From: Oikopleura dioica
Lineage: Eukaryota; Animalia; Chordata
Reading direction: 5' to 3'
Length of the DNA: 64,000 bases
NCBI GenBank assembly: GCA_907165135.1
Contig: OU015569.1
Location: 4,464,001 to 4,528,000 of the forward strand
Under the pieces are notes generated by a model, which was not told where the DNA came from, did not search any database, and saw nothing but the letters and a program-made list of their open reading frames with translations. Below are positions 1 through 64,000 of this stretch, piece after piece (the first letter of the stretch is position 1; each line of letters starts with the position of its first letter). A program made the position numbers and the translations under genes.

Positions 1-140
1 TTAGCCGGAGACCCGCAAATACTCCTTCTTTTGGTGATTTGGAAACCGCCTAGTAGCCAACTAGCTCAGTTCTGAACTTGCTTTTTTAACGATCTCATGC
101 AAATAATATATGTAATTCTTATTATGATTTATCCGAAACA

Positions 141-2410
141 GACGAAAGCCGCTCACTTTTCGATTGACAACTATCAACAACTGCAAAGTCAATGCCACGG
201 CGGCAACTTGCGCTGGGACTATCATAACGCTTTCTTTTTCGCTGGATCGTTAGCATCTACCATTGGATACGGAAACGTTTATCCTGAAACATTTGGGTAA
301 GTATTGACACCTTGGCGTGTAATTACTCGATATTCTTTGGCAAAACTCTCGATGAAAATAATAATCCGTTTTCAGTGGCAAAGTATTCTGCATATTCTTC
401 ATCGCTTTCGGAATTCCCTACTTTGGATACATGATGAGCGTGATATCTGAGCTGATCCATTTGAATCTACGACGGGTGGGCACCCTTCGAATTCGTCATC
501 GCAGCCTCGTCCCAAGCTCCTCCAATTTTGATAAATCGAAATACACGATGGAGTTCTCGACTGCTTCGTATGTTATTATAGGTAAGTTTTGCAAACCGTT
601 AGAACTTTTAACATTAATTTTGCATTACCAGGCTCTGCAGCTCTCGTTTTCCTGCCTTCTTATGGTCTCACATTAATAGAAGGATGGAGTTACTTTGACA
701 GCATGTACTACAGTCTCATTACGCTCACTACCGTCGGTATCGGAGACTTCGTGCCTTCTATCCTGCCTCCTAACAAATTTGGTATGTAAGACTATCAGGT
801 ATATTTGCTGAAGCTCAGTAGAAATATTAGATAAGAAATGAAAGAAGAATGTTCAAGTTGAACTCCTAGATTCTAGTCAACAGTAATTAAATAATTTGAG
901 ATCTAGCTGATTTTGCATTAAATCTCTTGCTGGGGTACGTTTTGAGATGCAACTGGAGTTTGTTTTGAGTTTTCAACGATTACGTCAAGAATCTGTTTTG
1001 GTGTTAAATATTAGGCGTAATTTGGCGATCGCGTTTTTATTGAACTTTTGCCGAGATTTCACTTAAATGCGCAAATCACGTTTTAGGCAATAATCGAAAC
1101 TGGATAAAATTGAATTACTTTGGATTTTTAAGCAACGTACGTACGCAATGATACAAAATGCTTCGAGGCTTTGGTTGACCCCATCGATAGCTCTAGCAAA
1201 TCTATCGATACAGGGATGCCGATTGCTTGTAATCAGGTACGCTAAACCGCATTTATGATCATTATTGAAACTTAATGAATTCAAGACGGAGTGGACCGAA
1301 GCAGTTCAGTTAAGTTATAGTTGGTATCGCGTACTGGTCTTTATTTGGATTCTAATTGGGCTTGCTTGGCTTGGCGGAATTATTCAAATGATTAGGAATG
1401 GATTTCCAAATTAAGATGTTAATTAATCATTTCGAAGCTTATCCTGGATAAGTCGCGGCAGCTTTCTGGAATCCACCAAAAGCGATAATTTCAGATTCAA
1501 AGCAAGTAACCCTGAAGTTGTTCTGAAACGGTTCTAAAACCAGTTTTATGCTTATTTCTTCTTATATCAACAGTTAAAATTAAGATTCTTGAACCTAATC
1601 AAAAGATATCAGAGTACAAAGACTTCAGCAAAACCGTTCTATCGCCAGACATTTGATTAAACAAACCAAGTCAGAAACCGACCCAAATGATAACTGTAAA
1701 CTTATTACTGTAAATTATTTAACGGAAAAGAGAGAACTTGATATTCAATTTGATTTTTCGTTTGTTAGCTTTTTGAAAATTGGATTTCCCGTTTCTCGAC
1801 GACCGGATTTTCATGAAAAAGAAATGTTACAAGTTGGATACCGCCAATTGCCGGATCTGTGGAAGTTGTTTTTGCGCATTTTGGTGACCGTACGTCCGGT
1901 CTGCTATTGAGAAGAAATTATGCTTTGTGGGAAATTTTCCTGGAACTAGAAGGCTGTTCTTGAAGAAGGATTGACTCAGTTAAATTTTAAAAGTCCTATT
2001 GAGGACTGAAATACTTTTCAAGGAAAATAATCATCAAGAAAATGGTCATTTTAAACAGTTAATTCGGTTCCAATCGATTTTATAAGAGCTAAAATAAATA
2101 ATTTATACATAACAACTAACAAAATTAGTAATAATGGTATGATCATCGTTGAATAATCTTCTCAGGTCTAAACTCGTCTGAAGTAGAGATGAATTCCAGT
2201 GAGTTACTGTGACAGTTCAAACGCTCGATTATGAAAGCACGACTTTGCTGAAAGCTCATCATAGCGAAATATTGGATCAACGATGGACGAAGTTCTTGAT
2301 TTTGTTAGAGAAGAGCGAAAAAATAGACAGGGTGTACTTGACGCCATTAGAACCCACCCTGAGCGTCACGAACTAGGTCAACGGCTGAGAATTCAATTCA
2401 AAATGAATTA
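141..2410 (+). CDS. Two-pore-domain (K2P/KCNK) potassium channel, multi-exon; 5' end outside the window, 3' end approximate
   Basis: P1 WDYHNAFFFAGSLASTIGYGNVYP (97..300 ORF); P2 EGWSYFDSMYYSLITLTTVGIGDFVP (589..789 ORF); M4 WYRVLVFIWILIGLAWLGGII at ~1320-1390; short introns between these exons. Confidence 0.9.
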
Positions 2411-2477
2411 ATAATAACATGAAAAATAGGTTGAGAAAATATGTAGCTTTTGAATTCGAAAAAAGCGAAAGTGATAA

Positions 2478-3681
2478 TGTCTAGACTCGATGCAGGTGAC
2501 TTACTGCAACTCAGCGGGCTCTTGGCGCCACGGAACAAAGCCCCTCCCTACGACAATATTCTAAATACGTTAACATGCCAAGAGCTATTGCGCAGCCTTA
2601 CGAAGAGTGATTTGCAGGGATCTCGGTAGTACAAGAATATAAAATTTCATATAAAAAAATTCTAAGAGGAAATATTTGTGATTCGGATTTGCCAGCCCCG
2701 AACGATATCGCAAAGTGGTGGCATATCTATCTTCGTCGAGAAGAGAAACAACCAAACTTGAGTGGAATTATCCACATTCTTCAAAATGCAGCGCCAGTAA
2801 AAGAAGAGTACAGTATTTACGAGGATTTCGTCATCGTTAATAGGATTCGTCGATATCCTGAGACCTTGTCGAAGTCGATTTTTGATCGAAAAGAGGTTGT
2901 TTAAACTTATAAAGTATTCGAAAGCTCACTTTCTTTAGATCCAAATCAAGACAACGCCATTCACCAAGCCGATGAAAAATCATGGGGTGCTTGTTCTACG
3001 CAGAGTTTGAAAAAATGGTGAGCGCTCATGCTCGCTCACTCACGTAAAAACTCACGAAAAACAGTGAGCAAGAGTGGTTTGTCGCTCACTTAAAAAAAAT
3101 TCCGAGGACCCGATCCCAACTCACTCGCTTACGAGAGTTTCAACCATTATTTCAAACTCTTGCTCTACGAATCATCAAGAAGAGCCAAAACTCAAAATAC
3201 GACTTCGAAATTGTCCCTACAAAGATAAATACGTTGGCAAGATACAACCAGGAACTCATCGAATTTGTTGGCCCATATATTCTCGTTAAGATGAAAATGG
3301 AGCTGACGGATCCTTCAAAACCCCTGCCTCAGCTCATGGCGAAAAGAGCCGAGTTTAATTGTCTGATGAGTCTGAAGAACTACGAAAGCTATGTTGACAC
3401 GTTTGAGGAGATTAAAGAGTACGAAGATATGGTCGAAAAAAAGTATGCTGAGCGACCGGGAGATACATCTTCAGACAAAATGGGGAAAAAGTATGGATCG
3501 ACCACTTTTACCACAATTCATAATCTTAGGCCTCAAAATATATTTCAGCTTTTGGAAAACAGATGCCCTACGAGATATTCGAAACAAGAAATGGATCAAC
3601 GAGTGTCAAGGCTGCAAATATTACGGCGAGTGCGAATGTTACAAGCTGAAAAAACTGAAAATTGAAAATAAATCGAATTGA
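2478..3681 (+). CDS. Hypothetical multi-exon protein (weak F-box-like N-terminus)
   Basis: Consecutive coding-like segments (from 2478, 2689..2904, 3234..3665, 3391..3681) separated by short introns or frame shifts; no family recognised with confidence. Confidence 0.45.
3018..3133. repeat. CTCAC/GTGAG-rich intronic repeat remnant
   Basis: Clustered ctcac and gtgag motifs in both orientations; no terminal repeats or TSD found. Confidence 0.35.
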
Positions 3682-3960
3682 AACGTACTTGTGTGCTTGG
3701 TATGCGCGAAGTCGAGCAAGGGTTAAGCGTATCTAATAATGCTCATTTAATTAAGCCAAAACATGGGTAGGTTTTCCAAGTTCTAGCACCTTGGAAGATG
3801 TTGTTGAAAAGAAATACCTGGCGCTGTTGCGCTCGAGACTCCACCAAAGCCGCCACCACCAAACGTCTGAGGTGCATAAAACTACTGCTCCAGCAGCAGC
3901 AAAAACAATAAGGATTCCCGATAAGAGAAACCTAGAGAAAATCAACGAATACAAAAGACA

Positions 3961-5248
3961 ATGAAAGTTTTTTCTTTGCTTTTTGTCAGCGCCGCTCAGG
4001 CCGAAGTAGTGGAAGATGATATGTGTGTCAGGAAAGGTCAAAAAATCATACTGTCGCCAATGCAGATGTTTGGGCTCTGATGGTATTGACTAACCTTAGT
4101 AATAAAAATTTTGCGACCAAATACAAAGAGATGGACGTGTCGCCCCATGCGATCAAATTGACAATTTGCCGGTGGAAGCAACTCTCAATGGGCTCGGCCG
4201 AATGGATCAAGAGCGTAGATATGTGGATTTGAAAATGATGGCCGAAAAGTGGTGGGCTAGAAACAACGGCGGTGCTTTCGATGAGCGAAAATACTGGGCA
4301 TATGGATGCCACTGCTACCTCTTAGGGGACAGACCAATGACTGAAATGGGCATTGGCAGTCCCGTCGACGCGTTGGATAACAGATGCAAGGCCTACAAGG
4401 AAAGGTTCAAGCTACTCGAAAACTTGTAGCTCTTACTGGATTAATTGAAGTACGCATCATCTTCCGTTGGATAAGACTCAAATCTTATCACGGTGTGACA
4501 CAGGTAGCGCTTACCGCCACGTAATCCAAGTGGAGGGCGCGTAATATCAAAATCGCGCTTGCGCCTTGTTTTGGGTGTCAATCTAAAGCTCAACAGAGTG
4601 TTTATTTTCGAAATGCTGTCCCTGTAACAACCCCTTTCTAATTTCAGGATATTTATTTCGAAAAAATGCTCAACAAGGAAAAAGTTTTTTTTTACTAAAA
4701 TTTGAACCAAATGACAAGGACTGCCAAAAATGTGCACGGGCCAAACACGGCAACGAATGCATTGGCGAATTTGTCAAGTACACATGGCGATACAGCAAGA
4801 AGAATCAAAATCTCGCCGCCCAAGAGGTTTGCCTAATAAATTCTATTTTAGGATTTGAATTGAGCTGTATTTTAGGATCCAGGAACGTGTGCTCGCGAGT
4901 TGTTTGAATGCGATCGACAGCTGATCTATGATATCTGGGAAAAGAGGGTAAGATATTTTTCCTTACGAAATCATAGAGTAATTTATACTCAAGGAAATCT
5001 TTGACACCCAGTACCACGCCTTCTGGTCAAATGACGACCCCGCTCTGGCTTTCGATAACCGAGACCCCGACAATTGTCCTCGCAAAGGAGGCGTCCGAGT
5101 TGAGCATCAATGTTGCGGCGGCTACGATCGACCCTATCTCTGGCTCAACCTGAACAAGAACCGATGCTGTGCTACGCGAAATCAGCAGACCGGCGATTCT
5201 GTCCCTTACGATGCCGATTGCGAGCACGGCGAATGGCTTGGTTTCTAA
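3961..5248 (+). CDS. Secreted phospholipase A2-like protein, probably catalytically inactive
   Basis: Signal peptide MKVFSLLFVSAAQA. YWAYGCHC...GSPVDALDNRCKAYKDCQKC and CARELFECDRQL match the sPLA2 cysteine framework, but the His-Asp dyad is replaced by Tyr-Lys. Confidence 0.8.
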
Positions 5249-5404
5249 AGATCTAACAACACCTGTAACCTGTGTAAAAATTTTTTTTTTTGAATAAATG
5301 TTCTTAACTAATAGCCTGCTTGAAAACGATGTTTTTGGATGAGAATTATAGAAATTGTCATTCAAAAAATAGTTTGAATGTGTAAAAGTCTGTTTATTAC
5401 AAGT

Positions 5405-8400
5405 TTAATCCTGTTTAATTTGTTTCACTCTAGGTTTATAAGGTCTGAGTTTGGTTACTTTGAGCATAGTTTCGGGACTTCGGTAAAGGTAAATGAGTTT
5501 GGCCATTAAATCTTCTTCTAATTTCCATTCTTTGAGTTCGCGAACGAGGTAGATGTCTGAATATGGTCGTGAGAAGAAAATACTCAGTACTTAAACAAAC
5601 CTGAACAAAGCTGAAGAAGCTCATCCACATTTGGATATTCATGGAACATAATATAAGCACCGTCGTATTGGAAAATAGCGCGAGTATAACGACCCGCCAA
5701 CAAAACAACCGACAAATAGAGTCCAATAACTCCATAACCAGTCAGCCAGGCTAATGATTCAGGGCCAGTTTTATCCGAAATGATGATCAGCTTGTCAACA
5801 AGGTCATCGCTATTTGGATTGGTCGGAATCTGCAAAATATAAATTTTGTGGTGAAATCAAGGAAAATTATACCATTTTGCCGAGAGTGGTCATTTTCCAC
5901 CATTTCTCTTCTTTGACTGTCACATGTTCAGTTTCGCCTACATCACAGCTTTCTGTCGCGTTTATCTTGTACGCGCCTGTCGCTGTCTCACAAACTCTAA
6001 GCACAGTGACTCGTCTCTCCAAGTTGAGTGTTACATTTGCCCAGAGTTTCGTGTTCAGGTCTTCATTCAAAATGCTGGTCATTTCACGTGCGGTGTCTGT
6101 GTTTAGTGCTCTTATGTAGTGAGGTATTGCTTTGTGAATTGTGACGCTCAGGTTCGGGCTCTCGCCCTCAAGAACAGCCTTGAAATCGGCGCACTCTTTT
6201 TCGCTCAGCTCATGCTTCGCTTCTCCGGATGCGTACTCCCACAGTTTCTCGTACTGATTCGGATTTCGTCGGATTTGGTAGTCGAATATGAACCATGCCC
6301 CACAAGTGGTCCTGTTCTCTCGTATGACTCGTTTCTCTAGCAGTCGGATCATATTCATTTTCTGGGGCTCGGTTATTGACCAGATTGTGTCCGAGTTTTT
6401 ATTCACTATGATATAAGGTTAGCATTCTGCGATAAAATTGGACCGACCTTTGACGAAGAACAAATCGCCATGATCGTATCGTGAGAGCATTTGTTGTGCG
6501 CCGAGATTATCCTTGAACCCATAGTTCGTTAGACTATTGAACTGGAGTTCTGTAAAAGGGATGAGATTGCTACCGACAGAGTAATCGGTAAAGATGTCTG
6601 AGAATCCTTCCAGTGACAGAGAGATTTTCACTTCCTTCGGCGCGTTTGGAACACCAGCTACCGTTTGAACGATTGACATGAATGCCAAGGGGAACCACAT
6701 GATTATAATCAATAGGACAATTAACAAACCACCTAGAATAAAAGTTAGAATGTTTCCGAAAAGCTCTATTAAAGGGCCAACAAAATAATCAGTTGTTGAA
6801 AAGGCAATGCCATGCGCCTGAAAATTCTGTTGGTTCTTTCGAAAATGCGAAAAGAAGATAAATGAGATAAAGGATGGTGCTGCTTTCAGCATATTACAAA
6901 AATTGCAATAAATGCGAGATAACTGAGATTAAATGCGAGATTTCAAGTTTACGGCTTATTGCTTCCATAATCCATTGTGATCTTGTCATTGCGTGCTCTG
7001 AACAATTAGTGCTTTCTTCAAATGGATAAACCATACCTCCAGAATATTTGAAGCTGGGCCAGCGTGGAAATCCACGTGGGTAATGGAACTGCTTTTCCAA
7101 GTGACGCCAGCACTTGATTTGATAAAGCTCGTGGTAAATCGTGGTTAACATGAACCATCTGAGAAGGTTGACTAAATTGCAAAGAGACGTGACTCACCTT
7201 GAAATGCCCACAGTGGACTCAACGAACATCCAGTCCATAATATTTTGGAATTCAATAATGAAGGGACACACGCGGTATCCGATGAAGACATAAAGGTTAA
7301 CATAGTTGTATCGTTTTGTTAGGAAATGTTGCAGAATGCGGGTTGGATAGCCAGATTTTATCTGAACGGTTATCAGTGTCTGTTTACGCAGTGAAAATCT
7401 ACCTGGTGAGCACTGAATGCAAAATATATCGCTTTGAAAGTGTACAATGAAATTGCGACGTTGTTTTTGAAGAATGAACGGCTTGTTATTTGTGGCAGTA
7501 AGAAGAAGATCCTAAACAAATACTTACCAATAATTTACATACAGTTAGACTTACCATATGTGAATAACAAGTACTTGTGCAAAGTGGAAAATTAGCTTGG
7601 CCATCAGATTCTTTTTGAGATAAATTGCACGATCTTAATATAAAAAGTAAATACTCACTTCACAGAAGTTATTTCAACTTACCGATGAGAATAAGGAAAA
7701 AATGGGTTATGAGGAGGTAAAGGAAACTTTTAGGAACGGTATTTTCTTTAATCTGAACGGTAATATCCAGGGACTGGCCGACAGTATGCTTGCCAAAAGC
7801 CCAGTAGCCGAACATGATGATGATAAAGCAAATGAAATCACAGCCCAACATCCAAATGTACATATCAGTGGGCATGTTCTTCTTTTCTTTTTCTTGCTGA
7901 ATCAAACGAGCGTAGAAACGACCTAATATTATTATTAAGTAAAGAGCGGTTATAATAAGTGAAAACCTGGCGATTTGAAGAAAACAAGTAATTTGTTGAG
8001 GAGCCAATCGATGACACGTAGGAAGCAGTTCTTATTTTGCTCTGAGGTGCGCGGGCGATGATTTTTGTCCTTGCGCTTTTTAAGGCTTTTAAATAGTGTT
8101 ATTCTTACTAAAATGAAATCGAATGGATTATTTAATTGCCGTTCCTTTGATTTATTCCGTCCAACGAGCCGGTCGAATCCGTCAATGGTCTTGTCAACAA
8201 TATAAACTTGGAACAGATTCGTATTATCATCATCATCGTCCAGGTCACGTTCATCATAGTTCTCCCATAGTCCGTGGACCTTCAAAAGACCACGCTGGAA
8301 GAAAAGCACAAGCAGTTGGGCAATATCCAGATACTTGACTCCGTCACGATTCTGAACACCAAAGATCTTTTCTAAGGCGAAAGGATCGTTCTCGCTGGCG

Positions 8401-11400
8401 TTCTTGATTTTATAAAATTGCCAGAATTTGAATGCAAAAATGTATTTGATCGTAATGACAAGGCAGGTGTAGCCGATCACAGTGACCCAGAACCGCTTCG
8501 AGGGCCTTGGAACGCTTAGCATCGCCCAAAGAAACACCATTCCCAACATGGGAATCGACAGGATCGAGGCGTTAAGCATACCATTCAGAATCATAAGAGC
8601 GTAGCAAAGATTGTCGATCTGGAACTGAGCAAAGTACCAGATCGCGCTGAGGAAACGTTGGATGAAGTGGTCTTCTTTATCGAAATCATCGGGACTCACG
8701 AAGTAGTTCGAGAAGTCGTCTTGATGCGTTCGCGATGCTGATGAAGGAGTCTCCACATCAGTTCCTGTTTGGCTTCCCGCGTTTGAGCCAGTACCGTGTC
8801 GAGCCACGCGATTGAGAGCTGCGTTTCGGATTTGGTGTGCATACCTTCTATCAGCTACTACGGGCAATGTATTTCTCGACTCTTGTCTATCCCGTTTCAA
8901 CTGAATGATGATCGAGCGATAAGCTTGTGTTCGTGTGTTCAGCACTCTAGTAAAATAAATCACTGTATCGTAGAGAAGGTTTCCTTGTGGCTCACTATCT
9001 TCTTTTGGCACGGCTACAGTCAGTTCCGGACTTTTCGATACCTCTCCCGGGCTAGTCGCTGGCTCCGACATGGTTGAGTCCTCCTCCATAGGAACAATAT
9101 GATCTGATTTATCGTAACTGACTGATTTAAAGACCCTATCAGCATGCTCATCCGCCCAATCAACTCGAGGACGGCCACCCGTCGGCAGCCTCGGACTCTG
9201 TTCTTTATCAGTTTGTTGAGGTCGTTCAAATAGGGTGTCTTTGCTCTCGGACATATCTTTGCCTGGAAGCCTTCCTGTGAATAGAACATTGCCGATTCCC
9301 TGTTTTATATCTCTGAATGATTGAGGCAATTTTGGGCTGTTTCCAGCAGCATTAATTTGATTATCTGTGATCGAGTGCTGCATTCCAGGTGTGCTTTTTA
9401 TTCCAGAATCTGAGGTCGATTGAGGGAGTCCATGAGGCGTTTGTGTATCGTTGTCATCGTCGATTGTTTCTGTCAATCCCTCGAACCATGTCTTGTCGCA
9501 GACTCGCAAGGCGTCGAAGTGATCGTATGGCTCTTGAAGATCGCTGCGGACATTTCTACGAATACGCTCGACTGACTCTTGGACACGCTCCTTGTCAATT
9601 TCCTCATTTTTCTTTCTTTTTCCAGCTTCCATTTGAACCCACAGGGAAAACAACTGATTGCCCTTAGAGCTCAAACCGATTTGAACGATTAAATCTTCAC
9701 GTACATGAAGGAAATAGTAGCTCTGGAATATGCGCCGCTGGAGCAGTAAGAAAACAAATGTAGCAAAGTCCCACGCGATGCCGACAGCTTGTACGTCTTT
9801 TTCGTGAATACATTCGTTTTCTGGTGGTTTGTTGTTTTTATCCAGTATTGTAAAGTAAGATGTGTCTTCGCAAGAGAGTGATAGTAACGAACGCAGATAG
9901 CATGTAGGATTGTCGGGCCCGTTTTCGATTTCCTCAACTGTGCCCGAAAACACACATGCGAGAAGCTGGAGACAACATTTCGTGACGACGACAATGCCAT
10001 TATAAAACAACAGCCAGTTCCAACGACGTCGAAGAATTGATGGTCGGCAGGTAATTATCATTTGACCTTGATATAAAAAGTAAAACGACGCGACTAGGTA
10101 TCCAAGGCAGAAGAGACTTGTTCGGTTCGTGCCTGCAATAAGGACAACAGTGAATGTCACCCAATAAACCATTGAAAACACAAATGTCTTTAGTCTATCG
10201 AGGGTGGTTGGCGGCTCGGCGAGGATAAAATTTCGATGAGGATTGTCTTTTACATCATCAAGAACAGTGTCGTCGTTTCTGCCAGCAAGCTTGATCCAAG
10301 TGTCGGTATTTTCGTTCTCAAAAACGCCGCATTGACAAACAGCGAGCAAAAGTTGGAAGAAGTCAAGAATGATGGCATTCGCTTTGGTGTGATCTATCCC
10401 GGCATCTTTCGGGAGAAAGAGGTACTTTACAAATTTGATCCGTTCATCGTCGTTGGAGATTAATTTATAGAATATCATATTTTCATTGTTGTAATATTTG
10501 TCCGCAAGATTGACACAGAGAGCTTTGGGAATATTCAGAACGAGTACAAACTCGACTGCCCAAAGAACTGAGAGAAATATTGTGTAGCCTTTCCAGACTT
10601 TGGCCAGCGTTCGACGCGAATTCGAAGATATGACAAGAAGAATGAGAAGGCAAATCGCATAAATAGTACCGAAGAAATCCTTACGCGTCCAAATCGTTAT
10701 CACACTGGAAATGAAGCACACTTCAACACCAAACTTGTGGAAAAAGTAATTTGCAAAGAACTTGCAGCACTCCTTCACAGAGCGATCGGCATTCTCGCGA
10801 ATTATTTCTGGGAAAATGGCACCAGGTGCGACTTTCGACTCAGGATAGTGGTTCTCCAGGAAACGGGAGCGCCGGAATATAACTCGCTCAGCCAAAAGGA
10901 CAATGATGATTGAAAGCCATCCTCGAACAAATTCACAGAAACTATCCTGATCGTCGACTTTTTCAAAGCCAATCCATTTCATAAGATCAACGCTCTGATC
11001 TTTGTCGTCACAGCGGGTACTTTCCAGAAGTGTTTGATTTAAATTCTGATGAACGAATTCAAGCTGGTAGATCATGTTGAAGAGGAGCATTAGAGATGCC
11101 CAGACGAGCGTTAGAATATAAACAAACAGGTCGAGATTTCGAAAAGGGAGTCCCAGAATCCACAGAAGAGCAGGGAATAGGTAGCAAGCGGAGGGTTGAC
11201 TGAGTGCAGAAATAATGACTACGATAGCGCAAATTTTCCACCGGTGAATTTCCAGAAGCTTCCACATGATTCTCTTGAAGATCTCAGCGAATACTGAGAA
11301 CTTGGCATATAGCTCACGCCATTTAGTGCTCTTTGTTAAGAAAGAGTCACTTCGTCGACGAGAAAATCGAGTGCGGGAAAGAAGAGGACCGTTTTGAAGG

Positions 11401-13790
11401 CGGTCATCGGTATGTTCATCGGTTAAAACGATGAATCGCTCATGGTAGTAATGCAGCTGGAGCATGCAGCAAACGAGGAACGCTGTGGGTAAGAAAATGG
11501 ACATCATCAAGCCAGAAGAGTCTTCGTAGTACTTGAGGCCAATATCTTCCAAGTCCGATGTATTCAAAGTGGTTATATTCTTCCAGTAGTCTTGGAAGCC
11601 ATTTAGCTGGAAAGTGTAGATGAGTACTACCACTAGAATCGAGTATACGACGAGCAAAAGCCAGAATACTCTGAGCACGCGATGCCACATGTTCCATGAT
11701 AGCTGAAAAATCACGCCGGAGAATAAGAAAAATAACATGTAAATGATCTTATAGCCAACCACTTGACCATTGAGGGCTATGAACAGCAAGAAGCTGGAGA
11801 CGATAATAATAAAGTATCGAGCTAATTGTTCGAGTATCCAAGCTTGGATTTCAGGCATTGGAAGTTCGGCGTTCGGGCGTTGTTTCTCAAACTTTTGCCT
11901 AATATTCTCGTGGATCATGAGCCAGAAAACAAGCGTAAAACCGATTCGCAGGAGGAGAGTTGTAAAGGCTAGTCCCTCTGGTCGACTTCATAGTCTTTTT
12001 CATATGTTCGAAAAATGATATTTTAACAGTCGCTAGCTTAGAAGAACAAGAAAGAAATAAAGAAGAGAATGTTGAGTTGGTTTTAGGATAATTAATCAAG
12101 TAATTAAGAGATTGATGATGATGGCCGTCATCAAAAATAGTAGTCTGAGTTAGTTATTAGAATCCTAAATTAGAATCCTGATATTAAAGACTTTCCTAAG
12201 GCCAATGGTTTTCAGACCATCGCTTGCTTTTTCACCCTTGTCATTGTCATGAAGTTTCGTCGGAAGCTCATCATCCGTCAGCCTCAATGAGTAAACGAAT
12301 TGAAGCAAGATCAGCACAATTGCATAGAGTGTGATGTACTTCGAGTGTCTCAAGGTAACTGAAGCTCTATCCCGCGCCATCCACAAGTAACAACTCCAGA
12401 GGAGCAAGATAAACGTTATCCATGAGTGGTATGTTACTGACCAGGCCATCATCATGATCAAACCAACAACATAGAGAACCTTTTCTCGCAACGCTATCCA
12501 GATTTGTCGCTTTTGCGGTAATCGTGATTTAAAAATCGACATTCGATGCATAACAGCTGAAGTGGGCGACCTGGCAGAAGGCTCGGGCAGATTGCTGTAT
12601 GCATTTTCTTGGATTTCGGTCTCCGAGAAGGTACTTGTCGCATCGACAAGAGGGTCCGCTTCTTGAATATAAGCAGCACTACGCTGACTTAGCTGACTAT
12701 AATACGCTTTTTGAGACGACTTGAAGTCGCGAAAGATCATATACGAGTATGCGCAGCAAAAATGAAGCAGCAGGACAAACATGGGTTCGAAAAAATCAGG
12801 TGTCTCATTCTGCCAGCAAAAAGGCTTGACACAATCTTCGTGGACACAGTTGTCGACTACTAGATCGTAAACGGGGGTTGAGTCAGAAGTGTTTGCCCCA
12901 CATGGGTTGACAATAGTACAGTCAACAATAACGAGTCGCTTGAGGCCTAGAACCCGCGAGGCAAGATCGGTGGCATTGGTTTCTGTGTTGATCTTCATGC
13001 TGTTGCTATTGATGCTGGGCAATTGCCACATGTACATAATGAGCAAGTGGCAGGCTGTGTAAACGCTGAGGCCAAGGCGTAACTTGTAGATGTTGCGCTG
13101 CGGCTCCAAATTGACGTGAAACGAGTACATAGTCGTGAGGAATAAGAAAAATAACAGATATGGGAAAGATAAGGCTGATGGAGAAGCGATACCAGAAAGG
13201 GCCAAAAAGACGAGGGTGAAAAGAAATAGGAATTTGTTCCATCTTGACTTCGTTTCCAGCGTCTGATCTGTGATAGACTCGCCAAGAAACGTTTGGGACT
13301 GGCCCGGATTTCCAGGAATCAGTTGCGTCTCCTGACTTCCCTGATGGCTACCTTTCGCCTTGATAGCACATAAGTTCAGATACGTCAGCAGGGAGATGAT
13401 GAAAACGACGAAATTCGGCACAAGGATTCTTATACTGTTGATCAGGTCGGCTTTATCGAGTGCTTGCATTCCCAAGAAACGGTAGACCTCTTCTGTCTTT
13501 GAACATTTGCCTGGTTCGCGATTGAGAATGTCAACACCTTTGATGGCAAGCACGGCGAGGAAGATGCATTCAAGCAAAGAAAAAATACACGAAAAGATAA
13601 CGGTGGTAAGCGTGAAACGCTTGGCATAGGCGGTGTTGTATCCAGTGTTGTAAGGCCATGTTAGCAGAAGCAAAAGATAGACGATGCCGATGAAGTCGTA
13701 GCGGAAGAGAATCGCCGCGCACAGCGACACTGGCAACAGAACGTAAAAGAAAACATTACAAAGTCCGACATTCGTCGGGGTTCTCTTCAT
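5405..13790 (-). CDS. PIEZO: Piezo mechanosensitive ion channel (~2400 aa, multi-exon)
   Basis: Long multi-TM ORFs 12165..13925 and 7950..11918. PFxxExxxxxxW motif (PFIIEFQNIMDW) at ~7230-7270. C-terminal GLYLSVVL...YPNVDELLQLC...DIYLVRE...LEEDLMAKLIYLYRSPETMLK. Confidence 0.96.
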
Positions 13791-14597
13791 TGGCTCACGG
13801 CGATGAACATTCTCTCTGAATGCGAAAGTCAATAATTGTTTCTCTTCTACAAGGTCGTAAACAGACAATTCGCTTATACCTCGTTGGGGGCACTGGCCCA
13901 GGTGGCGGTTCGTCTGATTTCGCAATGGTCAACTCTTGTGGAGCAGTATCCTATGTTCTCCGATTTGCATATCAATGTACACTCAGTCTTAATTTGATTG
14001 ACCTCAACGCTCAAGTTGATAGATCGGAAGCTGAATCGGACCAATTCGATTGGCCACGTATAATAAACATACGATTTACGACCAACGCTTACAAGTAGTA
14101 AAATAAGAACTATTCTCGAAAATATTTGAAATTCTTGAGTTAGCGATTTTAACTCTCTCTTGACTTTCGTGAGTCACGACTAAGACAGGAAACTATTGCT
14201 TCATTTACGTACCCGCTCATCGACTTAGACGTTTATTTCAGCGATCTTTCTGATCCGATCTGCGTCTCGATTCAAAATCAATGGATTTATGATTTTTATT
14301 GAGACAGGATAAAAAATCAATTGACGCCCGCATAAACTAAGACTCTGCTAAAAAACCCAAAAATTATCTCAAGGGCAGTATTCTCAAAAACCTGCTGTTT
14401 AGCTTTTATTCAAATTAAAAGAAATACTTATCAGAATTGACGAAAATGGGGAGCTTCGCAGTATAACGATTAAGCTACATGTATAGTTTCGAGGTTCATA
14501 ATGCAAACAGGAAATTGAATAAAACTGTGAAGTAGAAGAGAACAGACTATATATCAGTGAGAACGGAAATTTGTTACAACTTGCAGAGCTATCATGT

Positions 14598-16186
14598 TTA
14601 GTTGTAGGTCATGTAGCGACCTGTCGAACTGAACTTGGCATATGACTTGATAACCTTCTGCACAGCATCGAGGAAGTCTTTTTCCGTGGCAACCTGAAAT
14701 CACTGTAGAGAAAAATATTCAGAACGAATTCACCTTTCGTCTAGAACGAATTGCAAACATGCCAGCTTCTGTACAGACGGATCTAATTTCCGCACCAGTA
14801 GCGTTTGGACAAAGACGAGCAAGAAGCTCCCATCGAATGTCACGCTCACAGCTCATGCTTCGCGCATGAATTTTGAATATACTTGTTCGTCCCTCCATGT
14901 CAGGAACTGTGAACTCGATTTTTCGATCAAGACGACCGGGTCGCATCAGAGCGGGATCAAGCGTATCGGGACGGTTCGTAGCCATAAGGACTTTAATGTT
15001 TCCACGAGCGTCAAAGCCATCGAGCTAAAGGCATCGATAAGTTGGTACGAAACATCGCATTTATGAATGTACCTGATTAATAAGTTCCAACATAGTTCTC
15101 TGGACTTCGTTGTCTCCGCCGGATCCGTCGTCGAATCGTGCACCACCGACGGCGTCGATTTCGTCGAAAAAGATAATGCACGCCTTTTTCGTTCGTGCCA
15201 TTTCAAAAAGTTCTCGCACCATTCTTGCACCTTCGCCCACGTATTTCTGGACAAGTTCCGAGCCGATGACTCTGATGAAGCACGCGTCGGTTCTGTTGGC
15301 GACTGCTCTGGCGCACAGAGTCTTTCCGGTTCCTGGAGGACCATACATGAGCACACCCTTAGGGGGGTCGATTCCCAAGTTGACAAACTTCTCTGGGTTC
15401 AACAGAGGAATTTCGACAACTTCGCGCATCTTCTCGATGGCGTCCTTACAACCTCCAACGTCGGAATATGTCACATCGGGTTTCTCTTCGACCGTCATCA
15501 TAGTTACAGAAGGATCGATCTTTGGGGGAAGTGGGATGTTGATTTGATACTTTGTTCTGTCAACACCGACTCGCATGCCCTCTTCGATATCAGTAGGGGC
15601 CACCTTAAGATCCTTTAATAAAGAGTAAAGAATTCGACAATCACCTGTTGACCGAGATCAACGACGAACTTGGCGAACTGCTTTACATTAATGATGTATT
15701 TTGGCTCGGCAGAATCTGGCTCGATAATCTTCGTACATCGAGCAACTTGCAATGGCTGCTCGTTTTGACTCGCCTAGATTGTGCATGAGTCGAAAATAGA
15801 ACCCTGAAATACCTGTTTGTCTGCCGCCAAATCCCAGAGAGCTGGATGAGCAAGGCCAGTATCGGACTCTTTAATACCAGACAGGTCATTTACCCGTTTT
15901 ACTACGGCTTGTATATCGTCTTCTACCTTCTTGATTTGCTTGTGGTACGGACCCTGAAACAAATAATAAATTATACGTAACGCTATATATTTTTTCTAAA
16001 TAATCAGCTTCGTACCAAATTTTCTTATATCAAGGAATGTCTATCATATGAATTAATTACCTGTCCATATGTTTTAAGCAAATGGATATCCCCTGCATCG
16101 AGGGTCTGAATGTTGTCCTCTTTCTTCGCTTTATCATCTAGTCCGGTATTACGCTGGTCCTTGCCCAGATAGTCTTTAGGCGCCAT
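14598..16186 (-). CDS. PSMC2: 26S proteasome AAA-ATPase subunit Rpt1
   Basis: [22 protein letters not shown]; Walker A GPPGTGKT; Walker B IIFFDEID; [16 protein letters not shown]; C-terminal RYMTYN. Confidence 0.97.
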
Positions 16187-16443
16187 GTCTGTCTGAAGAA
16201 AAAACTAACTGAATCAAAATGGCGCGAATGAATGAATAAATATATAGAAATACAGAGTGGGGAAAAAGGTAAGTTGGCGGTAAGTTTACAGAATCTGCTG
16301 AGCAGTCAAGATCTACACAAAATTAGTTGAACGAATGAGAAGCGAAGGAAAGAAAGAAAGAGAAGTGATGAAGAATAGTACTTTTTTGTTTGCTTTCTGA
16401 GGTAAGGAACTTGCAGTGATGGTTAGTCTGATTGGGAGAGGCA

Positions 16444-19366
16444 CTAGAAATCATAGTCGTCTACAGTCTTATCATTCTCGTCAGACACACGCGATTTGCA
16501 AACGTCGGATAGACGCTGCTCCAGCTGTTTGTGTTTTGACTGGTCGCCGATGCTCAAGTCACCGTGAGATCTGAACTTCAGGTTAAACATGGAGTCTCAA
16601 TTAAATAGATCCTGCTCTAGAAATTCGAATACGAAATAATTGTACCTGTACGAAAGTGCAAGGGCTACCATATAATCATCAAACGAATATCTTGGTCCAG
16701 ATTCTTCTACAGAGGCGACAAGACCTTCCGGTCGTTGATAGAGTAACTCAAAGTACTGGCGCGCCTGGTCGAGCGCCGGCTCCCGGTTCATCGTGATATT
16801 CGTCAGTGCTTGCTGGATCGTGAAAATGTTGCGGCAAATCTTCTTGACACCTGATTCGCTTATTTTCGTCATTTTACGCGCGCCTTCCATCAGCAAAGTG
16901 CGAAGTTGCTGGCCGAGCCCCTCAAATACGAAACGGTACTTTTGAGGTTGAAGAGAGCCTTAATTTCTCATAATGCATTATGTTACGTTTCTTTTTAGCA
17001 CCTTGTAGAACATCTTCAATTTGCTTGAGCTCCGTTTCAAGTCGTTCGACTTCTACGTCCGTTTCTAGGGCGTCGCTGTTTCCAACATTGAATTTGGCGC
17101 CTTTGAAAAGCGGGGCTAAAAACAGAAAACATCGTACGCGCTGTTCAAGATGCAGGTACATCAAGCAGTTTTCAGAAAGTGACTGGAATCGGCCAAGAAT
17201 TTGGTTAAGTTGCATTAGTACGTCGCTATCTCGCCCACTATTAAAATATTATACCGCGAGTTTCAGTTGAAGTACTTACTGTGAGGTGAGTAATCCAAAT
17301 GTCTTTCGAAGTTTGTTAGTTAGCCATTCGAGACTTTCGTGAAGATTCGCTACTGCTTTAATGTCTGTGTGATCTTCGATGATAGTTTGACGTGATATTT
17401 CTTTATCTTTCAAAACCTAAAAAGGGTTGATTGTCGTTAAAATTGATCGTTTTATACTTCTGTGATCATTTCAGCCTCTTCTTTGAGCATAACCTGCGCG
17501 GCTTTATTTGAATCACTCTTCACAGAGATCCCAAAAGCTCTCCTCCAGCAAGGAGACCCTTGAATAAGCTTTCTTAACTCGGAGTTGTTTGTCAATTGAT
17601 TCGAGAGAATCTCTTGATCTTCGGGCGTCACCAAGTTTTGAAGCGGCTCATTTATGCTTTGGTAGAATTTCTGTAACACCGTACATATCATTATGAAGAA
17701 GGTTTCGGTGTATTCGTCGAGCTGGAGAAGGACATCGACGAGGTCCTCTACCTGACGGAAAACGACAAGAGCGGATTGAAGGATAGGCGACGGCGAGCTG
17801 GCAGACTTCTGATGTGCGCTGTCGGAGATAACTTTCAACGGATCTGTAACTTTCGTCGCAGCATCCAGCTCAGAACTAACATCGTGACCAAGTTGCTTGA
17901 TGAAGGTTTTCTCGATATGCTCAACAACGAACGTGTAAAGAGCAATGTGGCGCCCTGGCTCGATATTTATCTCTTTTTCGATTTCTGCGATAAAGGAACT
18001 AGAATTTACTTTTACTCCGCGACTCATTTTTAGATTTTTACCTCAATGAACGATATATTCCCGTAATATTCCTTGCACTAGTTTTGCAAACAGGCACTGC
18101 GGAGAAGTAAGTTTCAGAGGAATTGTCGTTCTCTTGCCTCTTCTCGCGCAAGTAGGTGTTCATCGAAATCGCATGTCCAGAAGCGTCGAAGCGGAATAAC
18201 TTGTGCTTGCGCTTGGAGCCAAGTTCAACACCGATCGTGCTCAGACGGTTGAAAGTTCCACTGATATCTTCTTCCAAATATTCGACCAAAAGAAATTTAA
18301 GGACAGTCTGTATTTTTAGCCACACGTCTATAGTTGTGTACGGTCGTTTAGCCTTTGGCGAAAGACTTTCGAGAAGAGTCTGATGCATTCTTGCCACTGA
18401 ACGGAACTGGGCGAAAATGTTTTCGAGAAGTTCGCTAAAAGTCGTTAAAATACAATTGTCAATGAAGTCCTACCTCAGTACCTTCGAGCTCTGCACTCCC
18501 TCTTCTTTGTGATACTCCTTGTCAGAAACATGCGTTGTTTCCCTGTTTATTATTCCAGACAATTCCGTGTCAATTCTGTTTCTTAGTTCCTCGGTAGCTG
18601 CATCTGTTTTGCCAAGACATTCGATCGCTTGAGCAAATTTTCTCATCTTTTCGAGACTCTCTGACATTTCCGTTTTGCTGTGTTGGCCGTAGATCAGTCG
18701 CTGAAGCTCGGTTATGAGCTTTTCGTAGACAATTTGATGTTTCGACTTAAAATTCTCATAAGATTGGTTCTAATCATTCAAGAAAACCTGTATTTCGGCA
18801 CGCAAGTCATGGAGAGCTCCTACCAGCGCCAAGTCATTGTTGCACCAGTTGAGTGCCTGGGTGATCTTTTCAACGCACTGTGTCCACTCGCCTTCGTACA
18901 TCAATTTATCGACCTCCATCGGTGCAGCTCTGATCTTTTCCACTTGCTCGAGCAGCGTCACTTCTTTTTTGTACTCGATGCCGTCAATCCATAATCCGCG
19001 GAGCTCATCCTGTCGACAGTGCAACAACTGCTTGCACTGCCCAAGCTTCTCTCGAACTTCAGTCATACGCGCGCGGCAGTTCGAAATTCCAGCATTGATG
19101 TCACTGAACCGGCGGATCGTTACTGAGATTTCTTCGTAATTCGCCTCAACCGCTTTGTCCAGCTTTCTGTCTACGTCGGCAAAGGCCTCTTCCAGTTTCT
19201 CTCGTTCCGCATCTCGATGTCTAATTTAATGCTCAGAAAACAAAGAAACCCGTTTATTTTCGCATTAGACTTTATTTACGAACCTAGAATCAGAATGGTC
19301 TTCAAGAGTCCGAATTACGGACATCAACAAACTGGACGGATCGCGAATAAATCCAGACTTCACCAT
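16444..19366 (-). CDS. EXOC4: Exocyst complex component 4 (Sec8)
   Basis: N-terminal DPSSLLMSVIRTL; CKQLLHCRQDELRGLWIDGIEY; CLMYLHLEQRVRCF; SESGVKKICRNIFTIQQALTNITMNREPALDQARQYFELL. Confidence 0.93.
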
Positions 19367-19480
19367 TCTAATTGAATAAAATGCGATGAACGGGAGATAG
19401 AATAAAAATAAGAAAATAAAGTAAGAAATAGAAAAATGAGATAGTTTGTAGAGCAGTGGTTGAGGAAGGATGATAATTAA

Positions 19481-22100
19481 TTAAGATGATGATGCATTGG
19501 AATCGTTTGAGTTGGAATTATTTGAGTTTGTTCGGTTTGGAAGGTTTTCTTTCTTTTCGATGTTTTTGATACGATCCTCCAGTTCGCTCATGAAGGACGT
19601 TGAAGACTTGAGCTTCTCGCGCAAGGAGTTTTTCTCCCTTTCCAATCGTACATTACGATCTATTTCATGTTTGTTTAATTAGTAGCAAGATAAAACTACC
19701 TGTGAGAGATTGAAATCCCTGTTGAATATTTCCGGCGAGTAGTTTTGTCGAATACAATTGAATGGCGTCGGTTTGAGTGAGGACTCTGTGCAGCCCACTT
19801 CTCAGCTGATTTGACAGCCTGCAATCTAGCGGATACGCATAAGGATCATCCTTCTTCTTCGAATGCGACGAAAGTCGATTCATCGCTAAAACAGCAATAG
19901 CGGCCTTTCGGAAGCGCAGAATCGCACCAGCTTTTGACCATTTTTCAGTCTTTGAAAGTTTTCTGAAATATTGGAATAGACAACTATTTATAAGACGAAT
20001 TACTTTTTGTTGATCTCTCGGACCGTTGTCCTCAAAAACTTCTTCATCTTCTCAAAATGATCTAGCTGCTGAACAAGCAAGTCTCGCTGTTCAACCAACT
20101 GCTGCTGCTGGAGGTTGATCTTGTTCAACTGTTCAAGCTGCATCGTAGCTTCGTATTTTGCCATTTCGTCGAGCTGTGAGTTCGACATTTTCAACTGTTT
20201 CTCCGCCTTCTCGCACTTGCGAACAGCTTTGATCAGATTTGCCTCAGCCGTTTTTGCGCGCTTTTGCCACTCTGCACGCAAGGTGTCTAGTTCAGCCAGC
20301 ATTCCTTCGTATTCTAAGAATTCCTTTACTTTTCAGACTTTCGTAATTAATTTTTTACCATTTTTCTGTCTGGCAATCTCGACCCTGAACTCTTCATCCT
20401 TTTCGGCCATGATTATTTCGTGTTTTCGCGTCAATTGACTCGAACTCGTCACATTCTTTGCTTGTTCCGCCGTCAGGTGAGATAGAGCCTGTTCAGTTTT
20501 TCGGTTCTGTTTTGACAGAGTTTCAAGCTTTCGTTGACTGAGCTCGAGCTTTTCTTCGAGTGCGCGTTTTATGTCCTCGTAGTTGGCAACTTGTTCCTTG
20601 AGGCTTTCACTTTCGTTTTCTTTTTGGATCAAGTTTCCGTTCTGTTGCTGCACTTGCGACTGTAACTTCGCTTTCTCTCCTTCAGTGGTCTTGTACTTGC
20701 GTTCGATCTCGCCTGCATGATTCTTGAGTGATATCAGCGACAGTTCTTGCTTCGTGTTCAGTTCCATCAAGTCTTCAATCTTCTTGAACTGATCAGTCAA
20801 CTGGGCATCCTTTCGTTGGTTCAGTTTCAAGATTTCTTGCAACTCAGACTCGCTGTTTTTGATCGTTTCTTCGTGATCTCTGATCGTCTTTTCAAACTAA
20901 CAAAGGGTTAAAATTTCATTCATTGATTCCATGAATACCTTCGATCGTTGATCTTCAATTCGTTTTCTCCAAGCTTCCTCTTCTTTCTGAATGTTGATCA
21001 GGTCTTCATGTTTGGCACGCTTGAGTGACTCAACATCTGATGCGAGTTTTTCGACTTGTCTTTCAGATGATTCAACTTGTCGGTTGAGCTCTTGTTTCGT
21101 TCTCTGCTCGTCTTGCAGCGCATTTTCGAGATGAGCCAACTCCCTATCTTTGTCCGCGCATGCTTTCGACAAATTATCTCTGTGAAAAAAGATTTAATGA
21201 CTCTTTCAAGAAGCAAAATTATCACCGTTTGAGATTCACTTGTTCGACTTCTTCGGAGAGGTCTCGAATTGTTAGCCCATTAGACTTGATTTTCCCTTCT
21301 AAGCTGGTTATTTCTGCTAATCTCTCGGCAGCTAAGCACTCGGACTTTTTAAGCCGCTCAGACAGAACTTCTAGTTCGCGAAGAAGACCCTTCTGTTGTT
21401 CGATTTCTGTAAGAGCAAGGTCAAGCTTTTCACATGTCGCACTAAAAAAGGGATGTCATGCTAAAGTTTCAAGAAACAAGAGCTACCTCAGCTCCATTTT
21501 CGTGCTGGTTAGACTCTCCGTAACTTCGTTTCTCGACATGTTTGCATGCTCGAGCTCAACGCAAAGGGTGCGATTGTGATTTTGCTTTCGAGCGCTTTGC
21601 TCCTCCACCTGCGCCAGTCGAGTCCCTAGCGTTTCCTTTTCCGACGTCAGGGCTGCGTTTTGGCTTCTCAAGCCTTCAACTTCTATTCTAGAGAGTTTCA
21701 GGCGATTTTCGAGGTCTTCTTTCTGACGCGAGCTTTCGTCGGCGCGGGATTCCGTTTGTTGAAGGCGACGTTTTTCAACTTCCACGGCTTCATTTGACTC
21801 CCTCAGTTTCTTTGACAGTTGTTGATGCTCTTTCTAAATGAAACTATTCTATATATTTTTACATAATCAGAGAAATACCTTCATTTGCGACACAATATCC
21901 TCGCCACCGTCGAGCTTCGACTGTAAGTGCTTGATTTTCTTTGACAGAGAGCCATTCGCCTGCGTTAAAGTGAGCTTTTCGTCCTTGAGTCTTTTGATCT
22001 CACGATTTAAATTGGTGTGAATCTCGCAAAACTGCGCATTCTCCGCCGCTAATTTACGCGTCTCGTCAATGAGCCTCCCGAGATCAACTCCGTCATCCAT
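19481..22100 (-). CDS. Long coiled-coil protein, possibly CCDC171-like
   Basis: Heptad-rich exons across 20000-22100; near-C-terminal RFRKAAIAVLAMNRL helix resembling CCDC171 or a PACT-type motif. Confidence 0.7.
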
Positions 22101-22203
22101 TCTAAAACGGAGCAAAAAACTTATAGAGGAAGTTATTTGAAATGATATTGAAACGAAATTGAATAGGTCTTGAGGTGATTTTAAATCGATTTCATATTTT
22201 TTC

Positions 22204-23118
22204 TTATAAATTCGGCTTCGTTAAGGGAATTTTTAGATCGTTGAACAGCTTCTCGTTCCACAGAGCGTATTTCATCGTGTTACTGCCGATCAGTTAATAA
22301 TCATTTTAAGTTATGAAAAAAGAAATTCGTTTATTTGTAGGCTACAAATAAACGAACTCATTTATCGAAAAAATGTCAACATTTATGAAAAAAGAAATTG
22401 ATTTGTAACTGTAGCTGAGTCGATTTGAAGTGTCATGTTGCTCGTTTGCATGAATCGAGTGGTTGACTTGCGTCCAGACCTGGAGCATTATAAAAAGAAG
22501 ACGAGACCTTCCACCTACCTTGAGCCTAAAACCCTGCTTCAGCAAATCACCAAATGGTGATTCCTCTGGCTTTTCATAAGCTAGCAGTCCCATGGCTCGT
22601 TCCAAGTCTGGGAGACACTCTGGATGATCCCCCTTTTCGACAATATCTTCCTGCGCGAACTTGATTGCTTCGGTGAAGTCCTTGGCACGAATGAGCTCGA
22701 CAAGGTGCAGGGTTTGAAGGTAAAAGTGGAGAAGATGATCGTCGTCCAGCATTTCTGGGAAGTTTTGATTGATCAGCGATTCAGCCTTTTTTATGTCGCC
22801 GCTGAGAATTGCTTCGCGGATCTAGTCTGAAATTCGTAAATGGAAATAATCAACCACAATTAAAAAAATCGACTCGTTCAATTTACAGTTACTTACAGAG
22901 CGTTGTATCTTTTGTAAGTCGGAAGGTTCCCCGTCTTCTATCTCATTGAGAAAGCCGATTTCTTTCGCCTCTTCGTCCATGATCTGGGACACATCGTGAA
23001 AGCCCTCACTTGTCAGGTATCCTTTAATAAGTTGATGCATCAGCTTGTGGTCAACATGCGTTTTGTTCAAAAAGTCTTCCCACGTCTTTTCACGGCCGTA
23101 CATAGGCTCCGGTTCCAT
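22204..23118 (-). CDS. GID8: GID/CTLH E3 ligase subunit GID8 (TWA1): LisH-CTLH-CRA
   Basis: LisH KLMHQLIKGYLTSEGF; CTLH/CRA LLHFYLQTLHLVELIR...EAIKFAQE...LERAMGLLAYEKPEESPFGDLL. Confidence 0.88.
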
Positions 23119-23260
23119 TTCCGTCTGAATTGATAATATTTTTAAGTTTCGTTTTAAAGAAAGAAAAAACCGATTTATAGTAAAAAAATAAAACGACCAA
23201 GCGGTTGGAAGATTGAATGATAAAGTGAGGCAGGAGAGTTAATCATGGCGATGTGAATTT

Positions 23261-23880
23261 CTAGGTTTCAATGCCGTACTTCTTGAAATTTCGCAGAACG
23301 GTGTACAGCTTTACTTTCACGTAGCCCATGGCTTCTGCAGCTAGTTGTTGTCTGAAATGTGTCAGTTGAAGTTTTTTGATAGGATTCATGCCTTTGTTGC
23401 GTTGCGCTGCTGATAATGTTCTCTGGCTCTGCCAGTTCCGGGGAGCTATCCAACAAGTAAGATTTGAGTCGTCCACGGATGGACTGATCGGCAGGACGCC
23501 ATGTTCCAATTTCGATTTCTTCGTAGCCAGCCGTTATTGGCAAAATACTAGAGCCATAACCGTAGAGCACGCGTCGCCCATTGCTGTCGACAAGGTACAC
23601 TTGGATCATAATCTGTGGCCAGCCCTGAATACCTCGCGCGCCAAAGTGCAGATCAACAAAGTGATTGAAATTCGCCTCGTCTTCGTCCTGAGGCCAGTCA
23701 GTTTGAGTTTGCCCTTCCTTGTTTCTGAAGACACACATTGCTATCATAGTATTACGCTTATCATTACCCAGAAATCAGTTTCCACGCAGCTCCGTATTTA
23801 ATCTTGTATCGGACGCAGAGCTTATTCTCCGGAAATCCGTATCCAGTGGCGATCTCTCCCAAATAGTGAATCTCCGCCAT
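23261..23880 (-). CDS. B9D2: B9 domain-containing protein 2 (ciliary transition zone)
   Basis: MAEIHYLGEI...WKLISG/NKEGQTQTD; HFVDLHFGARGIQGWPQI; C-terminal VLRNFKKYGIET; one GC-AG intron. Confidence 0.93.
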
Positions 23881-24045
23881 TTCAATTTCAAATTTCGTCT
23901 ACGAAACAGCAATCAATCAAGAGAAAAGTAAAAAGATATATGTTTATATTCCAAAGTAGTACAAAAATAAAAGATGTGTGGTTAGAAGCAATTGACACAG
24001 AATAATGAATGAAAAGATAGAGAGCATCAGGCGGTGGTTGAACGA

Positions 24046-25538
24046 TTATTTCGGGAAGACAGGATCATTCTGGGCGATTCGGTTGAACACTTCTTCTTCG
24101 GTTGTGAATATGATCGGCTCTAGGGCGGGCGTGCTTTTGTCTCCTTGTCCGCACACGATTTCGTTGGAGAATATAACCTAAAAATGCGCGCTAGAAAGAG
24201 AATTATACAGTTGTCTTACTTTTTGATCAAGTCTCAGCTCCAAATGTTTGACTCCTCTTCGCGCATGAACCCGATTTCTGTTGTAATTCCAGACTCGAAT
24301 CATGGCGATGCTTTGGACTCGTTTGAATTCTAGCGTCACTCTCGGCTTTCTAGTTTTGGGAAGCTCGGCCAGCCATGTGTGCAGGTCATCTGAAGTGTTG
24401 TAATTTCCGTTGATGATGTTTTGCAATTTGGAGCGGGGATCGAGCACGCTTTCTCTGAAATCGTGGGAAGTGATTGAGCTCACTTTGACAATCTCGCCCT
24501 GAGTATTCCAGACTTCGAGGCCATTTAGCCCGGCGTAGTTTTGATCGCCCCAAGTCGAGTGAATGATCAGGTCGAGGATTTGGCCACTAGGTGTCACTGG
24601 AATGAAATCGCTGTACAACTCTTCTCTCTCTTCTTAAATCAAGGTAAAGAGCAAATAAAGGCGGTTTCTTACCTTCTATAGTTGGGTTGTTTTCTGAAAA
24701 ACTTTCGGAAAAGATGAGCGACGATCGACCTTTGTTCTTCCTTTCAAAGTTGTCGATCAGATTCCAGCTTTCTTGGAGAATGTTTCGTCGCTGTTCTTTC
24801 GCGCGGAGGGCGTCACCAGTAGAAACACTGCCTCCGAGTTCTGGGCTCGGACTGGAAGCGGTTGACGCTGTTTCTAACGAGGACTTGCTCCCATCTGAGA
24901 ACTCTTGCGAAGCAACTTTCAAAGTGGCAAAGGGAATGCTGCTGTCGAGCGTCCATCCCCGTCGTCCTGAGCGAGATGTGCACGCAGATAGCTACCAAAA
25001 GAGTGTTAAAAATTTGAATAAAGATATCACATGCGATTCGTCTTACCTGAGGAACAACCAACTCCCTAGATGAGGACGGGGTATGTACGCGTTCCTCGAC
25101 TGACTCGATTGAACTGCTCTTTTGCATTTCCGGGGTGGAACTCGACGAAGCTTCAAACTTGCCAGTGTGCTCGTCATCGTCAAAGGTCTCCGAGTACATG
25201 ATTCCTTCTTCCTCTTCGCTGTCATCGTCTTTGTCGAAGAAGGGTCCCTTGTCTTGCACCATGCTCTCCGCCCAAGACTTTCGAGTTGCGCGACTTGTTC
25301 CAAGCGCGGTCATCGGCTTCTTCGGTTCAGGAGATTTGGACGACGAAGCTGTGCTCACTCGGGATTGCGTTCTTGGCCCTGTTGCCGACTTCGCCCTCGT
25401 GTTGGCGCCGTTGACATAGGCAGAGAAACCGCGCTCGCGATCAATCTTCCGTTGCTGCTCGATGCTCTTTTCCTCGGCCTCGCGTCTCAGTCGATTCCGC
25501 TGCGCCAGAGCCGCCAAATAGACATCATGCCTTTTCAT
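24046..25538 (-). CDS. KATNIP: Katanin-interacting protein (KIAA0556)-like, shortened
   Basis: N-terminal HDVYLAALAQRNRLRR...ERGFSAYVNGAN; repeat domain IHSTWGDQNYAGLNGLEV...NIINGNYNTSDDLHTWLA...IRVWNYNRNRVHARRGVK. Confidence 0.85.
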
Positions 25539-25757
25539 TGAGAAGAATCCTTACTGATAGAGCTTTGAAAAGCATTTTTTTAAATTTCTTTTTGATAAAT
25601 GAAACAAAAAATCGATCAATAAAGAGAGAATTTTTAAATGCATTAATAAACATTGAATAAATTTACCTGACAGTTTTTATAAAGCCCAATTCCTTTTAAA
25701 TTTCTCACTCAGACAAAAGGCATAATCTCAAGGAAAAAAGTAAAAAAAATCAATTTT

Positions 25758-25803
25758 GCGCCGCGCTCTCCGCGACGATGACTCATATTAGCGCGCGACG
25801 GCG
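25758..25803. promoter_or_regulatory. Candidate bidirectional promoter core (CGCG-rich, TGACTCA)
   Basis: GC/CpG patch in an AT-rich divergent intergenic region; GATGACTCAT at 25777..25786. Confidence 0.45.
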
Positions 25804-26071
25804 GTGTGGATTTTTTCAAATTTTTACTAACTTCAGAATGAAATACAATGTCTTTTTCTATTACGGCTGTTTATGATTAATAGAAATGGTCTCCTCTTGG
25901 TTCGGTCTTGTACTTCTTTGCGGAAATACTAAGTTTGATTGCGTTGATAAACACCTGTCTTGTGAGATACCGTCTGATTCCCGCTGATTACTCTTCGCGT
26001 GTGTCGCCCTCCACTGGAAGCTAAAACGGATATAATCGGGCATCGATTCCGGAGAAATCATAACACAAAAA

Positions 26072-26668
26072 ATGCTAGACATTTACCTCAAATTCACTCG
26101 AGTGCTCGGTAATCCCGGCTTTCAACTGAGAATGTGGGAACATAAACGTGAGTTTTTCATCTCTCTCTCGTGCGGTTGCACCTTTGAAAAGAAGCTCGCT
26201 GGAGAGGACCATACCGAATGCTTATTTTGGCTGACATACATCTACGGTGGAGAATTCATCGATTCTGAAGACTCTTATTGGATAGATCTCGACTTGGACG
26301 ACACTCCTCACGTCTTCTGCGAGAAGGATGAACATCAGCTCACTCGCATTGATGAGCTTGTCAAGCTGAGAAGGAATGTTATGTTGGAACGACCAAACGA
26401 CACTGCGTATGAGATTGGAGACGATGCCACTACGAAGGTGATGTACAAGCTTTTCTTCAGCGGCCCCGGTGTCACCATTGGCGGCGCTTTCATTCAAGTT
26501 CTTCTCGCTCCGATCAACGAAGATGTCGTCACATTTGACTTGGAAAAAGCGGAAGCAATGAGAGAAAGTCAACGATCATCAAACGAGTTGTTAAAGAGGA
26601 TTAACGAAGACCAAGACAGAGATGACTCCAATCAGACCCTCGAAGAATCTTCTTCTAACAACGAATAA
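26072..26668 (+). CDS. Hypothetical 198-aa protein with acidic tail
   Basis: Uninterrupted 597-nt ORF with coding-like composition; no family recognised. Confidence 0.65.
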   Translation: MLDIYLKFTRVLGNPGFQLRMWEHKREFFISLSCGCTFEKKLAGEDHTECLFWLTYIYGGEFIDSEDSYWIDLDLDDTPHVFCEKDEHQLTRIDELVKLRRNVMLERPNDTAYEIGDDATTKVMYKLFFSGPGVTIGGAFIQVLLAPINEDVVTFDLEKAEAMRESQRSSNELLKRINEDQDRDDSNQTLEESSSNNE

Positions 26669-27636
26669 GAAGAAGACCATCAAGAAACACCTGAAGATCT
26701 AAAAGTTTTATTGTCTGACTTGACTTCTGTCCACTGCCCTTTTGAAAACTACATTTCATACACTACTAACTGTACTTGAATTTTCCACTTTTATTCTTTT
26801 CTGAAAACATTTATTAATTAAATTATTTCCAAAATTTATTTTCCATTATTACTCCTGATCCTGCTTAATATCCGTGAAGAATCCTTAATACATTACGATC
26901 ACAGTCCTGATCAGTAACTGAACAATTGCTTCGGTGTCAAAACTGTCAATAATTCCTTCGATAATTGGACGAGCATCAGCTTTCTTTCATCACTGAATTT
27001 GAGAAAATACCATTAAGAGTTTAAACTACAGTTTGGGTTACTCAATCATCAGCTGTTAAAATGTCCGTATGACTAAGTTAATACTTTATAAACTCTTAGA
27101 GAGCTTCTTTAGCAGGAAAACATTTTGTCTAAGAGAGTATCCATAGGTGAGGAAAATATTCTTGCGAGCTTCCTTCGATATTTCTTATTGATGAGATTAG
27201 CAGTTTACATATACCAATGTTTATGCGATCTAGCATGTTATCAATTATTTATCTAAAAGAGTAGACTCGAGTGATTATTGCATGATCCACTTACTTAAAG
27301 TCTACTGTTTTTTGAGAAGAACAAACGAGATTCAGTGAAATTAGAAGTACCGACTGTTTAATAGATACATAAAGATATACCTGCCATTGATTCGAAAAGG
27401 ATTGAAATCAAGGAGGAAAATTTCGGCGATAATTGGCCGTTATTCTATGTAAAGAAGGACTCCTAGCGAAGCCAATTGCGGATTGATACAGTTGTCTGAC
27501 AGTAGACGAGTATCTCCGCTTGATCAGGTGGAAGTAAAATCAATCAGACGCCAGAATTGACTGCCGATAATTCCAGTAAATCTTTAATCAATATTTAGTT
27601 TAAAAATCAACGACGAGCACGATATTCCATCGAACA

Positions 27637-27895
27637 ATGACCCGGGCAATCTACTTTTTCTTTTTGATATGTTCCGCTGCGGTCTCCGTAAGTTTTCAGC
27701 TAGAGACTAAAATTTTCATTTTTTCAGGCTTCCGAGCACTTCCATGGTGAAAAGAGGAATTGGGCATTCGGCGATTTGATGAATCCCGACGGCTCCTTCG
27801 CCTTCGACAGTAAACGCAGCTTCGAACCCAGCTTTCGAATGCACAAACGGAACACTCCAATAGGAAGTGCCTGGCGAAATTGGCTTGATAAATAG
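27637..27895 (+). CDS. Putative neuropeptide/peptide-hormone precursor A (72 aa, two exons)
   Basis: Exon 1 27637..27687 MTRAIYFFFLICSAAVS; GTAAGT...TTTTCAG intron 27688..27727; exon 2 ASEHFHGE-KR-NWAFGDLMNPDGSFAFDS-KR-SFEPSFRMH-KR-NTPIGSAWRNWLDK*. Confidence 0.8.
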
Positions 27896-28698
27896 TTTTC
27901 GTTCATTGTTGATAAATTATAATTATTCGCATGGGAACATTTATCATTAGAATTCTTCTCTAACAACTCATTAATTTGTGTTTTCTCTCATTTCGTTAAT
28001 TTTAATTATTGTAGGAATTGAGAGGGTATTTTGGAGCAACTCATATGCCCCAAGAGTTTGACCATGACTTGGATTTAGATGACGTTAAATCTATGCTAAC
28101 TGCTGCCAAGGGTCCTAAAACTATTCGAATTTAATTAGACTAAGAAATCAATAAGGACCTGTAATCAGCGTTTAAGTCATTCATCCAGCCTTACAAAGCG
28201 GGGAATGATGGACAGAAACTTTGACCTTCGTCTGTTGGATCCTCTAGCCATTCAAGAACTCTCCAAGAATCGCTGACTCAGCTTCCTTCTATATCGACCT
28301 TTTCGGACAATTTATCTTTTTGTTTTTTCTTTATTCTCCACGCAATAAAGCTGTAAAAGGCTAATCGTCTGCAATTTTTTCAGCAAAATCGCATTTAGAA
28401 ATTAATTAAAACGGAACCGCAACGTCAGAAAATCAGACAGAGTTTGAATCAATCACCTGATAAATCTGAATAACACGACAGCAGGACGTAACGACAACTT
28501 TAGAATGCGCCCAGTTGAACATTAAACTTATGTTTTACACAAAATTATTTCTTCTTTATCGGATACACAAGGTCTATTCGAGCGCTTACGCTATCTCCAA
28601 ACTTGTTGTTCAAGTGAAATTGACTGATTTCTCTAATCAAATATTAGTCCACGCATCAATGGATGCGGTAATTGTCTTCGGAAGGCCTTAAAAGTATG

Positions 28699-28755
28699 GG
28701 GCCCATATTAATAATATCATATTAATATGGTATTAATAATGTGATATAATGGGCT
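28699..28755. repeat. AT-rich short tandem/inverted repeat (CATATTAATA units)
   Basis: CCATATTAATA (28703) pairs with TATTAATATGG (28720..28730); outer GCCCAT...ATGGGC. Confidence 0.55.
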
Positions 28756-29194
28756 CTGAAAATCGAATACGAAGTATGCCATGAGAACTCACGTTTACTG
28801 TCACGGTAAACATGGCGCGTTCTCATATTTACTACAAACGTGAAGGTCTTATTGCAATATCATCACTTGCTTGTGCGCTGCTTGCTGAAGCCTACAGCAA
28901 AATCATGAGTAGTACTATCAATACTCAATTAGTTTTCAGTTACGTTTACTACTCAAAGTCTTCCATTCAATATTTTTAATTAGACAAAAAGCTATTGCAC
29001 CTAAAGTAAGAAACGAAAATGTGAAAAGATGGAAATTTATTTGTACAGCGTTTTTTCATAATAGCACCGTAGAGAGAAAGCTTGAAAATATTATTTCATC
29101 TTCATCGGTGCTCATAATATATTCAAATATTATGCACTTGTCATATTTTATACAGAAGTAGCAGGGTCGAAATGGGAATAAGATGTTTGTCTTT

Positions 29195-32100
29195 TTAAAC
29201 GTGACAGCAGACTTTATGCTCATCACACAGCTTTTCGGATTGTGAAAGAGCCCATCGATAGGTTTCTACTGGACCAGCTGCAGGTGGAAGAGGTGCAGCC
29301 AAGATCAATTCCCGAGGACACAAGTAGCGTACTTTGTAATCGTCGCATTTGTATCCAATTGTCTGAAGAAGAATGTTAGGTATTTACAAGGAACGCACTT
29401 GTTCAAGCTAAAAATCCGCCTATCTACTCGCTCGGGATAACGAACCTGGTCACTGTCTTCACAAACAAGACCCTTCTTGGGCGAAAAGAACTTGAAAACA
29501 TCGCCAGTGCTCAGAGCATCGACGCCGTCAATGGCTCGCACAGCTTCAATTGCAACAGGATTCGCGCAAATGTCTGCGGTCGCTCGTGCTCGCTAAGAAA
29601 GAAAAAGAATAAAATCAGAATTCTCAACCACAAAATACCATGAGACTCTCATTGTCTCCGTGGAGGTCGTCATCAAGCGATGGGGAATCGGAATTGTACC
29701 ATCCAGTCCAAGCATAATCGTCAAAACTAAACTCGGGATCGTCTTGCTCTTCGATCAATGTAGCGATGCTGGAAATGACTTTGGTTGATTCAGAGTCGTA
29801 AGCGACGACGATGTCCATCTCGAGTTCAAGGTCAAACTCTTCATTCGGGCAGAAGAATCGCACTTTGTAGTCTGAGCATATTCCGCTAGGTTGATCTTCG
29901 CCACGACAAAGAAGACCACGAACGGGGTCGAGGGTTGCGAAAACATCGCCCGTCTCGCCAGCCGGTGTGTTATCGTTGACAGTTTGGGCCTGAATGTAGA
30001 TCGGATTTTCACAAATCTCTGCCGGTCGCAATTTTCGGAGGTCCTTCATAAGCTCGGAGTCAGTTCCGGAAATTGGGTTGGAAGTGTCCATCCAGTTTGT
30101 CCATCGACCTCGATCTAGACAAGCAGGTGGCACGTCACTGTGGCTGATTCCTCCAGCAGGACACATGAATCGCACTAAACAGATTTTACTATGTTTTCGA
30201 AAATACTTCAATTTAAAAAAAAATCAAGCTTTTACGAGAGTTAGTGCTAAGAGTGATAAGATGAATGATGTAACTCACTTTGGATGCGGCCAGCCTCGAG
30301 AACGCGAGCCTCCGAGCTGATGGCGTTCAAACAAACTCCTGTCGGTCGCTCGCGATGTAGAACGTCGAGGTCCAAACTTGGCGGGTTTCCACTAGCAGGA
30401 AGCCATGCTGTCCAGACCCCCGAATCAGGCACACCGCTGATGTCATCTGAATTGCGGTAAGGCTGTTTCCAGGCACTCAAATCGAGGGAGTGAATTTCGG
30501 AGCAAGGAACTCGCGGATTCGCGTTTCGGTTTGGCGAGCTCATTGAGTCATCTTCTTCGGTGGCGAAGAAGAAGGGAAGGCGTTGAATTGAATCCGTGTC
30601 AGTACACGTGCACATGAGAGAAGATAGCGTTATCTTTCGAAGCTCGGTAAGTTGTTCTGGTGTGAACGTCGTTTCGCAACCGCCATTTTCGAAGTAGAAT
30701 CTATCTCCGACCTTCAAGTCTCTAAATTGCGCCGCCATCATATGCGCAAAAGTGGGTCCAACGGCGCCACCGGAAACAGGTGTCTCGGCAAGCCCGCCAA
30801 CGTACAGGTCGATGTCATCTACGTGGTCGTAGAGACCTGACAAGGTGTGTCGCATGTCCGCAGGGATTTCCAAAAGCTCGTCGAAATGCGCCGCTCGTTG
30901 GAGCCCGAAAAATTCGCGGTAATCGTTATATCCTCGAAGGCCGTGATCTCGACCACGTTGGATATTGATGGCGAGGAGATCTTTTCCGTACTTGTCCGCT
31001 TCTGCAAAGAGGAATTCTTTCATAGAAGTTGGGAAGGTCGTGTCAGCCATAAGACTGGGATCGACGACGAGACCACGAAGGACAGGTTCGACTTGAGAGC
31101 CGTTTTGGTTGACGTATTCAAGAGGATTGAACAAGAAAGCCTTCATTTCAAGCGGTGACTGTTGATCAGTCCAATCGTTTGATGGACGAGAGAGCTGGTC
31201 GAAAATCATCGAATGTCCGAAACGGAAAGCTGCTGTGGTAAATTCATTCGCAACAGAAGCGTCAACAGAAGCATCGTAACCGTAGAAGTAGCCAGAACTT
31301 GCAAGGTCGAGATTGTAACGTTTTGTAAACTTCTTGCCGAGCATAGCAGGAAGATACTCGTTGTAGGTAATGATTTGATGCATCGCCGCTGAAAATAAAA
31401 TAAAAATATTTGATCGGCCTCTAAGACGCGAAGAATCTATCTTTATAGTGAAATTTTACCGATAATGAGTCTTGTTTCGTTGAAGACTGTGTCAGAAGTC
31501 CAATGAGGATTTAACGCTTTTAGTTCTCTCGCGATTCGATTATGCTCTCGCATGAAGAGCGTATGCATTGAGGCCAATCCCAAGTTTTCGTTAATTCGGC
31601 TTTAAAATTGTTTCAATAATTTAACCAAGAGATAAGGGACTTACGTATCACCGGCCAAAAAGCAATTTTCCTTTCCTTTTGCAAGCTTGAAGGGGCATGC
31701 AAAGCCTTTGGGACTGTTCTCTTCGAATATTTCGAATTTAGGCAGCTGCTCGAATTCGCCATGTTCTGGTGACTTTGGCTTGTCAGCTTTTAACTCGCCC
31801 GCCTCAGATTCCGGGTCTCGGATGCTCTCAGCTAGCTCCGCCGAAGTTCCGTAAACTGTCGTTCCATCAATGTAACTCGAGATCTGATTCAGCTGCTGTC
31901 TAGTGTACACGTCGCAATCTTTGCTCGGTGTTGGGAGACTTCTTTCGAGAGAGTGGCAAGTTTTTCCTTCGATGGTGAATTGGATATCATCCTCGGCGAG
32001 TGGTATATTAATGCATTCAGGATGTGGATTTTCGCAGTTGCAGTCCAGCTCTTTTCCATCGCTTCCTATAAAAATATTTTGGTTATCTGATTTGTATTGT

Positions 32101-34750
32101 TATTATTTTTCAATACACGTTGAACAATAAAATAGACTTACCTTTGACAACTGGAGTATGAACTATGTCATGAATAATGAACTGTCCCCATTGTGTGAAC
32201 ATGTGCGTCAGTTCCACACTTTTGGCTGCTTGTGAGTTCTGAATCTTGTTGGAAACAACTCTAGCTGGTGGAAGGTCACCGCCCTCAACGCTTTTCCTTT
32301 TTTGTGTTTCAAAAACATCAATAATTGAAAAAGAGCTTGCCGAAAACGTGCAAACTTGATCTTGAAAGTATGAATTTTCGATGAATTTAAAACACGTTCC
32401 TGATTGTTTCCTGCTCGTCGTCGTAATTGGCGTTGAGAAGGCGTTTCAGGGGTTGATGTGATTGACCGCGAGTGGGGTCGATTCTGTTGTTGCACGATCC
32501 GTCGTAAGAGGGGTATCGCTGGTCAGAAACAGCCGGACAATCCGCAGCGGTCATTTTCGTTGGGCAGAAGTCATCTTCTGACGATGTGCTTTTCGCCATC
32601 ATCATGACACCTTTCAGTCTGTCCATTGCCTTCTTCTTTTCCCACTTTGCTTGAATGCTAGCTGCTTTTTCTGAAGCTTCATTAAAAGCAGAGTGGGCAG
32701 ATTGGGCAGACGATCGACCACTCGCTAAGTACCGTCCAGCAACTTGGGGTTGCTCACTTGAAGATTTCATTCGTGGAATCTCGTCGTTTATTTCAGCCAA
32801 CATTGCTTGTATCTTCTCATAGGCGGACTGTAACTTTAAGGCGCCAGGAGAGGCACTCTGTAGAGCCGCATGAGCGCTGCTTTCCGCCTGAAAACAGTAT
32901 GTTTAATTCTCGAAGACAAATGGGGTTAAGCATTATTTGTCGTCAAATTTGCAAATATTATGAAATAACTGAAACTTTATTTTTACATGCGTCTAGTCCG
33001 AAATTCATGTTTCAATACTAAATAAGCGTGGCCTCAGAAATCGAGGCTGGGTGTTAATTAATTAGTTTGCCGTTATAGGAAACAAGAACTTAATAAAAAT
33101 ATGAACTTTATTTTAGAAATATGCCCGATCTTATACGGAGCGGTAATGCACTTTGCAAATGAATATTTGCACCGATAGCGGAGGCCTTAACCCTGTCTGT
33201 TTAGGTTTGGCTTACGTGTGCCCTAAACCGCTCGGTAGTACTGTCTTGAAAATACAGCACGGCAACGTGGTCATGATAATTAGGGTTCCGCACGATTCGG
33301 ACAGAGACTTTATATTTACCAAAATTTTTAAATTCTACTAAAAATGACTAGTAGAATCCTTATCCAATCCTAGTTTCCCCCCAAAGCCATTTCTTTGGTT
33401 ATTTTAAAGCTATTTAAAAATATAAAGTTTAAAAGGCTTATGCGCTCTGATTGGTCAGCTGCGCAAGCGACTTTTTCTAGACTGAAGATTCTTCCATCTG
33501 AACAACACAGTCAGAAATCATTACAGTGATGGATATTACGAGCGCAGGCCCACACTGCTCTACAAGGTACAAATCTTGAGCAAGTTTTAAATTTGAATCA
33601 TTCATCACGGAATTCATATTTAGTTACAAGATAAACAGGTTAAGTACAGTCGTAATTCGTTTATCCTTGAGATAAACTCGTTCATATTTCTGCGCATAGT
33701 ATCGATAATTAATCTACTATGCTTTCATCAGAATAATTAATTCTGATTATGTTTCTTCGCCATAGTCGAAAACCTCTATCCTATTTTAAACCTCAAAATT
33801 TCTTATAGTTAATTTTGGTTTTTGAAATTTGGGTCCTCCGATCGTGCGGAACCCTAATGATAATTAATCTTCTTTATAATCGGTAATTACTTGTAAGGAT
33901 TACGTATGAGACTTGACGAGTCAACAGTCTTGGCAGGGTGTAATTTCCTAATCTGACCCCACATAGCGGAAAATCATGCTCATTAAATCCAGCATCACAA
34001 TAGGCTGTTAGAGCGCGTCAGAAATAGTTACTTTCAACTTAGATTATGGCCGAACAAAGCTCATAAACCCATAAATCGACGCCGTAAAACACTGATGACG
34101 CGGAAGCATAGGATTATCGCAGAAAACTCTGGAAAGGAGGACTGTGTCTTAATTAAAAGATAAAGATTTAGGAGACTGTTGTCATTACACGTCTTTTTAC
34201 GCAGTAGCGTGATGAGGGGCGTAGTTTTAATCAGTAGTAAAATCACGAATCAAGAATCTTCGACCAAATAAATTAAGAAATTCAAATGATTTGACTCCAA
34301 TCTTCATTCAACTAATCATTATTTAGAAAAGGTTCTAAACGAAATAAAGTTCCATAATTGTTGGCAACGTGAAGTAGGGTTCTTTCGATAACGAGAAAAA
34401 ATAACATAAGAGGTGGCGTTCGACCAGTGCTCATTTAGGCTGAGTCAGTTTAGCTAAACATTTGTGTAATCCTCACGTTTAATTTATTTTTGAGTTATTC
34501 TTTCATTATTCCACTGTGCTTGAATTTTGCTTTTGATTAAATTGGATCCATTTTATTGGCAATAAAACGATTTCAAAAATCAGTTTTCTTGTAGAAAAAG
34601 CTCTAGGTAAATAATAAAAAAAATATGAAGGATCTTTTGAATATTTTATAGAATCAGATATTGAATAAAACGCCGTAGGGTTCCTCGATAATCCGCCGAA
34701 ATTACCGTTGAGCTGGCGGAAGCAAGTGTGAATAGAACACCGAGCTTCAT
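29195..34750 (-). CDS. Secreted animal haem peroxidase (MPO/TPO/peroxidasin family) with three C-terminal WxxW repeats; first exon tentative
   Basis: YDGSCNN; QWGQFIIHD; [11 protein letters not shown]; FMREHNRIA; AAFRFGHS; [10 protein letters not shown]; WxxW units WTAW, WTNW and WTGW ending in VRF/YxCP. Probable signal-peptide exon [14 protein letters not shown] at 34750; core exons 29195..32888. Confidence 0.92.
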
Positions 34751-35554
34751 GTGTCTGCAATAAAGGCGCTTCTTCTTTCTTTTCTTGGTTGTTGATGCAC
34801 TCTCTGTTCGAAAAATATAAGGAAACGGTCTCAAGTGGACTAAGATTGAGCTGCTATTATGAGTGCATCTATAAAAATGAACGCTGAGCTGGCCCGCGCA
34901 TAGCTCCACCTAGAAATGGTGCTCTGAACCAGCACCGCGCCTACACGAACAAGGGAGAGGGATCGTTTTCAGAGTGCAGAACTGACGTCAACCTGTCATA
35001 ATGAGGATTCCGCTCCGAGGTGGGAATTATCAAAATTGCATAAATTCCGGCGACTCACCTGAAAAAAAGGAAAATATCTTTTTAAATAATCTGACGGGGA
35101 ATCTACATTTTGACTATAGAAAATCATTCTAAGAATTTAACAACGTGAGTGTTTAGGAAAATCTACTGTTGCTTGGAAATTCAAATTTTAAAAGTGTCTC
35201 TAGAATTCGAGCAATTGAAAGTGCTCAGTTTACCATTTTGATGAGTTTGCTGGTTCTTATGCAGAAGAATATTCAATCTTAGGTCGACTCTATGTAATTG
35301 CGCGAAATTATTGCTGATGTATGATTCTGAAAAGGAAATTCTAACTCAGAGAGTGGTTTTTTTGGAGTGAATAATTGAGCAGAACCTTGTGCGTTCAGCA
35401 ATTTTGGAAAGCCAGGACAGAAGTAGTGGCATTAATATCTCAAATGGAATGTTAGTTGAAATAAATATTCAGAGCATCTTATTTTAAAAGGCCATTGCCC
35501 TCGACTATTCTTCGAATCAATTTTGAACGACAAGAAACGAGAGACGTAAAAAAA

Positions 35555-35973
35555 ATGAGACTTGCTTATATTTGTAATGCACTGGCGTTGGTGACTGCAA
35601 GGTTTGCGTCCTTTCTTAACTAATTAATTTTACTCGCCTGAATTGAATCCGGAATAAATTTGTCTATTTTCCTCACAGTTAAACTATTTTCAGCATGGGA
35701 AACGATTGGAACTGGCGTCCAAAACGTGCAGCCTCGCCCAGCATCGGCGAGTTTATGCGCGCTCGGCGGAACTTCCTTGAGCAGCTTAACTTTCCAGTAC
35801 CACAACGTCGCCAATTCTCGCCTGATTGGACTGGAGGATTCGCACGGCAAGCGCGTTACCGACTACCCACTGGCTATGGCCGTGGAACTCACCTGCGCAA
35901 ACGGGCCTTTCCCACAGTCAGCCTCCCGGTGCTGGAGGCACTGGCACGTCGCTCCTGGTACTCGGGAATCTGA
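35555..35973 (+). CDS. Putative neuropeptide/peptide-hormone precursor B (108 aa, two exons)
   Basis: Exon 1 35555..35601 MRLAYICNALALVTA(S); GT-AG intron 35602..35693; exon 2 in frame with the 35695..35973 ORF, with KR, RR, RR, GR, RKR and RR sites. Confidence 0.75.
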
Positions 35974-36673
35974 ATGTCCTGAGTCAGGACTCCTGATAAA
36001 CATGTTGCTGTCCGAAATTGGTCATATTTATGGAATAAAGAGAGAAAAAATGAAGTCTTCACTTTATCAATTACAATAGTTAATTGTAATAACTGTAAGT
36101 TAGTTGCAAATTGTAAGGTCATCTAAGAATCGGAAGACTTCTATTAGCTGCTCATACTAGAGAGAAAGAGAGATTTTTCTGTAAATTATTTATTTTATGA
36201 ATATATTTCTGTAAAAAATGATCTTTAAATTTGCACCAGTTTGTCGATCGGACGAGGCCAATCAGTCAAGAAATGGAGAGAGCTCATTTTGTACAGAAGG
36301 GATTGTTAAACTGAGTCACTTGTGGTAGGGTCTTTAACTTGTTCAACTACCAGATCGTCACACTTTGTTTCTTGCGCATTTTGGAATTTGTACAAAGACG
36401 TTGACAACAACGATGAGAGTAGCTAAGCAGAAGTAGAATGTGGAAAGAAGCTGGCAGTTCGATGATGGAATTATTTAAGAGGTGTTGAATGAATGTTGAA
36501 TGAGCTATGAGGAACGTTTACAGGTCACATAAAACTAATTCATAAAAACGGGAATTTATAAAAGCTTGAAAATTTTTTTAGATGGAATCATCATTTTTTA
36601 AATAGATAATCGACTTTCAAGATTTTATGAATTCTAGTTTTTATAAAAATAGAATTTAATAATGGAGATGTTT

Positions 36674-38434
36674 TTAGTGGCAGCCACAGTCGACAATGAT
36701 CGCGTCCATCATCGTGTGATGCTTCATCGGCTCTTTGGGGTTGTTGTGGTAGGCTATTCCTATAGATGCATTCTCGTAGCTCTTGGGGAAGCACTGCGCG
36801 GGGATGATGGATCGGCTGAAGTCGGTGCTGGCCTTTTCGTTGGCGTGGGCGAAGTGCTCCTTGATGTTTCTGTAGCTGAAGATATGATCCCGCGCGCTGC
36901 TTTTCGACTGGTTGTCGTAGTCCTCCGTGCACTGTTGCTGTGAGATGGAGCGCAAGTGGAGCACGCGCTCATCGTACGGCTGCCTGCTGTTCTTCTGCTG
37001 CTTCGGGTGCATTTTGTGCTGGGGGTTGATGCACGTACCAACGTTGATGATGCTCGGCTCGACGGTGACGCTCTGGTACATTTCGGAAATGTCGACGACG
37101 AGCTCGTACCGGCGACAGCTGGGAGCGGACCAACTCCTCGAAGTATCTCGTCTGGCGCGTGCGTGCTGAATAGCTCTAGTGGATCGTCTGCTGCGGATTT
37201 TTCGCGCACATGAGCTTTTTGAATCGAATTCGAAATACAAATCATCCACAGGCTTGTATTCGGCAACAGCGTCGTGATACTCGGGCATCGAGCGCAGCAG
37301 CTGACTCTTTGCGCGCTCGAGCTTTCTTGTATGTACTTCTGCGTAAGCTCTGAAGTTATTCGTTTATTAAACTGTTCATAGCTGATAATAGTGGAATTAC
37401 CTTTTAGGGTTGTTTGTGTATTGCTTGAAGTTTGAAACTCTCATCGAGCCAAGCTGACTGAGAGGCTTGTCGTCCAAAAGAAACTGGATTTCGATGTCTA
37501 GCTCGAGGCGTTCAGTATACTAAAAAACAGTTATGAGCTTGAAGTAATAAGAAAATCATAGTTTCGACGAAAACATTAAATAAGCAAGAAACAAGTTCTT
37601 GTGCACTTACAAGTTTGATAAGGTCGGTCGGGACAGTGAGACGGGCGTTGCACATGTTCTTGAACTGCTTGTTTGTGAGTTGAAATCGCACAGCCCAAGT
37701 TGTTCCGCTTCCGAAGTCGACTAAAAGAAAAATTGGCTTGGTGATTTGGAAGAGCGGAAGGAGGCGAAGAAAGTGTGTATCGCGGTTATTGAGCGTAAAA
37801 GAGGAATGTCCGGGAAGCGATAAAATCCAGAGAGAGAAAGTGCGCCAATACACAAATTGTATTCTAGCTTTCACTGATAAAACTCAGAGATAGCGGAAAT
37901 CCCTCCCGGAAATCGCTCTTTCATGCGCCAATTCTCCAAATACACAAAAATCTAATCCAGACTTACAAATTGAAAAGTACTTTCGATAATCTAAAGCCGA
38001 TTTAGTCTGTTGCCTAAATATACTAATTCTTATCTTAATTTAAGTTTACTTTGCTTGACCCTGAAAATCAAGGGCAACATTGACCTTGCTATTATTTTCA
38101 TGGAAAACAATAGGAAGATCGAAAAATTTAGACAGAGATAAAATCTGACCGTTGGAAAATACTATTTGAGGTTAATAAAAAATGCAATTTTAAAGTTAAA
38201 TATTAAGAAAAGAGATGATTTTTAGCTTTCAAAATGAGTTTTGAATAAATTTGGTAAGATAACAAGCAAAGAAAAAATCTTTAAAGAAATAAACGTGTGG
38301 AATAAATAGATTTTATAGGAGTGAATTTTCTTACCTTTGGGAGTGATTTTCTCTGAGTATGATTTCGATGGTGCGCTTCCTACAGGAGAACCTCTCACGA
38401 TAACCAGGATCAACAAGAGTATGGTTGGTGTCAT
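36674..38434 (-). CDS. Divergent TGF-beta superfamily ligand
   Basis: Signal peptide MTPTILLLILVIVRG (38434); prodomain exons; furin sites RSRR and RARR; mature domain CRRYELVVD...INVGTC...CFPKSY...DAIIVDCGCH*. Confidence 0.85.
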
Positions 38435-41411
38435 TGGCCTAAAACAACATTTTAGAAAACGTAAAGGCGCTGAAAAGGTGCATTTTTCGCAGTTAGCTTC
38501 TGGCTCAAAAGCTGATCGCCTCATCGCAAATTTAATCGCCGGGAAAATCAAAAAATAGAGTCGTCGACAATTTGGAGCTGTACCTGTTTTTCGGCGTTAA
38601 GAGAATTCTAGCTGTCTTCGAATATTTCCTTTTCTTAGAAACTCTAGTACTCTTTAGTATCTCTTGCTGCGGACGAGTTTTTCAAAAATATAGTTCGGTT
38701 GGAGCCAAACTTGGAACTTTTTGATAAGGAATCGAAATAACGATAATAGTAATGATCTCTGATTCAACGCGGGTACCTTAAAAACTCAAATATTGCGCGC
38801 TCCATCCCCCGCGCAGCGCCATCGTCGAACAAATTTTTTTTCCTAGAGCGGAAAATTTGGAAAATAGCGGCCTAATTTTATCCTTTGATTAATTCTCAGC
38901 AGGTTAATTCTACTCTGCATCTTGCATTGTATAAGTTATACAACTGGAATGTATCTGCGAGTAAAATAAGTCTTCGGAAACTGTCCGAAAATAGCCATTT
39001 ATGAAAGTTCTCAGGTAAAAAGATTCGCTGAGGACAAAATTTCAACAAATAAAAAATATTGAAGAATTTACCTGCCTCACTGTACCCGACAGAAAAACTA
39101 ATTTCTACATTAAAAAAATTTCCAAAACAGCCTCGTCTATCTAGAAAACACTAGAATCAATTAAAAAACAACTGCATAGGTGTCTCTCGGGGCGACTAAA
39201 AGATGCGGAGCGTTCGGTTTCTTACCTGGAAAGCATGGGTTGTTTTTCAGTGCGCCTTAAAAAACTGAATTCTAGAGAGCAAGGGGCTGCAAGCGTGTTT
39301 TTATGTGGACAATCGGTTCTTTTCCGTTGATAATGTTGTCTGTCTACTGGGCCATATCAACAACAAACTTACTGTATCTCTGGACAAGCAGATTCATTCT
39401 GGCTTCATCTGATTGTCTCTGGCAGAAATGGGGCGTTATAAGAACGCCGTTATTAGCAACCGACAACAAAGGAACTGCCTTATCACTCTCGTCTAGCGCG
39501 TCAGTAATAACATCCGCGTCCTGCAGACTAAACCAGAATCGTCTAACCTCAGGTTCTTCCCACATTCTTGCCTGGTGACGGGAGTATAACGTCTAGACCC
39601 GTTTTATTGTATCCTACATGCAATATGCCATATTACTCTCAAATCTGTCAATGCACGCCTTCAACCGAAGAATCAATGTTTAATGGAATCATGGAGAAAA
39701 AGTACTATTCATATTTGAGGCTTCTTATTCAGAAGTTTCATACTTCATAAAGACTATTCATTAGAAGATTGTGCGTTCCGGCTGAAAGTTTCGAAATGAA
39801 GGTCCTCTATCAACATTTGCAATCATCTGGGAACGCGCGTGCCTCACACCCAATGCTTAGCTGTGTCCTAAATTAGAGCGCGACAAATTTCAGCCAAAGA
39901 TCGGAAGTGGCGATTCCACTGAATCAGATTGCTCAGGAGGCATTGGCCTGTATATAACGGAAGTGTCTCATTTGCTGCAATATACAGTACTTGGATACGG
40001 CTGGCTTCTCCGACGGAGGAGCTTAGACCGAGCGCGCTAATTCACTCTCTTTCATCAATCTGGAACAGCTCATCAAAGCATCAAAGCGGGCCTGCTATAA
40101 ACTTGGACTAATACGTTTGGAACGAAAAGTGTTTATTGTGAAACTGACACACAGCCACGTTCGTCTGCCGCCTGCCGCTAAATAATAGGGCTGTCGTCAA
40201 AACTCAACTTTCAAAGCATTTTGCCTTATTACTTATTATTTACTTATATTAATTTTGTCTGTGTCAACTTTTGAATTAGACGGAAAATCATAAGTGTTTT
40301 TATTTCATTCACACTTGATCGTAAGTAATTCTTGATAGCTCTGTTGAACTTATTTTCAAAATATGTCCAGATTATATTATGACTGATACATTCAATCCTC
40401 GACTTAGAGAAGATATGTTCCGGCTAATGAGTACTAATTATCATCAAGTTTGATCAGCTGGGAACCTAAGGGCGTGTGTTGTGTCAGAGTGCGCGTGAGA
40501 ACTTGTCCAGAGCACAGGTGCTCATTATGAGAGATGACTGTGAAATTCCTAATTATCGGAAATGAAATACTCAAGCAAGAAATCATCCCCTTTTTTGAGA
40601 ACGTTGTTCGTGGAAATTTACCATGAGAATCTTGGTGATCTTTTGGTTGACAACAAAGTAGGGATAAAAGAGCCTTGATTAAGTTTTACGGCGTTTTCTA
40701 GGAATGCGGGCTCGTCTTGAAGCTTTCTGACTGACGTAGATCTCGTGCAAAATAACGTGATGTTGAGCTTATTTTAATAAGAAAGCAAGAGCTCCAAGAA
40801 TCATGGGATATGATTGAGTAAAATGTGGTTGCTTGTGATAAGACAATGATTTCTTTCTGCATGAGCGTCTGAGGATACCAGTCAAACAATAATAAATGCA
40901 TCAGTGATAAGCAACATGCATATCGGGGAGAATATATAGAAGAAACTTGCTTTCAGCAGACGATTGAAAACAAATTGGCGATATTTATCCCTTTCTTGAA
41001 ACATTCCTGACTTTTTTAAAACCTTTCTAGTCGTGTAATTTGCCCAGAAGCGAGAACTCGCCATGGGAAAATTTAGCGCTGCATGCAAATCTGCGTTGTG
41101 AAAATACCAAGATGAGAAAATTTCACAGCTAGTGAAATTTCGATGATCTCAATCAAATTAATATTTCTGTCTTTTATTTACAGGGGGTTGAATTTAAAAG
41201 GCATTTAAATGAAGCGATAATTTACCTAAATTGTTAACCTAAATGCATGAGGCGTGGCAGTCAATGAAAACATGTCAAGATATTTTTCCTGGGCGGTGAG
41301 GGTGTGCGCATGAGTGTGGAATTCACACTATAGTCTATAGAGTCGGAATGAGGGTCTCTTTGTTTAGAAGAGACAATTGAAGTATAGCTTGATTCTTCAG
41401 AAGCTCTTCTG

Positions 41412-43822
41412 TTAGGGAAAGTCGGCTGGTACGTCTTCTAAAAGAAAAAACAATATTTATTAATTCGAGTTTTAGATTACCAAGAGAAGGGATAGAAGAT
41501 TGACTGTCTTGACTTCCCTGAGAAGATTGACTGTCAGAAGAGAGGAAAAGAGGATGATCTTTGTTTGTAATGTCGACGTCGTATGCCGCATCCATTGGCT
41601 CGTTTTCGCTCTGGTCAAACGAGAGCACCGCTCTTGGCTGGTCGGTGGAGGAAATAGGCTCGTCGGCGGGAGTTGGCTCTTGTTTGACATCTTCTGAAGA
41701 AAACAGGTCCATGCTACCATTGAGTGACCCATCCTCGTCCTCTGCAGTTTGACCATCTTGCGAAACTGTATTGGCATGAGCCTCTTTTTCGGACGCCGTC
41801 TTCTCATTTTCTGGCTCGCTCTGCAAGTCTTTCTCTTCTGGCTCTTCCTCCTTGTTTTCGCCATCAGCCTGTGACTCAACAGTAGGAACATCCTCAGTCT
41901 CCTCCAGAGAGTTCTTGGTTTCTTCTTTGACAGGTTCATCAATAACTCCTTTGGTAGAGTTCTCAGGCGATTTTTCTTTCGCATGCTCTTCAATAGCTTC
42001 TTCCTGCGCTGGATTATCCACGATCTCCGCCTCGTCGCCAGCTAGACCGCTTGCCGTTTCTGTCGTTCTCTCGGCAAAAACTTCCTCTTCTTCATTGACT
42101 CCATTAGAGTGAGTTTCAACGGAGGGGGTTTCGATTTCCTGGAACTTAGTGGTGACAGGCGTAGGGGACGCGGCGCGTGAACTTCGTCTGGAAGACGCTC
42201 TGCTCGAGCTCTTGCTGGAGGCCTTGCTCCTTCGTGAGTCCGATGATTGTTTCCTTCTCTTCACGGGGGTCGGGGCATCCTCAGTTCGTTCAGTTTTGCC
42301 GCTAAAAAGATTGAATATAATCAAAGAATTTGGATCAGAAATTTTACAGTGTCTGGCGGCGTTTTCTCCCTTCATTTCTGTGCAGCTTCGTTTCCAATTC
42401 CTTCTCAGCGGCAGTGGTGTCTTCACTAAAAAGCATTGATATCTTTTAGATCTTGATGAATTGGAATCTAATTTTCGAGAATGTAATATATAAGTGTTAC
42501 CCGTGCATAGCCATCTTGTGAATGCACCAGCGTTGCCACTCCAAGTCCACATCATCGTTGTTGTGCTTCAACAACGCGAAAGCTTCCGTTTTCCCTTCGA
42601 ATACAATTTCGACATCTTCCTTCAAATATTTCATAATTCACCGGTTGAAAAATATATACCATTAGTAATGCTCCATTACCTTCTTCGCATAAAAGAAGAT
42701 GTAGCCTTGACGTCTCTCGTCAACCCAATCGGTGTCTTTTTTCTTGATAATGTAGGTATTTGTGCTGGTTTTCTTGCGGGTATAATACTGAACCTAGAAA
42801 AGGTAATATTTTCCGAAAGTTTTGCCTTTAACATACGAAGATGCCATCTGCCTCGCTCTTGTCTTTTATGATTCCATAAAAGGGTCGATCATAATTGGCA
42901 CCGATCATGTCTCCTACTTCCATCTCTTCGATTTTGTGCGTGGCGTCTTTGAAGGACTTGATCAGCGGATCCTGAATAGTTTTTAAGGCATAAATCGACG
43001 GGCTTCAAATGTGTACCGCTTCAAATGACTCGTCCAATTCTTTTTCCTCCTCTTTTTTTGCTTCGATGCGCTTTTGCACCCGAATCAGTTCTTCCTTCTT
43101 CCTCTCTTCTGCTAAATCGTCCCAGGGACCCCATTCGATTTCCTGCTCGCCCAAGAGCCAGGGAATCAAACCCTCTTTGTCGTCAGACGTGAAGGGGAAT
43201 TCGCCGTTTGGATTCTGGACCAGCTCCTTCAGTGCTCCTAGAAATGCCTTGCTTTTCGCTCCTTCTTGGTGTTTTTCCCTGTTGACGGCGTAGGGCTTTT
43301 GCGAGTTTTAACTGTACGACGGTTCAAATTTCAATTATATTTTATTATAATTTCAATTATTATTTATTATCTGAATTTTATAAGCAACTTTTTTTAGATG
43401 AATAAACTATTCCTGAATATCTCGCTGAGGGATCCACATTCTTTCGTGAGTTCCGTAAAAGAACACAGGCCACCTTGATAGATGATGATAGTAAAACAAA
43501 TTCTTGACTAAAACGGAGACTTACATAGTATTTTCATCGACAGGATGATCGGGTTGGTTGCGCCGGAAGCAGCGGGACAATCTTTTGGATGCTTTACTTA
43601 TAATTTTACGAAGTAAGTAGTGAGAATTGGAATTATTGAGAGATTTGTTGTTATCAGCAAAGAGATAGCTCCTTTCCTGACACAGTCGATTCTCCCAGGC
43701 CAGTAAGGATAGCCCTTGACCCGACCCCAGACCAAATCTCCCCACCAGAGCGCGGAACGTTTGAAACTCGCCGGAATCGGCCACATCTTCAGCGGCTTGT
43801 ACTCCGACTTTTCTCCCGCCAT
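41412..43822 (-). CDS. PWWP-domain chromatin protein with long acidic low-complexity tail
   Basis: GDLVWGRVKGYPYWPGRI...VFFYGTHERMWI; Ser/Arg-rich then Glu-rich C-terminus (41335..42555 ORF). Stop at 41412 if the last intron is spliced, otherwise 41335. Confidence 0.8.
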
Positions 43823-43904
43823 TTTCGCTCTCTGTCCGCCAAAAGTCGACTTTGATCTTTGAACTTACTAAGAGGAGTAGCAGAGTAAGAAATAGTAATC
43901 ATCA

Positions 43905-43960
43905 GGAAGCGGCCAATCAACGCGCGCGTGGTGAAAGGATGACTCATCCGGCGCCAGTCA
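43905..43960. promoter_or_regulatory. Candidate bidirectional promoter (CCAAT, CGCG run, TGACTCA)
   Basis: GGCCAATC at 43911, CGCGCGCG at 43921 and GATGACTCAT at 43938..43947, between the divergent PWWP gene and SEC62. Confidence 0.5.
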
Positions 43961-44379
43961 GTAGTGATCTGCCACGAAGCACCGAAAAGAGAACTTTTCA
44001 TACGAAAATGATAAAAACTTTTATCTTTCTCTTTCGGTGCTTAAATTTTCAGTTTTCAACTTTCCATCGTATTGTTATCAAAAATTTATTTTTATTTTTT
44101 ACGTAGATTTATATCAAAAATATCGCTTCTGCTATCAGATAAACTTTAACCTTTGAATTTGACTATTTTAAACTGTTAGTAATGAATCCGAGCTAGGAAA
44201 AAAAGCTGACTTTCGAATATTATGAAGCTGATTTTCTCGAACATTCCAGAACATTCTAGAAAGCCAAATAATACGTGTCTTTGAATAAAGGCAGCCGGCT
44301 CGTTCTTCTTTTATCAAACACAAAAAAACGCTAATTTCTATTTCTTTTGTTAACGATTTTTAACACCTAGAGCAAAAAA

Positions 44380-47188
44380 ATGGGTCACGGCTGTTGCGGC
44401 GGCGGCGGTGGCGAAGGAAAGCCTGTGCCTCAAATGAGCGAGCAACAAGAAGAAATCGCCAAGTGGGTTAGGTGGAACGTCAAGACCAAGGAAGCACCCG
44501 TCAAAGGTTTGTTTCTCATTAATTAAGCGGGTTAATAAGGCAATTTAGGTGGTGACAAAAGAGCGTACTTCGTCGGGCAGAAAGCAGTAGACAAAATCAT
44601 GGAATCAAAATTCGCGACTCAGAACGCCAAGGACTCGGACAAGCCGTGCATTCCCGACCGTGAGCATGCCGTCGCCATGATGAACTTTTTCATGCGACTC
44701 GGGCTCTTTTACCGAGGCGAACGGGTTAGTTTCTTCTTTTGTCTACCTCCTAACTAACTCTGGCTTCTTCAGGAGTATCTGGTAAAGAAGCAGAAGCGAA
44801 AGCGACGCGATTCAAACGGAGACACTGAATCTGAAACCGAAGAAGAACGCCGCGAGAGGAAAAAGAAAAAGTACAGACTCGACTTGTGTGAAAACCAAAC
44901 CTTTATTGGTAAGTGAACTTTCAAAACTAATGTCTTTCGATTTTCATTTTATTTTTTCGGTTGAATAGCACCGACAGCGGCAAAAGCATACTTCGCGCTT
45001 TGCTCCGTGCGTTTTTGAATCGTTCTTTGATGATCAACTCTTTCGTCTTTGAGACTCCGTTTACGTACGCATCGATACTATGAGTCATCAGCGGCAGAAA
45101 AGTGTCATCGTAACAGATGAATTCGTTTTTCGATCCAGGCTCGCATGTGTGTCTTTTTCGGCTTGAATGGGTATGATAAGAGATAGGAAATTGCAGAGAA
45201 GCAAGCCATTCCTGTACCAGTAAAAAATCCTGCCAAAAGCGGCAGGAACGGGATCATTTGGAAGGACAATACGAGTATGCTTTTTGACACTAGAACAAAG
45301 CTAGAGCAAACCCTGTTAATGGGCTTACTTCGAGTTGAAGAGGCACTGGAATTTTGCATCGCCAGGAGTTGGACTTCCAAAGGTCACAACTCGAGTGAGA
45401 ACATCTTTCACCTCTTGCGAGAGTAGCACGCCTAACATAGCAGCGACTGCGCCACCAAGAGAGTGCCCCGTTACGATTATCTCGTCAATTTTGATGTTCG
45501 CGATCGATTCTTTTACGAAAGTTAAGACAGGTGTTTTCAGGGCCAAGTATTGCTCCATGAATCCTAAATTAAAACTCTTTAAAATAAATATACGATCCAT
45601 TTTCTACCGAAATGGACTTTTGCGTTTTCAATGAAAACGTTTTCATGATGGTCGAAAACAGCTTGTTTAAACTTCAGATCTTGTAAAAAGTCGCCAATTT
45701 CTGAAGTTCCCCGAATAGAGATCATTATATAACTTCTTGGTTCCTTGCATCCCTGCACTTTTGTTTCTCTTCCAACGCAAAACACTTTTCCTGGGCTTGG
45801 AACCTGTGTAAATATCCTTCAAAATCTATCAGAACCTGACTTAAGTCCAAAAGGATTTCTACACGGGTATCCGAGCCCACACTGCGTCAGCATATGATCC
45901 TGCGTCCCTCACTATCTGTTAATGGATAAGAACATGTCACTTTATTTTTCCCACACATCCAGTCAAATATCCATTCCTTATACTCCAGCATTTGAAATCT
46001 AGAGAAGAACTTCTTTAGATGAATAATAGCGCTCTTTTCCTTGAGTGAAGAAGATACTGTAACGCGTCTGTCGTTATTGCTGTCAAAGAAGCCGGCGTGC
46101 AACTCTTTTATGCATCGCTAAACAATTTTTTCCGATAGAAAGTCACTCCGCTAAAAAACTAACAGGACTTTCATAGGCAAGGGCACAGAGACGGGCGGAC
46201 ATCTGTATCTTCAAAATTGTATCAATCCGGACTTTGTAAAATCTTCTCTTTGTCCAAACGATTGACTTCTTGTTCTTTAGATTAGGATTACCTTTTGAGT
46301 TATTTAATAGGTAAAAAGCGTTATTTTTAAATCCTTTGCAATAAGGCTTTGGCTTGAGAACATATCTTTCTTGCGACTGAAAGAACACTACGGCCGACTC
46401 TTGAGAAGAATAGTTTTGCCATTTCTGTTCTCTTTAAGCGATTGAAAAGCAGGGATCGGCAACTCGACTCTCAAATGTCGTATCGAGTCGAGTCGAGCTC
46501 ATTTTTCTTCGGCGATTGTCGAGTCGAGTCGAGTTGTGTCGAGTTTTGAAAATGTGATGATATTCGTAAACATGATTCAAAATTTTCCATCGAGCGAATC
46601 GAATTTTCAAAAACCGAAAACAAAAACGATGGCAATCATTTCCAACATTTCGTGAATTTTATTTTCATTTTTCAGACGCAGAAGATGCCCTCTTCATGTG
46701 GGACTATGAGCCCACTCATCCGTACACGTGGCTTGGCGGCACTATCGTCATCATTATTGGCTTCCTCGGGGTTCTGTATCCTCTCTGGCCGCAGCAACTG
46801 CGCGGTGGCGTTTACTACCTTTCATGGGGAGGTCTTGGCTTCGTCGGCTTTGTCATCGTTCTAGCAATTCTGAGGACGATTCTCTACTGTCTTATCTGGG
46901 TCCTCACCGGCGGAAAGCATCACCTCTGGATCTTCCCCAACTTAACAGAAGACTGCGGCCCAATCGAGTCCTTCTTCCCGATTTATTCTTACAAATACAC
47001 GGGTAGGACACGTTCGTATATATCGTTTATCTACTGTTTTATTAGGACCAAAAGACAAGAAGAAGAAAAAGAAGAAGAAGAAGGCGATCGAGGGCGAACA
47101 AGCAGAAGCGATTGAAGAAGATGGCGGCTGCTGTGGAGGAGGAAGCTGCGACGAGCCCAAAACGCTCGAGGAAAAGAAAGATGAATAA
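44380..47188 (+). CDS. SEC62: ER translocon subunit Sec62
   Basis: YFVGQKAVDKIMESKF; WDYEP; two TM segments LYPLWP...GVYYLS; GGKHHLWIFPNLTEDCGPIESFFPIY; large intron 44909..46675. Confidence 0.95.
44927..46422 (-). CDS. Class 3 lipase nested antisense in the SEC62 intron
   Basis: ISIRGT; VHF/GF; VTGHSLGGA (Ser); VTFGSPTPGD; RIVLPNDPVP (Asp); MTHSIDAY (His); several short introns. Confidence 0.88.
46451..46546. repeat. Truncated MITE-like end with TCGAG repeats
   Basis: Starts CAGGGATCGG, followed by ACTCGACTC and several GAGTCGAG units; no matching right end seen. Confidence 0.4.
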
Positions 47189-47473
47189 AAATAGAATTAA
47201 GTTATATAATTTTGGCTGATTATTTCTCCGTGTCGATATCCTTGTGCCGTTTTCTGTCTTCATTAATCCCCTTTAATCCCCCTTTCGGTGCAATTTCGGG
47301 CCACTTTGGATCATCCTATAGATTAATGGGCTTCAAGCGAGAGATTACCCCCAATTCGCTAAACAACGTTCCTTTTTTCTTTCCTTATGTTCTTCTACTT
47401 TCTTCTGCCAGACCCTTATCTAAACAATACCCTCGTATAAAGCTACTAGTAGGCCAGATACAGTAACCTGAAT

Positions 47474-47935
47474 CAGGGTGGCTATTTTGGACAAAATTTT
47501 GGGGTCTGGCCATCCAATTTCCATCCAATAAATTTTGAGTCGGAACTATCCATCCAAAATCCAACCCAATCCAATTATTACCCAATTCCCCAAAAATCCC
47601 GAATTCCAATTAGATCCAATTGGATTTCCAATTTTTCCAAGGCTTTAAATACTTTTAAAAGAAGCGAAACAGTAAGTTTTTATCCGAAAGGAGGATCAAC
47701 ATGGCCAAAACAATGATTTTTTTTATCCGAAATTGTTTATTTTTATCATGAAAATGACCTTTCTTTGCATAGTTTAGCGATATATTTTTTATTGGATCCA
47801 ATTCCCCAATTTCCCCAATTGCCCAATTTTCCCCAACAAAATCCGGTACCCTGGCCATCCAAATTCCATCCAAACCTTATTGGATTGGATCCAATCCAAT
47901 TCCAACTAACCCCCAAATCCAAAATAGCCACCCTG
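47474..47935. mobile_element. hAT-type MITE (462 bp)
   Basis: Perfect 18-bp TIRs CAGGGTGGCTATTTTGGA / TCCAAAATAGCCACCCTG; 8-bp TSD ACCTGAAT at 47466..47473 and 47936..47943; CCAAT/CCAAA-rich subterminal repeats. Confidence 0.92.
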
Positions 47936-48595
47936 ACCTGAATAGCTCTCGAAATCGTCCTTTCCATTTTAAGTGCAATATTGTTAGCGTTGCAAAAAGT
48001 AATTTTTAGACTCATCCTTATTGTTTAATCGCGTGTTCCTTTTTTTTGCAATGCACACTTTTTTATCCTTTATTTTATTCTGCTCTGCAAGAAAATTATA
48101 AAATAAATCAAAAAGATCGAAGTAACTTTGCGAAAATGAGAGAGCAAGACTAATAAGTTCTCGTCCTTGGCTCTGATTCCTAGGCATTAGCGAATAATTA
48201 CCAACCGTCGTTTTGTATTTCCATTTATGCGACAGGGCAAAACGAAAAAGGAAGAAAAAGAGAGAAAAAGGAATGAGCAGGGAAAATTGCAAAGGAACGA
48301 ATACGGTCGTCCTCAAGCATGGCAGTCATTTGGAGAGTTTCGTGCTTTGGCTACCCTTTATTTTTGACAAAAAGGCTTGAATTCGGCAAAATGCAGTTTC
48401 GAGAAACCAATCGTTGAATTCTTTTGAGTTCTGGCGGTGTACGGATACGCATTTAGGGGAATTCTGAATCCATCAAAAAACAAACGATCAAGCGCAGGAG
48501 AATATAATTCGTCAAGCTGTTAACTGATTTACTCGTCGATTGTTCACTAGAAAACTATAAGCAAAAAAGGTTAAACAAAATTGTTTTGTTCAGTA

Positions 48596-49565
48596 ATGAA
48601 AGAGTTTCTGTTGTCCCTTCCAGAGGGAAAAGAGCCAGCAGACTTCACAAGTGTCGAGTTCGAGCATCCGAAGGGCAAACCGGTGACTTTTTTCTGCTCA
48701 GAAAGTGAGCTCTTGGAGCTGCACTACCACTCTCCAAGAATCGGCGACTACTCGTCCTTTGTCACGGACGAAGATCAAACCACGAGTGAGCCAGTTTTCA
48801 AGCTTATCATCACTTTTACGCGCATTTAGTTCAAACATATGGAATTCTGAAAGCGACGCCTTTTGATGCTCGTCTGATTTTGCTCGCACAACTAGAGAAA
48901 ATTAAAGACGAGAAGAAATCCGCTTCGATCGCGGAACTCAAAATGCCCAAAAGGATCAAAACTGTTGCACTATCACTTTCAACTGAAAAGTAAGCCTTCT
49001 AATAGCGCTTCTTTTTCTAATAAAGATAGACTCGAGGAGATGTTCAATCTATCAGATAAAGAAGCCAAAAGAATAGAAATCGACGAAAAGAAGCTCTTCG
49101 AGAACCTTGACAAGCGACTTAAAAACGTCCAAGAAGCTATTTTGAAGCAGAAGATCATGGACGACTCCAATAAAGGTTTATCCTCGTTTTTCGTTTTTAT
49201 AACAACGATCGCTTGTAGACAAATTAAAACGGTATTCGGCGAGAGTGATTTGCGATGCCCTCCCAAAATCAACCACGAAAGCGTACGAGAAGCATCTTGG
49301 AATTGAGCAGACAGCCGCTAGAATAGAAGCGAAGGAGAATGAGCCTCCTACGAAAAGATCAAGAGTAAGATACATCGAATGTAGATACTTGATCTTCACA
49401 TAAATCTTCTAGCTTGACGAAGCTCCAACTGAGGACTACTCAAACGGTACACCGCTGAAGGCAATGGCAGAAGTCAAACTAACCAAGAAAGAAGCAGACT
49501 TGAAGAAAGCCTCAGTCGGCACCAAAAGCATCATGAGCTTCTTTACGCCGAAAAAAAAGAACTGA
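48596..49565 (+). CDS. RNASEH2B: Ribonuclease H2 subunit B
   Basis: EHPKG and ATPFD motifs; EAPTEDYS; C-terminal PIP box GTKSIMSFF. Confidence 0.8.
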
Positions 49566-49664
49566 CCTCTTTTGATTTCAACGACTTTGAATTAATCTCA
49601 TTTATCACTGCCTTATTTGATTAGTTTTGAAAACAAATAAGAATACATATTAAAAAAAGTGTTT

Positions 49665-52454
49665 TTAATTTTCTTCGAGTCTTGGAAGTTTGAATTTTGG
49701 TTCAGTTAGTTGATCAAGAGCTACTCCCGTGTAACAATTTTAGGGTAGGGTGGGTTGCGTCATTTCAGCGCTGCGCTCCCGGTACAATACCCACCACACC
49801 GCCCGCAGCAAGCGCCTTTCTCAAAAAGCGCCATCTCTATTGGATTTTACGCTCGCTGCGGGCAGTGTGGTAGGTATTGTACCGGGAGCGCAGCGCTGAA
49901 ATGACGCAACCCACCCTACCCTAAAATTGTTACAAGGGAGTAGGTCTAAAATGCGGGGTGTTTGAAATGTGGAGAAGGGATGGTGGCGCTCAAGTGAACG
50001 CGAGCGAAAGGTGTAGGAGAGGCGCGCTCCACTTTCAATTTGTGTAGTATTTGCGCGCTCTCGCTGCCGGGGGCGCCATGCCTAAATGGGCGAGGATATG
50101 CCCTATTTTGTCGCTGCATGAGTGGCTTTTGCACTGGGCGGGAAGCCTAAAAAGCATTAACGCGCCCTATCCTCTCGGGCCGAGAGTCTCGGCGTGTGAT
50201 TTTTTGACCTACTGTCGAGAATCAGATGCAAATATCACCGGGTGATTTACACAAATAAGTTCCCGGAAGCGTTAAGCTTATTTTCAAATTTATCTACAAG
50301 ATGATTGGGGAGACTCCCCAATATTTCATTATTATACCACTATAAAGATTAATTTCTATAGTATTTTTATATAATATTTATTGGATAATTGAAATAAAAT
50401 ATCAGAAAATTAGATATTGAATACCATTTATGTTTTATAAAAGTTTTTTGCACATTATAAGCTACAATTTATAACACATAAAGTATTGATAATCGAAATT
50501 AAATATAATAACTAATGCTGAAATAAGCTTTTAAGGATATAGCCTTGAATATTGAACTTTCGTAGCGCCGAATCCCTGTTACGAATTCATTCATTTTTCA
50601 AATTAACCCTACCTAAAATTCATCGTAGATTTCGAAAATGACCTTATTTTTAGTACTTTCTATGGTGTTTGTACCTAAAAATCGCCTTTAAAATAAAACA
50701 GACCGTCGTTCTCTGAAAATTTCCATTAAAAAGGTAAATCTGGATTGATGATATGAAAGATTGAAGCCTTATCTCCAATCTAGCGGTGGATTTTGTAAAA
50801 ATATTGAAGATTATGGCTTCTAGGAACTGGTTTATGATTGTACTTCGAAATGGAGAGTGGCGCGCGCTGCCAATCAGAGCGAGGGAGAATCTCAGTTAGA
50901 TTTCGTCCAAGCTGTCGACAAAATTTCTCGCGTAAAATAGGATGAAACAGGTTTTTAAGTGTGTCCAAAAATGGTGGAGCATTTTTGAAGGTGTTAGAGT
51001 CGAGATATTTCGATTCTCTCTTTTGCACCTTGTTGGAGAGGGTCTGTAGTGTGTTAAATAAGCTTTTGGTGTTATTTGCACTTGTGGAGGTGGAGTTATG
51101 ACGTCACAAAGTTGAAGGCGCCCTTTTATAATGCATTTTGATGACGTCATAACTCCACCACCAGAATAGTTATAGACACCAACTCTATCTAAAATGAATA
51201 AACCAATACCCGGCTACATTCTGCAAGTTACAGATCGTAATTATATTAACCCAATCAAAAGTTACGAAAATTTTTGGTCACACTTAAAAACCTGTTTGAG
51301 CGATGGCTGAGTGAGATTTTCCCCTCGCTCTCATTGGCTGCGCGCGCCACTCTCCTTTTCGAAGTACAATCAAAAACCAGTTCCTAGAAGCCGTAATCTT
51401 CAATATTTTTACAAAATCCACCGCTAGATTGGAGATAAGGCTTCAATTTTTCATATCATCAATCCAGATTTACCTTTTTAATGGAAATTTTCAGAGAACG
51501 ACGGTCTGTTTTATTTTGAAGGCGATTTTTAGGTACAAACACCATAGAAAGTACTATAAATAAGGGTTTTTCGAAATCTACGCTGCATTTTAGGTAGGGT
51601 TTCTTTGAAAAATGAATAAATTCGTAACAGGGATTCGGCGCTACGAAAGTTCAATATTCAAGGCTATATCCTTAAACAAAAATTTCAATCTGATTGCTGA
51701 TGTTCACTTGACAGGCAAGTGGAATAGCGCTCAGCGCGCAAGGTTCCTAAAAGGCGCGGTAGACCTATTTTTAATCGCTCCACTTTCAAAATTTTCACTC
51801 CACTTTTCGTTTGTGGAGGGCTTTCCACCGCGCATTTGTGGAGCAATCGGGCGCTCCGCCTTTCGCGCGTGTACACTTGAGCGCCCCCGCCACTTCTCCA
51901 CATTTCAAACACCCCGGATTTTAGACCTAGATCAAGAGTGCTCCGCGCGCCGAAGGAAGCAGATTTTCTTCTGTATTCCTTAGCAGCCTTTCTTTCGTCG
52001 TTTCTCGCGATTTCAACAGCGACGGTAGCTTCTTCAAGAGTGTTTTCGAGCATTCTCTGCTTTTCAAGAACTTCAGATAACGTGGCACTCGCCGAGTATA
52101 AATTCGATTCCATTATTTTTTCGCGTTTAGCAGATCATTATACTGTCCATTGGCTTTATCGAACCAGTCTTGCCATTCGTTTTTCTTCTGAAAATTTTGG
52201 AAATTTTTGAATTCAAAAATTTTCGCGAGCTAATTGTTTGCGTTTTTAGCTTACCTGGTTTGTTTCCTCGAGCTTTCTTTCGTTTTCCTTTATTTTTTGA
52301 GCTCGTTGATTAAATTGCTTTCCGCAATTCTCAATTTAACGGCGAGTTCGATGTCATTCTCTTCCGCCCAAACTATCGTTTTGTAAAGAGAGTTCGGAAT
52401 CGGTCCTGAAAGACTTTCTTCTAAATTTGAGAGCTCCATTTTTTCGTCGTTCAT
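49665..52454 (-). CDS. ~170-aa coiled-coil protein whose last exon is interrupted by a transposon
   Basis: MNDEKMELSNLEE...KSASFGARSTLD at 52454..51931 continues beyond the insertion as QLTEPKFKLPRLEEN* (49712..49665); two single-base shortfalls in A-runs. Confidence 0.65.
49724..49940. mobile_element. Tc1/mariner (Stowaway-like) MITE inserted in the terminal TA of the larger element
   Basis: ~86-bp near-perfect inverted arms (49724..49809 / 49855..49940); CTCCC...GGGAG ends; TA on both sides. Confidence 0.88.
50535..51671. mobile_element. Foldback element with TTAA TSD and GG...CC ends (Kolobok-like), nested
   Basis: ~360-bp inverted arms (50535..~50894 / ~51312..51671); TTAA at 50531..50534 and 51672..51675; further internal inverted repeats. 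Confidence 0.88.
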
Positions 52455-52559
52455 TTTCGCCAGTTTTCGAAGTTGCTAGAGCTCTGGAGGATTTTTAAAT
52501 GATGCTGTTCTTTGTTTGACTTTGATGAACGAACGAGTAAATTCAATCAATTCAGAATC

Positions 52560-53947
52560 ATGTTCGGGCGCATTTTGCGTAGACAGAAGCTCTTTCGAAG
52601 CCACTTTCGAAATGCCTCTCTCTTCGGAAAGGAATACAAGGAAGATCACATGACAAATCTTACCCCACGGATCATCAACAATCTTGTGGGTACCAAGACT
52701 TGAGTAAAATCTTAATCAACTTTAGTAGGGAAACCACAAGCACCGAATTCCCAATCACCCCATCGAGATTATCAAAAACGAAATTTACAAATATTTCGAT
52801 CAAAGCAGCACGAGCTTCGCCAAGTTCGAAGAACTGAGCCCGATCGTCACTGTCGAGCAAAACTTCGACTCTGTCCTTATTCCAAAGGAGCACGTCTCGC
52901 GCGACAAGAAAGACAATTACTACATAAACGAAGAACTTCTCCTGCGAGCGCACACTTCCGCGCACCAAGTCGAGCTTCTCCGCAAGGGCGAGTCCTCGTT
53001 TCTATGCTGCGGCGATGTTTATAGAAGAGACACGATGGATAGATCTCATTATCCGATTTTTCATCAAATGGAAGGCGTGAGACTTTTTCTGAAGAAGATC
53101 TCGCCCTGCCTCTTTTGAAAGTGGGAAAGAGCGAACTGATTTTTGGTTAGTTTCCGTTTCCCATTTTATGTTGAAATAATCTTTAATTCAGCCAAGAAAA
53201 CTATTCATCAGAGGCAGTGAAAAAGTCGAAAATGACTTGAAAAGAACGCTAGAAGGATTGGTAAAACATTTATTTGGAGAGAATGTTGAGTACCGATGGA
53301 TGGACGAGTACTTTCCTTTCACGCATCCGAGTTTTGAAATTGAAGTATTTTATGAAGGCGACTGGCTGGAAATTCTCGGCTGTGGTATCATGGAACATAG
53401 AGTGCTTGTGAACGGAAAAGCGGAAGGTTTGCAATATTCAAGTCACAAATATGCATGACATTTTTAGATAAAATTGGATGGGCTTTCGGTCTTGGACTGG
53501 AGCGTCTGGCGATGCGTTTATTCGATATCAAGGACATTCGACTCTTTTGGAAGTCCGAAGTAGTCCAGGAGCAGTTCCAAAACTTCACCGGCGACTTCAG
53601 ACAATTCAAATTCGTTCTTCCAGAGAGGAAGATTGAACCAGCAAAATTCGACCTAGCATTTTGGGTTCCGGAAGGTTTCCACGAGCACGATTTTTACGAT
53701 ATCGCGCGAAATATAGATGTTGAGGATGCTATTGAAAATGTCGAGTTAATCGATGTATTCACGCATCCCAAAACCGGAAAGGTAGTTAGGATGTTTATTT
53801 CGACCATTAAAAAGGCATGTTCAGACGTCTCATTGTTACCGAACCTTCTACCGTGGCGCATTAAAAGGGCTGCAGTTCAAAGATGTCGAACACATAGATT
53901 CTGCGATCCGAGCTGCCTTGCAAGAGCAAGGAGCCGGTCTTCGATAA
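52560..53947 (+). CDS. FARS2: Mitochondrial phenylalanyl-tRNA synthetase
   Basis: QNFDSVLIP; [10 protein letters not shown]; GDVYRRD...[10 protein letters not shown]; [13 protein letters not shown]; [13 protein letters not shown]; anticodon-binding domain FTHPKTGK. Confidence 0.96.
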
Positions 53948-53989
53948 TTTAATGTATTAGTTCACGCCTTTACAATTCTCCTCTTTAGA

Positions 53990-54643
53990 ATGGATTGGCT
54001 TATCTCAAAATTGCCGACATCGATGCTCGAGCGATTGAATGATCCAAGATATGGGCCGTATGTCATCGTCAACTGGACTGTTATTGATTTCCGTAAGTCT
54101 TTTGGGCATTGTAGTCATTGATCAATTACTAGTTTTCTGTCTTGGTGCTGCGAGTGGCGGAGTAGTGCTAGCGCGCACAGAAGGCGGAAGAAGATTCGTC
54201 ATCAAAAGCCAAAAACGATACCAGACGAAGCTTGCCAAGCTTGAATACAAATATAGTCCGAGGCAAACCGTGCAAGGTAGAAGTACTAAATTTCAAACCT
54301 AGAAAGACACTTTGTTTCAGGGAAAGAACTATCGAAAGAATGGACTCAGCTGGACAGAATGCGCGCTTCTCTTTATAAATCTACTGTGTCGATTCATCCC
54401 AGTAGTTTCCAATTCGCGATGTTAAGCTTTGCTGTCTTCTGGATCATCGCCGGCCAGTTGAGTCCGGTTTATCTGCCACTGGCGGTGTACGTCACTCCGG
54501 CCTCTGTCGAGTACTACGAAAGATGTTTTGATAGAAACGTCCCCGTGTTGAAATACATCACTCCAATTTCCGAATACGCTGCCACGCTGAGCTTTGTAGA
54601 GTCCTTCGCCACGAAAGTTGAGTCGGAGCTTGTTTCAAGATAA
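53990..54643 (+). CDS. Small hypothetical membrane protein (three exons)
   Basis: MDWLISKLP...; in-frame GT-AG introns; hydrophobic segments LFCLGAASGGVVLA and FAMLSFAVFWIIAG. Confidence 0.7.
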
Positions 54644-54720
54644 CAACTGTTAAAAATTCTTCTTTCTGTAAATTCAATAATTCTCAAATTAAAAATCGCT
54701 TTATGACACTTTGATTCAGA

Positions 54721-55928
54721 ATGCTGAGAGTGAACGAGAAACTCGTTCAGGTCTCATCGCGGACAGGGATGAGAGGAAAACGAATTCCAACACGACCAGG
54801 AAAATCCTGGGTTAAAACGAGACCCGAAAGACTTGCGGACTCTAAGCTACCACTGGCCCTCGCGAAAGGTAATAGAAAAATATCGACTAGACAAAACTCT
54901 TATGTGATATTAGTTGAGGAGAGGAAATACGCCGAGGATTACACCAAAACCACATGGGATCCACTTTCTGGCAGAGCACCTAGACCTGCGGCTGGTTCTG
55001 ATGGCCAATTTGAGCACACTCATTTCATGTCGCAGGTTTTGCAGAAATAATTGTCAAAGAAAAAAAGTTTTCTAGGATAATGTAAGTCCGAGCATGGACA
55101 GGAGTGCTTGGGAGCTGGGTTTCGAAGGCGCGGCCGAAATGTACCCTGACTCGCCTGTAGAGGACCAGCCAGATATTTGGATAGTCCGCCGCATTCAGCC
55201 AAAGTACAACCCCCGTCTTGTTAACAGAAAAGGTACGTCTGAAGGTCCTTATCTGGCTTATTTTCCTCTCTCAAGGATGGTATGATGGCTATATCTACAA
55301 AGACCACGAAAAGACACTTATCTACGAATCAGAGCACCGTCTTCCCGCCAAGGTACTCTTTTGATATCAATTCAAATGTCTCATTCTCTTCCAAGGTGCA
55401 ATCGATCCTCCACGAAATGAACCTTCTGAACATCAACGACATTTCTGTTCAATTTAACACCGCAGAGGTCAACGATTTGCTTTGGGAAGTGAAGAGTTAC
55501 GTCTCAATCATGCCCCTGCGAATGCCAGATGGTTTGCCGGAGACAGAAATCGATTTAGAAAACTTTCGACTTTTATCCACTGGCGAGTTGATAAACTCGG
55601 CTTTGCGCTTGCCCAAGGAGAGGATTCTTAACAAAAAATATTTCAAGTAGCGACTAGTTCAGCAGATATCCAATTTTAAAAGCACGTGAAACAATACTCA
55701 ACCCAGCCAGCGAAGGGAATAAAGCTAAAGGAAGATACAAAAGACTTGGAATCACTCAAAACTGGAATAGATAGTCGTCAAATGAAATTTGGGCACAATT
55801 TGACGCAGTGGCAAGAAAATTGGTCTTTTGAAGAAAGTAATGCTGCGCCAAGGCGCTTTTCTAATGCTCCTAAAGCGTGGGCAGATGATAGTTTTATTGC
55901 TAAATCTTGTCGGAATAAAATAAATTGA
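54721..55928 (+). CDS. MRPL30: Mitochondrial ribosomal protein L30 with extensions
   Basis: IWIVRRIQPK; NTAEVNDLLWEVKSYVSIMPLRMPDGLP...LLSTGELI matches the MRPL30 C-terminal signature. Confidence 0.8.
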
Positions 55929-55999
55929 ATTTAAAAGCGTATTTGAGAACACTCAAAAGACATATTTGATTGTTGATGATTCTGTGGTCGATTCACTTG

Positions 56000-56810
56000 C
56001 AATAAAAATCGCAAAAATACTGATAAATCCGTGTTTTATGCAAGATCACGCAATCAATTATCAGAAAGGTTGCGAAAAGCACTTCAAATCTTCCCTTGGC
56101 GCATTTTTCGCAGAGAGCATTTAGTAAACAAAATCGATTCTAGAGCTCATTTTAATGCTTTTTCACTGTTGTTGACTTACGAATGGAGCAAAGTTGTTGT
56201 TGAGTTTAGGTCACGTGACGTGCAAAAAGCCGTCTCTAGAATGTTGTTAGGGATCTGTCAATGGGCGGGCATTTTTGATTTTTGCTCATTCCACTCTGGG
56301 AACTCTCAGAGTCCGGATCGGCGCAGTTTTGAGGTAATTTTTAGAATTCGGATTTCGACGCTAACGCTGACTTTTTAGTGATTGAAGAGCTGTGCGATCG
56401 TGTCCTTCAAAAGGATTCAAAATCTACAACTGCCGAGGCAGTTGTACATTCTACTCCGAACAAGAGCCTGAAAAGGTGCTTCTTCTTGTTTAGGCTCCCA
56501 AAAGGGGGCCTGAATAAAATCAATTTTCCTGCAAAGGAGGCTCAATGCTCCAAATTCACCTGAATAAAATCAATTTCCTTTTCATAAAAATCACAGTTGC
56601 TAAAGTCAAATCTTTCTTTAGCACCTTCTTTGTCTTTCTTGTTCTTTTGGATGGTAGTTTGCTTAGAAAAAGGTCGCTAGGGTAGTAACTACCCGGTGTT
56701 CTAAAACAAGGGAGTTAAGATCTCAAGCAGTCAAAAAATAACATATCCGGTGCGTGTTCTAGAGCCAAATGAAATAGCTTTTTATACAATTTTAGATAGT
56801 CTATTCATCA
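56000..56810 (-). CDS. Possible small multi-exon gene, boundaries uncertain
   Basis: Coding-like minus-strand segments RFDFSNCDFYEKEIDFIQ / APFWEPKQEEAPFQALVRSRMYNCLGSC joined by a 50-nt GT-AG intron. Confidence 0.35.
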
Positions 56811-56864
56811 AAGAATATGTAACATATTATATGTTCATCTCTAGGTCTGCATTTATTTCAAAAA

Positions 56865-58576
56865 TCACTTGTACAAAATAAGTGGGTCGTTCAATATTTC
56901 TCTATATTCAGTAAATTTCCGGCTGATAAACGATATCATCTCCGCATACATTTCCTGTGGGTTTTTCAATCGGAGGATCCTTTTAAATTTATCGCCATGT
57001 AATATTTGAAGTGTTTCGCTTGGTGGTATCTGGCTCCTCTAAAATCGTGTGATAAATCATTTTAATAGATTATTTTTACCTTTGCAAGCAATATTCCGAG
57101 GCCACAAATAGTGATCCTGGAATATTTCCACTCTCTCGCATGATCGCAAAGTTTGACGGATCATATGAATGTCCTTGAACATCAACCATCGTATTGCAGT
57201 TGCTGACTCTCATGCACACCCCGCAAACAAACTAATAATTGTGAGCTTTAAGAACTAATAATCATCCCTACCTTGTTTGGTGAATAAAATTTTTGGGTGC
57301 GCCAAATTGGATGACGATTTAGTCTCTCGATTATAGCTTCTGTCCAAGCACACGTTGAGAACTTTGAACATACGGCGTCGAGAGAATCGTCGAACTTTTT
57401 CATCGGTTTATTGATCTTGTCCCCTAAGCTTGCAAATATTGATTGACCTTCAATAACATTTTCATTTTGATTAAGTTGTTGAAACGCTAGCCAAAGGAAA
57501 ATGTTTATGAATTCCTCTCGAGTGATATTAGGATCGTCCATCGAAACTCTTCACACAGGCTATTTCAGGGATAAGTGTATCTCTGTGAAACAATCAAAAA
57601 CTTTCAATCGTAAATGTTCAGTTGCTACTTTTGATCACCACAAAATTTATCCCGCCATCCTCCGACATATTTTTCCTGCTAAATTTGCAGATCAAATACC
57701 AGAATACTCAACTTGTTAGTTTATCCAAACAAGAAGTGAAAAGATTTCAGCCTGCAAAAATATTTTATTGTTTATTCTTGTCTCAGGCTGAAAATTTCAG
57801 GTTTCGAAGAATATATTGAAGATATTCAGGCTATATTTTCGTTTGAGGAAGTTTCCCGTTGCAAGTTATATTGTAGTACTCTTGGCAAACGTACTGGATG
57901 ATGAGATTGCAAAGTTCTTCCTGTTGCAACTATCAACAAAGTTGTAATCGTCATAAATTTCAATAGACTGACATAAATTAATGTGCCGTTGTGAAACTGC
58001 GCATATCTTGGCTTGAAGTACTTTTTGTAGATTATTTCAGAGAGGCTGAGGCTCTTAGTAGTTTCATCTTCGACGGCGCAAACATCGATTGTGTGATTTG
58101 AAATTTGGATGTCTCCATCGGCCTGATTTTAAAAATGTTAGCGCGGCGAGATTTATTCCACGCTAAACGGAATCTTACCCAACTCAGCGTCGTGAAAAAT
58201 ACTGTCACTATGGCAAGGATGAATCCAATAAAAATGTACGCCTTATAAAAGCTTTAGTTTCCGCTTAGTTTGCGTTATCTTATATGACAATATAATTATT
58301 TTAATAGCTTTTCCAGAAAAAGACACGCTCGCTCTTGAATCCCACCGTTCAGCGGGCCAGAACTCCGCCTGAAAATATCAATTAGAATGATTTGGCTTTA
58401 TAAATCGCAACATAACTTTCGAGTTTCTCTTCAAAAGTGAGACTTCCAACGGAAAATCGACGTATTCTCGGTTTGACCTGGCTTGATCGTAGTGCCCTAG
58501 AATCTTTCTTTAGCGAATTTCAAGTTAAAATAGAATACATAAACATCTTTAGTTGTATTCACCGAATGCGCTTCAT
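56865..58576 (-). CDS. Hypothetical type II membrane protein, multi-exon
   Basis: Basic N-terminus, signal anchor AYIFIGFILAIVTVFFTTLSW, Cys-containing luminal exons including the 57248..57541 ORF. Confidence 0.55.
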
Positions 58577-59031
58577 CTCAAATCTGGAAAGAATGAATCA
58601 CAAGTTCTAATCATGTGGATGGGTTATGAAAGAATATTGCATTAGAGGTATAGATGGTGATATTCCCACTTAACCCAATTCCTGAATGCAAGATTGTCAT
58701 CGAATTTAGTTGGCTTTGGCGTGGACCACGCCGCGTGGTTTACCTAATATTCTGACTTATCAGAGGTTGATTTTCAGGTTCAAGAAAATAAATTATCTGA
58801 GTCACTTCTTCGGATTCGCGACGAGTAAATTGAACAAATGAGCAGGGTGATTATATTAGAACGCATCTATCGTGCTCAAATTGCTCCATGATTGAGCCCA
58901 ATTTTGAGCATTAAAACCGCGGCGATATTTTCGATCTCCGTAGAAAATCCTCTGCCCTCGCGCGTGCTAGAGGAAGCACTTTTCGGTCGACTTTTGTAAA
59001 GCATCTAAATTAAAAAAGGAGATAGAGACAA

Positions 59032-60713
59032 ATGTTATTAATTTATGGCCTTGTTGCCCTTGCCACCGGTAAGTTCATTTCTAAAGAAACACAAACTAAA
59101 ATGCCGTAGCTCAAAATGCGGCCATTATCACCAGTGGAACAGGCCCGATGACGAGTGAAACCCTTTTCGAAAAGCAGGACGAAGTGGCGGACTACATCAA
59201 TGTCACCTGCACCGAAACAAACATGTGCATCAAAATCGATACGCAGTACTTTCCATTGCGACGAGATCATCCTCTGGAACCGGACGCAATCTCTATGGTC
59301 ACCCCAGACTGCAGAAATAACCGAACAGTTATTGGAAGTACCCTTATCGTCTGCACGAAAGAGTACGGCGATCCTACTTGTCCAAAGGTCTTCAAGTAAG
59401 TGGAATCAACTACGATTCGGCTTAATAAAATCCCATTTCTAGTCTCAACAGCACCCATGCATCCTACCAAGTGACTCTCAACACACAGAATACTACTGTA
59501 GAGAACACTGCTCCAAACGGAGCGACAAATATTACAATCTTTCAGGTGCTATTTTTTCACAAGTATTTTCGCCATTTAAGTTTTTTAGTACGAATTGCCA
59601 TTTTCCTGCACTTATCCGTTGGATTATCTTCTGACACTGTCCAGTCTCAACGGTGATGAATACGGTTATTACATTCCAAAAATCTACACCCCGAAGCTGA
59701 TCACTCTGCTCATCCCAGATGGCGAAGGTAAAGGCGAGTTCCCGGTCGTCATGCTTCTTTATGTAAGAAAAAGTGTTTAAAGTAGCCGAAGTAATGTTTT
59801 ATTTTCTTCAGGAAAATCAAGACTACCAGAATGTTTATCAAGAGTCTCCAACAATCGATGTTGGAGAAACCTTATTCGTGCGAATACTTCTAAAAAGAGC
59901 CCTGCTAATTCAGTGATTCAAGCACGAGAGTGCTGGGCCACACCGACAAGCGAAATTGCAGTCAACAGATTCGATCTTATCACCGACTACTGTGCATCGC
60001 CAGTAGAGAATATTCAACAGGTAAGATACCTATCCTCGGTTAAGTCATCTAAGCTTGATTAGGATCCTGAAGTGAACATTCTCAACAACGGTGATACAAC
60101 AGACGTGAGATGGACATCGAAAGTATTCAAGTTCGACGGAACTGAGAACAACCGTGTTTACCTTCACTGCAGAGCGCGCATCTGCTTTAACACCAACGGC
60201 GATCCAGCTGAATGCGACAAGTTGAACACTTGCGCTAACAGGAGACGAAGAGCGCTAGTGGGATCTGGCGGTTTGGGTGTCAGGTTTTTATAAATATATA
60301 AAAAATCTTCTTCAACAATAATATCTAAGTATTTAAAACTTTGCTGGATTGATCAAATTAACACGAGATTTTAGCCCGGCTGAAGAATACTCCGAAGAGG
60401 TGGAGTTAACCACTGGCCCTATCTACATCACTGAGAACGGAGCGAAATTCGTCGTCGCTGGTGAGGATGGTGATGAGGTTGCTGTTCCCGTTCAAATCGC
60501 CGAAGTCGGCACTCTTTCGCCCTACGTTGCATGGATGATTATAGGGACGGTTGAGAACTTTAGTAATTTGACCAATCTTCTCATAGTTAAATTTATTAAA
60601 ATACGGTCATTTTATGAACAAAATCTCATCCGTGAACAGCCGCACTTGTCCTCGTGATGGTTTTCCTGAGCTTACTCCTCGTTATCGTCGTCAAAAAGCG
60701 TGTTTCAAAGTAG
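59032..60713 (+). CDS. Zona pellucida (ZP) domain type I membrane protein
   Basis: Signal peptide; LPFSCTYP; ECWATPT; VFKF...VYLHCRARIC; furin site RRRR; EHP-like ELTTGPIYI; C-terminal TM. Confidence 0.92.
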
Positions 60714-61062
60714 AATCCGTATTCGAAAATCAAGCGCTGTAAAAATGTAAAAAGCCTTCCGTCCTTACCTTTGTAAAACGATATTTGGTACTATTAGACA
60801 ATTACTATTCCATGATGATAAACTATGAAGCAACTAACGAATGAAGAGCTTGATTTTGATTTTCCTGCAATTGATGCTTACTCTCAATTGATTATATGAA
60901 GAATCTGCCCTGATTAGTTACAAGCAGAGTTTTGAATAAACATAAAATTCAATTTTTGTTTGTATTTTCGATTCAGCATTATATTTTCAATTTGTTAAAA
61001 GTAAAGCAAGTAATCAATGCAGTGAAGGATAAGTTCAGCCTTAGAAATAACTTCTAACTAAG

Positions 61063-61494
61063 TTAGAAGTGATCGTCTTCTAACTGTTTGAACGCTGCGC
61101 GAAGTATTGTCTTGTTACCCTGGCAATCCGTGTGAATCGCCATTGCGTGATGTCCTTCCATTGAAGCTTTCTCGAGGACTGTAGTGATGATTTCGTATTC
61201 ATCGTCTGATTCAGCCTCTGTAGCTTCGTTACTATTTGCCGCTGGCAGCGATGGGTACTTCTTCGTTAAAGCGTGAGCAGGACTCTTTTTCGTGGCTCTT
61301 TTAAGTGCGGTTCTATCAATTTTTATGCGGACGCCAACAGGTTTTCCCTCTATTTTCTGCTTTTTGGAGGAATTTTCTTCGTGTGATTCAAGTTTTCGCT
61401 TTTTCGAGGAATCTTGGCTCCAGTTGCTCATTGCTTCCAAGCGACGATAGGCGTATACTTCTTGAAATTTTTGAAAAAATCGAGGGATTGACAT
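61063..61494 (-). CDS. Hypothetical 143-aa protein with NLS-like motifs
   Basis: Single-exon ORF; KKRKL and KKQKI motifs; acidic patch. Confidence 0.55.
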   Translation of the reverse strand: MSIPRFFQKFQEVYAYRRLEAMSNWSQDSSKKRKLESHEENSSKKQKIEGKPVGVRIKIDRTALKRATKKSPAHALTKKYPSLPAANSNEATEAESDDEYEIITTVLEKASMEGHHAMAIHTDCQGNKTILRAAFKQLEDDHF

Positions 61495-61834
61495 CGTATG
61501 TTGCTTTTTTTCTCAAATTATACAACTCTCGTGGAATATGTGCAGCTTATATTTGCGCAAAAAGGGCCCTAGAGAGGGTCTTTAGCAATGATTATCCTCG
61601 AACCCCCGCAGCGTGTGACCTTGGTGGCGCTCTTTGGTTAGCGTAACTGGATATCCAGAATAACTTATTCTCATCGTGAATGATCCAACTGTAAATTGAA
61701 TAAAAGGATAAAGATAGACAAGGCTTGTCGGAAAAGCCATATCCGCGGAGATTTATGACCTGTGAAATAAGTAATAATCAAAAGAGGCGGTTGTACATGA
61801 ATTTCTTTATTGTCTTTTTGTGTTTAGTGAATAT

Positions 61835-63329
61835 TTAGAGGGTTCCAGATCTGGTGAACTGTGACTTGCTCCCAGTTGAACGTCTTATTTTCCTATCGCT
61901 AGCACCATGGGATAGCAACAGTTTGGCAGTGTCGTGATTTCCACAGGCATAAGCTTCATCTTGGGAAAAATTTAGCAATGAACGATATCTCTGGAAAATA
62001 CCTAATGGTGTCCAACCATCATCATTTCGATGGTTGATGTTTGCGCCTCTGTGAATCAAAAGTTGGATCATCTTTGTCTGTCCAAAGATGGCCGCTACAT
62101 GACAGGCGCTCTCTCCAAACGAATTCAGACTGTAAACAGCGCTTTTATCTGCATGAATGATATCTTCTGCTGCAGCGATGTTTCCCAACCTAAAATTAAC
62201 AAAAAATAAAAAAAGTATTAATGGACATCTGGAAAAAGCAACCTCTATTCGAAAACCTTTTGCAGATGGCTATCTTAGATAGCCTATCTACCCAATACAG
62301 GGGAAACTTGAGCTAGAATACAGCTGTTTCCGGATTTTTATCATGATTTCCCTCCTATAAAGACCAATAATACCCCACAGAGTGTGCCCCTGCGCGATGC
62401 TCTAAAGCGAAACATTATCAAATCCGCTAGGTGGTTCGAGGAAGTCCCCTATTTATCAAATAACAGTATATACGGTACATGATATACCAGGTACATGATA
62501 TACCAGATACATGATATACCTTGCGATTCCATGAATTGTATGGAGACCCCCGCTGTTGAGGAGAAGAATGCGCATGTCTATGTTTTCGTTTGGCACCAGA
62601 TCGAGCGAGCTTAGCCCCATATAGTTGATTCCATGTATCACGGACGGATCCAGCTCGAGCAGCATTGCAGCTGCTTTGATCCTGTTTGTGACGGCGAATA
62701 GATGAAGAAGATTGTTCCCGTCTTCATCTAAGTACGGACTCGATATTTTATACCTTCAGTTTATCAAAGAAAGGGAAAACTTATCTTGCTCAATTAATGT
62801 ATTTGGAAAAATTGAGCCGGACCTAGTGGTTCCGAAAAATATGACCGGAAGCGGAGCAGGACTCGTTTAAAAGACATTGATGAGGCGTTTTGGTTGTTGA
62901 GTCCCAAGTAAGCGACTGGTGGAAGGTGATCTTCTCGATCTGTAGAACGAGGCATTTTTGGGTAGAGAACATCTATAACATCCGCGGATACCCACTGGGA
63001 AGCGCATTTCATAAGAGCTTCAATATCGAGGTCATCACCATTGCTCTCCAAAATATCTCTTATCACCTGAAACTGATTAGCCCAAGCGTTCAGAAAACAA
63101 GTGATACCTTTGGATTGTTAGATTGGCAGCATTCGTAAGCTAAGTTGAAGAATTTTTCAGCGCGCCTAAGCGAGTCGGAATACATCGGTTGGTCTTCCTC
63201 GAGTTCAAGAGACATTTTCGCGGGATACTCATTTTGATCTTCGCGCAGAGTTATTTCCCCAAGAGGAACTGACGGTCCAAAATAAACCACGGGGTTGAGT
63301 AATTTTGGACTGAGTTCCATTTTCTTCAT
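61835..63329 (-). CDS. Ankyrin repeat protein
   Basis: DEDGNNLLHLFA; GESACHVAAIFGQTKMIQLLIHRGANINHRNDDGWTPL; GNHDTAKLLLSHGA. Confidence 0.85.
62475..62520. repeat. 16-bp tandem repeat x3 at a splice donor
   Basis: GTACATGATATACCAG repeated nearly three times. Confidence 0.85.
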
Positions 63330-63529
63330 TTGGTAGACAAGAATCAGTATAAAAAGCAGGTCAAAGACCGTGAAGACAACAAGGAGTTTGTCGAACCAGA
63401 AAAGGCAGCGGTAAGCGTTTTGGCTTTGGCAAGTTGTAGAAACTATTTGAGAGAAATCGTCTATTGTGAAGAATTTTGCTAGCTGTACTCTTTTCCGGGT
63501 TCCATTAATTTATTTCACAGCAGTTTCAA

Positions 63530-63965
63530 TTAATCAATTTCGATATTGTTGTCAAAAAATGAATAAACATATATAAATATAAAACCCAACCCAAATCGTA
63601 TTGTGTGAAGAAAACATAAACAAACATTTGAAGCTATCGTCAAGGCAAAGATAATCTGAAGATCTTTCGCCAAGCTGTGTAATTGCTTTGCAGCAAACTT
63701 GAAGTCATAGGAAAGCTCTGCGTACACGTGGCTCATCAGAAGGATACAAGTCGTTAGATGTCTAGGAGACGGAATACGGCTGAATTTTTCAATACCGAAA
63801 TATAGAAGCCACAGTTGAAGTAAATCCGATAAATTGAGCCAGACGCAGAAGTCAAGTGCTGGCTTGAGCTCACGCTCGGAACGAAATCTAGATAATGGCC
63901 GTGATGCTCTGATGCAGCCGACTGTAGGAAGTTTGTTTATGAGGAAAATGGACTGAAGTTATTCT
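63530..63965 (-). CDS. Last exon of a hydrophobic membrane protein whose 5' part is outside the window
   Basis: The open frame extends ~75 codons upstream of the 63530..63736 ORF; several hydrophobic stretches. Confidence 0.45.
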
Positions 63966-64000
63966 AGATAACAAACTTTCCTTGACACATAGAAAAGAAA

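Follow-up and report, generated by a model that had tools for sequence, protein, structure and literature searches.

A single-copy gene of Oikopleura dioica with prohormone-type architecture and a candidate 18-residue signalling peptide conserved in marine relatives

A small gene of the larvacean Oikopleura dioica probably encodes a secreted 18-residue signalling peptide, a neuropeptide or hormone, together with downstream C-terminal exons, a reading to which a probability of about 0.6 is given from sequence comparison. The gene lies on the forward strand of the window, the whole stretch of 64,000 nucleotides that was analysed and whose coordinates are used throughout, and falls in the X-specific region of O. 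dioica OKI2018_I69 according to the label XSR in the name of its public model. As judged from sequence, it is a real, protein-coding, single-copy peptide-precursor gene, and exon-wise protein, DNA, family-profile and degenerate-DNA-pattern searches of the whole O. dioica genome detected no paralogue beyond the locus. The exons served as separate queries, the only full-length query being the 72-aa database entry P0001. The peptide family is most likely undescribed in sequence and found in several related marine animals, carried by a prohormone-type architecture of a known kind. The nervous system of larvaceans is tiny and can be mapped, and the animals show stereotyped behaviours, among them house building, filter feeding and spawning; no catalogue of larvacean neuropeptides was found in the literature searched. 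A single-copy gene with a near-invariant 18-residue product would offer a concrete, synthesisable ligand for receptor deorphanisation, in situ mapping and knock-down.

Exon 1 (27637–27687, + strand) comprises ATG and 16 further codons, translates to MTRAIYFFFLICSAAVS and forms a signal-peptide-like leader, and the 17-codon hydrophobic signal exon proposed in the first-pass annotation was borne out in both coordinates and translation. The ATG at 27637 has an A at −3 and is the first one, because a stop codon stands in frame at 27601 of the window sequence. The leader carries one Arg, followed by a hydrophobic core of ~13 residues and a small-residue end (AVS); its mean Kyte-Doolittle hydropathy is 1.59, with 2.69 for the best 9-mer, and small residues occupy −3/−1 in a hydropathy-level test, either as AVS|A or as VSA|S. 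Secretion of the precursor is predicted on the basis of this hydropathy and −3/−1 pattern.

Intron 1 (27688–27727, +) is a 40-nt, phase-0 intron of the form GTAAGT...TTTTCAG, exactly as first proposed, and the open reading frames of two relatives, P0002 (encoded on contig L004) and P0010, run uninterrupted across its position, the protein matching on both sides (...CSA.. | ASE.F.GEKR). Exon 2 (27728–27895, +) continues in frame with exon 1 for 55 residues and a TAG and contains the three KR sites that had been noted in it. Its core (27728–27862, +) encodes the propeptide ASEHFHGE, KR, peptide 1, KR, SFEPSFRMH, KR and NTPI. Peptide 1, NWAFGDLMNPDGSFAFDS (27758–27811, +), is an 18-aa candidate bioactive product that contains the conserved core, with a predicted pI of ~4 and a computed monoisotopic mass of 1989.82. 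It and the two other peptides predicted at first pass translate exactly as they had been written. Base composition follows the exon boundaries, G+C falling from 47% in exon 1 to 27.5% in intron 1, returning to 50% in exon 2 and dropping to 24% immediately downstream.

The gene had been described as hidden and absent from the open reading frame track. The absence is true, since at this locus the ORF list is limited to two fragments, 37 and 39 aa long, and has none of at least 60 aa. When exon 2 was used in a word search, the one protein retrieved was the NCBI/UniRef entry Oidioi.mRNA.OKI2018_I69.XSR.g14538.t1 (P0001), which is identical to the 72-aa spliced model and has the same locus and the same two exons. 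Because this unnamed prediction was already public, the gene is missed only by an ORF list of the prokaryotic kind, and the claim of a hidden gene did not hold for the OKI2018_I69 gene set, whose models are automatic AUGUSTUS predictions (PMC8008620). The public model has neither name nor function, ends at a read-through TAG (27893–27895) and does not include the candidate exons 3 and 4 described below.

About ten relatives, all of them environmental, were retrieved by an exhaustive HMMER search and a profile word search. P0002 matches the whole 72-aa model at 75% identity and is encoded on L004, a 912-nt JGI contig whose source, sample 3300009608, is named in no paper found. P0010, a metatranscriptome protein, is 70% identical and aligns to the exon 2 core through its residues 29–72 at 72% identity. 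About eight more distant members were found in marine metagenomes or metatranscriptomes, and common to all of these are only a signal-like leader and a near-invariant core between basic sites. P0008 and P0011–P0016 are ORFs on marine metagenome contigs, among which L005, L006, L010 and L011 were inspected, while the source of P0006, P0007, P0009 and P0010 is MERC, in which 775 eukaryotic metatranscriptomes of Tara Oceans were assembled at the protein level (bioRxiv 10.1101/386110). Because the latter four derive from metatranscriptomes, relatives of the gene are transcribed and spliced. A search with P0010 yielded no further full-length relatives, and an exact look-up of P0006 and P0007 on contigs gave no record. 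Several matches were set aside: L003, the sole metagenome match to exon 2, is a repeat protein that contains the motif NPDGSFAFDP and was treated as chance, and P0003–P0005, long repeat or bacterial proteins matching by composition, were rejected as relatives.

The distant members are larvacean-like in having short introns (~30–50 nt) in some cases and a GA..AG intron. A Glyco_hydro_cc fragment that neighbours the family member on L006 shares 46% identity with a locus of O. dioica, a hint to a larvacean origin of the distant members that is suggestive, not decisive. Glyco_hydro_cc (PF11790) is mainly a fungal and bacterial family. It occupies 3234–3939 of L006 and also C5:1464292–1464525 and C4:2614483–2614781 of the O. 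dioica genome (G000), at 46–53% identity, and its presence in both may mark the lineage or stem from an old horizontal transfer. On the same contig, ~0.8 kb downstream of the family member, lies another short, hydrophobic exon with an ATG (L006 6126–6170), which reads MKFTFFIFVAFVNAQ and then GTAAGT and may belong to a further small secreted-peptide gene.

Codon-by-codon comparison with L004, carried out per exon, displayed purifying selection on the coding sequence of exons 1 and 2. Synonymous sites are saturated, with 34 of ~44 differing (pS 0.78), and 22 of ~172 non-synonymous sites differ (pN 0.128); pN is 0.076 in exon 1 and 0.06 in peptide 1 with its KR, and rises to 0.26 in the spacer. 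P0002 and P0010 retain each of the three KR sites, which settles in favour of the gene a check that the first-pass annotation had named. Across nine aligned members, the Arg before peptide 1 and W, A, F, D, L, M, P, D and G inside it are invariant; all 10 invariant positions thus lie within or next to the core, the mean column identity is 30% overall and the flanks barely align. The family core reads [NS]WAFADLMxPDGx[FY]x[FY], preceded in all members by KR, RR or QR and followed by KR or, in L005 and L010, by a K|R split by a phase-0 intron. Over the 16 core codons of six loci, 13 of the 15 pairwise comparisons have at least as many synonymous as non-synonymous differences, as in the window and L010, which are separated by 13 synonymous and 4 non-synonymous differences. 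Because the differences in the core codons are mostly synonymous, the constraint is on the peptide and not on RNA or DNA. Peptide 1 is thus a strong candidate for a product that is processed and kept constant by a receptor.

The gene architecture recurs in the relatives. The leader is hydrophobic in every member with a known 5' end, the leader sequences themselves being dissimilar. L005 has an 18-codon hydrophobic exon, a GT..AG intron of ~50 nt and then the peptide exon; in L010 the leader exon spans 369–413 and the peptide exon begins at 1114. The intron between leader and propeptide sits at an equivalent place in these two contigs. In L006 a leader-like exon lies ~30 nt upstream of the peptide exon, and in L011 leader and peptide share one exon. 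A counterpart of SFEPSFRMH was recognisable only in P0010 (SYEPSFRMR), and the peptide is absent from more distant members, where an intron directly follows the core. By this comparison SFEPSFRMH is restricted to the O. dioica complex, and peptide 1 alone is conserved beyond it. P0006 and P0009, two proteins of one relative, have different C-termini, and an in-frame insertion of 27 residues immediately behind the leader also sets them apart, a pattern suggestive of alternative splicing or of a retained intron in the species concerned.

The 3' end of the 72-aa model requires a different reading. Its read-through tail (27863–27895, +) consists of GSAWRNWLDK and TAG, and the first six bases of the tail, GGAAGT, are the candidate donor of a second intron. 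The stop position of the model is not conserved in P0002, and L004 has the same 12 bases GGAAGTGCCTGG although synonymous divergence is otherwise saturated, an identity that would fit a splice signal. P0010 departs from the model after ...KRNT(GT)PI and continues as DLRGYF. A matching candidate exon 3 (28015–28134, +), of 39 codons and TAA, starts with ELRGYF and would encode an acidic C-terminal peptide; it is single copy in the genome and aligns in BLASTP to residues 76–106 of P0010 at 52% identity (E 8e-11), collinearly with the match of exon 2. Since a TAG at 28012–28014 closes the frame ahead of 28015, the acceptor of exon 3 must be the AG at 28013–28014, in phase 0. The candidate intron 2 (27863–28014, +) would then be a 152-nt, phase-0 intron of 29% G+C with a non-canonical donor, GG..AG. 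When the sequence was read by hand, ATA|GGAAGT (27862|27863) was the only phase-0 donor found that reproduces the P0010 junction ...TPI|DLRGYF. A canonical GT donor was considered and rejected, the sole nearby GT (27867) being in phase 1 with no AG acceptor that restores the frame of exon 3.

Non-canonical introns make up 11–12% of O. dioica introns (PMC8008620, PMC7072748), and the median intron length in OKI2018_I69 is 49 bp (PMC8008620). Non-canonical splicing occurs inside the peptide gene family itself: the intron before the last exon of L010 (1517–1738) is GA..AG (ATGCAG|GACAG...ATGCAG|GAGCC), as confirmed by the metatranscriptome proteins P0006 and P0009. In the distant members P0007 and P0009 and in exon 3 of L010, basic-[GD]YF[GST] stands right after the core, and the GYF exon is therefore ancestral. 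The ~101-residue product that includes exon 3 is probably the conserved form. For the O. dioica strain of the window, we infer from these comparisons the GG..AG intron 2 and the use of exons 3 and 4. The locus illustrates how non-canonical introns can truncate automatic models of very small genes.

A candidate alternative terminal exon 4 (28199–28276, +), of 25 codons and TGA, directly follows an AG. The tail of P0002 after GCCTGG matches neither the read-through of the window nor exon 3, and the best ungapped fit of the corresponding 69-nt tail of L004 falls exactly at 28199 (35/69 identical, against 28/69 at the next-best offset); at the protein level, exon 4 matches residues 86–106 of P0002 with E 7e-4. 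The donor in the window that corresponds to the L004 exon 4 junction (27875) would be CG, and the case for exon 4 is weaker than that for exon 3. Further downstream, a conserved block (28314–28352, +) with AATAAA at 28344–28349 forms a candidate polyadenylation region and aligns to L004 860–899 with 33 identical bases; the contig itself stops ~17 nt past its own AATAAA. L004 appears to behave like a spliced cDNA with junctions at window positions 27687|27728 and 27874|28199. The gene probably spans about 27528–28365 and has alternative C-terminal exons.

The three peptides proposed in the first-pass annotation consequently fared differently. The first stands, being conserved beyond the O. dioica complex, and SFEPSFRMH persists as a peptide of that complex. 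The third, NTPIGSAWRNWLDK, is the least secure and is probably the read-through of a splice donor, orthologous transcripts continuing instead into 28015–28134 or 28199–28276.

The layout proposed at first, that of a standard prohormone-convertase precursor, was supported by the leader, the KR sites and the pattern of conservation, with a basic-site-bounded peptide in which the conservation is concentrated. In such a precursor, the leader of exon 1 would direct the product into the secretory pathway, subtilisin-like proprotein convertases would cut at the KR pairs and a carboxypeptidase would trim the basic residues, releasing NWAFGDLMNPDGSFAFDS as an acidic, aromatic, non-amidated 18-mer that would act as an extracellular signal. 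A receptor would probably constrain nearly every residue of positions 1–12 to 1–16 of peptide 1, and the remaining precursor would be free to evolve, its C-terminal part coming from 28015–28134, and perhaps 28199–28276, in place of or in addition to the read-through tail. Secretion, cleavage, signalling role and cell type of the product are all predictions in this scheme. The O. dioica genome contains the proprotein-convertase P-domain PF01483 above cut-off at ~6–7 loci. The Atlas model of the 72-aa protein is disordered (pLDDT 0.45), and its nearest language-model neighbours are mixed small neuropeptide precursors (PDH, DH31, PrRP, NPF, spexin, NPS and galanin) with scores of 0.86–0.91, which may serve as a lead to the kind of protein and to no single family.

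A secreted peptide with a non-signalling role would display the same leader and KR architecture. It might be a component or modifier of house or mucus, or a digestive, defensive or gamete/pheromone factor, made in epithelial or gonadal cells with constitutive processing of the furin type. O. dioica secretes many lineage-specific proteins, the locus adjoins a gene for a secreted peroxidase with a Mucin2_WxxW domain, and reading of the predicted peptides revealed no amidation or pyroglutamate signal. Such signals are present in most but not all neuropeptides. What this explanation does not readily accommodate is a short acidic peptide that stays near-invariant across lineages in which the flanks can no longer be aligned. 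Near-invariant short peptides are typical of receptor ligands, and structural or antimicrobial peptides are usually cationic or fast-evolving. A non-signalling role is regarded as unlikely, although it is the most probable of the alternatives.

The signalling peptide could also be a strongly diverged member of a known bilaterian family, such as bombesin/GRP-neuromedin B (W-A-x-G-x-L-M), tachykinin (FxGLM), spexin/galanin (xW...G12) or PDF/PDH, which is considered improbable. The first-pass annotation recognised no known family in the peptides, and this was upheld: no Pfam family was matched at E<=10 by six family members, none by exon 2 or the neighbouring ORFs, no described precursor was matched, and no paper with the core motif was found in the literature searched. 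The sequence WAFGDLM of the window resembles the WAVGHLM of GRP/bombesin and the FxGLM of tachykinins, and the heptad W-A-hydrophobic-G-x-L-M of bombesin/GRP/neuromedin B (PF02044) is indeed present in the window peptide. However, the motif is N-terminal in O. dioica and C-terminal in bombesin/GRP, DLM is followed by xPDG rather than by Gly and a basic residue, Asp replaces His, and the family consensus WAFADLM has Ala in place of Gly. Tachykinins end in FxGLM-amide, whereas AFGDLM/AFADLM is internal and has no amidation signal. Because the motif is N-terminal, the amidation signal is lacking and the consensus is WAFADLM, the features that define bombesins and tachykinins are not those of this peptide.

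PDH/PDF (PF06324), spexin (PF15171) and galanin (PF01296) have small precursors of like size; PDH, too, is an 18-mer that follows a KR, and position 2 of spexin and galanin is Trp, as in the window peptide. The Atlas scores are 0.91 for PDH and 0.86 for spexin and galanin. Yet the features shared at these scores (0.86–0.91) are few, neither a Pfam hit nor a Gly-dibasic after the peptide was found, and among the 10 best Atlas hits with a Pfam family, 1 shares a family or clan with the best. PDF is not known from chordates. A closer parallel in organisation is given by lineage-specific precursors of tunicates, for example the Ciona-specific peptides (PMC6475428), which likewise combine a signal peptide, a short spacer, a dibasic-flanked conserved peptide and a variable remainder and have no vertebrate counterpart; no sequence similarity to these was seen in the searches run, and the O. 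dioica peptide differs in being non-amidated and known here from sequence. A more far-reaching form of the preferred reading, a signalling peptide, is held tentatively and may well claim too much: a larvacean-only neuropeptide family unrelated to bilaterian ones, with the non-amidated core [NS]WAFADLMxPDGx[FY]x[FY] and its own receptor, in which alternative 3' exons, one of them through the GG..AG intron, switch the C-terminal co-peptide.

The conserved stretch might instead be a binding motif in an intact secreted protein of 70–100 residues whose KR sites are incidental or regulatory. Cleavage is only predicted, and exon 3 adds an acidic tail of ~40 residues that would suit such a protein. 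Basic pairs, however, flank the core in nearly all members while all else changes, the model is disordered, and three KR sites are unlikely by composition alone, arising in 0.15% of shuffles of the exon 2 residues; three KR occur in 4 of 441 open frames of 45–80 aa within the window. An uncut protein is considered just as improbable as a diverged member of a known family. A chance ORF or an ab initio artefact in a 2.6-kb intergenic gap, which the very short gene and the automatic AUGUSTUS origin of its public model might suggest, can be dismissed as highly improbable in view of orthologues with pN well below pS, metatranscriptome relatives and a gene architecture conserved in four genomic contigs.

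Just upstream of the ATG, a conserved non-coding block (27528–27636, +) of ~107 nt is identical to L004 447–553 at 94 of 107 positions (88%), far above the neutral expectation, the synonymous sites of the adjoining coding sequence being saturated against the same contig. The block occurs once in the genome. Its sequence elements include a TTTAAAA box that precedes the ATG by ~35 nt, the motifs ATCAATCA, GATAATT and TTTAATCAAT, and a conserved TTAG. No Rfam family was found for the block, with two sub-threshold matches only over 26600–29400; scores for the block in L005, L006, L010 and L011 lay within the shuffled null, and L004 1–446 had no match in the O. dioica genome. The TTAG could possibly be a trans-splice acceptor, and the block is a candidate proximal promoter or cis-regulatory element, outron or 5' UTR element.

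On the other side of the peptide gene, the minus strand carries a gene (29624–31383) that encodes an animal haem peroxidase domain (E 1e-86) together with a Mucin2_WxxW domain (E 8e-23), and the two genes converge across a gap of ~1 kb.
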